From the NCBI GenBank assembly GCA_041742355.1, contig JBGSIV010000198.1, positions 1-38,209 of the forward strand: a stretch of DNA of 38,209 nt, in the 5' to 3' direction. The translations under genes and the position numbers were made by a program. The DNA comes from Candidatus Zixiibacteriota bacterium. GTDB lineage: Bacteria; Zixibacteria; MSB-5A5; GN15; FEB-12. The notes beneath the pieces are model-generated. The model saw only the letters and a list, made by a program, of their open reading frames with translations, was not told the DNA's origin and made no database searches. Of this stretch, positions 1 to 38,209 are shown piece after piece. How positions within the stretch are numbered: the stretch's first letter is position 1; the number at the start of each line of letters is the position of its first letter.

Positions 1-2349
1 AATATTTACGACTGGTACGGTTCGTACCTCGATCCGCCGATCCCGGTACACTTCGCTCCCCGTCAACGAGGCACGGCGGAAGAACCGTTTCGCCCGTTCT
101 ACATTGCCCCATACCACAATCACGACGGATTCGCCAATCCCGGCTGCGATCGTGATCGCTACTATCAGATGAGCCAACCCGAGTGGGATTACGATTTGAC
201 AGACATGTCTCGCATCGGGGACACCAACCCGATCTGGCTGCCGCCACAGCAGCTCTGGCTCGACTCGTTGCGGTACGGCGGGAGTATCCGGAGTCATCTG
301 GCTATGGGGCCATTCGATTTGGCGCCGGACAGCGCCTTCCGCATTGTCTACGCCATGTTCGGCGCTGACGCTGTCCTGACCGACCCGACGACCGGCAGTT
401 TCCTGTGCGACGGCGATATTGACGAGTACCGTCGCCGGCTGAATCTGCAGGTCTTTCGTGACCGAGGCGAAGACGCTAAGGTCATGGCGCAACATCTGCT
501 CAGCCCGCAGTTCTCCCCCACCGGCTTGGAGGTGAGCCTCTTCGACGCCGATTCGGTTACTCTCAACTGGGATGCGCGCGTCTTTCCGGATATCAGCGGT
601 TACCGCGTTCGACTCTCCCCCATACCGGCGTCAGCTTTCGTCGCTCCGGGTCAGGTGTGCCCTAGCGCTACTCCGCTTGATGGCAGCGTCACGTACACAG
701 CCGCTCCGGAGCAAACGTCATTGACCATTCGCAATCTAACCCCCGGCAAGTACTACTTCGCGCAAATCGCGCATGAGTACGATGGCCGATACGGGCAGTA
801 CTCCTATCCGGTCGTTGTCGGATACGGCAACGCTGCGCTCACACCCGATTTCCCCAAGCCGCAGAGGGACTTCGCCTTTGTCTGCCCGGGCGATACGGGG
901 GCCATTCTGCAGTGGGACCATCCGGATGACGGCTTGACGGCGTACTACAAAATCTACCGCAGGACGGATTCGGCGGCCGCCGCCAACCGGCATCGTCCTT
1001 TCTTTGCGGTCGACACAGCGCTCACTTCGCTGCAACCCCTGACCGGCGGCAGGGCGGGGGATCTCCCCTGGTTCTACTACGAAATGAAGGCGTATGACTC
1101 GGTTCCGGTCGGCCAGACGGCGTACTGCGACCGCAATGTTCAGCCGGAAGCCTGGTACTGGGTGAGCGCGGTCAGCCGCCACGGCTACGAGTCGGAGTTT
1201 TCACCCCTCATACGTCTGCATCCGTCGCTGCAGCCCGACCGCGACGTCCTGGTTATTCTCGGCTCGACCACCTCTTTCCACGACTTCGTCATACGGGACT
1301 CGCTGTACGCCTATTACCACAGGCTCCTGGATGGCCGCGACTACGACCTGTACGACTGGGCCGACACCAACGGCAATGTCCACGCCGACCATATTACGTA
1401 CCGGGTCAATTGGGAGGATCTCGCCCGGTATCGGCTCGTTATCGTGGAAGACCTGCCGTCGACGGCGATCCTCACGACGGCCGCCGAGGCTCGCTACAAA
1501 ACACTTCAACGGCTAATCGCTTCGGGCCGGGATGTCCTCTATTTCGGGGTGCCCGGGGGAGGACGGTATCCCTTCAGTCTTTCGACCACGGCCAGCCTGG
1601 TTCGCTGCCCGGATACATCGGCCGAAGTCCGGTGTTTTGGAGTGGACTCAGTGGCCTTGCGGCCGTGGAAGGGAGTCTACAACGTTCTCGGTACGGTCGA
1701 CTCGCTGGCCGGGTTTGCCGGGGCCGAACCGGCTGCCGAGGGATTGCCGCCGCTTTCGGTTGACCTCACCTCCTGCCGGCTTACCAGCGCTCTCACGCGC
1801 CTTTTCGCCCCCGGCCCCTGTCTGCCCATGACTCCGGCGTTTTATCCGAGCGAAGAGGCCGAGGTTATCTACCGCTTCCAGTCCGCATATCCGGAGACCT
1901 CGGAACTCGACGGCCTCCCCTGCGGAGTGCGCATGCGTCACCCCGGCGCCAACGCCTACGCGTTCTCGTTTCACCTCTGGGGTATGGACGAGTCGGACGC
2001 CCGGGCCCTGGTCGACTTCGCTCTCGACCACCAGGAACCCGACACGGCCTTTACGCCCCCTCCCCTCTCCCTGACTTTCCGGCTTTACCAGAACTACCCC
2101 AATCCGTTCAACCCTTCCACGACCATTTCTTACGACCTTTTCCAGTCCGGCCATGTCCGACTTGAGGTGTTCAATATCCTCGGGCAAACCGTTGCCACGC
2201 TCGTCGACGCCGATCTGCCCGCCGGTGTTTACGAGGCGATCTGGAACGGCTGCGATGAGCGTGGGCGGCCGGCGGCTTCCGGCGTCTACCTCTATCGCCT
2301 CGAAACGGCCGGATCGAGCCGGACGCGGAAGATGCTGCTGGTGAAATAG
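1..2349 (+). CDS. Secreted FN3-domain protein with C-terminal FlgD-Ig/T9SS type A sorting-like domain (5' partial)
   Basis: Frame 1 is open from base 1 (NIYDWYGSYL...), so the gene starts upstream of the window. FN3-like segments (VTLNW...GYRV...LTPGKYYF; LQW...YYKIYR...YWVSAV). C-terminus FRLYQNYPNPFNPSTTISY...SGVYLYRL...RKMLLVK. Confidence 0.8.
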   Translation, partial: NIYDWYGSYLDPPIPVHFAPRQRGTAEEPFRPFYIAPYHNHDGFANPGCDRDRYYQMSQPEWDYDLTDMSRIGDTNPIWLPPQQLWLDSLRYGGSIRSHLAMGPFDLAPDSAFRIVYAMFGADAVLTDPTTGSFLCDGDIDEYRRRLNLQVFRDRGEDAKVMAQHLLSPQFSPTGLEVSLFDADSVTLNWDARVFPDISGYRVRLSPIPASAFVAPGQVCPSATPLDGSVTYTAAPEQTSLTIRNLTPGKYYFAQIAHEYDGRYGQYSYPVVVGYGNAALTPDFPKPQRDFAFVCPGDTGAILQWDHPDDGLTAYYKIYRRTDSAAAANRHRPFFAVDTALTSLQPLTGGRAGDLPWFYYEMKAYDSVPVGQTAYCDRNVQPEAWYWVSAVSRHGYESEFSPLIRLHPSLQPDRDVLVILGSTTSFHDFVIRDSLYAYYHRLLDGRDYDLYDWADTNGNVHADHITYRVNWEDLARYRLVIVEDLPSTAILTTAAEARYKTLQRLIASGRDVLYFGVPGGGRYPFSLSTTASLVRCPDTSAEVRCFGVDSVALRPWKGVYNVLGTVDSLAGFAGAEPAAEGLPPLSVDLTSCRLTSALTRLFAPGPCLPMTPAFYPSEEAEVIYRFQSAYPETSELDGLPCGVRMRHPGANAYAFSFHLWGMDESDARALVDFALDHQEPDTAFTPPPLSLTFRLYQNYPNPFNPSTTISYDLFQSGHVRLEVFNILGQTVATLVDADLPAGVYEAIWNGCDERGRPAASGVYLYRLETAGSSRTRKMLLVK

Positions 2350-2366
2350 CCTGCGTTAGTCCCACC

Positions 2367-2396
2367 TTGACTTCGTAGAGTATTTAAATACATATT
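2367..2396 (+). promoter_or_regulatory. Putative sigma70 promoter of acs with a palindrome in the spacer
   Basis: TTGACT-N18-CATATT. Perfect palindrome GTATTTAAATAC at 2380-2391. Confidence 0.45.
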
Positions 2397-2433
2397 CTCT
2401 TGGTTGATCACTCATGCAATCAAGGAGCGAAGC

Positions 2434-4416
2434 ATGGCGCAGAAGCACGCGACGCCGAAAAAGAAGCGCGTCGAGACCTCTACCGCGACGATTGACACCC
2501 TGTTGAGTGAGAATCGCAAGTTCAAACCGCCGACAGGCTTTTGCCGGCAGGCGAACCTGAACGACACCGGCGTGATCGCCGCCGCCCAGAAGGATCCGGT
2601 GAAATTCTGGGAGAAGATGGCCTCTGAGCTGGTGTGGAAGAAGAGGTGGACCAAAGCGCTCGAGTGGAAAGCTCCCGACGCGAAGTGGTTTGTCGGCGGC
2701 AAGCTCAATGTGACCGAATCCCTCCTCGACCGGCATATCGCCGAGGGGCGCCGCAACAAAGCTGCGATCATCTGGGAAGGCGAACCGGGCGACCGTCGGA
2801 CCTTCACGTACTTCTACCTGCACCGCCAGGTCAACAAGTTCGCCAATGTCCTCAAGAAACTGGGCATTCGCAAAGGGGATGTGGTGGCGATCTATCTGCC
2901 GATGGTCCCTGAGCTGGTGATTTCGATGCTGGCCTGCGCCCGTATCGGGGCGGTGCACTCGGTTGTTTTCGGCGGTTTCTCTCCCGAGGCCCTGCGCGAC
3001 CGGATCAATGACGCCGGGGCGAAACTGCTGATCACGGCCGACGGGGGCTGGCGGCGCGGGCAGATCCTGCCGCTCAAACACGATGCCGACCAGGCGATTG
3101 CCGACTGCCCTACAATCGAAAATGTCGTCATCGTCAAGCGCGGCGATTTCCTGCTCCGGGTCAAGGAAGGGCGTGACCACTGGTACCACCGCCTCATGCA
3201 GGAGGCCCCGAACTACTGCCCGCCGGAGTATGTCGACTCAGAGCATCCGCTCTACATCCTCTACACCTCCGGCACGACCGGCAAACCCAAGGGGATTGTC
3301 CACACGTGCGGCGGATATCTCACCGGCGTGTACGCCACCGCCAAGTACGTGTTCGACCTCAAGGATGACGATGTCTTCTGGTGCACAGCTGATATCGGAT
3401 GGGTCACCGGGCACTCGTATTTCGCCTACGGCCCGCTGGCCAACGGCGCCACGCAGATAATGTATGAAGGCGCCCCCGACTGGCCCGACCAGGACCGCTT
3501 CTGGCAGATCATTGAGGATTTCGGTGTGACGATCTTCTACACCGCTCCCACCGCGATCCGCTCGTTCATGCGCTGGGGACGGCAGTGGGCCGACAGGCAT
3601 GACCTGTCGTCGCTGCGCCTGCTCGGATCGGTGGGCGAGCCGATCAACCCCGAGGCCTGGATGTGGTACCAAGAGGTGATCGGAAGGAACAACTGCCCCA
3701 TTGTCGACACCTGGTGGCAGACCGAAACGGGCCATATCATGATCACGCCGCTACCGGGTCTCACCGCGACCAAGCCGGGCTCGGCCACCCGCCCCTTCCC
3801 CGGCATCGAGGCCAAGATCCTCGACGAGGCTGGCAATGAGATTAAGAAGGGGGGCGGCTACCTCGCCATCACCAAACCCTGGCCGGGCATGCTCCGCGGT
3901 ATCTGGGGCGACCGCCAACGGTTCGTGGAGACGTACTGGTCGAAGTGGCCGGGCATTTACTTTCCGGGCGACGGCGCCAAGATCGACGACGACGGTTACT
4001 TCTGGATTCTCGGGCGGGTCGATGATGTCATCAACACCGCGGGCCATCGACTCTCGACAATGGAGGTCGAATCGGCTTTGGTCGAACATCCGGCGGTCGC
4101 CGAGGCCGCCGTGGTCGGCGTCCCCCATGACGTCAAAGGGGAGGCGCTCGTAGCTTTCGTGACGTTGCGGGAAGGTTTCAAATCCGACGACAAACGCCTC
4201 TGCGGCCAGTTGAAGGATCACGTTGTCCGCAAGATCGGTTCGATCGCCAAGCCGGAGCAGATGATCTGTACGCCCGATCTGCCCAAGACGCGGTCGGGGA
4301 AGATCATGCGCCGTCTGCTGCGTGATATCGCTCTCGGTCGCGTGCTTGGCGACACGACCACGCTGGCCGACCCGGTGGCTATTCAGCGGCTGAAGAAGAA
4401 GTACGAGGAAGACTGA
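2434..4416 (+). CDS. acs: Acetate--CoA ligase (acetyl-CoA synthetase)
   Basis: [14 protein letters not shown]-binding motif, [30 protein letters not shown] precedes the ATG at 2434. Confidence 0.97.
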
Positions 4417-4431
4417 CCTTCGCAGAGAACC

Positions 4432-4456
4432 CCGGAGGCAGCGTTCCCGCCTCCGG
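4432..4456 (+). terminator. Hairpin after acs
   Basis: CCGGAGGC-N9-GCCTCCGG just downstream of the stop; weak U tract. Confidence 0.5.
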
Positions 4457-4654
4457 CGCTCTCCTCACACAACGCTCACATTCAGAGCCTTCGCGCGGCG
4501 CGATTTTGACGCCGGCGTTTCTTCGCCGCGGACGGTGCGATCCCACAGACAGCTCTTTACACACCCGGGGGCGGGTGAGTACCTTGGCAATGGCGTGAGA
4601 TAGCCGCAGTACCGGTTTGAAGCCGGCCGAACAGATCGAAAGGCAGGATTGTGG

Positions 4655-5350
4655 ATGCACTACTCAATCGGACTGGAACAGACCGAACGCGGCCGCTGGC
4701 TGGCCTGGGTGATGGAGTTGCCCGGCTGTTTTTCCCGCAGTGAGAGCCGCGAGGAGGCTGTGGCCTGCACGCCGCGGGCGATCGCCGATTACTTCAACTG
4801 GCGCGACGGTTACGAGCGGGTGACCGAAGATGTTGCGGCAGCCCTCACGGCGACGGTCGTTGAGGAGTATCGCAACTATGAAACACTCGACGGTTACTGG
4901 GTGAACGCCTTTTTCGACTTCGACCGCCGTCCCCTGGCACCGAGCGATACCGATGACATCCGCTGGCTGCTCAGTTGCACCCGGTCGGATCTGCTGTCCA
5001 CCGTCCAGCGTATCCCGATCGCCGCGCTCGACCAGTCGATCGAGGCGGAGCGGTTTGGGACCATGCGCGGCGTGCTCAAGCACGTCGCCCTCGCCGAGCG
5101 CTGGTACTTCGACAAGCTCGGTCTGGCCGTGCCCAAAGAGGATCTCGGGAGCGACACCTTCAACATGCTCGAGGTTGTCCGCCGCAACACGATCGTGCAG
5201 TTGCCGCGCCTGGCCAACGATACTTCGGTGCGTGAAGTCCACGGCGAGCTATGGTCGGCTCGCAAGATCGTGCGCCGCACGCTCTGGCACGAGCGAGTCC
5301 ACACCTGGCATCTCCAACGCCTCCTCGGCCGGTTGCGCCAGATATCATAA
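4655..5350 (+). CDS. HicB-like N-terminal domain fused to a DinB-like domain
   Basis: N-terminal W..ELPGCFS...SREEA is a HicB-like signature. C-terminal VLKHVALAERWY and LWHERVHTWH give the DinB-type His triad. Confidence 0.75.
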   Translation: MHYSIGLEQTERGRWLAWVMELPGCFSRSESREEAVACTPRAIADYFNWRDGYERVTEDVAAALTATVVEEYRNYETLDGYWVNAFFDFDRRPLAPSDTDDIRWLLSCTRSDLLSTVQRIPIAALDQSIEAERFGTMRGVLKHVALAERWYFDKLGLAVPKEDLGSDTFNMLEVVRRNTIVQLPRLANDTSVREVHGELWSARKIVRRTLWHERVHTWHLQRLLGRLRQIS

Positions 5351-5356
5351 ATGAAA

Positions 5357-5381
5357 CGGGCCGGATTGTTCGTCCGGCCCG
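5357..5381. terminator. Hairpin between convergent genes
   Basis: CGGGCCGGA-N7-TCCGGCCCG, flanked by GAAA and TCTTTC. Confidence 0.6.
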
Positions 5382-5432
5382 CGTCTTTCGATTCACTTGA
5401 AAGGCTTCAGGGGGAGTGGGACGTACCGGTCC

Positions 5433-6245
5433 TCACTTATCTCCGCCGAGGATGATCGGCAGGTCGCCGCTGTTGTTGCCGACAACGACAATCTTTGTGT
5501 TCGGAGATTCGGCCAGTTTCTGGGTGGCCTCGATTCCCTTCCACTTGAGGAGCGAGTTGGTGAGTCCGGCCGAAACGATCTTCTGGAAGTCGGCGATACC
5601 CTGCGCTTCGATCCGCTTGCGGTCAGCCTCGAGCCTCTCCTTCTGAATGGTGAACTCCATCCGCTGGGCCTCCTGGTCGGCCGCCAGCTTGAAGTTGATC
5701 GCCTCGCTGATCTTTTCCGGAATCACCACGTCCCGCATCAGCACGTCCTGAATGATCACGTAGTTATCCGCCATGGCGTCGATGAGCCGCTGACGGATAG
5801 CGCCGTTGACTTCATCCCGTTTGGTGGAATAGATCTCCTCCGGCTTGTACTGCCCGGCGACAGCGCGGGAAATGCCCCGAATCGTCGGCGCGACCTTGAC
5901 CTCGTAGTAGTCGGGGCCGATCGACACCTGCAGGGAATCGAGTTTGGCAGACATCGGATGGTAGAGAATTGACATCTCCATCTTGATGGTCGCGCCGTCC
6001 GAGGAGAGCACCTGGAGAGTCTCCTTTGCCTCCTGGAGCTGTACCCGGTAGACAATCATGCTGTTCCACGGCATGTGCCAGGCGAAACCCTCGCCGTAAA
6101 TGTTGCCGAATTCAGTGCCGGATCCGAATTTCGAGTAAAAGACACCACGATGCCCCGATGGCACCTGGGTTCCGCAGCCGATTAACGACAGCGCTGCAAC
6201 AGCCACCAGCAGCAGGGGCAGGTGGCGGACAGACGGTCCTCTCAT
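5433..6245 (-). CDS. SPFH/prohibitin family protein, probable lipoprotein
   Basis: VPSGHRGV, EG..WHMPW, AINFKLAADQEA...EAQGIA prohibitin pattern. Lipobox-like LIGC. AGGAGG RBS before the ATG at 6245. Confidence 0.9.
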   Translation of the reverse strand: MRGPSVRHLPLLLVAVAALSLIGCGTQVPSGHRGVFYSKFGSGTEFGNIYGEGFAWHMPWNSMIVYRVQLQEAKETLQVLSSDGATIKMEMSILYHPMSAKLDSLQVSIGPDYYEVKVAPTIRGISRAVAGQYKPEEIYSTKRDEVNGAIRQRLIDAMADNYVIIQDVLMRDVVIPEKISEAINFKLAADQEAQRMEFTIQKERLEADRKRIEAQGIADFQKIVSAGLTNSLLKWKGIEATQKLAESPNTKIVVVGNNSGDLPIILGGDK

Positions 6246-6328
6246 GAATACCTCCTTGGTTGATCCGATCTCATGTGTTACAGAGATGATACCCCCCGAA
6301 CGGACAGGCATTCAACAAAAAGCGGCGT

Positions 6329-6361
6329 AAAGAAAGACGCCGCCGGGGAACCCGGCGGCGT
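6329..6361 (-). terminator. Rho-independent terminator of the uvrB-lipoprotein unit
   Basis: ACGCCGCCGGG-N3-CCCGGCGGCGT followed by CTTTCTTT on the minus strand. Confidence 0.75.
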
Positions 6362-6390
6362 GGGGCTTGTCGCGGCAGACGAACTTCAAC

Positions 6391-7374
6391 CTACTGATCG
6401 GTTCGGTACGGAACGCACCAGCCAACCCAATCGTAGGTATACTCCTGAGGTATGGACCCCGGTATCGGTATCCGCTGATAGTCCTGCATGAAGAGCAGAT
6501 TCCACAGGCGGGGATTGGGCGATGGCGTTTGCAGTGTATCCACGTACCGATGCGTACCGGTTGGAGCCATGGATCGGAGACGCGGTCCGGACTCGACATC
6601 GGCCGTCACCAGACGGGCATAGGAAACGGGCTCTGTATCGTAGCAGTTCAAGTAGAGAATCGATCCTGCCGGCAGCGACGCCAATCGATCGAGGCGGCGG
6701 TACCGGTGTCTTGTCCCGCTGGCGTATTCACTCGTGCCGCCGTTTGTGAGGCTTTCCCGGATTTCCGTAAAGGTAACCAGCTCCAGATCCGCGTTATCCC
6801 CCCGGAATTCCTCGTCGGCAGCGGTAATTACCATGGAGCCGCTGGCCTCGCCGCCGCTAAACGCCCAGAGCTTCCACCCGCGGTAGGCCTGGAAGTCGTT
6901 CCCCAGTTTCAGGAGGAAGCCGTACCGGTTGACGGCCCGCGCCGCGCGCGTGACGGTCGTATCGGTCCCCGCGATGCGAAGATTGCGCACGTAGTAGATA
7001 TCGTCGATCGTCGCCTCGCAGTCCCCCGGGATCTCGCCCAGCACCGGATAGACGTGCCGCAGCCGGTAGTACTCAACCGCGCCTCCCACCTCAAACTTGC
7101 GAACCGTGTCGACATGCGTGTCGAGATCTATCCGCCGCTTCATGGAATCGACAATGATTTTGTAGATAGCCGTGTCTCCGGCCACCGCGTACTCCTCGAC
7201 GCCGAACAGGTTGTCGGTGCGGAACAACTCCCGGGCATCTCCCGATTCGTTCAGATACCGAAGAATTTCTTCGTCGTCGATGACGTAGGGGACCTCCTTC
7301 TCGCTGCAGCCGAGGGTCAGGCTGAGTCCGATGAGCAGAAGGGCGGAAACACTGATGAACAGGCGTGAAGTCAT
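6391..7374 (-). CDS. Hypothetical lipoprotein
   Basis: Hydrophobic signal ending in lipobox LTLGC. Start abuts the uvrB stop, with a GAGGAG RBS inside the uvrB 3' end. No family recognised. Confidence 0.75.
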   Translation of the reverse strand: MTSRLFISVSALLLIGLSLTLGCSEKEVPYVIDDEEILRYLNESGDARELFRTDNLFGVEEYAVAGDTAIYKIIVDSMKRRIDLDTHVDTVRKFEVGGAVEYYRLRHVYPVLGEIPGDCEATIDDIYYVRNLRIAGTDTTVTRAARAVNRYGFLLKLGNDFQAYRGWKLWAFSGGEASGSMVITAADEEFRGDNADLELVTFTEIRESLTNGGTSEYASGTRHRYRRLDRLASLPAGSILYLNCYDTEPVSYARLVTADVESGPRLRSMAPTGTHRYVDTLQTPSPNPRLWNLLFMQDYQRIPIPGSIPQEYTYDWVGWCVPYRTDQ

Positions 7375-9426
7375 CTATCTCCTCTTGCGTCTGGGCCCCT
7401 GTCGCTGGCCGCGTTTGGGCTGATTTCTCATTTCGTCGATTTCGTCGCGTATGAGCACGGCCGTTTCGAAGTCGAGGTTCTCGGCCGCTTTGCGCATGGC
7501 CCCGAGCAGGAACGCGAGCTGATCCTCGCGCCCCATCTGAGCGAAACTGCTCGGCTTCTCGAACCGCTCTTCCTCGGCCGTTTTGCTGTCGGCAAACTGG
7601 GTCGACCGAAGGATCTCGTCGCGTGTCTTGAATATCGTTTCCGGATCGATTCCGTGCTCTTCGTTGTAGGCCGCCTGTTTCTCGCGGCGGCGGTTGGTTT
7701 CCGAGATTGCCTTGGCCATCGAGTCGGTCATTTTGTCGGCGTAGAGGATCACCTCTCCCCCCTTGTTGCGCGCGGCGCGGCCCGAGGTCTGAATGAGCGA
7801 CCGCTCCGACCGCAGGAACCCTTCCTTGTCGGCATCGAGGATCGCCACGAGGGACACCTCCGGCAGATCGAGCCCCTCGCGCAGGAGGTTGACGCCCACC
7901 AGAACATCGAACTCCGCCAGCCGAAGGTCGCGAATGATTCCAGTTCGGTCGATTGCGTCGATCTCGCTGTGCAGGTAGCGCACGCGCAGGCCCACTTTCT
8001 CCATGTAGCCGGTGAGGTCTTCGGCCATCCGCTTCGTCAGCGTGGTGACGAGCACACGCTCGCCCCGTTCGGTACGTACTTTGGCCTGCTCCAGCAGATC
8101 GTCGACCTGCGTCCGCAGCGGTTTGACCGTGATGACCGGGTCGAGCAGCCCGGTCGGGCGGATAACCTGCTCGACAACCACGCCGCCTGCTTTGGTCAGT
8201 TCGTACTCGGCCGGGGTGGCCGAGACGTATACTGCTTTCTTGATTATCTGCTCGAACTCGGTGAACACGAGCGGTCGGTTGTCCAGCGCCGAGGGGAGCC
8301 GGAAGCCGTGCTCGACCAGCACTTCCTTGCGGCTGCGATCGCCGGCGAACATCCCCCGTACCTGCGGGACTGTCTGGTGGGATTCGTCGATGATCGTCAG
8401 AAATTCGTCCGGGAAGAAGTCGAGCAGGGTAAACGGCCGCTCCCCCGGTTTGCGACCCGACAGGTGGCGCGAGTAGTTCTCGACGCCGGAGCAGTACCCG
8501 ATCTCCTTGAGCATTTCGAGGTCGTACTTGGTGCGCATCTCGATCCGCTGGGCTTCGAGGAGGAGGTTGCGGGAGCGAAAAAACTCCAGGCGCTCGGCCA
8601 GCTCCTGCTCGATACCCCGGATCGCCTCTTCCATCCGTTCCGGCGAGGTAATGAAGTGCTTGGCGGGATAGATCGCGATCCGGTCCCGCTCTCGCAGGAT
8701 TTCGCCGGTCAGGGGGTCGATTTCGGTGATGCGCTCGACCTCGTCGCCGAAGAATTCGATGCGGACGGCATTCTCGTGGTAGGCCGGGATCAGTTCGACG
8801 GTGTCGCCGCGGACCCGGAAGTTCCCCCGGGAGAAGTCGATGTCGTTGCGGTTGTAATGGATATCAATCAGCTTGCGCAGCACTTCATCCCGATTCGCCT
8901 CGTTTCCCTTTACCAGCGGGATGTATTGGTTCTTGTATTCCGTGGGGGATCCCAAGCCGTAGATACACGACACCGACGCCACTATAATGACATCCGGCCG
9001 TTCCAGGAGTGAGGCGGTTGCTCGCAGCCGGAGCCGGTCGATATCCTCGTTGACGGAGGTATCCTTCTCAATGTAAGTGTCGGTGGTGGGAATGTATGCT
9101 TCCGGCTGGTAGTAATCGTAGTAGCTGATGAAAAATTCGACGGCGTTGTCGGGGAAGAAGGCTTTGAGCTCCCCATAGAGCTGCGCCGCGAGCGTTTTGT
9201 TATGCGAGATAACCAACGTCGGGCGGCCGTACTGGGCGATCACGTTGGCCATGGTGAACGTTTTGCCCGATCCGGTCACCCCGAGCAGGACCTGATGGTC
9301 CTGGCCTCGGTGCAGGCCGTCGAGCAACTCGCGGATCGCGTTGGGCTGGTCACCACGCGGTGCGAACGGCGAACGTAGTTGAAAGACTCCCTCGGGGGTC
9401 TGAGTGGTCGGTACGAAATTTGTCAT
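7375..9426 (-). CDS. uvrB: Excinuclease ABC subunit B
   Basis: GVTGSGKT Walker [11 protein letters not shown] beta-hairpin, [13 protein letters not shown]-terminal UVR domain. Confidence 0.99.
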
Positions 9427-9463
9427 AGTAGAGATCCGTCATCTATAGATGCCCACTGCGGCG

Positions 9464-9491
9464 AATATATGCAATCCGTTTGTGAGTGCAA
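9464..9491 (-). promoter_or_regulatory. Putative uvrB promoter
   Basis: TTGCAC-N16-TATATT on the minus strand. Confidence 0.45.
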
Positions 9492-9599
9492 TCACCTTTC
9501 TGGGGGCGTATTCCATTATACAACCGCAGCTTGTATGGAACCAGTTTCCGGGCGGGGGGTTTAAATGGTGGCCCCGGAGTGGACCCTGCAAGATTGGTC

Positions 9600-9627
9600 T
9601 TGACTTGCGGACGAAAACGGTTACTTT
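9600..9627 (+). promoter_or_regulatory. Putative rplU promoter
   Basis: TTGACT-N16-TACTTT, followed by a GGAGG RBS. Confidence 0.5.
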
Positions 9628-9682
9628 ATGAGGCTTAACCTGATTCGGGATAATAACTTTCTGTTTCCGGAGGATAGTAGTA

Positions 9683-10003
9683 ATGTACGCTGTGTTCCAA
9701 ATCGACGGCTTCCAGTACAGCGCCCAGGAAGGTGACGTCCTTCGCGTGCCGCGCCAGAAAGCCGACACCGGCGCCTCAGTGAAGATTGACCGCGTGCTCC
9801 TGGTCAAGGGCGACAGCCAGACTCTCATCGGCACTCCGACGGTGGCTGACGCCACGATCGAGGCCGAAGTCGTCAACGCCGGTCTCGGCGACAAGGTGCT
9901 CATCTACAAGTACAAGCGCCGCACCAAGTACCGCCGCACTCAGGGCCACCGTCAACAGTACACTGAGATCAAAATCAACAAGATCCACGCCCCCGGCGTC
10001 TGA
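9683..10003 (+). CDS. rplU: 50S ribosomal protein bL21
   Basis: MYAVF...G.QY...EGD and C-terminal GHRQQYTEIKI. Confidence 0.98.
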   Translation: MYAVFQIDGFQYSAQEGDVLRVPRQKADTGASVKIDRVLLVKGDSQTLIGTPTVADATIEAEVVNAGLGDKVLIYKYKRRTKYRRTQGHRQQYTEIKINKIHAPGV

Positions 10004-10005
10004 AA

Positions 10006-12495
10006 TTGCTAAATCGGATCGTGACACGAAGAGCAGGGATTGCTCTTGGCTGCCTTCTGGCAGTACTCCTTCTGGCACAGCTGGGCCAGGCCCAGAACAG
10101 CGACCAGTTCCGGGTCGTCGATGTCCAGGTGGAAGGCAACCGCGTCGCCACCCGGTCGCTGATCCTCGGTGTCGCCGCGATTGAGGTCGGCAGTCCGCTC
10201 ACGCCGACGGCCGTTGCCGAGTCGATCCGGCGCCTCTACGCCCTCGGGATCTTCCGCGACATCTCGATTGATGCCGAGGAGGTCACGGGCGGCATCAAAG
10301 TCACTATCAGTGTCGATGAGCTCCCCAAGCTGTCCGGGCTGGAGTTCAAAGGCAACAGCAAGATCAAAGACGACAAGCTCCGGGAAGAACTCGGGTTGGG
10401 CGTGGGCGGTTACATCTCCCCCTACCTCGTCGAACGGAGCCGGGCCGATATCTACGATTTCTACGCCTCCAAGGGCTACTTCCGCGCGGAAATCCGGCCG
10501 GAGCTGGTGTACGCTGATGACTCGACCAGCGCGGTCCTTGAGTTCAATATCGAGGAACGCGATAAGGTCAAGGTCGAACGGGTCGTTATTGAGGGCAACG
10601 AGCGCGTCGAGGACGGCGACCTCGTCGGCAAGATGCGCAACCGCAAGCGGGGGTGGTTCCGCTCCTCCGATTTTGCCCAGGACGAGTTCGAGAGCGACCT
10701 GACCAAGGTCATCGAGGAGTACCACAAGCGCGGCTTCATCGACGCGTACTTGATCGACGATTCCCTGGCGATCGACACCTCCCGCAACCGCATGACGGTG
10801 CATCTGCAGGTGTACGAGGGGCCGCAGTACTATTTCGGGGCGACATCGTTCGAAGGAAACGAAAAGCTCTCCGATGAGCAGTTGCAGCGGGCGCTCAAAC
10901 ACGAGCCCGGCGCGGTGTTCAACCTCGAGAAGTACGATGAGTCCCTCATGGAGGTCGCCTCGGCCTACTACGAGATCGGCCACCTGCACATCCAGATCGA
11001 CGACCAGCGCGCCACCGAAAGCGACACGCTCATAAACATCACGTACAGCATCACTGAAGGTCTTCCGTCGCACATCAACCTGGTCCGGATCGTCGGCAAC
11101 TACAAGACCAAGGATCAGGTGGTACGCCGCGAGTTGTCGGTCATGCCGGGGCAGGTTTTCAACCGGTCGCTCCTGATCCGGTCGGTCCGCGACGCCATGG
11201 CGCTGAACTTCTTCGAGATCGTCGAGCCCAAGCCGGTCGATCTGCCCAGCGGCGACGTTGACCTGGTGTTTGAGGTCAAAGAGAAGCAGACCGGGCAGAT
11301 CTCCGCCGGCGCCGGCTACAACAGCCAGGACAAACTTGTCGGCACGTTTGGCATGGGGATTCCGAATTTCCGCGGGATGGGGCAGAACCTTTCATTCAAC
11401 GTCAATTTTGGCAGCCGCCGCAATTCGTTCTCAGTGTCGTTCACCGAACCGTGGCTGTTCGGACGCCCGACCCTCCTGGGGCTCAACGCCTTTGCCACCA
11501 ACCGGCGCTGGTACGACGACTACACCGAAGGGCGCACCGGCGGATCGATTCGGCTCGGTCGCCGCTTGCGCTGGCCGGACAACTATTTCCGCGTGTACGG
11601 CTCCTACGCCCTCGAGCGCACCAAGTTTTACGATTTCGACGATACCTACGAGGCCAACAGCTCCTATAAGGCGCGGTACTTCTACAACAATCCGACGACC
11701 GCTACCCGATCCGATTCGCTCCTCTCCAGCCGGACCTACGGCCCCTATCCGGGATCGGTCATCGCTTACGGTGAAGAGCCGCTGACCGCTTCGCGTATCG
11801 CCTTCTCGGTCACCCGGGACTCGCGCAACCTGCCCGAGTTCGCCACCAAAGGCTCCATCCTGTCCTACACGATCGAGAAGACGGGCGGGTTTCTCGGCGG
11901 ATACTGGAACTACACCAAGCACGACCTCGAGGTCGCCCAGTTCATTCCCCTCATGTGGGGCTGGGCGATCGCCGCACGCGCGCAGTACGGCGTGGTGACT
12001 TCCCCCCGGGGGGATGACCGTATCCTCGTGTCGGACCGCTTCACCCCGGGCGGCACCGCGTACGACGGCATCGTGCGAGGCTACGATGATGGCAGCCTGA
12101 CCCCTGATTCGGTCGTGACCCAGTCGGACACGTCGTTCTTCTACACCAACCCCAACGCCGTCATCGGCGTCGATCCGCCCGACGACACCACGTTCTCCAA
12201 TTTTACGACCCGGGTGCGGGGCAAGTACATGTTCGTCACCAATGTCGAGCTGCAGGTACCCATTTCCCGGAACCAGTTCTACGGTCTGCTCTTCTTCGAT
12301 GCCGGCAATTCCTGGCTCCATCGTCCTGACATCAATCTCGTCAGCGAGTTGTATAAGAGTGTAGGGTTCGGCTTCCGGATTGTCGTGCCGGCGATAGGCA
12401 CCATCGGCTTCGACTTCGGGTACCCGCTGGACAAAGTCGAGGGCGAGAAACAGAGCTGGAAACCGCACTTCCAGATTGGAACAACGTTCAGATAA
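10006..12495 (+). CDS. bamA: Outer membrane protein assembly factor BamA
   Basis: Signal peptide, five POTRA-like repeats (GN motifs), VKEKQTG at the barrel start, VRGY motif, C-terminal HFQIGTTFR; followed by skp and lpxD. The TTG start is uncertain. Confidence 0.95.
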   Translation: MLNRIVTRRAGIALGCLLAVLLLAQLGQAQNSDQFRVVDVQVEGNRVATRSLILGVAAIEVGSPLTPTAVAESIRRLYALGIFRDISIDAEEVTGGIKVTISVDELPKLSGLEFKGNSKIKDDKLREELGLGVGGYISPYLVERSRADIYDFYASKGYFRAEIRPELVYADDSTSAVLEFNIEERDKVKVERVVIEGNERVEDGDLVGKMRNRKRGWFRSSDFAQDEFESDLTKVIEEYHKRGFIDAYLIDDSLAIDTSRNRMTVHLQVYEGPQYYFGATSFEGNEKLSDEQLQRALKHEPGAVFNLEKYDESLMEVASAYYEIGHLHIQIDDQRATESDTLINITYSITEGLPSHINLVRIVGNYKTKDQVVRRELSVMPGQVFNRSLLIRSVRDAMALNFFEIVEPKPVDLPSGDVDLVFEVKEKQTGQISAGAGYNSQDKLVGTFGMGIPNFRGMGQNLSFNVNFGSRRNSFSVSFTEPWLFGRPTLLGLNAFATNRRWYDDYTEGRTGGSIRLGRRLRWPDNYFRVYGSYALERTKFYDFDDTYEANSSYKARYFYNNPTTATRSDSLLSSRTYGPYPGSVIAYGEEPLTASRIAFSVTRDSRNLPEFATKGSILSYTIEKTGGFLGGYWNYTKHDLEVAQFIPLMWGWAIAARAQYGVVTSPRGDDRILVSDRFTPGGTAYDGIVRGYDDGSLTPDSVVTQSDTSFFYTNPNAVIGVDPPDDTTFSNFTTRVRGKYMFVTNVELQVPISRNQFYGLLFFDAGNSWLHRPDINLVSELYKSVGFGFRIVVPAIGTIGFDFGYPLDKVEGEKQSWKPHFQIGTTFR

Positions 12496-12524
12496 CGAAT
12501 CATACAGTGAAGAGGTATTCGAAC

Positions 12525-13058
12525 ATGCGAGTAGTCACCGTGGCCATGGCCCTGACTTTCGGAGCCCTGCTGCTGTCCGCGGCGATGCCCGAGCCGGCGG
12601 CCGCCCAGAACCTCAAGATTGGCTTCGTACGCGATGACCGCGTCTATGCCGAGTATACCGAGTGGACCCGCGCCCAGGAGCAGTGGGAGACCGAACGCAA
12701 GGCCTGGGATCAGGAAGCCCAGACCAAGGAGCAGGAACTCAACGAACTTCTTGCCGATTATGACAAGCAGAAGCTGATCCTCTCCGACGAGAAGAAGAAG
12801 GAGCGCGAGGCGATGATCCGGACCAAGAAGGACGCCCTCGACGCCTACACGCGCCAGGTCTTCGGCCCAGGCGGCACGGCCGAACGGAAAGAAGCAGAAC
12901 TCATAGAGCCGCTCCTGACCAAAATTCGCAAAGCGATGGAATTGGTTGCGACGGAGAACAGCTACGACGTGATCTTCACCCTCCAGGGGATCGGTTACAT
13001 CAAAGAGCAGTACGATGTCACCGAGCTCGTGCTGACCAAGCTCAACGAAATCGAGTAG
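12525..13058 (+). CDS. skp: Skp/OmpH periplasmic chaperone
   Basis: Signal peptide, KIGFV, long coiled coil, YDVT..VL..L. GAGGT RBS before the ATG at 12525. Lies between bamA and lpxD. Confidence 0.92.
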   Translation: MRVVTVAMALTFGALLLSAAMPEPAAAQNLKIGFVRDDRVYAEYTEWTRAQEQWETERKAWDQEAQTKEQELNELLADYDKQKLILSDEKKKEREAMIRTKKDALDAYTRQVFGPGGTAERKEAELIEPLLTKIRKAMELVATENSYDVIFTLQGIGYIKEQYDVTELVLTKLNEIE

Positions 13059-13066
13059 CGGTCGCG

Positions 13067-14095
13067 GTGGGGTTCACACTTGCACAACTGGCCGATAAGA
13101 TCGGCGGAACCGTTGATGGCGACGGCGGTGTGGTTATTACCGCCGCCGCGCCCATCGAGTCGGCCGGTCCGGCCGACATCAGTTTCGTCGCCAACGAGCG
13201 CTACGCGAAATATGTGGCCTCGACCTGCGCCGGCGCACTGGTTCTGCACCCCAAAGTTCCCTGCACCCGCGTTCCCGTGATACGTCACGAGAACCCCTAC
13301 CTTGCCTTTGCCTGCATCGTCGACTTTCTCTACCCCGACGAACCCCTTGTTGCGCCCGGCAACGACCCGAGTGCGGTCATCTCGGCCAGCGCCGAGGTAG
13401 ACACCGGCGCCGGCATCGGCCCGCTGTGCCATGTCCGCGATGGCGCCCGTATCGGTAAGGGGACTGAGCTGGTGTCCTCGGTCTTTGTAGGCCGCAACGT
13501 CACGATTGGCGAGGGTTGCCGCATTTATCCCGGCGTCTGCATCATGGACGGCACCACTATCGGCAACCGCGTTATCATTCACTCGTCCACGGTCATCGGT
13601 TCGGACGGTTTCGGGTTTGCAGAGTCGAAAACCGGGCTTAAGAAGATCAAGCAGGTGGGGTGGGTGGAGATCGGCGACGACGTGGAGATCGGCTCCAACT
13701 GCTCGATTGACCGCGGGGCTCTCGGCCCGACCCGGATCGGCAACGGCACGAAGATCGACAACCTCGTGCAGATCGCGCATAATGTAGAGATCGGCCGGCA
13801 CAGCATCATCGTGTCGCAGGTGGGGATCTCCGGATCGACCAAAGTCGGCAACGGGGTGATTCTCGCCGGCCAGGTCGGCGTGATTGGACATCTTGAGATT
13901 GGCGATGGCGTGAGGGTGGCAGCTCAATCGGGCGTGGCCAAAAGCGTCGAGGCGGGGAAAACCGTCTTTGGCTCCCCCGCCCGGGACATCATGGAAACGA
14001 AACGAATCGAGGCCGCCCTCGGACGGCTGCCCGAATTGCTCAAACGGGTCAGGCACCTCGAAAGCAAACTCGCTGGGGACGAGCAGGACGACTAA
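13067..14095 (+). CDS. lpxD: UDP-3-O-acylglucosamine N-acyltransferase
   Basis: Hexapeptide repeats, GSDGFGF, IDRG, KIDNLVQIAHNV. Confidence 0.97.
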   Translation: MGFTLAQLADKIGGTVDGDGGVVITAAAPIESAGPADISFVANERYAKYVASTCAGALVLHPKVPCTRVPVIRHENPYLAFACIVDFLYPDEPLVAPGNDPSAVISASAEVDTGAGIGPLCHVRDGARIGKGTELVSSVFVGRNVTIGEGCRIYPGVCIMDGTTIGNRVIIHSSTVIGSDGFGFAESKTGLKKIKQVGWVEIGDDVEIGSNCSIDRGALGPTRIGNGTKIDNLVQIAHNVEIGRHSIIVSQVGISGSTKVGNGVILAGQVGVIGHLEIGDGVRVAAQSGVAKSVEAGKTVFGSPARDIMETKRIEAALGRLPELLKRVRHLESKLAGDEQDD

Positions 14096-14097
14096 CC

Positions 14098-14679
14098 TCA
14101 GGTCTTCAGCTTTGCCTCAATCTCCGCGATTTTTTCCCAGTTCTTCTCCATCTGTTCGATAATCCGCACAAGCTGCCGCTGGCCGCTCACGACAGTGATT
14201 TCGCGCATTGCTTCAAGAAGTTCCCACTGCTGGCGATTGATCACTTTCCACTGGGCGATCTGGCTCCCGAGATTCGACGTGGCCATGTTCATCTCGTAGA
14301 CGAGTTCCTGAATGTGCGGAGCGCTGCTGCGCGCCTGGATCTTGCTTGACAAATCCCCCTCTGCCATCGACTGCAGGCGCTGCTTCACGACAGTCGCGGG
14401 CTGCTGCAGGTGCGTCGCGGGGACCAGCGACAGCACACAAATGGCGGTGATCGCCGCGACCACGGCCGATATCAGGTACGGCACGACACTCAGGCCGATG
14501 ATCTCCAGCCCGGTGAACACCGGCTCCATTTGAACGCGAGAGATGGTGGAATTGAACACGAATATAGTGAGCGCCGAGATGGTGACGGCTGATCCGATCA
14601 GAAAGGCCACGCGGCTGACAAGGCTGTATCGATTCACGGCAGACATGGCGTCGACAGCGAAACGGTGGGCGAAAGACAT
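14098..14679 (-). CDS. Membrane protein with two TM helices and a HAMP-like domain
   Basis: Two hydrophobic segments followed by P...LQSMAEGDLS...ELVYEMN. No output domain. Confidence 0.65.
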   Translation of the reverse strand: MSFAHRFAVDAMSAVNRYSLVSRVAFLIGSAVTISALTIFVFNSTISRVQMEPVFTGLEIIGLSVVPYLISAVVAAITAICVLSLVPATHLQQPATVVKQRLQSMAEGDLSSKIQARSSAPHIQELVYEMNMATSNLGSQIAQWKVINRQQWELLEAMREITVVSGQRQLVRIIEQMEKNWEKIAEIEAKLKT

Positions 14680-14815
14680 AGCGGGATCCTCCGATGACAG
14701 GGTGGAGCAAACCGCGGGACTAATCCCCGGGGTAATCTTGTACCTGCTTCATCGGCTGCGGTGGGTTCACTTCTTAGCCTGATTGCGGTACAGCGAAAGT
14801 GCGTAGACTGCACAG

Positions 14816-14853
14816 CAATCGGCCGCGCAAGCTGTTGCCCGCGCGGCCGTTGC
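14816..14853 (-). terminator. Hairpin downstream of ssb
   Basis: GCAA-T-CGGCCGCGC-N12-GCGCGGCCG-TTGC inverted repeat. Confidence 0.45.
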
Positions 14854-14873
14854 AGAAATTGGTCAGGTGCTGC

Positions 14874-15302
14874 TCAGAACGGCAGATCGTCGTCGTCCGG
14901 CGGTGCCCCATTCGGCGCCGCAGACTCGTCATGCACCGGCGTCCGTTCCTGGCCGCCGCCGCCCGCGGAGGCTCCCTTACTGCCGATGAACTGGAAGTTT
15001 TGTACGACGATCTCGGAGATATACTTCTTGTTGCCGTCCTTATCTTCGTAAGACCGGTTGACTATGCGCCCCTCGATGTACACCTGTTGGCCCTTGGCTA
15101 GGTACTCGTTCATGATTTCGGCCGGCTTGCCCCACGCGACGATGTTGTGCCAGATCGTCTGCTCCTGCTTCTGGCCATCCGCGCCGGTCCACCTTTCCGA
15201 GGTCGCCAGCGTAAAGGTCGCAACGGCCTTGCCGCTCGGCGTGTACTTCAGCTCCGGGTCCCGCCCGAGATTGCCGATGAGAATGGCTTTGTTAACGCCC
15301 AT
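14874..15302 (-). CDS. ssb: Single-stranded DNA-binding protein
   Basis: VNKAILIGNLGRDPE OB fold; acidic tail DDDDLPF. Confidence 0.99.
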   Translation of the reverse strand: MGVNKAILIGNLGRDPELKYTPSGKAVATFTLATSERWTGADGQKQEQTIWHNIVAWGKPAEIMNEYLAKGQQVYIEGRIVNRSYEDKDGNKKYISEIVVQNFQFIGSKGASAGGGGQERTPVHDESAAPNGAPPDDDDLPF

Positions 15303-15530
15303 GATCACTTACCTCTATTCCGTTTGCCTGTTATTGCTCCACATCCGCGGCGGCCGGATGATTATCGACTGTCGTGCTCCTCGTTGGACGCCTCCGGCAC
15401 CTCCGTCGAATACTGCCCACCGGCGGAACACGCACCGTGCCGCATCCGTTAATGTGTACAATATTTTGCTTGTCCGCACAAGCGCAATCACATATTTAGT
15501 GAGCAGTTTCACCTGTGACAGGAACCGACC

Positions 15531-16340
15531 ATGAACGCTCGCATAGATCTCGACCAGGCGATCACCACGATCAAACGTTTTCTGACCGGCAAGCTGCTCC
15601 AGTCCGGCATGAACGGGTATGTTATCGGCATGTCCGGCGGCATCGACTCCGCCGTTTCGGCCGGTTTGGCGGTGCAGGCAGTCGGCCCCGGCAGAGTCTT
15701 CGGCGTGACGATGCCCTACCGCTCGTCGTCACAGGCGTCGTTTCGCGATGCCCGGCGACTCATCGAGCAATTCGGTATGCAGAGCCGCCACGTCGAGATC
15801 TCCCCCATGATTGACGCCTACTACCCGGAAATAAACGAGGGCAATCGCATGCGGGCGGGCAACAAAATGGCCCGGGAGCGCATGTCCATCCTCTTCGATA
15901 TCGCACACGAAACCGGCAGCCTCGTCCTCGGCACCGGCAATCGAACGGAGATCGCCCTCGGGTACACAACCTGGTACGGCGACTCGGCCTGTTCGCTCAA
16001 TCCAATCGGGGAGTTATACAAAACTGAAGTGAGGGCCATCGCCGCACGGCTCGGCATACCTGAGGACATCATCACGAAACCGCCCACTGCGGACCTCTGG
16101 CAGGGGCAGACCGATGAGGCGGAAATCGGCGTTACCTACAACAAGATGGATAGAATGCTGGAGCGTATGATCGACGACGGGGTGCAGTCGATGGGGAAAC
16201 TCGTCGCCGAGGGTTTCGACAAGATCGACATCTCCCGTGTTGTCTCGCTGCTTACCCGGAACGCGTTCAAGCGCCACCTGCCCGAGCTGGCCCCGATGAA
16301 CCGTCGCCCAATCCCCGACACCATCCACTTAAGCGAATGA
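15531..16340 (+). CDS. nadE: NH3-dependent NAD+ synthetase
   Basis: SGGIDS, N..AR.RM, GTGNRTE, GY.T..GD, LYKTEV, PTADLW. No glutaminase domain. Confidence 0.96.
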   Translation: MNARIDLDQAITTIKRFLTGKLLQSGMNGYVIGMSGGIDSAVSAGLAVQAVGPGRVFGVTMPYRSSSQASFRDARRLIEQFGMQSRHVEISPMIDAYYPEINEGNRMRAGNKMARERMSILFDIAHETGSLVLGTGNRTEIALGYTTWYGDSACSLNPIGELYKTEVRAIAARLGIPEDIITKPPTADLWQGQTDEAEIGVTYNKMDRMLERMIDDGVQSMGKLVAEGFDKIDISRVVSLLTRNAFKRHLPELAPMNRRPIPDTIHLSE

Positions 16341-17062
16341 TGGCCCCCATGTCCGAGACTTCCGGCACCCTCTACCTCGTTCCGACCCCGATCGGCAATC
16401 TCGCCGATCTTACCCGGCGGGCGCAGGAGATCCTGGAGGAGGTCGACATTGTCGCATGTGAGGATACCCGCCACAGCGGCCGCCTCCTCAAGACCCTTGG
16501 GCTGTCCAAACGGCTGGTGAGCTACCACGATTTCAACGAGCAGTCGCGCGCCGACCAATTGATCGATCTGATCAGGGGGGGGCAGTCGGTCGCCGTGATC
16601 AGCGATGCCGGCTCGCCGGGAATTTCGGATCCGGCCTACCGGATAGTCCGCACGGCGATCGAATGCGATATCCCGGTTGTTCCCCTTCCCGGTCCGACAT
16701 CGATCATCCCGGCCCTGACGGCATCGGGCCTGCCCACCGATCGGTTTTTCTTCGAGGGATTTCTGCCGCACAAGTCGGGTGCGCGGCGGACCCGGCTGGG
16801 CAAACTGGCCGAGTATGACCACACGCTGGTGTTTTTCGAGTCCCCGCACCGCGTGGTCAAGTCATTGGAGGACATTCTCGACGTACTCGGCGACCGGCCC
16901 GCCTGCCTTGCGCGCGAACTGACCAAGCTCCACGAAGAATTTCTCCGCGGAACCGTCTCGGAAATCCTCCTCGCGATTGGCAAGAAGACCGTTCGCGGCG
17001 AAATCGTGCTGGTCGTCGCCGGCGTTGGTTTCATGACGGTGTTCAAGCGGAGAGGAGACTGA
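16337..17062 (+). CDS. rsmI: 16S rRNA C1402 2'-O-methyltransferase
   Basis: LYLVPTPIGNL, ACEDTR, SDAGSPGISDP, FESPHR, ARELTKLHEE. ATGA overlap with nadE. Confidence 0.97.
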   Translation: MMAPMSETSGTLYLVPTPIGNLADLTRRAQEILEEVDIVACEDTRHSGRLLKTLGLSKRLVSYHDFNEQSRADQLIDLIRGGQSVAVISDAGSPGISDPAYRIVRTAIECDIPVVPLPGPTSIIPALTASGLPTDRFFFEGFLPHKSGARRTRLGKLAEYDHTLVFFESPHRVVKSLEDILDVLGDRPACLARELTKLHEEFLRGTVSEILLAIGKKTVRGEIVLVVAGVGFMTVFKRRGD

Positions 17063-17065
17063 GCC

Positions 17066-17983
17066 GTGGGCGACCGTCGACTTCCGATGTACGTTCATGA
17101 CAAAGCCCTCATGGCCTACGGCCTGATCATGGTTGTGGTCCTGGGAGCGTTCGGTCGCCCCTATCGCGCCTATGTCGACGAGACCATCTTTTACGCCGGT
17201 CTCGCGGTTCTGGCATATGTCGTCGCCCGTTACGTCGATGAAGACCGGAGCGGCTGGCACCGATTTCTGCGGCTTATGTACCCCGCCGTGCTCTTTCCAG
17301 TGCTTTACCGCGAGACCGGCGGAACGATGTTTCTCTTTTTCGATCACTTCTTCGACGCCGAGCTGACGGCATTTGAGTACCGGATACTCGGCGTCAACCC
17401 GACTATATTCATTGACCAACACTTGCTCAACACTTGGACCACCGAAATCCTGTCGCTATGCTACTGGCTATACTACCCTCTCCTGCCCGGATATCTGCTG
17501 CTTGTGTACATCCGGCGAGACTACGATATTGTAAAAAGCTCGATAGCGGCGATGACCATCACGTTCATAGCGGGGTACGTCCTGTTTTTCGTCTACCCAG
17601 TTGAGGGGCCCCGGTGGTTCTTCGCCGATCAGTATCTGAACCCGGTGGAGGGCCCTGTTTTTCGCCCGATGGTGGAGTTCATGATCAGGAATGGCGCGGT
17701 GCGCGGCGGCTGCATGCCGTCGACCCACTACGCCGTCGCCCTCGTGATCACGCTTTTCACGGGCAAGTACTACCCGCGGTGGCTCTGGGTGATGATCCCG
17801 TTGTCCACGGGCTTGGCTCTCGGCACTGTCTGGGGGCGATTTCACTACGTGTCGGACGTCGTGGTCGGCGGCATGATCGCCCTGGCCGTGACTTTCATCG
17901 TCTGGCACACTGCCCCGGATCGCCGGGTGACGAAAACGGCTGCAGCCCCACACAAGGAGGCGTTTCCTTACCATGCATCCTGA
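17066..17983 (+). CDS. PAP2-superfamily membrane protein (Aur1/PAP2_3-like)
   Basis: Multiple TM helices; motifs YPVEGPR, CMPSTH, RFHYVSDV. Confidence 0.85.
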   Translation: MGDRRLPMYVHDKALMAYGLIMVVVLGAFGRPYRAYVDETIFYAGLAVLAYVVARYVDEDRSGWHRFLRLMYPAVLFPVLYRETGGTMFLFFDHFFDAELTAFEYRILGVNPTIFIDQHLLNTWTTEILSLCYWLYYPLLPGYLLLVYIRRDYDIVKSSIAAMTITFIAGYVLFFVYPVEGPRWFFADQYLNPVEGPVFRPMVEFMIRNGAVRGGCMPSTHYAVALVITLFTGKYYPRWLWVMIPLSTGLALGTVWGRFHYVSDVVVGGMIALAVTFIVWHTAPDRRVTKTAAAPHKEAFPYHAS

Positions 17984-18815
17984 ACTAATGCAATTCGGCC
18001 CGATTCATGTCCGCAGCTACGGACTGCTGCTGGCTATTTCGTTCCTGCTGGGCGTCCTGTACATCTGGTGGATCACGAAAAGGCACCGCCGGCCGTTTGA
18101 ACCCTACCTGACGATCGCGTACATCATGACGATCGGCGGGATCGTCGGCGCCCGGCTATTCTATGTTCTCTTCCATCTCGAGGAATTCAAGGGGAACTGG
18201 GGTGCGACTTTCAACCCCTTTGCCTCCAGTGAATTCGGCATTGCCGGGCTGAATCTGTACGGCGGCATTCTCGTGGCCGTGGTCGGGTCGTTCCTTTACG
18301 CGCGCTGGCAGAAACTGCCTGTGCTGGACATTTTTGACTACTTCGCTCCCACCCTCGGCCTCGGGCTTTTCTTCACACGCATCGGCTGTTTTCTGAACGG
18401 CTGCTGCTTCGGGACGCCGACCGACCTCCCCTGGGGAATCAGTTTCCCGGAGGGATCTCTCCCCTACTACGTCTTCGGCAGTACCCACCTGCATCCCTCG
18501 CAGCTCTACAGCTCCCTCTACGGTGCCCTGCTGTTCGTGCTGCTGCACTACATACTCACGCACAGGAAGTTTATCGGGCAGGCAGCGGCGCTGTTCTTCA
18601 TGATCGAAGCGGCCTTCCGCTACGGTATCGAGTACGTGCGTTACTACGAAGAGGAGATGCACTTCACGATCGGTTCGATGCAACCGACCTACAACCAGGT
18701 TATTTCGCTCGGGCTCTTCCTGCTCGGGCTCGGGATCTACCTGTACCAGTCGCGCCGGGCACGCGTGAAGCCGGCTGCTGCGTCTCCGGCGCCTGCCGAA
18801 CGGGCTCGCTCATAG
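17973..18815 (+). CDS. lgt: Prolipoprotein diacylglyceryl transferase
   Basis: RSYG, GARLFYV, RIGCFLNGCCFG, HPSQLY, R...EY.R. Confidence 0.96.
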   Translation: MHPELMQFGPIHVRSYGLLLAISFLLGVLYIWWITKRHRRPFEPYLTIAYIMTIGGIVGARLFYVLFHLEEFKGNWGATFNPFASSEFGIAGLNLYGGILVAVVGSFLYARWQKLPVLDIFDYFAPTLGLGLFFTRIGCFLNGCCFGTPTDLPWGISFPEGSLPYYVFGSTHLHPSQLYSSLYGALLFVLLHYILTHRKFIGQAAALFFMIEAAFRYGIEYVRYYEEEMHFTIGSMQPTYNQVISLGLFLLGLGIYLYQSRRARVKPAAASPAPAERARS

Positions 18816-18823
18816 AAAAGCAA

Positions 18824-18851
18824 CGGGCAGGTGTCCAGCGACACCTGCCCG
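18824..18851. terminator. Hairpin between convergent lgt and YCF48 genes
   Basis: CGGGCAGGTGTC-CAGC-GACACCTGCCCG, a perfect 12-bp stem. Confidence 0.7.
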
Positions 18852-18879
18852 GTCATTCGATCATTCCGGAAATCGGGCG

Positions 18880-20475
18880 CTACAATCCCCCTCCGGTTGT
18901 ATGGAGGAGTATCCCCTTATCGGCGCAGATCCAACCCTCGTCCTCGTCGATGAAGAACACATCCGACAGATCTTCAGTCACGCCACTGGGCTGTACAGAC
19001 CAGGTTTCACCGTCTTCCGTGTACAGGATCGTGCCACCGGTCCCGACCGCCCAACCTCGGGTAGGGCTAACAAAAGCGGCGGCTGCCAGCCGATGGGTCG
19101 TCGGCGGCGTTTGCGGCAGCCATGATTGCCCGCCGTTGGTCGTGTGGAGGATCGTGCCGGTTTCGCCGAAGATCCAGCCGGTCGTCGCGTTTACGAAAAC
19201 CACACACCACAAGTCGAGTCCGGAGGCCAAGCCGACATCGGCCCATGTCTTGCCGGTATCGGCCGTCAAGAGCACCGCGCCGTTGTTGCCCACCACCCAG
19301 CCGTGCGCGGCATCGAGGAAATACACCCCCTTGAGATCATCGGTGACTCCCGACGTCTGATCGGCCCAGTTCTTGCCACCGTCGTTGGTAGCCAGAATCC
19401 GCCCGGCGTTGCCCACCGCCCAGCCGAAGAGGGAATCGACAAACGAAACGTGGTTCAGCGAAAACGGCCCCGGTGCGGAGATGGCAGTGTTCCAGGTGTC
19501 ACCGCCGTTGACGGTGTATACGATAGTCTGCCCGACCGCCCAGCCGTGGAGTTCATCGGTAAACGTGATATCACCGAGCAACGGGTCAAAAATTACACGC
19601 TCCCCGGAAGGCCACGTAGTTCCTCCGTCCAGCGAACGACTGATTTCACCATCGACTTCGCCCCCCGTGAGCAGGCCGGCCGCGAAACCCGTCTGTGCAT
19701 CGGTGAAGTGCAGCCCGCGAAGGCTGTGCGATGCCGCTGTCCCTTCGTTGCCCGTAATCCACGACCGCACCCAGCTCGCCACCACCAGGCGGCAGGGGAC
19801 GTTTATCGGCGCTTCGGCAAGGGGTGCCGTTATTTTGATCGTATCGTAGTACACTCCCGGCTCAAGCGACTGAATGTCCGCCGACACGATGATCGTATCG
19901 GGTGATGTTCCGGCGGTGGCCGAAAGAGTCATCCAGGAAGCCGTTTTGGCGAGGGTGAAGTCGTACGGGGTGGTGCTGACCCCGGCAATAACCAATTCTT
20001 GCGGTTCCGGATTCGGTTCGCCCGATACCGTGAGGAACAATATGCTGTCGGGTTCCACCGCGACCGCGTTGGTCAACGTAAGCATCACCGGAATGGCGAG
20101 GGGGGAGTTCTCGGCGTAGAGTGCTTCCACCCAGATAGTGTCGTAGTAGACGCCAGCCTGCAGGGAGCCGACACTGATGTTCGCCAGAAAGCTATCGGGC
20201 GCCGGTCCGCTGGTCTGACCAAAGAGGCGCAACCAGTTGCTCCCCCCGGCGATACGGGTTGTGTAGGACAGCTGGCCGCTCCCCTCGGTGGTCACAACCA
20301 CCCACTGCGCCGGGGGATTGATACCGAAGGGAATCTCGCGGATCACCGCGTCGGGCGTGACCCGGAGACGGAGCGGATCGGGCGATACCGATTCGTCCCC
20401 ACACCCACCCCAAATGAGCGCCATCGAGGCCGTGCTCAGTGCCAGCAGAATCGTCGCAGTAAGGCGCTTCACCAT
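18880..20475 (-). CDS. Lipoprotein with two BACON-like Ig domains and a YCF48/BNR-repeat beta-propeller
   Basis: Lipobox-like WGGC. Two repeats of ..W[LM].L...G..PD[ST]...L..GVYYDTI. Repeated F.D...GWAVG..G.IL.T.DGG..W units. GAGGAG RBS. Confidence 0.85.
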   Translation of the reverse strand: MVKRLTATILLALSTASMALIWGGCGDESVSPDPLRLRVTPDAVIREIPFGINPPAQWVVVTTEGSGQLSYTTRIAGGSNWLRLFGQTSGPAPDSFLANISVGSLQAGVYYDTIWVEALYAENSPLAIPVMLTLTNAVAVEPDSILFLTVSGEPNPEPQELVIAGVSTTPYDFTLAKTASWMTLSATAGTSPDTIIVSADIQSLEPGVYYDTIKITAPLAEAPINVPCRLVVASWVRSWITGNEGTAASHSLRGLHFTDAQTGFAAGLLTGGEVDGEISRSLDGGTTWPSGERVIFDPLLGDITFTDELHGWAVGQTIVYTVNGGDTWNTAISAPGPFSLNHVSFVDSLFGWAVGNAGRILATNDGGKNWADQTSGVTDDLKGVYFLDAAHGWVVGNNGAVLLTADTGKTWADVGLASGLDLWCVVFVNATTGWIFGETGTILHTTNGGQSWLPQTPPTTHRLAAAAFVSPTRGWAVGTGGTILYTEDGETWSVQPSGVTEDLSDVFFIDEDEGWICADKGILLHTTGGGL

Positions 20476-20674
20476 CGCTGATCTACTCCTCTATTGAAGT
20501 CTCTCCAGTGGGCAAATAGCCTTGGGCAGGGGGCAAAGTCAACAGCCATTTACCCCAACGCCAACCATCCGGAATAATGACGCACACCGTGTTTCTTCTG
20601 TGCAACCGAATTGTCGAATGGCCCGCCAGTGGACAAATCCGGTCGCCGCTGGTTTGGAAAGGGTGATACGCTGA

Positions 20675-20703
20675 TTGACAGGAAGTGGCGTTTCCGCTAT
20701 ATT
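20675..20703 (+). promoter_or_regulatory. Sigma70 promoter of the Omp85-kinase-PAP2 operon
   Basis: TTGACA-N17-TATATT, near consensus. Confidence 0.7.
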
Positions 20704-20734
20704 GGCGGCACGATTCCCGATGGGATCAGAAGAC

Positions 20735-22060
20735 ATGAAGCCCAGACGTCGATTACCGTCCCGCTCGCACTTCTCCGCCCGACTGCACCTGCCGCTTTTT
20801 CTCGCTCTGCTTCTGGCAGCGTCAGTCACGTGGGCGCAGGAGCCAGTCGATTCCGCAATGGTTCGGACTCCCGAACCGCCGCGCAAATCGGTGGGAGATC
20901 GTCTGCTCGACATTCCCGAAGAGCTTCTTCGCCTGCCGATTCGTGCAGTCAAAGGGGTGGTCTACGGGGGCATCGAGGCCGCGAACTCCAGCGCCACGGT
21001 CGCTCGATTGGTCGAAAATGCCTTCTCCCCCGCGCCGATCACCGGCCTTTATCCGGTCGCATCGTATGGCTCCAACTCCGGCCTGGTTGGCGGCCTCGGG
21101 TACCGGAATTTCGACTTGCTGCGAGACGGTGACCGCTTCGATCTTCGGGGATCTTACTCTACCCATCAGTACCAGCGATTCCGCATTCGTTACGAGTCCG
21201 CCCTCCCGCCGAACGATCACCCAGCCTATATCATTACTCTGCAATACCGCAAGCGACCGTGGGAGCATTTTTACGGCCTGGGCAATGATTCCCGGCCGGA
21301 AGATCGAGTCGCCTACACCCTCGAACAGACCGGTCTGGATGCATCGGTCAGGCTCCCGCTCGGAAGCGGGGTGGCCGCGCGGGCGCGTGGCGCCATTACC
21401 GCCGACAACATCTTCGACGGCCAGGCCGACCACCTCGTGACCAACCTCGACATCATCCGCGAGTCCCTGGACCTTGACCGCGATGCCACGCGGAGCACGC
21501 GCTATGTCTCGATAGGCGCCGGCCTCGAACACGATTGGCGAGACACGCTCGGCCGGCCCACGCACGGCGGGATAGAGCGGATTGGCGTGACCTACAATCG
21601 CGGGGTCGGCCGATCTGACGACCTCGAGTTCTTCATCACGGAAGTTGAGATTCAGCATTTTCTGAATGTCTTCAGGAAGCGCACTATTGCCGCCCGACTG
21701 CTGATTCGCGAGGTTGATCGACCCGACCAGGCCCCATCGCTCCCCTTCTACTTGAGGAGCGGTCTCGGCGGCGAGGACGACCTGCGCGGCTTCAGCCGTT
21801 CGCGCTTTGTCGACAACGACCTCGCTCTCCTGACCGTGGAATGGCGGTACCCGGTCTGGCGGGTAGTTGACGGATTCATCTTCGTCGATGAAGCCCGCGT
21901 GTTTTCGTCCTTGCGGGATGATTTCTCCTTCCGCGGTTGGCACTCCTCCGCCGGTATCGGCCTGCGCGTCTGGTCGGAGCGGGCGCTCCATGCCAAGGCG
22001 ATGCTCGCCTTCGGCGAGGAGGAACCACGCCTCTACCTTGACTTAGGAGCGGAGTTCTGA
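20735..22060 (+). CDS. Omp85 (BamA/TamA-family) outer membrane beta-barrel, apparently lacking POTRA domains
   Basis: Signal peptide ending VTWA-Q, amphipathic strands, HDWRD, LRGF motif (DLRGFSRSRFVDN), terminal Phe. Only a short N-terminal region precedes the barrel. Confidence 0.85.
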   Translation: MKPRRRLPSRSHFSARLHLPLFLALLLAASVTWAQEPVDSAMVRTPEPPRKSVGDRLLDIPEELLRLPIRAVKGVVYGGIEAANSSATVARLVENAFSPAPITGLYPVASYGSNSGLVGGLGYRNFDLLRDGDRFDLRGSYSTHQYQRFRIRYESALPPNDHPAYIITLQYRKRPWEHFYGLGNDSRPEDRVAYTLEQTGLDASVRLPLGSGVAARARGAITADNIFDGQADHLVTNLDIIRESLDLDRDATRSTRYVSIGAGLEHDWRDTLGRPTHGGIERIGVTYNRGVGRSDDLEFFITEVEIQHFLNVFRKRTIAARLLIREVDRPDQAPSLPFYLRSGLGGEDDLRGFSRSRFVDNDLALLTVEWRYPVWRVVDGFIFVDEARVFSSLRDDFSFRGWHSSAGIGLRVWSERALHAKAMLAFGEEEPRLYLDLGAEF

Positions 22061-23796
22061 TGCGGCGGCGGCATCTCCCATTCTTACTCGGCACTATTGC
22101 CGCCTTGAGCCTCATGGCGCTGGCGGCAGGCTGCGGCGCCCCGCGACCGCAGCTACGACCGGAGGGCCCGTACTGGATCGACGCCGACACGCGCGATATC
22201 CCCGAGCCAGCAGGTGCTGACCCGCGGCTGGCGTGGCAGACGATCGACCGGACCGTTTTCAATCAGCTCGAGCAGTACGCCGATATCGAACGGGACGTTC
22301 GCATTATCCTCGGCGACCGCGAGGAGGCCTGGAACATCAATGCGGTGGACGAGGTGCCGGATTGCTCCTGGTTCACCAACCGCCATGGCTTGCATCGGAT
22401 GAGTCCCGACGAGATCCGACGGGGCGTCAGCCTGACCGGCGGCCCGGACACTACCGGCCCCTGGACGCTGTTCCGCCCGAAAGTCGGCGGCAAGACTCCC
22501 GGCTTCCGGGTCGAGGATCCTCGGGGCAAGCAGTATATCATCAAATTCGACCCGGTGGACAACCCCGAGCTGGCTACCGCCGCCGGGGCGATGGGGGCAC
22601 GATACTTCCACGCCGCCGGCTACAATGTCCCGGAGGAGACGATTGTCTTCTGGCGGCCGGAACAACTGCGCATCCGCGATGGCCTCGCATTCACCGACCG
22701 AAGCGGTATTCGGCGTCCGTTCACTTCCCAGGATTTGCAGGACATCCTGAAGCGGGTCCGCCGCGAACCCGACGGTCGCATCCGCTCCCTTGCGTCGCTG
22801 GCATTGCCCAATGTCAAGGGCCCGTTCAGCTATACCGGCACGCGTGCCGACGACCCCAACGACTGGTGCCGCCACGAGCACCGCCGCGAACTGCGCGGGC
22901 TCTATGTCATTGCTTCGCTCATCAACCACTACGATCTGAAGGACCAGAACTCGTTGGATTGTTATGTCGAGGAGGATGGCCGGTGCTTCCTCAGGCATTA
23001 CCTGATCGATTTCGGCTCGACTTTCGGCTCCAACGGGGATCGACCCAAGGAACCGCTCGTCGGTTATGCCAACGGATTCGATCTGCGCGATGCGATCGTA
23101 TCGATGGTTACGCTCGGCCTGTGGACCTGGCCTTGGGAGAAGGCGCGACCGTACGAGTACCCATCAATCGGCTACTTCGAGTCGCAGATTTTCCGGCCGC
23201 ACAAATTCGACGCCGTCGTTCCGAACCCGGCGCTCGAGAATATGACGAGCCGCGATGCTTACTGGGGAGCCAAAATCGTCATGGCCTTCCGCGACGACGA
23301 CATCAGGGCTATCGTCGACGCCGGGCAGTACTCCGATGCGGCCGCCGCCGACTATCTGCTGCGGACCCTGATCGAGCGGCGAGACAAGATCGGCCGCCAC
23401 TGGTTCGCCAAAGTGAATCCGCTCGACAACTTCATGGTTACCGATGGTTCACAAGGACTGCTGATCGCGTTCGACGACCTTGCGGTGAAATATGACCTTG
23501 AGTCAAGCCATGGCACCCGGTACCGTCATTTCCTGTATCATAACGGCAAACGTCTCGCCCAACCAACTCCGGGAACCGAACGCGTGATCCGGGTGCCTGA
23601 CTCACTGCTGCAGGTGATCTCCAGTCGAGTTGGTGCCGCCGAAGAACCGGAGTCCGGGAATCATCTCGTCCGCATCGATATCCAATCAAAACGCGGGGAT
23701 CAGGGCTGGAGCAAACCGGTTCGCCTGTGGTTATGGCATCAACCCGAGGCATCCGATGCAAGGTTGCGACTGGTCGGAGTGGAGCACATCGATTGA
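22060..23796 (+). CDS. Lipoprotein with predicted atypical (HipA/PI3K/CotH-like) kinase fold
   Basis: Lipobox LAAGC. Motifs GGKTPG, YIIKFD, PELAT, NHYDLKDQN, LIDFG appear in kinase order. TGATG overlap with the upstream gene. Confidence 0.75.
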   Translation: MRRRHLPFLLGTIAALSLMALAAGCGAPRPQLRPEGPYWIDADTRDIPEPAGADPRLAWQTIDRTVFNQLEQYADIERDVRIILGDREEAWNINAVDEVPDCSWFTNRHGLHRMSPDEIRRGVSLTGGPDTTGPWTLFRPKVGGKTPGFRVEDPRGKQYIIKFDPVDNPELATAAGAMGARYFHAAGYNVPEETIVFWRPEQLRIRDGLAFTDRSGIRRPFTSQDLQDILKRVRREPDGRIRSLASLALPNVKGPFSYTGTRADDPNDWCRHEHRRELRGLYVIASLINHYDLKDQNSLDCYVEEDGRCFLRHYLIDFGSTFGSNGDRPKEPLVGYANGFDLRDAIVSMVTLGLWTWPWEKARPYEYPSIGYFESQIFRPHKFDAVVPNPALENMTSRDAYWGAKIVMAFRDDDIRAIVDAGQYSDAAAADYLLRTLIERRDKIGRHWFAKVNPLDNFMVTDGSQGLLIAFDDLAVKYDLESSHGTRYRHFLYHNGKRLAQPTPGTERVIRVPDSLLQVISSRVGAAEEPESGNHLVRIDIQSKRGDQGWSKPVRLWLWHQPEASDARLRLVGVEHID

Positions 23797-24641
23797 TGCG
23801 GATTCGCTCCATAGTCATTTCGCTGCTGGTCATCGCGACAGTCTGCTCGACCGCGGCTGCCCAGAATGACCCGGATTACCTCGAATTCGAGGAACTGGCC
23901 GCCATTGGCGCCGGATCATTCGCTTTGTTCGGAGCGGGGAAATTGCTGAACCAATGGGATTCGACCTACCCCTCCCGCTGGACCGGTCCGCTTCCGGGTG
24001 AGCCGGCGATTCAGCGCTGGCTTGGGGGATCGTACTATCCCGGTAAGAGCAACTTCCTCGATGGCGACTTCGGGTCGGCTCTCACGCCAATTATCGGCGG
24101 ACTCATTATCGGTGCAGCCGACCTCAAATGGCCCGCCTCCAAGCGAGGCAAGGACTTCGGACAGGATCTCTATGTTTACGGCTGCGGGCTCCTGGCCACC
24201 AAGGGGCTTACCGCAATCGCCAAAGGGTTCATCGCCCGTCCCCGCCCGCTTCTGGTTCTCCACCCGGATCTGGCGGCGACACGCACCGACCGCGATGATC
24301 GTTACGATCGCCAGGCGTTCTTCTCCGGCCATGCCTCCAGCGCGTTCTTCTCGATGACCTACGCCAACAAGCGGGTGCGCGGCACGATGCGACGGGTAAT
24401 GACCGCCGACTCCTACCGCGACTGGCGCTGGCTGCCGCCGATCCTGTCGTACGGCTGGGCGACCTTTGTGGGCTGGTCCCGGATCCACGCCTACAAGCAC
24501 TTTATAAGCGATGTCGCGGTCGGAGCGCTTGCGGGGTGGGTTATGGCCGAGCTGTTTTACTACTTCGGTGACCGCAGCTATGACGACTCTGTAAACGACT
24601 CTCGGGCCCCGGCCATGTTCACGTTGACTATTCCGTTCTGA
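23796..24641 (+). CDS. Exported PAP2-family phosphatase
   Basis: Signal peptide ending AAA-Q. PAP2 motifs KGFIARPRP, FSGH, SRIHAYKHFISD. TGATG overlap. Confidence 0.88.
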   Translation: MRIRSIVISLLVIATVCSTAAAQNDPDYLEFEELAAIGAGSFALFGAGKLLNQWDSTYPSRWTGPLPGEPAIQRWLGGSYYPGKSNFLDGDFGSALTPIIGGLIIGAADLKWPASKRGKDFGQDLYVYGCGLLATKGLTAIAKGFIARPRPLLVLHPDLAATRTDRDDRYDRQAFFSGHASSAFFSMTYANKRVRGTMRRVMTADSYRDWRWLPPILSYGWATFVGWSRIHAYKHFISDVAVGALAGWVMAELFYYFGDRSYDDSVNDSRAPAMFTLTIPF

Positions 24642-24701
24642 CTATCGTTCTCATCGACAAACGCCAATCCCTCACTGCCGCTGCAGCGATGTATTTCCAG
24701 A

Positions 24702-24730
24702 TTGCTCCAATCCCTGAACAGTGCTATTAT
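24702..24730 (+). promoter_or_regulatory. Putative promoter of the ZIP transporter
   Basis: TTGCTC-N17-TATTAT with an extended -10 TG. Confidence 0.55.
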
Positions 24731-24787
24731 CACCTGTCCCCGCGTGGCGGGGCTTAGAATAACCGTACAAACCGGTGGAGACACACC

Positions 24788-25606
24788 ATGGATCTGGGCA
24801 ACTGGTTTACCGATCTCTCGCCGATCATTCAGGCTCTATTGGCCACGCTGTTCACCTGGGGAGTCACCGCCCTCGGGGCGGCCGCCGTGTTCACCACCCG
24901 AAACCCGAACCGCAAGGTGCTCGACGGCATGCTGGGATTTGCTGCCGGCGTCATGATTGCCGCAAGCTACTGGTCGCTCCTCGCCCCGGCGATCGCCATG
25001 TCGGAGGGGGGCAGCATGCCATCGTGGTTCCCAGCGCTGGTCGGTTTTCTCATGGGCGCCGTTTTTCTGCGCGGGCTCGACATGACCCTCCCCCACCTCC
25101 ACCTGTTCGAAGAGGTTGGGCACGCCGAGGGGATTAAGACCCGCTGGCACAAGACGACGCTCCTGGTGCTGGCGATCACGCTCCACAACATACCTGAGGG
25201 CCTCGCGGTCGGCATTGCTTTCGGTGCGGTTGCGGTCGGCATGGATTCAGCCACGCTGGGCGGGGCGATCGCGCTGGCGATCGGCATCGGCCTGCAGAAT
25301 TTCCCGGAGGGCGCGGCAGTCTCGATGCCGCTGCGGCGCGAAGGGCTCTCTCGCGGGAAGGCCTTCTGGTACGGTCAGATTTCCGGAATGGTCGAACCTT
25401 TGGCCGGCATGGCCGGCGCCGCCCTCGTGCTTATCGCCCAGCCGATTCTTCCCTATGCTCTCGCCTTTGCGGCCGGCGCCATGATCTTCGTTGTCGTGGA
25501 AGAAGTCATTCCTGAATCCCAGTCCGGCGGCCATCCGCACGCCGCCACCCTCGGCGCCATGCTCGGTTTCGCGGTCATGATGACCCTTGATGTCGCCCTC
25601 GGTTAG
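24788..25606 (+). CDS. ZIP family metal transporter (GufA/ZupT-like)
   Basis: [47 protein letters not shown]. Confidence 0.95.
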
Positions 25607-25636
25607 CCTGGCTCTGCCCCCCAATCCCCCGACCAC

Positions 25637-25670
25637 AAAAAAGAAAGGCAGGATCCTACGGATCCTGCCT
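25637..25670 (-). terminator. Rho-independent terminator of the small Lys/Ala-rich gene
   Basis: AGGCAGGATCC-N3-GGATCCTGCCT followed by TTCTTTTTT on the minus strand. Confidence 0.85.
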
Positions 25671-25690
25671 GCAAGTCCGAATAGTCGAAA

Positions 25691-25777
25691 CTATTTCTTC
25701 TTGCCGCCCTTTGCCGGGGCCTTCTTGGTGGCCGTCTTCTTGGCGGCCTTCTTCGGGGCGGCTTTCTTTGCTGGCAT
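25691..25777 (-). CDS. 28-aa histone-H1-like Lys/Ala/Pro-rich peptide (MPAKKAAPKKAAKKTATKKAPAKGGKKK)
   Basis: ATG at 25777 with AAGGAG 7 nt upstream, TAG stop, GC3-biased codons (AAG, GCC), own promoter and terminator. Shorter than any ORF in the supplied track. Confidence 0.8.
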   Translation of the reverse strand: MPAKKAAPKKAAKKTATKKAPAKGGKKK

Positions 25778-25952
25778 GGCTGAGCTCCTTCGTTAGATGG
25801 TGGTTTGAAGTCTCCTCGTCTTACCGAGGATTCCTTGCCCTATGGCCAGCCGGCTCTGGTTCTCAGCCTCCGGCGGCCCTATGGCCTTTCCTTCCTTGAT
25901 CGGGAAGCGTTGCTTCGTGCACTGCGCTTTTCCTGATCGCTTGCATGCCGCA

Positions 25953-25982
25953 AGTATAAAATTGTTTAATATTTTTTGTAAA
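25953..25982 (-). promoter_or_regulatory. Sigma70 promoter of the small basic peptide gene
   Basis: TTTACA-N18-TATACT on the minus strand, in an AT-rich tract. Confidence 0.65.
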
Positions 25983-26136
25983 GAATTGTTATCGCAAATT
26001 GGCCCAATTCGCAAAATTTTTTTTGACACTCGCCGGGGCCGGGCTCCGGCCGTTACCCGTTTGGCCCCCACCGGAGTCGGTGCACGGACCATGGTCGCGT
26101 CGGCCCACCGCAGGATCCGACCGGCGAACTCGGAGA

Positions 26137-26165
26137 TTGATTAATCTGGCCCGATCGGTTATACT
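26137..26165 (+). promoter_or_regulatory. Putative promoter of the ferritin-like gene
   Basis: TTGATT-N17-TATACT. Confidence 0.6.
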
Positions 26166-26237
26166 CACTGCCACGAAGAGAAAAACAGACAGTCGCGGGC
26201 CGGCGTCGCACGGCGAGGTTCGCCAGAGGAGGAACAG

Positions 26238-26690
26238 ATGAAGCTCAACAGCGTCCGGGAAATTCTCGAGTTCGCGATTCAGAAAGAACAGGAAGCCGCC
26301 GACTTCTACACCGATCTCGCCAACCGGGTCTCGCGACCCGGCATGAAAAGCGTATTCCAGGGATTCGCCCGGGAAGAGATGGGTCACAAGGCCAAGCTCG
26401 AGGCGGTCAAGGCCGGCAACCGGATGCTCACGTCCGAGCAGAAAATCCTCGATCTAAAAATCGGCGACCATCTCGCCGATATCGACCTCAAGCCGGATAT
26501 GGGCTACCAGGAGGCGCTAATTGTTGCCATGAAGGCCGAGAAGAACGCCTTCATTCTCTATTCCAATCTGGCCTCAGCCACCGATGACCCCGGCCTGCGC
26601 GACATGCTCCTCAGCCTCGCCCAGGAGGAGGCCAAGCATAAGCTCCGTTTCGAAGTCGAGTACGACGATCAGATCCTGACCGAGAACTGA
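26238..26690 (+). CDS. Ferritin-like (rubrerythrin diiron domain) protein
   Basis: AIQKE..A..FY, EE.GH, AMKAE, EEAKH diiron ligands. No rubredoxin tail. GAGGAGG RBS. Confidence 0.92.
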   Translation: MKLNSVREILEFAIQKEQEAADFYTDLANRVSRPGMKSVFQGFAREEMGHKAKLEAVKAGNRMLTSEQKILDLKIGDHLADIDLKPDMGYQEALIVAMKAEKNAFILYSNLASATDDPGLRDMLLSLAQEEAKHKLRFEVEYDDQILTEN

Positions 26691-26716
26691 GCGGTTCGGT
26701 TCAGTAAACGATACAG

Positions 26717-26746
26717 AAGCGGGCCGTTGACAAACGGCCCGTTTTT
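26717..26746. terminator. Terminator between the ferritin-like gene and hemB
   Basis: GCGGGCCGTT-GACA-AACGGCCCGT followed by TTTT. Confidence 0.8.
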
Positions 26747-26775
26747 CTGGTCAGCGCATACCTCCAGCGTCGTTG

Positions 26776-27750
26776 CTACTCGGCCAGCCATCGCGCCACC
26801 TGCGGCGCATGGTACGAGAGGATGATGTCCGCCCCCGCCCGTTTGATCGCGGTCAGGATCTCCATCGTCAGCACCCGCTCGTCGGCAATCCCCCGCTCGG
26901 CCGCCAGTTTAACCATCGTATACTCGCCGCTCACATTGTACGCCGCCACCGGCAGGTGGACCTTCTGGCGCACTTCTTTGATGATGTCGAGGTACGCCAA
27001 CGCCGGCTTGACCATGACGATATCCGCTCCCTCAGCGATATCCAGTGCCACCTCGCGCAGCGCCTCCTGGCTGTTGGCGGCATCCATCTGGTAGCTCCGA
27101 CGGTCCCCGAACTGCGGGGTGGACCCGGCCGCCTCGCGGAACGGTCCGTAGAATGCCGAGGCATACTTGGCCGAGTAGGCCATGATAGGGGTCATGCCGT
27201 GGCCGGAGTTGTCCAGCGCCCGGCGGATCCGTCCCACCCGGCCGTCCATCATGTCGCTGGGCGCCACCAAATCGGCCCCCGCCTCGGCATGGCTCACCGC
27301 CTGCGCCGCCAGTATCTCCAGCGTTTCGTCGTTCTTTACCATACCGTCGCGGATCACGCCGCAGTGGCCGTGATCGGTGTACTCGCACAGGCAGACATCA
27401 GTCACCACCAAGAGATCCGGCACCCCCGCCTTGATTTCACGGATTGCTCGCTGGATGATCCCGTCGTTCTTGAGCGAGGACGAGCCTGAGGCGTCTTTCT
27501 TCGTGGGCGTGCCGAAGAGAATCACCGCCGGAATGCCTAGCTCGAACGCCCGCTTCGCCTCGGTCACCGCCTCGGGAATCGGGAAATTGAATATGCCCGG
27601 CATGCTGGCGATCGGAGTCGCCTTATCGACTACTTCACTGACAAAGATCGGGTAGATGAAGTTATCCGGGGACAGGCTGGTCTCCCGGACCAAGCGACGG
27701 AGTGTCGGTGTGCGGCGAAGGCGGCGCGGGCGTTGTGTCGGAAAACTCAT
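26776..27750 (-). CDS. hemB: Porphobilinogen synthase (Zn-type)
   Basis: RPRRLR, DVCLCEYTDHGHCG, APSDMMDGR, MVKPAL.YLD, YNVSGEY. Confidence 0.99.
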   Translation of the reverse strand: MSFPTQRPRRLRRTPTLRRLVRETSLSPDNFIYPIFVSEVVDKATPIASMPGIFNFPIPEAVTEAKRAFELGIPAVILFGTPTKKDASGSSSLKNDGIIQRAIREIKAGVPDLLVVTDVCLCEYTDHGHCGVIRDGMVKNDETLEILAAQAVSHAEAGADLVAPSDMMDGRVGRIRRALDNSGHGMTPIMAYSAKYASAFYGPFREAAGSTPQFGDRRSYQMDAANSQEALREVALDIAEGADIVMVKPALAYLDIIKEVRQKVHLPVAAYNVSGEYTMVKLAAERGIADERVLTMEILTAIKRAGADIILSYHAPQVARWLAE

Positions 27751-28544
27751 TGCTTCCTCCGAATGGGATTCTCTGCGGCGTACGCCGCCAGTTCGTTGAC
27801 CAGGTCAGGGACCGTATGGCGTGTTGCCTCAAGACCGACCGTCAGCCCCCGGTGGCGCATCACCGCCGAGGTGCTCGGCCCGATTGAAACCAGCAACCCC
27901 GGCGACAGTATCCGATGGATTTCGTCGGCAGTCAAGTTCGCAAAGAGCCCTTCCACCGCACTTCCGCTGGCGAATATGATTACATCGGGCGGAGTGGCGA
28001 AGAGCGCCTGTTTCATCTCCACGGACCAGAGCGGGTGGTACGTCTCGTAGACCGTGAGTGGAACAACCGCCGCACCGGCAGCTGCTACCGCCCGGTCGAG
28101 GCGATCATCGGCCAGGGTTCCCCGTACCCTGACGACCACTGTCCCTTTGAGTGGTGTTTGCGCCGCGAATTCGCGGGCGAAATCCTCGCCGGTCGCCCTA
28201 GCAGGCATGAACTCGACTTCGAGGCCGTGAGCCAGAAGGCTCTCTGCCGTGCCGACGCCGACCGCCGCAGTCCTGAAGTGCCGGACCACGTGTACATCGG
28301 CGCATTGGTGCGGGAGTTGCTCGAAGAAGAACCGTACCCCGTTTTCACTGGTGAATACGAGCCATCCCCCCTGATCCATCGCACCGGCGAAGCGTGTCCA
28401 ACCACTGGGATCGTCCCAACCCCGGGTAGCAATGGCCGGGTAGACCATGACTTCTGCGCCCAGTTCAACCAGCCGCCGCTGCAATGAATCCACTTGATCG
28501 GACGCACGCGTTACCAAGACTCGCACACCAGTCAGCGGCCGCAT
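27747..28544 (-). CDS. hemD: Uroporphyrinogen-III synthase
   Basis: VLVTR, VFTSENGV, AVG.GTA, VYET, FASGSAV, IGPST. Overlaps the hemB start. Confidence 0.93.
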   Translation of the reverse strand: MRPLTGVRVLVTRASDQVDSLQRRLVELGAEVMVYPAIATRGWDDPSGWTRFAGAMDQGGWLVFTSENGVRFFFEQLPHQCADVHVVRHFRTAAVGVGTAESLLAHGLEVEFMPARATGEDFAREFAAQTPLKGTVVVRVRGTLADDRLDRAVAAAGAAVVPLTVYETYHPLWSVEMKQALFATPPDVIIFASGSAVEGLFANLTADEIHRILSPGLLVSIGPSTSAVMRHRGLTVGLEATRHTVPDLVNELAAYAAENPIRRKQ

Positions 28545-28697
28545 ACGAATCCTGTCCGCAATTGGGGGTGGAATACGCTTTCGTGGAGTCGGGCACGGCC
28601 GATTGGTCTCACTGGGTCGTTACTCCTGAAGGCTGTTTCATTCTCCTGTTGTACGCATGGACCCTGCCCGCCGACTGCCCCTCCCTGATCCGGTACC

Positions 28698-28726
28698 AGT
28701 ATACTCGTTCCATCCAGCGGTGGCAA
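28698..28726 (-). promoter_or_regulatory. Putative promoter of hemD-hemB
   Basis: TTGCCA-N17-TATACT on the minus strand. Confidence 0.6.
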
Positions 28727-28749
28727 GCGCCTGGCCGCCCGGATTTCTC

Positions 28750-30453
28750 TCACAGATCCAGACTGACTGTACCCCCGCCGACCACGAACACCCGCGCGAA
28801 ACCCGCCCGTTGCAGAATCAGTCCCGCCTGGTACGCCCGTCCTCCCCGGCGGCAGACGATATAGATGTCTTTGCTCTTGTCCAACCGGGTCGCGCAGATG
28901 CGCAGATCACCCAGTGGGATCTGGCAGACGATGCGGCCATCACGCTGCGGAACCGGCGCCGCTTCGGCCTCGAATCCCTCCCTGACATCGAGCCATAGCA
29001 CGTTCGGATCCTCGTTCAGCCTCGCCTGACATGCGCTGACAAAGCCGATCCCGCGTTCCTGCGCCAGCGCCATCGACGCGAGATTGTGCAGCGGATCCAG
29101 CGCCTCGGCATATGGCGGTGCATAGCCATGCTCAAACTCCAGCAGATCCTCGACTGTGCCGCCGTTCTGGAGAAAAGACGATAAGACATCGATGCGACGG
29201 CAAACATCACCCCTGCCGACTGCCTGCAATCCAAGAAGGCGCATGCTCTCGGGGCAGTAAACGAGCTTGATGTGGAACGACTCGTGTTCAGGATAGTAAT
29301 CGGGCCGATCGTTAAACGCCCCCCACACCGAGCGAAACGAGATGCCTGCGTTCGATGCCGCCTGTTCGGACAGCCCGACCGCTCCGACATTCAGGTCGAA
29401 GGCCTTGATCATCATCGCCCCGGTCACACCGGGGAACCGGGCCGTCTCATTGCCGGCGATGTGCTCGGCGATGACCCGACCATGACGGTTCGCCAGCGAC
29501 CCCATCGGCAAGAAGATCGGTTTCCCCGATGCAAGGCTGCGCGACTCGATGCAATCCCCACCCGCGTATATAGCCGGATCGGAGGTCTGCAGGTGCTCGT
29601 TGACTGTGACTCCGCCGCTTCCACCGATTGCCAGCCCGGCATCGGCGGCCAGTTTCGATTCGGGCCGCACTCCGAGGCAGAGGAGGACATAGTCGGCTTC
29701 GATCGTCTGCGTCTCTCCCTTGCAGTCGACACAAACCGCAGATCGAGCGCCTTTCACAGCGACATGGGTCACTGACGCCTCGGTTAAAACCTCCACCCCT
29801 TTGCGTTCCATCTCTGCGCGCACATACCCGGCCATATCAGGGTCGAGCGCATACGGCAGAAGTCGGTCTTCGCGCTCGATGACGGTGGTCTTGATTCCCC
29901 ACAGTCCTCCAAGCGCTCCGGCCATCTCGCACCCGATGAACCCGCCGCCGATGACGACGGCCTCGCCGATCTTTCCCTGTTCTGCCAGCCGGCGAAACGC
30001 GACAGCGTCCTCTGGCCGGGTGAACGGCCGGATGAGGTCACTTTGAGCGCACGGGAATGGCGGTCGGATAGGCGTCGCGCCGGTGGCGAGGACAAGCTTG
30101 CCGTAGCCGTGTTCGTACTCCTCGCCCGATTCGAGGTTGCGGACCGTAACCGTCTTTTGGTCCCGGTTGATCGCCACTGCCTCGGCCCGCGTGACCACCT
30201 CGACTCCCTTGTAGCGGCAGAAGAACTCCGGTGAGCGCTCTCCTCCCCAAGAGGTGCCGGTCAGCGCGCTCAAATCCTGGATTTCCCCTGAGGCATAGTA
30301 CGGCAGGCCACAGGCCGAGTAAGACACCCGCTGCCCCCGCTCAAAGAGGGTGATGTGCCACTCCGGCTTGCGCCTAGCCAAGGTCGCCGCCGCTTTGGTC
30401 CCGGCGGCGACCCCGCCGATCACTACTACATCCGACGCCGTAAGAGGGGCCAT
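28750..30453 (-). CDS. CoA-disulfide/persulfide reductase family flavoprotein with C-terminal rhodanese (CoADR-RHD/Npsr-like)
   Basis: IGGVAAG FAD motif, SYSACGLPY redox Cys, GGGFIG NAD(P)H site, YAPPY, rhodanese LDVRE...VCRRGGRAY. Confidence 0.9.
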   Translation of the reverse strand: MAPLTASDVVVIGGVAAGTKAAATLARRKPEWHITLFERGQRVSYSACGLPYYASGEIQDLSALTGTSWGGERSPEFFCRYKGVEVVTRAEAVAINRDQKTVTVRNLESGEEYEHGYGKLVLATGATPIRPPFPCAQSDLIRPFTRPEDAVAFRRLAEQGKIGEAVVIGGGFIGCEMAGALGGLWGIKTTVIEREDRLLPYALDPDMAGYVRAEMERKGVEVLTEASVTHVAVKGARSAVCVDCKGETQTIEADYVLLCLGVRPESKLAADAGLAIGGSGGVTVNEHLQTSDPAIYAGGDCIESRSLASGKPIFLPMGSLANRHGRVIAEHIAGNETARFPGVTGAMMIKAFDLNVGAVGLSEQAASNAGISFRSVWGAFNDRPDYYPEHESFHIKLVYCPESMRLLGLQAVGRGDVCRRIDVLSSFLQNGGTVEDLLEFEHGYAPPYAEALDPLHNLASMALAQERGIGFVSACQARLNEDPNVLWLDVREGFEAEAAPVPQRDGRIVCQIPLGDLRICATRLDKSKDIYIVCRRGGRAYQAGLILQRAGFARVFVVGGGTVSLDL

Positions 30454-30511
30454 GAGGTCACCTCAGGGTAAGTTCGTTCCTGGTGGCAGGGAAATGACAG
30501 GTACAGCCGGA

Positions 30512-30829
30512 TCACACGCATCCGGTCGGTTTGGCCAAACCGGCTACCCGGCAGGCTCCTTTGGCCGGACCCGACGGAAACAACTCGTATATCCGCTTCA
30601 GCGGAAATCCGGTCTCTTTGCACATTTTGCGGATCATCGGCGCGATCCCGAACTGCGCATTGTATTCGCGAATGTAGTTGATCAGCTTCCAGTGTTCCTC
30701 GGTGAGTTCGGAGACGCCTTCGGTCGACGCCAGCGCGAGCGCGATCCGCTCGTTCCAGTTCTCCGGCTCCTGCATGAAACCGTCTTCGTCGACTGTGATC
30801 TTCACGTCCTGCCATTCAATCGTTGCCAT
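30512..30829 (-). CDS. dsrC: DsrC sulfur-carrier protein (both C-terminal cysteines present)
   Basis: DEDGF, LTEEHW, LFPSGP, C-terminal C-x10-C-V (ACRVAGLAKPTGCV). GGAGG RBS. Confidence 0.93.
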   Translation of the reverse strand: MATIEWQDVKITVDEDGFMQEPENWNERIALALASTEGVSELTEEHWKLINYIREYNAQFGIAPMIRKMCKETGFPLKRIYELFPSGPAKGACRVAGLAKPTGCV

Positions 30830-30884
30830 TCCAGACCTCCGCTAAATTCCCATTTGTCAGGTGGCGGCACCGCCGCCGAGGGGC

Positions 30885-30913
30885 ATAATAGAAGATCGGA
30901 ACGCCGATATCAA
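30885..30913 (-). promoter_or_regulatory. Promoter of the dsrC-reductase unit
   Basis: TTGATA-N17-TATTAT on the minus strand; ATCGG-N4-CCGAT inverted repeat at 30895-30908. Confidence 0.65.
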
Positions 30914-30982
30914 GGGGGATATTGTCCGCAGGGGCCGTTACGCTGATTCTACTGCCCGGCTCTGCGTCGGGCAAGCTTCGCC

Positions 30983-31011
30983 TTGACGCCCTTGCCGATG
31001 AAAAGTATATT
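30983..31011 (+). promoter_or_regulatory. Promoter of the MerR-dsrMK unit
   Basis: TTGACG-N17-TATATT. Confidence 0.65.
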
Positions 31012-31047
31012 CTCCCATCGACTTTTGAAGAGAAGGCAAGGGACGGC

Positions 31048-31587
31048 ATGGTCGGGCCAACCGACAACACGAAAGACTCGCTTAGGAACAGCCTCCCCTC
31101 TGGCGCCGATCCGGCCGCCTGGGTGCCGACCGTTTCCATCGGCATCGCTGCCCGCCTGCTCAACCTCTCCGTTTCGGCCCTCCGCAAATACGAGACCGAG
31201 GGGCTGATTGTCTACCACCGCACTCAGGGTGCCCGTCGGCTCCTCGCCCCGGCTGATATCGATCGGATCCGACAGATCCAGGCCCTTATCGGCGATTGCG
31301 GGCTTAACATGGAGGGGATCCGCCGCCTCGTTGCCCTGATTCCCTGCTGGGAGTTGATGCCGTGCTCCAGCGAAGACCGGCGGAAGTGCACCGCGACCTC
31401 TGATTACTGCCATCCTTGCTGGATGACCGATCAGACGGAGTGCGCGCGTCACGGGCTCAAGTGCCGCGATTGCCGCGTCTACCGCCGTGCTCTCGACTGG
31501 CTGCCGATCCTGAAGTCCCTCCTGCACGATCCAGCTGTCCGCGAGGCGGCTGCGGCCGACCAGTTTGCGCGGGAGAGTGGCTGTTGA
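31048..31587 (+). CDS. MerR-family regulator with Cys-rich (two-CW) C-terminal domain
   Basis: SIGIAARLL...ALRKYETEGLI...GLNMEGIRR HTH. C-terminal CW-x4-C...CW...C..C..Y segment with 8 Cys. Confidence 0.85.
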   Translation: MVGPTDNTKDSLRNSLPSGADPAAWVPTVSIGIAARLLNLSVSALRKYETEGLIVYHRTQGARRLLAPADIDRIRQIQALIGDCGLNMEGIRRLVALIPCWELMPCSSEDRRKCTATSDYCHPCWMTDQTECARHGLKCRDCRVYRRALDWLPILKSLLHDPAVREAAAADQFARESGC

Positions 31588-32516
31588 CCTGGCTTCAGAT
31601 CTTCATGTATATCGCGTTTGCCGTGTTCGCGGCGGGGACGGCTTGGAAAGTATATAGAATCGCCCGCATGCCGATCCACCTGCGCTGGGATCTCTACCCA
31701 ATCCCCCACGAGAAAGGCAGGGCACACTACGGCGGCTCCTATTACGAGGAATTTGAATGGTGGACTAAACCGAGAGAGACCTCCCGGCTGAATGAGCTGT
31801 GGGCGATGGCGAAGGAGATTTTCTTCATCCAGTCGCTGTATCACCACAATCGCAGCCTGTGGATATGGTCGTTCCCGTTTCACCTCGGGCTGTACCTGCT
31901 CGTTGGCTTTCTCCTGGCGCTGGCGACGGTAGCGCTGGCGGGGACACTGGCCCCTGAGCAGGTGATTTACTCCAGCGCCGGGAGTATCTTTGTCTTCCTT
32001 GCCGCTGCATCGCCGTATATAGGCACAGTCGGCGCACTTTTCCTGACGGTCGGTTCCTTGGGCCTCCTCGTCAGTCGCCTGATCAACCGGGATCTCAGAT
32101 CGGCGTCCGGTCGAACCGACTATTTCAATCTCATGCTGCTCGGTGCGGTCGGAGCCTCCCTGATGGTAACGGATATACGCTCGCGCGCGGGATTCCTCGA
32201 CATCTACTTCTTTATCCGTCACCTCGTGACCTTATCGCCGGCTCAACCGCTCGCACCGGCGGCAACCGCCCACGTCCTCCTCGCCGGGATTTTCCTACTC
32301 TGGCTCCCCATGACCCACATGACCCATTTCGTCGGTAAGTACTTCACTTATCACCGGGTCCGCTGGGAAGACCACCCCAACCTGCGCGGCAGCAAGATTG
32401 AATCCGCCCTCAACAGGTCTCTCGGCTACCCGATCACCTGGTCCGCCCCGCACATCTCCGGCAAGACCTGGGCCGATGCCGCGTCCGCACCCGGCCGGGA
32501 GGAGGAGAAGCCATGA
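31584..32516 (+). CDS. dsrM: DsrM/NarI-type membrane cytochrome b
   Basis: LRWDLYP.PHE, FPFHLG, RTDYFNL, H-x17-H in the last TM. TTG start overlaps the MerR stop (TTGA) with a GGAG RBS; directly precedes dsrK. Confidence 0.8.
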   Translation: MTWLQIFMYIAFAVFAAGTAWKVYRIARMPIHLRWDLYPIPHEKGRAHYGGSYYEEFEWWTKPRETSRLNELWAMAKEIFFIQSLYHHNRSLWIWSFPFHLGLYLLVGFLLALATVALAGTLAPEQVIYSSAGSIFVFLAAASPYIGTVGALFLTVGSLGLLVSRLINRDLRSASGRTDYFNLMLLGAVGASLMVTDIRSRAGFLDIYFFIRHLVTLSPAQPLAPAATAHVLLAGIFLLWLPMTHMTHFVGKYFTYHRVRWEDHPNLRGSKIESALNRSLGYPITWSAPHISGKTWADAASAPGREEEKP

Positions 32517-34129
32517 GCCCCAGGCGCATTTCCATCCGGGATTTCTGCCGCAAGACCGGCCAGTTGGTTGAGCTCGACCCGGGCCAGTTCCTCCCCCTGC
32601 CCGCCCCCTACGACACACTCGAATTTCAGCCAAAGATCAAACCCCTCTCGGAGGACGGGAAGAGAAAGTATGAATCCGACCTTGATGGCGTCTCGGCGGT
32701 GAAACTTCCCCGCCCGCAAACCGAGGACGAAAAGCGCGTGCTCGTCGAGAAATTCCTCACCGGCCTGCGCAAGCTGTTCGAGCAAGAGAACAACTGGACG
32801 TTCATGCAGCCGCTCTTCCTGACCATGGAGTACTGCGCCCGGTGCCAGACATGCGCCTCGGCCTGCCCCATTTACACGGAATCGGACGGTATCGAGATCT
32901 ATCGCCCGACTTTCCGCGCCGACATCCTCCGCCGCCTCTACCGGACCTATGTCAAAGCCAGCGGGCGGCTCACCGCGGTCATCACCGGCAATGGCATCGA
33001 GGCCTCGTGGCAGATGCTCGCCCGCCTTATGGAATTATCTTACCGTTGTACCCTTTGCCGCCGCTGTGCTCAAACGTGTCCAATCGGGGTCGACAACGGC
33101 CTCGTGAGCCGCGAACTCCGCAAGATCTTCAGCCAGGAATTGGGGATTGCCGCTGATTCCCTGCACCGCCAAGGAACGCAACTGCAGCTTTCGGCCGGGT
33201 CGTCGACCGGCATGCCCCCGGCCGCCTTTCTCGACAACATCGAATTCCTCGAAGACGAAGTTGAGGAGCGCACCGGCCGACGCTTCAAGTGGCCGATTGA
33301 TAAGGCCGGCGCCGACGTCCTGCTCATCCACAACGCCGGTGAATTTCTCGCCTGGCCCGAGAACCCCGAAGCCTTTGCGATCATTCTCGAGGCCTGCGGA
33401 GTCAGTTACACGCTTTCCAGCGAAGCGGTGGGCTACGACAGTGTCAACTACGGCGTATGGTACGACGATGTCCAGTTCGCCCGGGTGGCAACCCGCCACG
33501 CCCAAATCGCCAAAAAGCTCGGCGTCAAGAAGATCGTGCTCGGCGAATGCGGCCATGCCCATAAAGCCCTGACAGTGGTCGCCGACCGCGTGTTCACCGG
33601 CGACAATAACATCCCCCGCGAAAGCTCCCTGACTTTCCTGCACCAACTGATTGTCAAGGAGCAGCGCCTCAAGCTCGATCCCGCGCGCAACGACGACATC
33701 ATCACAACCCTGCACGACCCGTGCAACATGGTTCGCCTCATGGGCATCGTGCAGCCGCAGCGGGACCTCCTGCGGGCCGTGAGCAACAACTTCCGTGAGA
33801 TGGAACCCCACGGTGTGGAGAACTACTGCTGCGGCGGCGGCTCCGGTTTCGCCATCACGCAGGACCTCAACTTCCCCGACTGGCGGCACAGTCTCTCCGG
33901 GCGGGCCAAAATGCGGCAGATTCTCGATGTTTTCCACGATGTTCTCGATCCCGAGACGAAGAAATACGTCTGCGCCCCCTGCTCCAACTGCAAAGGGGCA
34001 TTGCGCGACCTGTTCGCCTCCTACGGCCTCTTTGACCGCTGCAATGTCCTCTACGGCGGCCTGGTCGAGCTGATTGTCAACGCCATGGTCGATCTCGACC
34101 GCCCCTATATCGAGTGGGACTGGCACTAA
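32513..34129 (+). CDS. dsrK: DsrK/HdrD-like Fe-S oxidoreductase
   Basis: Two CxxCxxCxxxCP motifs; GECGH, HDPCN, CCGGG, CAPCSNC (CCG domain). ATGA overlap with dsrM. Confidence 0.9.
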   Translation: MSPRRISIRDFCRKTGQLVELDPGQFLPLPAPYDTLEFQPKIKPLSEDGKRKYESDLDGVSAVKLPRPQTEDEKRVLVEKFLTGLRKLFEQENNWTFMQPLFLTMEYCARCQTCASACPIYTESDGIEIYRPTFRADILRRLYRTYVKASGRLTAVITGNGIEASWQMLARLMELSYRCTLCRRCAQTCPIGVDNGLVSRELRKIFSQELGIAADSLHRQGTQLQLSAGSSTGMPPAAFLDNIEFLEDEVEERTGRRFKWPIDKAGADVLLIHNAGEFLAWPENPEAFAIILEACGVSYTLSSEAVGYDSVNYGVWYDDVQFARVATRHAQIAKKLGVKKIVLGECGHAHKALTVVADRVFTGDNNIPRESSLTFLHQLIVKEQRLKLDPARNDDIITTLHDPCNMVRLMGIVQPQRDLLRAVSNNFREMEPHGVENYCCGGGSGFAITQDLNFPDWRHSLSGRAKMRQILDVFHDVLDPETKKYVCAPCSNCKGALRDLFASYGLFDRCNVLYGGLVELIVNAMVDLDRPYIEWDWH

Positions 34130-34152
34130 GGCCAGCCGGCTGCCGGCTATGC

Positions 34153-34185
34153 AAAACCCCCGTGCCTTTCGGCTCCGGGGGCTTT
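34153..34185. terminator. Hairpin between convergent dsrK and beta-barrel genes
   Basis: AAAACCCCCG-TGCC-TTTC-GGCTC-CGGGGGCTTT, an imperfect stem with A/T flanks. Confidence 0.6.
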
Positions 34186-34208
34186 GGTTCCCTGAACCGA
34201 TCTATTCT

Positions 34209-34763
34209 TTACAATCCAACCATGATGCCGATTGTTACCAGGTAGAAATTCTGATCGTCGGTGATCAACCCCGAGGGATCCTCAATCCCCTGATCGAGGA
34301 GGACATACCGGAGGTCACCCGTCAGCAGCGCCCGTTCCCCGAGGGGCAACTCCAACCCACCTCCGAAATGCCAGCCGATTTCGCTGTCTGTGTCGTCCGC
34401 CAGATCGACATTGTCCTCGTTCCGGTCGGTCGATGTGTTGTACACGCCGAGGCCGAGCAGTCCGTAGATCGTCTCCACGGGATAGAACATGGCCGTGGCC
34501 AGTACGGGCCACGTCTTCACCGTCAGTTCGTCATCCCCGAATTCCTCTTGGCGGTAATTGATCGCTCCCTCCAGTCCCAGGACATCGGCGACCTTGAAAC
34601 GAACAGCCGCCCCGATCCCGGCGGTGATGTCATCGTCGTCGATGTCGTTCGTGTACAAGCCCACCTGGGGTCCGATATACACCGGGCGATCGGTGTCCTG
34701 AGCAAACGCCGTCGGTGCCGTCAGCACCGCCAATGCAAGCATTGACAGAATTATGCGCCACAT
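34209..34763 (-). CDS. Small outer membrane beta-barrel protein (OMP_b-brl-like), paralog A
   Basis: Signal peptide ending AFA-Q, about 8 amphipathic strands, GWHFGGG. GGGAG RBS before the ATG at 34763. Confidence 0.85.
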   Translation of the reverse strand: MWRIILSMLALAVLTAPTAFAQDTDRPVYIGPQVGLYTNDIDDDDITAGIGAAVRFKVADVLGLEGAINYRQEEFGDDELTVKTWPVLATAMFYPVETIYGLLGLGVYNTSTDRNEDNVDLADDTDSEIGWHFGGGLELPLGERALLTGDLRYVLLDQGIEDPSGLITDDQNFYLVTIGIMVGL

Positions 34764-34894
34764 GATTGCCACTCCCTTCTCATTTCACCGGCCCGCGGAT
34801 ACCGGAGCATTCTGCACTCGGTTAAACGCAGCATCTGCCAACCGGTGGCCCATGGAACCTGCCACTCGCTGCGGGCGGCAAGCCTCCCCGGAAT

Positions 34895-34922
34895 ACCGGT
34901 GTCCCGACTGCGGAACACCGGT
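34895..34922 (-). terminator. Hairpin between the two beta-barrel paralogs
   Basis: ACCGGTGTTCCG-CAGT-CGGGACACCGGT on the minus strand. Confidence 0.5.
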
Positions 34923-34958
34923 GACCTCATCAGTCAGAATCAAATCCCCCGGCCCTTG

Positions 34959-35513
34959 TCACCCCCCGAAGAGCAGCCCGATCGTGATGACATAGAAATT
35001 GGCGTCCGTTCCTTCAGACCCGGGAACCCGCTCAAAGTCGTAGTCGAGGAAGACGTACCGAACGTCGCCGGTCAGTCTCGCCTGCGGTCCCAGCGGAACT
35101 TCCACCCCACCGCCGAAATGCCAACCGAACTCCTGCTCGGTGTTGTCGTCTCGGTCAACCACGTCCTCATCCCAATCGAACGTCGTGTTGTACCATCCCG
35201 CGCCGACCGCGCCATAGATAACCGGTAACGGGTAAATCATGCCCGTCACCATGACCGGCCAAGACCGAACCGTCAGTTCGTCGTCGAAGAAATCTTCCTG
35301 GCGGTAGTTGACGGAGCCTTCGATACCCAGCGCAGGGAGGAACCGCAGGCGCAGCGCCCCGCCGACCATCACGCGGAAGTCGTCGTCAGAATCCTCGGTA
35401 TTGTAGAGGCCGACCTGCGGCCCGATCGAGAGCGACACCATATCCCCCTGAGCCAGCACCCCCGGCGCAGCCAGAAGCACCAGGGCCAATCCCAACATCA
35501 TGTTTCGAACCAT
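34959..35513 (-). CDS. Small outer membrane beta-barrel protein, paralog B
   Basis: Signal peptide ending VLA-Q. Shares IGPQVGLY, NYRQE, DDELTV, GWHFGGG and LTGD.RYV with paralog A. Confidence 0.85.
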   Translation of the reverse strand: MVRNMMLGLALVLLAAPGVLAQGDMVSLSIGPQVGLYNTEDSDDDFRVMVGGALRLRFLPALGIEGSVNYRQEDFFDDELTVRSWPVMVTGMIYPLPVIYGAVGAGWYNTTFDWDEDVVDRDDNTEQEFGWHFGGGVEVPLGPQARLTGDVRYVFLDYDFERVPGSEGTDANFYVITIGLLFGG

Positions 35514-35606
35514 ACGTCCTGTTCCTTTCTCCCCGCTCTTGCACATGTCTTCGGTGGGAGCACTGCCGCGGTGTGAGCCATCCCACTTCCCGGGATCCGG
35601 GCGGCT

Positions 35607-36770
35607 TTAGTACCGAAATATTGCCGCGACATCTCGACCGCCGGGCATCGCAACGGGGTTCACCGCAAACACTGTCCCCGAATTGACCAGCGTGTGAACT
35701 GCGGCCAGATCGTACAGATCCTCGTTCCCTTTGGCGTTCTGATCGTGTGTCTGTACCTCTGCATTGCCGGGACGGTACGTGCCGTACTGCTGAGACTGCT
35801 CCGGCACGAAGAGCGTGTCTATCCGGCCGGCATGCGCCGCCGGCACGATCTCGGCCAGAACATCGGATGCATGGCCGCTCCCAGTTCCCTTCAGATTCTC
35901 GAATTTCTGCTTTGCGAACATCTGCGCCGATTCAAACCGCGGCCGCACGAGCTCCCACGCCTTGCGGTGCAACTCGGCCGGCTGGTCGTTGTCGGGATTG
36001 CCCGGGATCCCTTCGACTATGTTCGGGTATCGGCTCGCCTCCCGGAACAGCGGGAAAATGTACTCCACCCCGGCCAGCACCAGCGGCGCCCGTTCCTCAT
36101 GCAGGACGCTCCACAACCCCCGGTCCACCTTCTGGAAATACCGCAGCAACGCGTTCTTGTGGTCCAGTTCATTGGAGCCGGCCGAGAAGAACGCCACGTC
36201 GCTACTGGCCCCCGGGCCCCGTTGCGGCGACCCCGTGTAGAACTTCTTCTCCGCCTCGATATCCTCGAACTTCAGCGCATCTCCCATTCCCGACGGCACC
36301 GAATCCAGTCTGATTTCAGACACCGAATCACGCGTCCCCTGGAGCAGCCGCACCCGCTCCTTGCTCAGGGCGAGGACGTAGAATTTCCCGTCGTTGGTCA
36401 GGAGCGGCACGAGCGGTTTGATGTAGAACCGGTCGCCCACCATCGTCATCTCGCTGAACTGTGCGGGGAGACGGTAGTGGCGGACACTCTCCTTCGAGAG
36501 AAACAGGGCCAGGCCATCACTCTGGTGGCTCCAGAAGTTCCAGTCCTCCAGGAGCGGCTGCACCCGACCGATCAATTCCCGGGCCAAGGTTGTGCGCACG
36601 CCCTGCGCCGCCAGCGCTTTCTCCGCCTTGTGGACCTGATTTCTGAACCGGATCGGATCCTGCTCGACTTTCTTCCGTCCGCCGCGATGCGTCGGCATGT
36701 AGATCGACACGCACGGCCCCTGGTGTGCCGCTATCAGCCCCCGGATATCATCCATGCGGATCATGTCCAT
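35607..36770 (-). CDS. baeRF-family (bacterial aeRF1-like) protein
   Basis: CVSIYMPT, DPIRFRN, FW......LALF, FYIKPL, FYVLALS, PLVLAG, GRIDTLF, AAIFRY. No GGQ motif. Confidence 0.8.
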   Translation of the reverse strand: MDMIRMDDIRGLIAAHQGPCVSIYMPTHRGGRKKVEQDPIRFRNQVHKAEKALAAQGVRTTLARELIGRVQPLLEDWNFWSHQSDGLALFLSKESVRHYRLPAQFSEMTMVGDRFYIKPLVPLLTNDGKFYVLALSKERVRLLQGTRDSVSEIRLDSVPSGMGDALKFEDIEAEKKFYTGSPQRGPGASSDVAFFSAGSNELDHKNALLRYFQKVDRGLWSVLHEERAPLVLAGVEYIFPLFREASRYPNIVEGIPGNPDNDQPAELHRKAWELVRPRFESAQMFAKQKFENLKGTGSGHASDVLAEIVPAAHAGRIDTLFVPEQSQQYGTYRPGNAEVQTHDQNAKGNEDLYDLAAVHTLVNSGTVFAVNPVAMPGGRDVAAIFRY

Positions 36771-36785
36771 GTATGAAACCTCCCG

Positions 36786-38081
36786 TTACGTTGCCTGCCC
36801 CGATGGCCACTCTGCACCGGTGCCTCGAAGCGTGAATTTCGTTTCGAACGAGTCGAACAGGTCGAGCCAATTGCCCATCAGGCGGGTCAGGAGAAACTTC
36901 TGGCGCACCGTTTCCCGGGCGTTGCGTCCGATGCGCCGACGCAGATCCTCATTTCGCAGCAGTTGCACCGCTCGGGCGGCCATCTCCTTTCCCGAATTCA
37001 CCAGAAAACCGTTCTCTCCGTCGACAATCTGATGGCGGATTCCGCCAACTCTGGTGCCGATAACCGCCGCCTCCTTCCACATCGCCTCGGCGACCGTCAG
37101 CCCGAAGCCCTCCCGGATCGAATTCTGCACCACTACCGCTGCCTTCCGCTGCAGCGCGTTGACCAAAGCCGTGTCCTGCTCGCTCATGATGATTATGCGC
37201 TCTTCCCGTTCTTTCAGCAGCGACTCGTATACTTCCGCCCCCTCCGGGTCGTCGGTAGCCGCATTGCCCAGCAACACCAGCGTCGCGTCGACCTCCTGCC
37301 GCACAAGCTTGAACATCTCGATCACTCCGGCCGGATCCTTCCATCGGTCGAATCGCGACACCTGCACGATGATCGGGCGGTCATCAGGGATGCCGTAGTG
37401 CGACAGGCGCTCCATACACTCGGCGTCGCTCAGGTCCCGGTTGGCGATACTGAACGGGTCGATCGCCGGCATGAAGAACATCTGCGGCGTCTGCAGTTCC
37501 CGCCGGTACTCCGGCAGCGACATCACTACCGCGTCGTAGCACTCCACGAAGCCCTTGAGGTACTTCCAGAGTTCGCGGTCCGGTGCGGTGAGATCAATGT
37601 GGCAGCGCCAGATCCAAGGGCTGTTCCGGCGGTAGTGCTTGATCAGCGGCAGTGGCTGGGGGTCGTGAATAATCACCATGTCATGGTCGAGGTGGTTGCG
37701 AACCGCGTTCTCGTAGATGACTTCCTCGTAGATCTCCTTCTTGCGGTCGGTCAGGTTGATTTCGTCCCCCTGCAGGGCATTGTGCATTTTCTTTGTGATG
37801 TTGAAGAAGTCAGGCGACCCTTGAATCACCCGCCAGCCGGTCTTCAGACCGGCCCCGTTCATCAGGAGGATGATGCTCGACAGCAGGGTCGCCACGCCGC
37901 CGCCGTAGTAGGTGGAACTGACATTCACAATGTGCATGTCCTCCAGCCGTTCCGCAGCGCGAAGCAGCCGGTCCACCTCCTCGGCGCCGATCAGATCCTC
38001 GTAGTCCTCAACCCGGGGAAAGCGGAGCCGTCCTTTCGTCGTAGCCCGTTTGCTGTCGATCATCGTCGCGCTATCAGGCAT
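36786..38081 (-). CDS. treT: TreT-like trehalose synthase (GT4 glycosyltransferase)
   Basis: ST..GGGVA, HNALQG, HDPQP, WRCHID, QVSRFD.WKDP, EGFGLTV.EAMWK. AGGAG RBS 9 nt before the ATG at 38081; alternative starts at 38111 and 38117. Confidence 0.85.
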   Translation of the reverse strand: MPDSATMIDSKRATTKGRLRFPRVEDYEDLIGAEEVDRLLRAAERLEDMHIVNVSSTYYGGGVATLLSSIILLMNGAGLKTGWRVIQGSPDFFNITKKMHNALQGDEINLTDRKKEIYEEVIYENAVRNHLDHDMVIIHDPQPLPLIKHYRRNSPWIWRCHIDLTAPDRELWKYLKGFVECYDAVVMSLPEYRRELQTPQMFFMPAIDPFSIANRDLSDAECMERLSHYGIPDDRPIIVQVSRFDRWKDPAGVIEMFKLVRQEVDATLVLLGNAATDDPEGAEVYESLLKEREERIIIMSEQDTALVNALQRKAAVVVQNSIREGFGLTVAEAMWKEAAVIGTRVGGIRHQIVDGENGFLVNSGKEMAARAVQLLRNEDLRRRIGRNARETVRQKFLLTRLMGNWLDLFDSFETKFTLRGTGAEWPSGQAT

Positions 38082-38209
38082 CTTGAAACTCTCCTGTAAT
38101 CGGTGAGTCATTTCCACTGTTCTTCCAACGTGCGGCCGATGTCCGGAGCGTTCGGCCCCGAGCTACCCGGCCGGAACCGACGGGTCGGTCGGATCGTCAG
38201 GCGGTGGCG

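Follow-up and report, generated by a model that had tools for sequence, protein, structure and literature searches.

CtkA, Fam20C and CotH act outside cells, and PAP2 enzymes act on lipid phosphates. To our knowledge, the periplasm is generally taken to be without an ATP supply, so that ATP-dependent kinases are unexpected there. Omp85 barrels carry an RG(F/Y) motif in loop 6 and an FxDxG lid-lock motif (PMC11358297), and the TpsB translocators possess POTRA domains (PMC4104836). The noNterm barrels resemble those of the Metallo-Omp85 subfamily, whose PF00149 domain is treated as a protease in a paper with the word "kinase" absent from its main text (Heinz and Lithgow 2014, PMC4104836). The enzyme domain of PlpD, formerly thought to be exported, remains periplasmic (Hanson et al. 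2024, PMC11116518). Characterised NTT carriers all come from parasites or organelles, and those known import nucleotides (PMC5381601). We describe here a locus from a Candidatus Zixiibacteriota bacterium in which an Omp85-type barrel gene adjoins the gene of a predicted kinase-fold lipoprotein. The recurrence of this adjacency across phyla, mostly together with ATP/ADP carriers, points to a likely undescribed system that would phosphorylate and dephosphorylate outside the cytoplasm. A literature search covering few subscription papers and the main texts only found no published description of such a module, in agreement with a preliminary description of this DNA, whose authors knew of no characterised system with this make-up.

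The locus lies in a window of 38,209 nucleotides, the whole stretch of DNA that was analysed (Table 1). Three genes joined by two TGATG overlaps behind one near-consensus promoter had been proposed, and the reading frames, overlaps and promoter-like site bear this out: TGA 22058-60 overlaps ATG 22060-62 at the barrel/kinase junction, TGA 23794-96 overlaps ATG 23796-98 at the kinase/PAP2 junction, and GGAG precedes both overlapping start codons. The putative promoter points away from the divergent BNR-repeat lipoprotein gene; 4 sigma-70-type sites were found in 6 kb, compared to 1.6 +/- 1.5 in shuffles. An ORF finder placed the start of the barrel gene at TTG 20675, which is the -35 box, and ATG 20735 was taken instead, with ATG 20720 as an alternative. 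Neither zupT nor the BNR-repeat lipoprotein gene occurs in the recurrent neighbour clusters, and they were not counted as parts of the system. A single sequencing run, uncertain in type, covered 150 bases at each of two places in the kinase gene, which is uninformative on expression.

Table 1. Features of the locus and its surroundings; positions are nucleotides of the window unless residues are given.
Feature	Position	Strand	Remarks
Omp85-family barrel gene	20735-22060	+	441 aa counted from ATG
Kinase-fold lipoprotein gene	22060-23796	+	578 aa
PAP2 phosphatase gene	23796-24641	+	281 aa
Sigma-70-type promoter-like site	20675-20703	+	TTGACA-17-TATATT; 11/12 consensus matches; putative
Predicted kinase-like core	~residues 125-452 of the kinase-fold lipoprotein		atypical protein-kinase-like; AF2 model and structure searches
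Predicted FN3-like domain	~residues 453-565 of the kinase-fold lipoprotein		C-terminal
BamA-type gene	10006-12495		PF01103 and 5 POTRA stretches
lgt	17973-18815		
BNR-repeat lipoprotein gene	18880-20475		divergent
zupT	24788-25606		

Judged by its PF01103 match (Pfam; E 5.7e-15, 56 bits, cut-off 24) and its loop-6 and lid-lock motifs, the predicted barrel gene product is a member of the Omp85 superfamily, with a further match to NF047779 (NCBIfam; E 3e-18). In line with the Omp85-type barrel put forward earlier, the family profile matches BamA/TamA structures (best E 2.8e-15). The loop-6 LRGF stands at residues 350-353 (R351 in 81/87 and G352 in 83/87 relatives) and the FxDx(G/A) lid-lock at F383 and D385 (D/E385 in 84/87), followed at position 387 by glycine in 81/87 relatives and alanine in this copy. 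The chain begins with a signal-peptide-like N-terminus and ends in a terminal Phe; approximately 65 residues, conserved among relatives (P61 in 82/87), lie between the signal-peptide-like stretch and the barrel domain. No POTRA was matched in Pfam at E<=0.1 and PF00149 is not fused to the barrel, which stands alone. The description of this protein as a second, POTRA-less Omp85 is thus right as regards the missing POTRA and the BamA-type gene elsewhere in the window, and in need of correction as regards the number, as 8 genes in the genome match the barrel family profile.

Sequence searches assigned the kinase-fold lipoprotein to no family of Pfam (E<=0.1) or NCBIfam (E<=1) and yielded no match in the PDB, so that it is identified by fold only; the Fam20C, CotH and HipA Pfam profiles likewise gave no match at E<=0.1. 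Its AlphaFold model (pLDDT 94.9) was matched by Foldseek to Fam20C (E 1.5e-5) and CtkA (E 2.4e-5), while VIA returned CtkA (Z 13.3, rmsd 3.8, 218 aligned), Hydra Fam20 (Z 13.3, rmsd 3.9, 255 aligned), PI4KIIalpha (Z 12.7, rmsd 4.4, 233 aligned) and CotH (Z 11.9, rmsd 4.3, 236 aligned), the top 14 matches being atypical kinases throughout. The FN3-like domain gave Z 8-8.7, and the nearest named ESM Atlas clusters scored 0.79 (Fam20C in 11% of members) and 0.78 (HipA_2). As modelled, the predicted lipoprotein therefore has a kinase fold, as had been suggested, and this fold is of the CtkA/Fam20/PI4K2/CotH type. Its lipid anchor is predicted from a lipobox-like LAAG-C25, a pattern match whose Cys is shared at the aligned position by 44/44 close relatives and by 69/87 of a wider set; together with the hydrophobic N-termini of the other two products, this agrees with the export signals ascribed to all three proteins.

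The kinase keeps K162, E170, D292-x-K294-x-x-N297 and D317-F-G, with the roles of beta3 Lys, catalytic Asp, Asn and metal-binding Asp assigned by motif order. Conservation is high both in diverse relatives (K162 128/133, D292 127/133, N297 124/133, D317 127/133) and in a set of 87 (D292, K/R294 and D317 87/87, N297 86/87, E170 81/87). At position 176, where the alphaC glutamate likely belongs, 119/133 diverse relatives have E/D, compared to Gly in this copy and E/D in 0/44 close Zixibacteria relatives; the apparent loss of this glutamate here counts against kinase activity. E170 may make up for it, and is possibly equivalent, as judged by spacing, to E306 of Fam20C, an essential extra glutamate before alphaC (PMC4421793). 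Six long Acidobacteriota homologues have neither K162 nor D292.

Across many bacterial phyla, an Omp85 gene lies directly upstream of 98/101 scorable kinase genes, i.e., those with room upstream. The preliminary description had expected kinase homologs to adjoin Omp85 genes, and they do so in 27/27 cases of the Zixibacteria type and in 71/74 of the others; Acidobacteriota drawn separately gave 20/21. Six distant short Acidobacteriota kinases (L155-L160; E 1e-6 to 1e-9) have no barrel match within 1.5 kb and were left out of the claim. Where a locus contains two barrel-kinase pairs (8 loci), 15 of the 16 kinases track their own barrel and not the paralogous one. Barrel and kinase are the conserved core of the system; a full-length kinase is present in 41/151 Zixibacteria-phylum genomes, and the kinase family in 24/121 sampled Acidobacteriota genomes. 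Adjacent genes travel together irrespective of whether their products touch. A predicted complex of barrel and kinase scored 0.45, with 0.00 for the best control, a mark that 116/157 solved pairs and 2/215 mismatched ones attain, only 18 solved pairs plus both mismatches being at <=0.60. With runs agreeing in >=88% of contacts and a partner pLDDT of >=83, the prediction lends weak support to barrel-kinase contact.

A fourth part, overlooked in the preliminary description, is an NTT, which after the barrel is the most tightly co-distributed partner. Among 151 Zixibacteria-phylum genomes, an NTT is present in 39/41 kinase-positive and 0/110 kinase-negative ones, and an orthologue of this PAP2 in 35/41 and 7/110, respectively, although these counts are not independent since kin share genes. 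For Acidobacteriota, the NTT numbers are 21/24 kinase-positive versus 31/97 other genomes. The NTT profile finds ATP/ADP carriers among the solved structures (E 4e-45), and an NTT lies within 10 kb of the kinase in 20/27 Zixibacteria-type and 36/71 other loci, the linked genes being NTT, NTT-HEAT and then a cNMP-binding protein. In the present genome, a different contig (C307) carries the NTT cluster, which is flanked there by histidine kinase/receiver genes; such genes were also found in 13/20 Zixibacteria loci. Neither NTT nor PAP2 was found in two genomes with divergent Zixibacteria kinases (G132 and G141).

The third product matches PF01569 (Pfam; E 2.8e-19), has a signal-peptide-like N-terminus and contains K-x6-RP, FSGH and SR-x5-H-x3-D, which we take to be the three catalytic motifs of PAP2 phosphatases, so that the proposed exported PAP2 phosphatase holds as a prediction. 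The protein ends in an amphipathic beta-strand with Phe as last residue, and hydrophobic residues occupy -1/-3/-5 in 19/22 linked PAP2s. Specific docking of this strand on the barrel was considered and dropped, because the tail also occurs in 6/6 checked of the 7 kinase-negative genomes with the PAP2 (G140 excluded). PAP2 is linked to the kinase in 20/27 Zixibacteria loci versus 3/71 elsewhere, with varying position and strand. A metallophosphoesterase gene directly follows the kinase in 4 of the 6 kinase genomes without this PAP2, and a phosphatase of either of these two unrelated families accompanies the kinase in 39/41 kinase-positive Zixibacteria genomes. This PAP2 is thus mainly a Zixibacteria partner, replaced by a metallophosphoesterase in some lineages. 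Outside Zixibacteria, any phosphatase was found within 10 kb in only 9/33 long loci. When 50 more ORFs (46 neighbours without a label and 4 labelled before) were scanned against Pfam, no additional family of phosphatases emerged next to the kinases; PPK2 (L088) and sulfatase genes occurred singly and are not recurrent.

In a model of its middle domain, a Metallo-Omp85 protein likewise shows a kinase fold (CotH Z 15.5, rmsd 4.2, 255 aligned); the domain is present in 62/151 Bacteroidota-phylum genomes, suggesting that phosphatase, kinase and barrel exist as one chain as well; our barrel profile matches Metallo barrels too. Cyclase-like or HD/PycTM genes occur in 15/19 Metallo-Omp85 loci and PAP2 in 5/19, in 4 of which the fusion has no phosphatase domain and none was found beside it. 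The fused proteins are not associated with NTT (4/62 versus 7/89 genomes); a kinase fold tied to a barrel can therefore be retained where this source of ATP is missing. Our search for long fused forms of the kinase itself, weak for long proteins, gave 6 proteins, none with a barrel. A 985-aa "kinase" ORF in locus L095 was rejected as a fusion since it overlaps a metallophosphoesterase in another frame.

Building on the folds, catalytic motifs, barrel-kinase adjacency, cognate pairing, and NTT and phosphatase co-distribution established here, we tentatively propose, as a reading that could well prove right, that the barrel, the predicted lipid-anchored kinase and the predicted exported phosphatase cooperate at the periplasmic face of the outer membrane, with ATP probably supplied via the NTT. 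The kinase lipoprotein would dock on its own barrel, while the NTT, perhaps regulated by its HEAT tail, the cNMP-binding protein and neighbouring two-component genes, would swap cytoplasmic ATP for periplasmic ADP. The kinase would then phosphorylate an envelope substrate, from which PAP2, or the metallophosphoesterase in other lineages, would take the phosphate off. The favoured substrate, and the weakest step, is an outer-membrane lipid or glycolipid reached via the barrel, given that PAP2 acts on lipid phosphates, that the close folds include PI4KIIalpha and MavQ, and that PlpD offers a precedent. Phosphatases in 39/41 genomes and the Metallo-Omp85 fusions fit the writer/eraser module with a dedicated barrel that had been suggested, while the three-gene make-up is not universal.

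The barrel-then-passenger operon and the cognate 1:1 pairing also recall two-partner secretion, the closest folds (CtkA, Fam20C, CotH) act outside cells, and the Bacteroidota barrel-kinase fusions mostly occur without NTT. The barrel might accordingly be one half of a dedicated export pair that brings the kinase lipoprotein, by flipping or secretion, to the surface, where it would use extracellular or released ATP to phosphorylate surface glycans, the S-layer or proteins of other cells; a large lipoprotein gene likewise follows group 4 leptospiral noNterm Omp85 genes (PMC11358297). However, the POTRA domains of TpsB translocators (PMC4104836) are missing here, the PlpD enzyme domain is periplasmic (PMC11116518), and the co-distribution of an inner-membrane nucleotide carrier (39/41 versus 0/110) suggests the periplasm; we consider export unlikely.

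Loss of the alphaC glutamate from the whole close clade (0/44), and of both K162 and D292 from the six Acidobacteriota homologues, would suit a protein that binds or hydrolyses extracellular nucleotide admitted by the barrel and trimmed by the phosphatase, with NTT-HEAT and the cNMP protein importing it or signalling to the linked histidine kinases and receivers (13/20 loci, and on C307). Nucleotide import by known NTTs (PMC5381601) and the cyclase-like or HD/PycTM genes near Metallo-Omp85 (15/19) would agree with such sensing or scavenging. It nevertheless appears improbable, as a pure sensor has no need of a catalytic base, whereas D292, K/R294, N297 and D317 are nearly invariant and E170, spaced like the essential Fam20C E306, is kept in 81/87. 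The unit could also consist of barrel and kinase only, with PAP2 a general exported lipid phosphatase (LpxE/LpxF- or PgpB-like) settled nearby in Zixibacteria and the NTT link due to shared horizontal transfer, as might be read from the few PAP2 links elsewhere (3/71), the 7/110 kinase-negative genomes with PAP2, its varying position and strand, and a C-terminal strand shared with unlinked PAP2s. Yet a metallophosphoesterase stands directly behind the kinase in 4/6 genomes missing this PAP2, Metallo-Omp85 fuses a phosphatase to kinase and barrel, and PAP2 occurs near 5/19 Metallo-Omp85 loci, 4 of them where the fusion has no phosphatase domain, making this smaller unit decidedly unlikely.

A widespread periplasmic cycle of diderms, in which NTT/NTT-HEAT carriers export ATP against ADP, a barrel-docked lipoprotein kinase acts on outer-membrane lipids or proteins and an exported phosphatase reverses the reaction, is possible but somewhat doubtful. 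If true, it would be a bacterial counterpart of Fam20C phosphorylation in the secretory pathway. Two orphans of the literature would then acquire a first function: the NTT-HEAT carriers found in free-living bacteria, and the noNterm/Metallo Omp85 barrels, the Metallo form being a phosphatase-kinase-barrel fusion. With the kinase in approximately a quarter of Zixibacteria and a fifth of Acidobacteriota genomes, alongside Omp85 and NTT, the assumption of an ATP-free periplasm becomes directly testable, and the hidden kinase fold in Metallo-Omp85 widens the question to the 62/151 Bacteroidota-phylum genomes. The named isolates Aliifodinibius salipaludis WN023 (L080) and Halalkalibaculum sp. DA3122 (L120) carry the module, which is thus open to testing.

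How does the locus compare with known systems? PlpD also ties an Omp85 barrel to an enzyme-type domain kept in the periplasm, but it is a fusion in which the barrel is joined by a patatin domain and one POTRA, with no kinase, phosphatase or nucleotide carrier (Hanson et al. 2024, PMC11116518). The Metallo- and noNterm Omp85 barrels lack POTRA, as here (Heinz and Lithgow 2014, PMC4104836). Leptospiral noNterm proteins have 22-43 N-terminal residues (PMC11358297) compared to the approximately 65 conserved ones here, which contain no known domain. The phosphatase standing in for PAP2 in some kinase loci, PF00149, is also a domain of Metallo-Omp85, whereas here there are three separate genes and the kinase, with its predicted lipid anchor and FN3 domain, goes with an NTT; the two kinase domains are distant families (profile-profile probability 25%, E 7.6e-4). 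The NTT/NTT-HEAT-cNBD carriers of free-living bacteria have the same architecture as the linked genes, their function being unknown in that account, which proposes no kinase or barrel link and has 0 occurrences of "kinase" (Major et al. 2017, PMC5381601). Fam20C, CtkA, CotH, PI4KIIalpha and HipA share the atypical kinase fold (Z 11.9-13.3) at 9-12% identity and without a Pfam or PDB sequence match, but in the present system the fold is combined with a predicted lipid anchor, with a cognate barrel in the outer membrane and with a linked carrier for ATP.

Re-examination of the sequence bears out the operon of the preliminary description, with its three open reading frames, two TGATG overlaps and promoter. 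The three genes have a G+C content of 61-62%, compared to 60.8% for the window and 60.4% for the genome, and each is present in one copy in the genome by tblastn. Gene 1 had been called a second Omp85; a BamA-type gene is indeed present in the window, but the genome has 8 Omp85-like genes as judged by a barrel profile, the BamA-type gene among them. The divergent lipoprotein gene of the window is not conserved beside the module, i.e., barrel, kinase and phosphatase, with an ATP/ADP carrier of the NTT family as the fourth part.

Features of the window and of other loci (L, locus; G, genome, G000 being the source genome; C, contig)
Feature	Position	Strand	Description
FN3 protein	window 169-2349	+	FlgD/T9SS-like C-terminal sorting domain
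BamA-type gene	window 10006-12495		
Predicted lipoprotein	window 18880-20475	-	BACON/Ig-like repeats (by eye), YCF48/BNR propeller (PF14870)
Promoter-like site	window 20675-20703		
Gene 1, barrel	window 20735-22060	+	441 aa
Gene 2, kinase	window 22060-23796	+	578 aa, predicted lipoprotein
Gene 3, PAP2 phosphatase	window 23796-24641	+	281 aa
Zinc transporter	window 24788-25606	+	ZIP family, downstream of gene 3 and followed by the hairpin below
Strong hairpin	window 25646-25670		
Exported protein	L053:4158-5435	+	420 aa, no Pfam family
Polyphosphate kinase 2	L088:7770-8588	+	directly upstream of barrel; one Latescibacterota locus, seen once
Fused protein	L128:16475-20215	+	1247 aa, near kinase; metallophosphoesterase-like N-terminus, Omp85 C-terminus
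Kinase remnant	L216 (G150:C45:57030-58199)		C-terminal part with internal stop, next to intact PAP2
NTT block	L210 (G000:C307:1-6450)		in a row: histidine kinase, NTT-HEAT, cNMP-binding protein, histidine kinase, receiver

In a Pfam search, the gene 1 protein matches Omp85 (PF01103) and has no POTRA match. A profile of 87 relatives matched the BamA and TamA structures across the whole barrel, and the loop-6 RG(F/Y) motif and lid-lock aspartate are kept. Six kinase-negative Zixibacteria (G064, G078, G106, G135, G062 and G130) have a related shorter barrel of approximately 376 aa (E 1e-42 to 1e-55).

That kinase homologues would adjoin Omp85 genes proved correct. We sampled 20 loci from the Zixibacteria phylum and the best 80 of at least 561 relatives from a GTDB scan, dropping the duplicates L055 and L059; 27 loci were assigned to a Zixibacteria-type group on the basis of phylum handle, title or identity. 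An Omp85 gene lies directly upstream of 27/27 Zixibacteria-type kinases and, among those best 80 of at least 561 relatives, of 71 of the 74 other kinases with room upstream, with 7 more at contig edges. Second kinases of tandem pairs account for two of the three exceptions. An evenly drawn sample of Acidobacteriota gave a barrel in 20 of 24 loci, with 3 at contig edges and 1 lacking a barrel. Of the 16 kinases in the 8 loci with two barrel-kinase pairs, 15 sit with the barrel that is the closer of the two to the one accompanying their nearest relative elsewhere, an outcome that fits co-evolving partners as well as co-inheritance of adjacent DNA. Complex prediction scored 0.45 for barrel plus kinase versus 0.00 for the best control (at least 88% of contacts agreeing between runs; partner pLDDT at least 83). 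In calibration, 116 of 157 solved pairs and 2 of 215 mismatched ones attain the mark applied; those that do so with a score of 0.60 or less comprise just 18 of the solved pairs and the two mismatches, and the prediction is weakly suggestive of contact. We rate barrel and kinase as very probably a functional pair. The 420-aa exported protein of L053 occurs in 11 other Zixibacteria-type loci, mostly directly after the kinase, and weakly resembles RelA_SpoT nucleotidyltransferases (E 0.008); the source genome yielded no copy of it.

Gene 2 has no sequence match in Pfam, NCBIfam or the PDB, and belongs to a large family (at E ≤ 1e-30, 773 representatives in a set clustered at 50% identity) in which its closest named relatives are Zixibacteria. 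Its AlphaFold model (pLDDT 94.9) matches Fam20C and CtkA in Foldseek. VIA-align places it near CtkA (Z 13.3, rmsd 3.8, 218 aligned), Hydra Fam20 (13.3, 3.9, 255), PI4KIIalpha (12.7, 4.4, 233) and CotH (11.9, 4.3, 236), and assigns residues 453-565 to an FN3-like tail. K162, D292, N297 and D317 are each conserved in 124-128 of 133 diverse relatives. Among diverse relatives, 119 of 133 have E/D at position 176, likely the alphaC glutamate site, compared to 0 of 44 close relatives, and the lack of E/D there counts against activity of the gene 2 copy. E170 is conserved in 39/44 close and 81/87 wider relatives. A Fam20C study (PMC4421793) describes an additional glutamate, E306, that is essential and lies five residues ahead of the ion-pair E311; judging by spacing, E170 may fill the role of E306. 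We regard the kinase as probably an active phosphotransferase. Six 1160-aa homologues (P0272-P0277, one named Acidobacteriota) have neither the beta3 Lys nor the catalytic Asp and are likely pseudokinases; they bear an extra 600-aa C-terminal region.

The three-part make-up proposed earlier missed one part, the NTT carrier, which, in a set of 151 Zixibacteria-phylum genomes, is present in 39/41 kinase-positive versus 0/110 kinase-negative ones, counts that are not independent because the genomes are kin, so that P values calculated for such co-occurrence are given no weight. The NTT genes (PF03219) match solved ATP/ADP carriers by profile (E 4e-45). They lie within 10 kb of the kinase in 20/27 Zixibacteria-type and 36/71 other loci (the latter from the best 80 of at least 561 relatives). 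Acidobacteriota have NTT in 21/24 kinase-positive versus 31/97 other genomes; 5 of 11 NTT-positive Bacteroidota genomes were checked with the kinase profile, which found a kinase next to NTT in 2 and none in 3.

The most likely overall reading, which we hold tentatively, is that the lipoprotein kinase docks on its own barrel on the periplasmic side of the outer membrane and would use ATP exchanged out by NTT, with the phosphatase opposing it. A periplasm-facing kinase is reasonably likely, and PlpD (PMC11116518), with an enzyme-type domain of an Omp85 retained in the periplasm, offers a precedent for such an arrangement; export of the kinase to the surface appears unlikely. We lean slightly towards NTT as the ATP source. 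The system could instead serve nucleotide sensing or uptake, signalling to the linked two-component genes, a reading that we consider improbable. Blocks like that on C307 adjoin the barrel-kinase operon in many relatives. The NTT-HEAT and cNMP-binding genes on C307 have the NTT-HEAT-cNBD architecture that Major et al. (PMC5381601) describe in free-living bacteria as of unknown function. For the docked kinase, a lipid or glycolipid substrate is a realistic possibility.

The phosphatase is a looser partner than the barrel, and the least likely alternative is that PAP2 is incidental. A PAP2 orthologue occurs in 20/27 Zixibacteria-type versus 3/71 other loci, and any of three phosphatase profiles in 19/23 long Zixibacteria-type versus 9/33 long other loci (others in both cases from the best 80 of at least 561 relatives). 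By genome, PAP2 is present in 35/41 kinase-positive and 7/110 kinase-negative Zixibacteria; one of the 7 has it beside the kinase remnant of L216, and neither NTT nor a cognate barrel was found in that genome, so the module seems to have been lost there. Of the 6 kinase genomes lacking PAP2, 4 encode a calcineurin-like metallophosphoesterase in the position directly following the kinase; the kinases of the remaining 2 are divergent, and one of these is on a 3-kb contig. In gene 3 itself the three catalytic motifs are complete; the protein begins with a signal-like N-terminus and ends in an amphipathic strand with terminal Phe. This strand, present in 19/22 linked orthologues, suggests outer-membrane targeting; it also occurs in orthologues from kinase-negative genomes, and does not point to a specific tie to the gene 1 barrel.

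A fused counterpart is the 1247-aa protein of L128. GGG-x-Q, DWDRH-x-x-QW and DRD motifs are conserved in the middle domain of this Metallo-Omp85 protein, and the model of that domain (pLDDT 86.3) adopts the fold of a kinase (CotH, Z 15.5, rmsd 4.2, 255 aligned; PI4KIIalpha, 14.2; CtkA, E 6.6e-7), only distantly akin to gene 2 (probability 25%, E 7.6e-4). This CotH-like domain occurs in 62/151 Bacteroidota-phylum genomes, mostly in frames of approximately 1250 or 900 aa; in the loci examined, kinase fold and barrel are common to both forms, the long ones adding a phosphatase and several of the short ones having PAP2 nearby. The three functions are thus joined twice over, as separate genes and as a fusion, which supports the writer/eraser/barrel idea of the preliminary description. 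NTT is present in 4/62 Bacteroidota genomes with the fused protein versus 7/89 without, so that NTT-supplied ATP is no general need of barrel-linked kinase folds. Metallo-Omp85 proteins with this domain come from L128 and L161-L209. In 19 such loci, cyclase-like or HD/PycTM genes occur in 15 (HD/PycTM 13/19, cyclase-like 12/19, SdiA-regulated 11/19, PAP2 5/19, PPK1 2/19), and these loci may represent a separate undescribed system.

Every part of the module belongs to a known superfamily. The literature searched, mostly open-access main texts, describes neither the module nor a kinase in Metallo-Omp85. Among its closest known relations is the Metallo-Omp85 architecture, which Heinz and Lithgow (PMC4104836) described and the L128 protein shares; the main text of their account makes no mention of a kinase and notes that noNterm barrels resemble Metallo barrels.

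Follow-up and report, generated by a model that had tools for sequence, protein, structure and literature searches.

A putative lipoprotein with a predicted atypical kinase fold, paired with an Omp85-type barrel and linked to TLC/NTT-family carriers: a candidate periplasmic kinase of Zixibacteria and other phyla

Textbooks describe the periplasm as devoid of ATP, and we know of no bacterial kinase that has been established to work there with ATP. Among kinases that act elsewhere than in the cytosol, the Fam20 proteins (the Golgi casein kinase Fam20C, and Fam20A/B) are the eukaryotic case, in which Fam20C draws on ATP that carriers bring into the ER/Golgi lumen. A secreted kinase is also known from bacteria, namely CtkA (JHP0940) of Helicobacter pylori. 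The spore-coat kinase CotH works in the cytoplasm of the mother cell, with ATP at hand, and the lipid kinases PI4KII-alpha and MavQ, of the same fold branch, belong to the cytosol, as enzymes of eukaryotic cells or as effectors. LpxT takes its phosphate from undecaprenyl pyrophosphate and has no kinase fold. The modification of lipid A by LpxT, a PAP2-family enzyme, was the only established periplasmic-side phosphorylation returned by our literature search, as described in the available part of the source (PMC2229476). As for nucleotide carriers, the available part of a survey of NTT transporters takes as its premise that characterised NTTs import nucleotides, and calls the NTT-HEAT and NTT-HEAT-cNBD fusions of free-living bacteria uncharacterised (Major, Embley and Williams 2017, PMC5381601).

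We analysed a 38,209-nt stretch of a Candidatus Zixiibacteriota genome (hereafter the window). The main finding is a gene for a putative exported lipoprotein with a predicted kinase fold, which is laid out as follows:

22060..23796, + strand: kinase-fold lipoprotein gene, 578 aa
22060..22134, + strand: signal peptide and lipobox LAAGC, with the Cys25 codon at 22132-22134
22135..22434, + strand: conserved N-terminal segment, residues 26-125, including N92, N94, D97, E98, P100, W104, N107 and R108
22438..23415, + strand: predicted atypical protein-kinase-like core, residues ~127-452, from the structure-aligned ranges
23416..23793, + strand: predicted C-terminal FN3-like beta-sandwich, residues 453-578, from a structure match

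The N-terminus, MRRRHLPFLLGTIAALSLMALAAGC, has the layout of a signal peptide (MRRRH, a hydrophobic stretch, LAAGC) that closes on the lipobox cysteine, Cys25. This residue is invariant in 28/28 close relatives, which agrees with the exported lipoprotein of the first-pass annotation. Distant relatives carry either lipobox-like or plain signal peptides. An Asp at position +2 was found in 0/149 relatives with a lipobox-like match, a count to be read with the fact that the Asp +2 retention rule is an E. coli rule, which the phylum Zixibacteria may not follow.

The AlphaFold model of this protein (pLDDT 93.9, pTM 0.92) confidently predicts a two-lobed atypical kinase fold. In a search of 48,161 PDB representatives that was independent of Foldseek, the best 14 were all atypical kinases, with Z between 9.4 and 13.4, and re-scoring of Foldseek's own matches agreed with this search. 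The best structural match was CtkA (PDB 3AKJ/3AKK; Z 13.4-14.1, 220-235 residues aligned, rmsd 4.1 over 220 aligned residues at Z 13.4), followed by Fam20 (Z 11.8-13.2), PI4KII-alpha (12.6-12.8), CotH (PDB 5JDA; Z 11.5, 228 residues aligned), HipA (10.7), HipT (10.5) and MavQ (9.8-9.9). Thus the earlier assignment to HipA/PI3K/CotH-like atypical kinases, for which a structure prediction and fold search had been suggested, is supported by the fold searches. The model ranges aligned were 127-459 for CtkA, 102-452 for Fam20, 121-451 for PI4KII-alpha and 130-452 for CotH. The N-terminal segment 26-125 is confidently placed in the model, and the Fam20 alignments reach into it, from model residue 37. 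The C-terminal tail matched cytokine-receptor and fibronectin type III domains with Z 8.0-8.5, values at which the likeness may reflect just a common arrangement.

The catalytic motifs lie in canonical order on the elements of the model where they are expected, together with one motif that is specific to the family:

22480..22503, + strand: Gly-rich loop KVGGKTPG, K141-G148, between the first two N-lobe strands (135-141, 148-152)
22543..22545, + strand: K162 in IIKFD, the predicted ATP-binding Lys, on strand 158-163
22849..22896, + strand: family-specific motif D264-R279 (DDPNDWCRHEHRRELR), preceding the catalytic loop
22924..22950, + strand: catalytic loop NHYDLKDQN (D292, K294, N297), just after helix 281-287
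23008..23016, + strand: DFG, D317-G319, with the predicted metal-binding Asp, just after hairpin 298-315

Conservation was scored in a wider set of 60 relatives, with identity down to 31%, and among the close relatives, where K162, D292, N297 and D317 are each kept in 28/28. In the wider set K162 is kept in 57/60, D292 in 58/60, N297 in 55/60 and D317 in 57/60, position 294 is Lys or Arg in 52/60, and F318 and G319 follow D317 in 54/60 and 46/60, respectively. The Gly-rich loop retains K141 in 51/60, G144 in 56/60 and G148 in 50/60. The full motif set of the first-pass annotation was therefore recovered, with one member of its Lys, Glu, Asp, Asn and Asp series weaker than the rest: E170 (PELAT), the proposed helix-C Glu at the start of helix 171-186 of the model, is kept in 24/28 close and 47/60 wider relatives, as against 55-58/60 for the other four. 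Five residues of the D264-R279 motif (D265, D268, H272, R276 and R279) are invariant in 60/60 relatives. Although each kinase motif is short enough to occur by chance, the motifs are real, because they are conserved in 60 relatives, lie on the expected elements of the model, and accompany best fold matches that are exclusively kinases.

By profile, the protein belongs to none of the HipA, Fam20, CotH or PI3/PI4-kinase families. A Pfam and NCBIfam search with the lipoprotein gave 0 matches at E<=1, so that HipA_C PF07804, HipA_2 PF20613, Fam20C PF06702, CotH and PI3_PI4_kinase were all unmatched in Pfam at this threshold, and no PDB entry was matched by sequence. Among the 60 relatives there were weak Pfam matches to HipA_2 (6/60, best E 7.9e-4) and HipA_C (3/60, best E 0.017). 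The family comprises ~2,960 related clusters at 50% identity, and our literature search found no paper describing it; it is a large exported family with an intact kinase active site that lies outside the Pfam and NCBIfam profiles. The window protein and CtkA both have the atypical kinase core, the catalytic loop and the DFG, while identity to CtkA/HipA-like kinases is 11-12%, with no profile match. Features of the window protein that set it apart from CtkA, HipA and HipT are its lipobox, the conserved N-terminal segment of 100 residues, the DDPND...H.HRR..R motif and the FN3-like tail. No antitoxin-type gene lies next to it; a HipA-family toxin with an adjacent antitoxin (HipB/HipS) was ruled out by the signal peptide and lipobox and by the actual neighbours, an Omp85-type barrel and a PAP2 phosphatase. 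Fam20 proteins likewise act outside the cytosol, but they share 9-12% identity with the window protein, which is bacterial, predicted to be lipid-anchored, and barrel-paired. CotH shares the fold and has neither barrel nor carrier partners, and PI4KII-alpha and MavQ differ from the window protein in their cytosolic location.

The genes on either side of the kinase-fold gene are as follows:

20675..20703, + strand: sigma-70-like promoter match (TTGACA, 17 nt, TATATT; 11/12), ~30 nt before the barrel ATG
20735..22060, + strand: Omp85-type outer-membrane barrel gene, 441 aa from ATG 20735 (Pfam Omp85 PF01103, E 6.5e-15)
21785..21793, + strand: LRGF, R351-G352-F353 of the barrel, resembling the loop-6 motif of Omp85 proteins
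23796..24641, + strand: integral-membrane PAP2 phosphatase gene, 281 aa from ATG 23796 (Pfam PAP2 PF01569, E 3.2e-19)

The barrel stop overlaps the kinase-fold start as TGATG, and the kinase-fold stop overlaps the PAP2 start in the same way; judged from these junctions, the kinase-fold gene is translationally coupled to both neighbours. The promoter is a consensus match, of which the region has 2 against 1.7 expected in shuffles.

We tentatively favor, at somewhat short of an even chance, a reading in which the protein is an outer-membrane-tethered periplasmic kinase that is fed by ATP exported through TLC/NTT carriers and acts on an envelope substrate. The lipoprotein would be tethered, together with the upstream barrel, on the periplasmic side of the outer membrane, and its substrate there may be a protein, a glycan, or a group on a lipid or LPS. 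Its ATP would be exported from the cytoplasm by TLC/NTT-type carriers, and PAP2, or in other lineages exported Metallophos lipoproteins, would reverse or process the modification. The closest analogy may be the ATP supply of Fam20C, with TLC/NTT-family proteins at relatives of the window protein in place of the eukaryotic ER/Golgi carrier. The lipid kinases PI4KII-alpha and MavQ raise membrane lipids as possible targets, and such a likeness would suit a membrane-tethered enzyme beside a PAP2 of the lipid-phosphate-phosphatase type. We hold more loosely the broader idea that free-living diderms of many phyla may run ATP-fuelled phosphorylation of the envelope, with carriers, a barrel-held kinase, reversing phosphatases, and cyclic-nucleotide and two-component control.

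The barrel protein has a signal peptide, a low-confidence helix at 53-96 (pLDDT ~60) and a predicted 16-strand barrel at 104-437 (model pLDDT 85.4). It resembles BamA and TamA in its PF01103 match, its strand number and its fold (Z 27.4 with F. nucleatum BamA, 25.6 with TamA), as well as in the conserved R351-G352-F353, which we take to be the loop-6 RGF/Y motif of Omp85 proteins; across 36 barrel sequences G352 never varies and R351 is kept in at least 90%. It differs from them in being 441 aa only and in its N-terminus, where no POTRA profile was matched and the model places only a helix ahead of the barrel. The real BamA of the same genome (10006-12495) has five POTRA domains and lies beside Skp and LpxD. 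In 70/80 loci, which come from Zixibacteria, Acidobacteriota, Gemmatimonadota, Nitrospirota, Latescibacterota, Myxococcota and others, the gene immediately preceding the kinase-like gene on the same strand encodes a homologue of the small barrel, and 5 of the remaining 10 loci have no upstream flank. A complex of the barrel with the kinase-fold protein was predicted with a score of 0.44 (runs 0.44, 0.49, 0.26), against 0.00 for the best of 3 controls; the runs agreed in >=82% of contacts, with partner pLDDT >=84. The mark set for this score was reached by 116/157 solved complexes and 2/215 mismatched pairs, and it was reached at <=0.60 by only 18/157 solved complexes and by both passing mismatches. 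By the tool's own account, most predictions scoring in the band of 0.44 are wrong when there was no prior reason to expect the pairing; the present one weakly hints at a barrel-kinase complex.

If the barrel were a dedicated exporter, as in two-partner secretion, then the kinase would be surface-exposed or released, and would act extracellularly on prey or host targets with ATP from outside. The Omp85 superfamily is known to include protein translocators, the pairing of barrel and kinase genes in 70/80 loci would suit an exporter and its cargo, and CtkA and Fam20, which head the structural matches, are described as secreted in PDB titles and the literature. TpsB transporters, however, recognize their cargo via POTRA domains, of which they have two, and TpsA cargo carries an N-terminal TPS domain. 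Here the barrel is modelled without POTRA, and the lipoprotein gave no TPS-domain profile (0 Pfam matches); on these grounds a TpsB/TpsA pair was rejected. Furthermore, the N-terminal 100 residues are confidently modelled alongside the kinase core and not as a separate domain for secretion, and inner-membrane nucleotide carriers and exported phosphatase lipoproteins suit a periplasmic site better. We consider export through the barrel unlikely.

The favored reading, a periplasmic kinase with an ATP supply of its own, depends on the carriers. A TLC gene (PF03219) lies within 4 kb of the kinase-like gene in 25/80 loci. Five annotated Zixibacteria loci show variants of a single gene order: sensor kinase, barrel, kinase-like gene, Metallophos lipoprotein, short TLC, TLC-HEAT, cNMP-binding protein and receiver. 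The linked carriers, TLC plus HEAT followed by a cNMP-binding gene, have the same arrangement as the fusions described in the available text of PMC5381601; in a term search of the main text of that paper, 'kinase' and 'periplasm' were absent, and no exported kinase, Omp85-type barrel or phosphatases were mentioned. In Zixibacteria (121 genomes), 34 genomes have both genes, 1 has the kinase-like gene alone, 0 have TLC alone and 86 have neither, so that TLC is present in 34/35 kinase-positive and 0/86 kinase-negative genomes. The link is weaker in Acidobacteriota (151 genomes: both 21, kinase-like alone 8, TLC alone 19, neither 103; TLC in 21/29 kinase-positive vs 19/122 kinase-negative) and in Gemmatimonadota (101 genomes: 5, 4, 7 and 85; 5/9 vs 7/92). 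TLC was undetectable in 13/73 kinase-positive genomes (1 + 8 + 4), completeness not being given for the Acidobacteriota and Gemmatimonadota samples. Because 26 kinase-negative genomes carry TLC, the carriers are not exclusive to the kinase module, and since the sampled genomes are related and non-independent, the counts overstate the link. A single TLC-HEAT gene occurs in the source genome; it lies on a different contig, not next to the kinase-fold gene, and its product scores 65.3 bits against a PF03219 cut-off of 21. PF03219 was matched by 9/9 tested members of the neighbour cluster and by 0/14 control genomes. Among solved structures, the short TLC protein finds ADP/ATP carriers of plastids and bacteria (E 1.9e-13 and 3.7e-9), and the TLC proteins score 44-68 bits against the NTP/NDP exchanger model TIGR00769, whose cut-off is 387. 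They are distant members of TLC/NTT, and with scores this far under the exchanger cut-off ATP is a presumed substrate. The presence of the kinase-like gene tracks TLC genes, and therefore ATP is likely supplied outside the cytoplasm; against such a supply, periplasmic ATP could leak through porins. The phosphodonor, which had been posed as a question, has a lead in the TLC/NTT genes, linked both by gene order and by presence and absence.

The same genes could serve nucleotide scavenging, with the barrel as an entry channel, phosphoesterases that trim nucleotides or nucleic acids, import by TLC, and a kinase-fold protein that binds or processes nucleotides in the periplasm. We know of no characterised NTT that is not an importer. 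The direction of transport given for characterised NTTs in the available text of PMC5381601 and the co-occurrence of TLC with the kinase-like gene speak for scavenging. So do the Metallophos proteins linked in other lineages, which are exported (lipoboxes or signal peptides) and show a faint likeness to a cyclic-nucleotide phosphodiesterase model (E 1.2e-5 and 2.1e-4, well short of its cut-off). Scavenging nevertheless gives no role to the conserved Asp/Asn/Asp set, which indicates phosphotransfer, a periplasmic kinase would still require a phosphodonor, and BamA/TamA-type barrels, to which the barrel here is closest, are to our knowledge not known as solute channels; we regard scavenging as improbable. 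If the protein is instead a periplasmic kinase fed with exported ATP, then bacteria would have an equivalent of the eukaryotic secretory-pathway kinases, NTT-HEAT transporters would gain a first function, and the textbook picture of a periplasm without ATP-dependent chemistry would be overturned. The private barrel, the relatives of ATP/ADP carriers and the exported phosphatases make a vague question experimentally concrete, and suggest a possible role for NTT-HEAT transporters of free-living bacteria, left uncharacterised by their describers in the available text (PMC5381601).

The fold might also host other chemistry, such as AMPylation or a different nucleotide-dependent transfer (SelO and SidJ are examples), or its main task might be to sense nucleotides as a scaffold of the barrel. 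Kinase folds that catalyse other reactions exist, and SidJ was among the Foldseek matches (E 1.4e-3). Some relatives are degenerate: 2 to 5/60 lack one or another catalytic residue, and a form of 1,160 aa has Ile at the K162 position and Asn at the D292 position. The canonical phosphotransfer residues are, however, retained in the window protein and in nearly all of the 60 relatives, as detailed above, which makes a loss of kinase chemistry a minor possibility.

It is highly improbable that the kinase-fold protein or PAP2 draws on a non-nucleotide donor (undecaprenyl pyrophosphate or polyphosphate) in the manner of LpxT, for although LpxT is a PAP2-family enzyme acting on lipid A periplasmically (PMC2229476, available part) and the PAP2 gene here is coupled to the kinase-fold gene, the core of the window system, unlike LpxT, is a kinase-fold protein whose Gly-rich loop, Lys and DFG are commonly seen where nucleotides are bound, the TLC link points toward nucleotides, and a PAP2 homologue flanks the kinase-like gene in only 8/80 loci, all close relatives. 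With periplasmic phosphorylation from ATP as the favored reading, PAP2 retains its candidate reversing or processing role. In 10 sequences its R150, P151, S177, G178, H179, R229, H235 and D239 do not vary, and K143 is kept in at least 90%. PAP2 catalytic motifs are KX6RP, SGH and SRX5HX3D, and all three are present in the downstream gene.

The kinase-fold gene encodes a predicted exported lipoprotein that, judging by its sequence, has an intact kinase-type active site. Five kinase motifs had been named in the first-pass annotation, and all five were found in the reading frame:

22060-23796, + strand: kinase-fold lipoprotein ORF, 578 aa
Residues 141-148, + strand: Gly-rich loop KVGGKTPG
Codon 22543-22545, + strand: K162, in IIKFD
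Residue E170, + strand: in PELAT
22924-22950, + strand: catalytic loop NHYDLKDQN
23008-23016, + strand: DFG

The N-terminus (MRRRHLPFLLGTIAALSLMALAAGC) carries positive charge, then a hydrophobic stretch, then a lipobox Cys at residue 25. This lipobox had also been claimed at first pass; Cys25 ends the signal-peptide-like N-terminus and is kept in 28/28 close relatives (49–64% identity), in which every catalytic motif residue is invariant as well. Conservation among homologues had been suggested as a check on the motifs, and in a wider alignment of 60 relatives, with identity down to 31%, K162 is retained in 57, D292 in 58, N297 in 55 and D317 in 57. Within DFG, F318 is found in 54/60 and G319 in 46/60. 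A Lys or Arg occupies position 294 in 52 relatives, and E170 is retained in 47. Twelve further residues are invariant in all 60 (R108, D153, D265, D268, H272, R276, R279, H313, G323, D399, W402 and R440), several of which belong to DDPND..H.HRR..R, a motif specific to the family that immediately precedes the catalytic loop. The initial observation of kinase motifs is confirmed.

The AlphaFold2 model of the protein, built from the 60-sequence alignment, reached a pLDDT of 93.9 and a pTM of 0.92. In the model, each motif falls where a kinase would have it: K162 lies on strand 158-163, the catalytic loop follows helix 281-287, and DFG follows hairpin 298-315. An FN3-like sandwich (Z about 8), possibly just a common arrangement, occupies residues 453-578. 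The top two Foldseek matches were Fam20C (E 1.5e-5) and CtkA (7.2e-5).

Re-scored Foldseek matches of the kinase-fold model
CtkA: Z 14.1, rmsd 4.6 Å, 235 residues aligned
Hydra Fam20: Z 13.2, rmsd 3.8 Å, 247 residues aligned
PI4KII-alpha: Z 12.8
Legionella HipT: Z 11.4
MavQ: Z 9.8
HipA: Z 9.1

A second search, independent of Foldseek, covered 48,161 PDB representatives and gave Z values of 13.4 for CtkA, 13.2 for Fam20, 12.6 for PI4KII-alpha, 12.5 for Fam20C and 11.5 for CotH, followed by actin-fragmin kinase (10.7), HipA (10.7), HipT (10.5) and MavQ (9.9). The best 14 rows were atypical kinases only, and just 20 chains reached a Z of 8. Structure prediction and fold search, both proposed in the first-pass annotation, thus agree with its assignment to HipA/PI3K/CotH-like atypical kinases.

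Profile searches with the protein gave zero matches to Pfam and NCBIfam at E≤1. A single-sequence search of the PDB found no kinase match, nor did the 60-sequence profile, whose best hit there (E 0.026) fell on the C-terminal domain and was to an unrelated chain of 126 aa. Pfam HipA_2 was matched weakly by 6/60 relatives. In a protein atlas the closest clusters are unnamed, and the closest Pfam-bearing ones, Fam20C (11% of members, score 0.79) and HipA_2 (0.78), are leads only. Since the fold resembles atypical kinases and no family profile matches, the protein is a new family on the kinase fold's atypical branch, and by profile a member of none of the named families. The family is large: 2,785 relatives at E≤0.001 were found among 7,998 candidates scored from a 90%-identity collection, and 2,963 among 50%-identity representatives, 773 of these at E≤1e-30. 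Among the 120 relatives listed, all named ones are hypothetical proteins, and the majority bear Zixibacteria labels.

Translation of the gene is coupled to that of its two neighbours, an Omp85-type barrel without POTRA domains and a PAP2 phosphatase; the barrel TGA overlaps the kinase-fold ATG as TGATG:

20675-20703, + strand: sigma-70-like match (TTGACA, 17 nt, TATATT), 5' of ATG 20735
From ATG 20735, + strand: Omp85-family barrel gene, 441 aa (PF01103, E 6.5e-15)
23796-24641, + strand: PAP2 gene, 281 aa; its ATG overlaps the kinase-fold TGA as TGATG

The PAP2 catalytic residues do not vary among 10 sequences. In the barrel model (pLDDT 85.4), a signal peptide and then a low-confidence helix (53-96), with no POTRA domain, come before a 16-strand barrel; the model matches F. 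nucleatum BamA at Z 27.4 and TamA at 25.6, and R351-G352-F353 is conserved. That this barrel is the cell's BamA was ruled out, the real one lying in an envelope-biogenesis cluster at 10006-14095 beside Skp and LpxD:

10006-12495: BamA, five POTRA domains
12507-13058: Skp/OmpH
13067-14095: LpxD

This cluster marks the organism as an LPS-bearing diderm that has a separate, complete BamA. Recent transfer of the region was set aside, since G+C is even over the whole window (0.59–0.62), and composition thus gives no hint of an island acquired recently.

We examined 80 loci from public genomes, spanning Zixibacteria, Acidobacteriota, Gemmatimonadota, Nitrospirota, Latescibacterota, Eisenbacteria, Calditrichota, KSB1, Myxococcota and others. 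In 70 of them the kinase-fold gene is immediately preceded, on the same strand, by an Omp85-type gene. Of the other 10, five offer under 1 kb of sequence upstream, two carry the barrel gene at another place in the locus, and three are without one. PAP2 follows the kinase-fold gene in only 8/80 loci, all close relatives. Clustering of 503 neighbouring ORFs linked the gene to relatives of nucleotide carriers and to exported phosphoesterases. The TLC cluster (PF03219, ATP/ADP transporter family) occurs in 25/80 loci, and 9/9 tested members match the family, one being a fusion with HEAT repeats; the Metallophos cluster occurs in 11/80, its linked proteins bearing lipoboxes or signal peptides. Five annotated Zixibacteria loci (L083-L086, L088) are variants of one gene order: PAS/GAF sensor kinase, barrel, kinase-fold protein, Metallophos lipoprotein, short TLC, TLC-HEAT, cNMP-binding protein and receiver. 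In five Gemmatimonadota loci (L024, L032, L037, L044, L056), the pair has a DegP-like protease on its upstream side and, on its downstream side, genes for an NhaA antiporter and a Hanks-type Ser/Thr kinase, as judged by Pfam from one member per blastp cluster. A Sortilin/BNR protein adjoins the module in L035 (68-2428), and its blastp cluster spans 4/80 loci.

The link between the kinase-fold and TLC genes was then counted over whole genomes.

Genomes with kinase-fold and TLC genes; genomes within all three samples are related, hence non-independent, and completeness figures are given for the Zixibacteria sample alone
Zixibacteria (121 genomes, all at least 90% complete): both 34, kinase-fold only 1 (genome G035), TLC only 0, neither 86
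Acidobacteriota (151 genomes): both 21, kinase-fold only 8, TLC only 19, neither 103
Gemmatimonadota (101 genomes): both 5, kinase-fold only 4, TLC only 7, neither 85

By these counts the link is near-perfect in Zixibacteria, and clear yet not strict in Acidobacteriota and Gemmatimonadota; in the latter, 4/9 kinase-positive genomes are without a TLC gene. The 35 positive Zixibacteria genomes have a single kinase-fold match each, and most of those bearing both genes have them on a single contig, separated by no more than some 10 kb. The kinase-fold gene was not found in the two other genomes of the window's genus. The sole TLC-family gene of the window's own genome is a TLC-HEAT fusion of at least 947 aa (L082, G000:C307:488-4486), directly 3' of a PAS histidine kinase gene and on a contig other than that of the kinase/barrel pair. 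Thus the module is split in this genome, at least as assembled.

These associations suggest a carrier-fed periplasmic kinase, docked on the barrel and acting on an envelope component. We hold this reading tentatively, at slightly under even odds. The lipoprotein would sit under the outer membrane; none of 149 relatives has Asp at +2, the retention signal of the rule known from E. coli. It would dock on the Omp85-type barrel: complex prediction scored 0.44 vs 0.00 for the best control, with run agreement on at least 82% of contacts and partner pLDDT of at least 84, a score that is the tool's weak-support grade, in a band whose passes are oftener wrong than right unless the pairing is likely beforehand. 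The same barrel might export the kinase to the surface, which we consider unlikely. A barrel-kinase fusion would fix the topology; a size-limited search (proteins of 1,013–2,890 aa) returned six proteins of about 1,160 aa with the kinase-like part N-terminal and 0 barrels among them, an absence that is weak evidence in such a search.

The carriers would send ATP out in exchange for ADP, the kinase would phosphorylate an envelope component, and the phosphatases might reverse or process its product. Fam20C, a eukaryotic secretory-pathway kinase with a lumenal ATP supply, is the closest analogy. Among solved ADP/ATP carriers, which include 9j3j and 9j3n, the short TLC protein finds plastid and bacterial matches at E 1.9e-13 and 3.7e-9, and all tested TLC proteins fall far under NCBI's exchanger cut-off. 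Carriers and exported phosphoesterases could also make up a nucleotide-scavenging module, which we likewise consider unlikely. NTT-HEAT fusions followed by a cNMP-binding gene have been noted in free-living bacteria and called uncharacterised (Major, Embley and Williams, PMC5381601); in the main text of that paper on NTT-HEAT, the terms 'kinase' and 'periplasm' are absent. A search of the open-access literature found no paper on an exported kinase paired either with an Omp85-type barrel or with NTT carriers, and no description of the kinase family or of the gene module of kinase-fold protein, barrel, carriers and phosphatases.

Non-kinase chemistry on the kinase fold is an improbable explanation for a protein that has every motif. 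Departures from them do occur in the family: in P0271, the one long protein that was aligned, K162 is replaced by Ile and D292 by Asn, and DFG reads DFS. The six (P0270-P0275) are paralogues from Acidobacteriota and metagenomes, and probably pseudokinase relatives; their C-terminal 600-aa part has no Pfam match in the 4/6 scanned. The PAP2 enzyme LpxT uses undecaprenyl pyrophosphate as phosphodonor. It is the established case of periplasmic phosphorylation that the literature search brought up (PMC2229476); for the present kinase, a non-nucleotide donor is very improbable.

Two genes contain in-frame stops, which could stem from sequencing errors, from broken gene copies or from recoding: a Zixibacteria kinase-fold gene (G084:C129:32289-33986, one TAG) and the Omp85-type partner gene of a Rhodothermales MAG (L070:2472-3848).

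In the window itself, a ZIP-family metal transporter gene (24788-25606) lies 146 nt 3' of the PAP2 gene on the same strand, and may share its transcript because terminator-like hairpins are seen only beyond the ZIP gene. Another PAP2-superfamily gene, PAP2_3 (17066-17983), lies several kb 5' of the kinase operon and overlaps lgt (17973-18815) at the start of that gene, which encodes the prolipoprotein diacylglyceryl transferase. On the minus strand, 18880-20475 diverges from the barrel gene and encodes a protein of 531 aa that has BNR/Ycf48-like repeats and whose N-terminus is lipobox-like (…LIWGGC). At 35610-38117, also on the minus strand, a bacterial aeRF1-like (baeRF family) protein adjoins a trehalose-synthase-type glycosyltransferase.

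Follow-up and report, generated by a model that had tools for sequence, protein, structure and literature searches.

The locus considered here raises the question of why a bacterium keeps genes for DsrC, a DsrMK-type membrane pair and a persulfide reductase where no dsrAB was found. It lies in a 38,209-nucleotide stretch of Candidatus Zixiibacteriota DNA (contig JBGSIV010000198.1 of assembly GCA_041742355.1), termed the window. The genome of the window is designated G000, and those of relatives G001, G002, G003, G170, G177 and G232. A first-pass annotation had proposed a self-contained module of five genes, bounded by unrelated genes, in which the flavoprotein stands in for DsrAB.

Organization of the locus

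The features are as follows.

26238..26690, plus strand: rubrerythrin/ferritin-like gene
26776..27750, minus strand: hemB, porphobilinogen synthase, ancestral cluster member
27747..28544, minus strand: hemD, uroporphyrinogen-III synthase, ancestral cluster member
28545..28749, no strand: 205-nt joint where hemA, sirC/cysG-N and the cobA half of a cobA-hemD fusion were lost
28750..30453, minus strand: npsr, Npsr-type CoA-persulfide reductase with C-terminal rhodanese (567 aa; Pfam)
30454..30511, no strand: 58-nt joint where dsrT-M-K-J-O-P was lost (about 5.75 kb in G001; from synteny)
30512..30829, minus strand: dsrC, with C93 and C104 (105 aa; above the TIGR03342 cut-off)
30830..31047, no strand: divergent promoter region and joint where qmoAB-like genes and dsrA-B-D-N-L were lost (about 10.5 kb in G001)
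31048..31587, plus strand: merR, MerR/HspR-like regulator of 179 aa (ATG at 31048), C-terminal domain rich in Cys
31584..32516, plus strand: dsrM, DsrM2-type NarI-family membrane cytochrome b
32513..34129, plus strand: dsrK, DsrK2-type protein
34164..34182, plus strand: terminator-like hairpin downstream of dsrK (weak)

All five genes (npsr, dsrC, merR, dsrM and dsrK) are intact. The coordinates bear out the 58-nt spacing between dsrC and the flavoprotein gene and the divergence of both from merR-dsrM-dsrK, and the two cysteines of DsrC are present as C93-x10-C104. The longest merR open reading frame starts at 30922 and the likely start is 31048; merR/dsrM and dsrM/dsrK each overlap by 4 nt. 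Sigma70-like sites, by consensus match only, are found in the divergent region at 30913-30885 (minus strand) and 30983-31011 (plus strand). There are 5 promoter-like consensus matches between 28400 and 34300 vs 1.3 ± 1.1 in shuffles; terminator-like sites number 8 vs 4.1 ± 2.0 in shuffles, a weak excess.

Origin by deletion from a dsr-haem cluster

Synteny and trees show that the locus is almost certainly a deletion remnant of the dsr-haem cluster of the phylum Zixibacteria. The ancestral order, as given by synteny, is dsrK2-dsrM2-merR, divergent from qmoAB-dsrABDNL-dsrC-dsrTMKJOP-npsr-hemA-sirC-cobA/hemD-hemB, and three deletions from this standard cluster left the present arrangement. G001, a member of the same genus, still has the cluster complete and with matching ends, and the order dsrC...dsrP-npsr-hem recurs in at least 12 further relatives. 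In G001 and G002 the cluster ends with the rubrerythrin/ferritin-like gene, which is located close to it in several other relatives. The genes to the left are thus the tail of the canonical cluster of relatives and not unrelated neighbours, and the idea of a purpose-built module is not supported. The flavoprotein gene adjoins dsrC only because the dsrTMKJOP genes between them were deleted.

The canonical dsrABDNL-C-TMKJOP cluster of Zixibacteria and Acidobacteria (PMC10504309; bioRxiv 2023.06.27.546762; PMC7596348) is the source of the inherited gene order, of an orthologous DsrC (72-83% identical to the dsrC product in the dsrAB cluster of relatives) and of npsr, hemD and hemB. The cobA-hemD fusion encodes 512-516 aa in G001 and G002, whereas G000 has only a 265-aa HemD half, and neither cobA nor sirC has a match elsewhere in the genome; siroheme-only genes have been pruned and HemD retained.

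G002 (98% complete, 7 contigs) has nearly the same reduced layout, with merR absent there, and its genome yields no dsrA, no NIR_SIR domain and no MKJOP-type DsrK. G000 and G002 are sisters in the RpoB (99/98), DsrK (99) and Npsr (92/92) trees. Their common ancestor would have lost the energy-conserving MKJOP complex along with the sulfite reductase, the activator of that reductase and the genes specific to siroheme. It would have retained dsrC, npsr and the M2K2 paralogue, which have been under purifying selection ever since. Two parallel losses after the split are conceivable, and part of the selection signal described below could then predate the loss.

No dsrAB found in the assembly

In contrast to the canonical cluster, G000 (93.76% complete) shows no dsrA and no NIR_SIR domain genome-wide, and carries one dsrC and one DsrK-like gene. 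Searches by tblastn with proteins of relatives found no dsrA, B, D, N or T and no MKJOP-type dsrM, J or P; sat and aprAB were not found either, aprA being below the cut-off. Nor were dsrL, MKJOP-type dsrK, dsrO, qmo or the siroheme genes found. The split canonical pathway, with dsrAB elsewhere, that would have refuted the first-pass annotation was not seen. With respect to the DsrABCMK minimal set for dissimilatory sulfite reduction, G000 has the two-cysteine DsrC, and DsrA and DsrB are found in neither G000 nor G002. Neither sulfite nor sulfate reduction is predicted for G000.

G000 is a metagenome-assembled genome of 310 contigs, and two of its three congeners possess dsrAB, so that the missing genes might sit in the remaining 6% of a split or mis-assembled genome. 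This is extremely unlikely. The deletion joints are internal to the contig, and independent contigs run across them: one from run X1, which may be the source of the window, covers 30377-35500 without break, and one from another study (X2) spans the dsrC-merR joint (30626-31046) with zero differences. More than 12 genes are absent together, and G002 shows the same losses.

The membrane pair

The retained pair is the dsrM2K2 paralogue and not the MKJOP type. DsrM and DsrK score 24.5 and 329.8 with the NCBIfam MKJOP models, below the cut-offs of 300 and 400, whereas the MKJOP copy of G001 scores 526 and 719. No dsrJ, dsrO or dsrP accompanies the pair, and dsrJ and dsrP have no match in G000. DsrK is 58-79% identical to the products of 80 loci, many of which adjoin dsrAB or a further, MKJOP-type cluster; merR is directly upstream of dsrM in 13 of these (a match occurs in 15) and in G001. 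The pair shares its NarI-like and CCG/FeS subunits and the lack of J, O and P with dsrM2/dsrK2 and the basal 'DsrMK-only' clade (PMC6018796; PMC10504309; 'DsrM-1' in bioRxiv 2026.08.25.746951), to whose paralogues it is close. Of 74 bacterial assemblies in this basal clade, 7 were previously reported to lack DsrAB (PMC10504309); the G000 subfamily is assigned to the clade by gene context and not by a shared tree. In most relatives dsrM2K2 sits alongside a second, MKJOP-type copy, whereas in G000 it is the sole Dsr membrane complex.

DsrK2 displays two [4Fe-4S] ferredoxin motifs, the relay pair C346/H348 and a single non-cubane site formed by C404, C439, C440, C490 and C493. It is thus of the single-non-cubane DsrK type as judged by defining residues from bioRxiv 10.64898/2026.08.25.746951 (relay Cys329/His331, Asp500), except that C490/C493 form a CxxC in which Cys replaces Asp500 of the CxxD of MKJOP DsrK. 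This Cys is found in all 80 DsrK loci. A single non-cubane cluster with relay Cys/His has been linked to DsrC-sulfane chemistry, and DsrMKJOP is able to load extra sulfur onto DsrC (bioRxiv 2026.08.25.746951).

DsrM retains H100, H230 and H248; Leu110 replaces the second helix-2 His of MKJOP-type DsrM, so that the NarI-like pattern of four haem-ligating His, two haems and a periplasm-side quinol site is incomplete. That His occurs in 0 of the 27 closest homologues and in 21 of 75 overall. With H56/H205 of NarI taken to ligate the proximal haem and H66/H187 the distal haem, the position of Leu110 is that of a distal-haem ligand, and DsrM therefore probably binds one haem. Papers on DsrMK-only complexes, in contrast, describe two haems and conserved His. 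Reduction of DsrC-trisulfide by menaquinol would be a putative activity of the pair.

The flavoprotein and its distribution

The 567-residue protein has Pyr_redox_2, Pyr_redox_dim and Rhodanese domains (Pfam), and its best PDB match is 6PFZ, Archaeoglobus fulgidus Npsr (E 2e-112). It displays the Npsr/CoADR-RHD architecture (FAD and NAD(P)H Rossmann domains, a single redox Cys and a C-terminal rhodanese with Cys) and agrees with known members (6PFZ; PDB 3NTA, 3ICR, 8A56) in domain order, in both cysteines, in a YAPPY-type motif and in the pocket-closing loop. In 6PFZ this loop aligns to residues 67-73 of the G000 protein. It scores below the TIGR03385 CoADR cut-off (375.6 vs 578.8). Residues C48 (redox), E193 and C534 (rhodanese) are invariant in 19 of 19 aligned orthologues, and the acidic E193 suggests the NADH type. 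CoA binding and persulfide reductase activity are predicted from 6PFZ only.

Npsr is present in 73 of 78 dsrA genomes vs 2 of 130 dsrA-less genomes. These two, G000 and G002, are also the only npsr carriers among the 48 dsrA-less genomes that retain DsrC, and npsr is missing from five of the seven dsrA-less genomes with DsrK2. An Npsr-like flavoprotein lies within a flank of up to 8 kb in only 1 of the 80 DsrK loci; with merR absent from the G002 locus as well, the five-gene layout is not conserved. The flavoprotein gene belonged to the dsrAB cluster ancestrally, and its product accompanies DsrAB rather than replacing it. It is a fixed dsr cluster member across a phylum, whereas the account of the A. 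fulgidus enzyme, proposed as protection against S0, nowhere mentions 'dsr' (PMC7969121).

Selection and alternative explanations

Comparison of G000 with G002 gives dN/dS of 0.12 for dsrC, 0.11 for dsrK, 0.27 for npsr and 0.30 for dsrM, rough Nei-Gojobori estimates at a dS of 1.0-1.2, near saturation. The confidence intervals end at 0.14-0.41, far under 1, and no nonsense change is seen in the four G000 genes vs about 81 expected under neutrality. dsrC, dsrM2K2 and npsr are very probably still functional. Since the genes are intact and under purifying selection without dsrAB in two sister species, a DsrAB-independent role, as first suggested, is likely. Selection on npsr, dsrK and dsrM is nevertheless weaker than in dsrAB-bearing pairs (0.10-0.20, 0.03-0.09 and 0.12-0.16); control genes shift likewise (hemD 0.22 vs 0.13-0.15; rpoB 0.095 vs 0.076). 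A slowly decaying relic, in which npsr and dsrC persist only as upstream neighbours of the needed hemD-hemB and dsrM2K2 is drifting, would account for dN/dS up to about three times that of dsrAB-bearing pairs, for DsrK branches about twice as long as those of G001 and G003, and for the loss of merR in G002. Pseudogene-like copies do occur in other remnants (G170, G177 and G232): one dsrC of G170 has an in-frame stop and one dsrK of G177 is frameshifted, which are decay or sequencing errors. The low dN/dS limits, the missing stops and the retention of every catalytic Cys make such a relic very improbable for G000, and an operon position shields a promoter and not a coding sequence.

Functional replacement of DsrAB by Npsr, in a dedicated three-part circuit with DsrC and DsrMK, would either load DsrC with sulfane sulfur for quinol-driven reduction or channel electrons from NADH via DsrC into the quinone pool. 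Npsr is retained beside dsrC in both sisters while at least 14 other genes were lost, both its cysteines are intact, and sulfur exchange between a surface Cys of the rhodanese domain and the mobile C-terminal Cys of DsrC is conceivable in principle. Replacement is improbable, however, given that npsr co-occurs with DsrAB and is missing from 46 of the 48 dsrA-less DsrC genomes; neither enrichment where dsrAB is absent nor a conserved linkage was found. In the remnant of G170, npsr is gone and dsrC still lies next to cobA-hemD. Electron flow from menaquinol (about -74 mV) to polysulfide (about -260 mV) would be uphill, and two NuoG-containing complex I operons already serve NADH:quinone transfer in G000. 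The A. fulgidus enzyme reduces persulfides and polysulfides but was inactive on the three biological disulfides tested, those of CoA, glutathione and cystine (PMC7969121). Alternatively, DsrC may be a plain dithiol/disulfide shuttle: HdrABC-MvhADG would reduce its disulfide, bifurcating to ferredoxin, DsrM2K2 would run backwards and re-oxidise DsrC with electrons passing to menaquinone and oxidases, and Npsr would be kept separately as a persulfide scavenger. G000 has two hdrCBA-mvhDGA operons, one with a Nuo/Bfu-like insert, as well as ACIII-like genes and haem-copper oxidases, and its HdrB is 79% identical in G002. HdrB occurs in 7 of 7 dsrA-less DsrK2 genomes vs 49 of 123 with neither dsrA nor DsrK2 and, among the 130 dsrA-less genomes, in 34 of 48 with DsrC vs 22 of 82 without, kin not being independent. 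A downhill, non-electrogenic flow from thiol to quinone would be consistent with the Hdr-like fifth Cys of DsrK2 and the predicted lack of a distal haem. An interaction of DsrC with Flx-Hdr in Desulfovibrio vulgaris is cited in PMC10504309 and PMC10553843, and the FlxABCD-HdrABC/DsrC system (Ramos 2015, Ferreira 2023) is alike in placing DsrC outside sulfite reduction; the G000 operons, unlike it, carry Mvh hydrogenase instead of Flx and are unlinked to dsrC. HdrB is also found without full DsrC in 22 dsrA-less genomes and DsrC without HdrB in 14, and DsrK2 has one non-cubane cluster whereas Hdr disulfide cleavage uses a pair. The shuttle is possible, if on balance unlikely.

Proposed function

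The best reading, about as likely as not, is that the locus encodes an accessory arm for sulfane sulfur bound to DsrC, one that persisted after sulfite respiration was lost. dsrC, npsr and dsrM2K2 would form a housekeeping arm that never depended on DsrAB turnover. The C-terminal cysteines of DsrC would take up sulfane sulfur as persulfide, supplied either by a sulfurtransferase or by the chemistry of polysulfide or sulfide; a search of G000 for a donor gave one weak SQR-like match and, at E<1e-3, no rhodanese besides Npsr. DsrK2 would receive the sulfur at its relay residue Cys346 and its one non-cubane cluster, and DsrM2K2 would exchange electrons with menaquinone via a probably single, cytoplasm-side haem and therefore without a proton-motive redox loop. 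Npsr would use NADH to clear surplus persulfide from CoA, from small thiols and possibly from DsrC, with release of H2S. The net role would be to tolerate sulfane sulfur and keep the redox balance of a facultative aerobe whose sulfite respiration is gone, and not a new respiratory pathway. The three proteins may also be retained for separate reasons.

A bolder proposal, which is unlikely, is that DsrM2K2 is a distinct one-haem, all-Cys DsrC-persulfide:menaquinone oxidoreductase that forms a sulfane-sulfur cycle with DsrC and Npsr. If so, the cycle would run beside DsrAB in sulfate reducers and alone after DsrAB loss: sulfur from sulfide or polysulfide, carried on DsrC, would undergo oxidation or reduction at the membrane and be reset by NADH. 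G000 and G002 would then be natural deletion mutants in which a second, hidden DsrC cycle is isolated, and the linkage of npsr to dsr across the phylum would account for Npsr in sulfate reducers incapable of S0 respiration.

Significance

DsrC without DsrAB is common in the phylum (48 of 130 dsrA-less genomes), and dsrC or dsrMK alone should therefore not be taken for a marker of sulfate reduction. All seven dsrA-less genomes with DsrK2, which represent at least three and probably four to five separate lineages, retain a C-x10-C dsrC, and MKJOP-type DsrK is found in none of them. Repeated losses of dsrAB leave dsrM2K2, whose role becomes testable, together with DsrC, and the residues of this widespread pair predict a different haem content and cluster ligation. 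Npsr in sulfate reducers has been called an oddity (PMC7969121); its near-fixation in the dsr cluster of the phylum points to a clean-up of over-sulfurated DsrC or CoA. The retention of the carrier DsrC, a spare membrane enzyme and a persulfide reductase suggests a job independent of the main sulfite reductase.

Origin of the locus

The dsrC-dsrMK-flavoprotein locus is real and maintained, and it represents an evolutionary remnant of a known gene cluster and not a new module. The five genes reported in the first-pass annotation were confirmed:

28750-30453, minus strand: flavoprotein (Npsr), pyridine-nucleotide disulfide reductase with a rhodanese tail
30512-30829, minus strand: dsrC
31048-31587: MerR/HspR-like regulator
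31584-32516, plus strand: dsrM2, NarI-family membrane protein
32513-34129, plus strand: dsrK2, DsrK-like CCG/FeS protein

In family scans of the window, DsrC lies above its family cut-off, and DsrM and DsrK score under the cut-offs for subunits of the canonical DsrMKJOP complex (MKJOP). Close DsrK relatives (76-78% identity) are recorded as Zixibacteria, and further close records as Ignavibacteriales. The regulator has about seven conserved cysteines in its C-terminal domain and may sense redox state or sulfur; several relatives have an Rrf2 regulator upstream of dsrM2 instead. dsrK is directly followed by a tandem pair of outer-membrane beta-barrel paralogues (PF13505; 34209-34772 and 34959-35546), which do not belong to the dsr cluster in the sister species G002.

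dsrAB, which the window was first noted to lack, was not detected elsewhere in the genome either (G000; 310 contigs, 93.76% complete): nothing matched dsrA or carried a NIR_SIR domain, and tblastn queries with proteins of relatives gave no hit for dsrB, D, N, T, J or P. The same searches detected neither sat nor aprAB, which the first-pass annotation had also proposed to look for. dsrC and a DsrK-like gene are each present once. DsrL-like matches on contigs C122 and C153 (37%) fall short of the 56-72% shared by true orthologues and were rejected as NuoF/GltD-like.

Mapping of relatives' regions revealed a recurring cluster of qmoAB-like genes, dsrA-B-D-N-L-C-T-M-K-J-O-P, the flavoprotein gene, hemA, sirC/cysG-N, cobA-hemD and hemB. 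In G001, a dsrAB-bearing congener, a second, JOP-less dsrK-dsrM-merR unit at the cluster start points away from it, and a ferritin-like gene forms the closing end. Relative to the G001 arrangement, the window lacks three blocks. One of ∼10.5 kb separates merR from dsrC in G001, one of ∼5.75 kb separates dsrC from the flavoprotein gene, and the third comprises hemA-sirC together with the cobA half of the cobA-hemD fusion. dsrC thus touches the flavoprotein gene only because dsrTMKJOP has been removed, and the hemD, hemB and ferritin-like flanks, previously taken for unrelated genes, are members of the relatives' dsr-haem cluster. Searches of the three joints for residues of lost genes gave noise only. 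One contig covers positions 30377-35500 unbroken and a contig of another study bridges the dsrC-merR joint with zero differences; the joints are therefore not assembly artefacts.

G002, of the same genus (98% complete, 7 contigs), shares the reduced gene order, except that merR is missing and cobA-hemD is complete; no dsrA, NIR_SIR, aprA or MKJOP-type DsrK was found in it. Trees of RpoB, DsrK (a quick tree) and the flavoprotein group G000 with G002 as sisters and leave G001 and G003, which have dsrAB, outside; a single loss in the common ancestor of the two sisters is thus the simplest reading. The synteny with G001 and the reduced G002 locus replace the self-contained module originally proposed with a remnant.

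Co-occurrence across the phylum

In a set of 208 genomes of the phylum, each at least 90% complete, dsrA is found in 78, a flavoprotein orthologue in 75, a G000-type DsrK in 83, HdrB in 104 and a full-length DsrC in 123. The flavoprotein is present in 73/78 dsrA genomes vs 2/130 dsrA-less ones, the two being G000 and G002; Fisher tests on such co-occurrence overstate significance, as kin genomes are not independent. Seven genomes have a G000-type DsrK without dsrA, and a quick tree of DsrK distributes them over at least three distinct positions. HdrB and a C-x10-C dsrC are kept in all seven, with an in-frame stop in one of the dsrC genes, and five lack the flavoprotein. With merR also missing from G002, the five-gene layout does not recur as a unit.

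Among the best 80 metagenome loci, 17 show at least 49% identity. Thirteen of these are beside dsrTMKJOP genes, one has the reduced layout (identical to G002) and the remaining three start where a contig begins and are followed by hemA or cysG; nine more distant loci have dsr genes nearby too. Metagenome locus L263, with the reduced layout, was not counted as a second lineage, its sequence being identical to the G002 region. A genome-wide check of 50 of the 80 DsrK loci, partially overlapping the phylum set and carrying no completeness figures, detected dsrA in 30/50 and Npsr (at least 50% identity) in 17/50, 16 of the 17 with dsrA. The phylum distribution and the metagenome neighbourhoods thus mark the flavoprotein as a companion of DsrAB, not a substitute.

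Selection on the kept genes

Between G000 and G002, dN/dS is 0.12 for dsrC, 0.11 for dsrK, 0.27 for the flavoprotein gene and 0.30 for dsrM (upper bootstrap limits 0.14-0.41), estimates that are rough at the near-saturated dS of 1.0-1.2. The four G000 genes have no nonsense changes, with ∼81 expected under neutrality. Pairs of genomes with dsrAB give ratios lower by a factor of up to ∼3. Since hemD and rpoB are displaced in the same direction, any relaxation of selection is no more than partial. If G000 and G002 lost dsrAB separately, part of the purifying signal is older than the loss.

Features of Npsr and DsrM2K2

The best solved relative of the flavoprotein is Archaeoglobus fulgidus Npsr (6PFZ). 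According to PMC7969121, that enzyme uses NADH to reduce persulfides and polysulfides and is inactive on the disulfides of CoA, glutathione and cystine. In the flavoprotein, all 19 orthologues (19/19) share Cys48 and Cys534. Residue 19 is Thr vs Pro in the 16 orthologues covering that column, and residue 538, after the rhodanese Cys, is Gly, with Pro in most orthologues. A plasmid search found distant CoADR-RHD proteins only (<60% identity). Zixibacteria are given as reductive Dsr carriers in bioRxiv 2023.06.27.546762, PMC11406059 and PMC7596348, whose searched passages do not mention the flavoprotein, and a literature search of partial coverage turned up no account of Npsr as a member of dsr clusters.

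DsrK2 retains both cubane motifs and the relay pair C346/H348. In a preprint (bioRxiv 10.64898/2026.08.25.746951), this Cys/His pair is described for DsrK, and Asp500 for the MKJOP protein; Cys is at the Asp500 position in the window DsrK and in all 80 loci of its subfamily. A PDB sequence search with DsrK alone returned nothing at 1e-10, and a DsrK profile matched 9OJN only.

DsrM2 retains H100 and H248, but the second His of helix 2 is replaced by Leu. This His is found in 9/9 MKJOP-type DsrM, 21/75 MK-type DsrM and 0/27 of the closest homologues. By alignment to NarI and the NarI haem assignment, the position is presumably a distal-haem ligand. Judging from the sequence, DsrM2 probably lacks the distal haem, in which case it should also be without the quinol site that has been proposed on the periplasmic side of DsrMK complexes. 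NarI is the best Foldseek match of the DsrM model (E 2.6e-3), a match without residue-level haem geometry.

The literature search, of partial coverage and with the DsrM/DsrK alignments of the 2026 preprint outside it, found no description of a one-haem DsrM or of this dsrAB-less remnant. In PMC10504309, DsrAB is missing from 7/74 bacterial assemblies of a basal DsrMK-only clade; second dsrMK copies are recorded in PMC6018796, PMC6338057 and PMC8477390.

Other DsrC contexts and remnants

A second DsrAB-independent unit, common in the phylum, consists of dsrC (C-x10-C), a narI-like gene and an HmcF/TmcB-like CCG gene. It is found in 8/12 sampled dsrA-less DsrC genomes (loci L208:9176-11512, L209, L210, L346, L348, L349, L350, L353, L354, L356 and L357, from G027, G017, G021 and others). 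Its usual neighbour encodes, by eye, a class-V aminotransferase- or cysteine desulfurase-like N-terminus, and the unit may be a cysteine-to-DsrC persulfide system.

A remnant in G232 (L352:1721-4075) combines fragments of dsrA and dsrL with dsrD, an intact dsrC and cysG-N; here the same decay has apparently progressed less far. In an independent remnant in G170 (L258:8845-10851 and L233), dsrC has one in-frame TAA and adjoins a shortened cobA-hemD and a ferritin-like gene; the flavoprotein gene is lost and dsrM2K2 is on a separate contig.

Tandem DsrC-like domains without the C-terminal arm (model positions 2-101 only) form a single open reading frame in G002 (L237/L240; C3:754041-754673) and in many relatives, with no such match in G000. 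In an apparent fusion in G122 (L347:4817-6379), a 520-amino-acid open reading frame ends in a DsrC domain that has both cysteines. SQR-like flavoprotein genes, judged from sequence, are near dsrC at L217:11581-14999 (G244), with an ArsR-rhodanese gene, and at L351:6022-8413 (G234), with a DsrE-like gene.

Proposed function

G000 carries haem-copper oxidases, ACIII-like and NrfD modules, two NuoG-containing operons and two hdrCBA-mvhDGA operons (C299:12991-22634, L250, with hdrA split around nuoE/nuoF-like genes; C40:18202-24695, L249). No Psr/Phs-type molybdoenzyme was found in this genome; two PF00384 matches were rejected as NuoG-like.

There is about an even chance that DsrC, DsrM2K2 and Npsr form a sulfane-sulfur housekeeping arm of the old pathway, a scheme of which we infer every chemical step. 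DsrC would carry persulfide and DsrK2 would turn this over with menaquinone as redox partner, no redox loop being involved; Npsr would take away excess persulfide using NADH. The single non-cubane cluster and the relay Cys of DsrK2 argue for sulfane chemistry. The main rival, a dithiol/disulfide shuttle in which DsrC connects Hdr-Mvh with menaquinone, is distinctly less probable: HdrB does accompany all seven remnants, but 22 genomes have HdrB without DsrC. A DsrC-Flx-Hdr interaction is cited in PMC10504309, and DsrC with Flx-Hdr in syntrophs is discussed in PMC6687939, PMC7082340 and PMC10553843.

That the flavoprotein stands in for DsrAB, the initial model, is improbable given that it accompanies dsrA. 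Decay of the kept genes is more doubtful again in view of the missing nonsense changes, and an assembly gap hiding dsrAB is hardly credible, with the joints bridged by contigs and dsrA missing from G002 as well. The G000 locus is of value as a deletion experiment, carried out by nature, that bears on DsrC, DsrM2K2 and Npsr.
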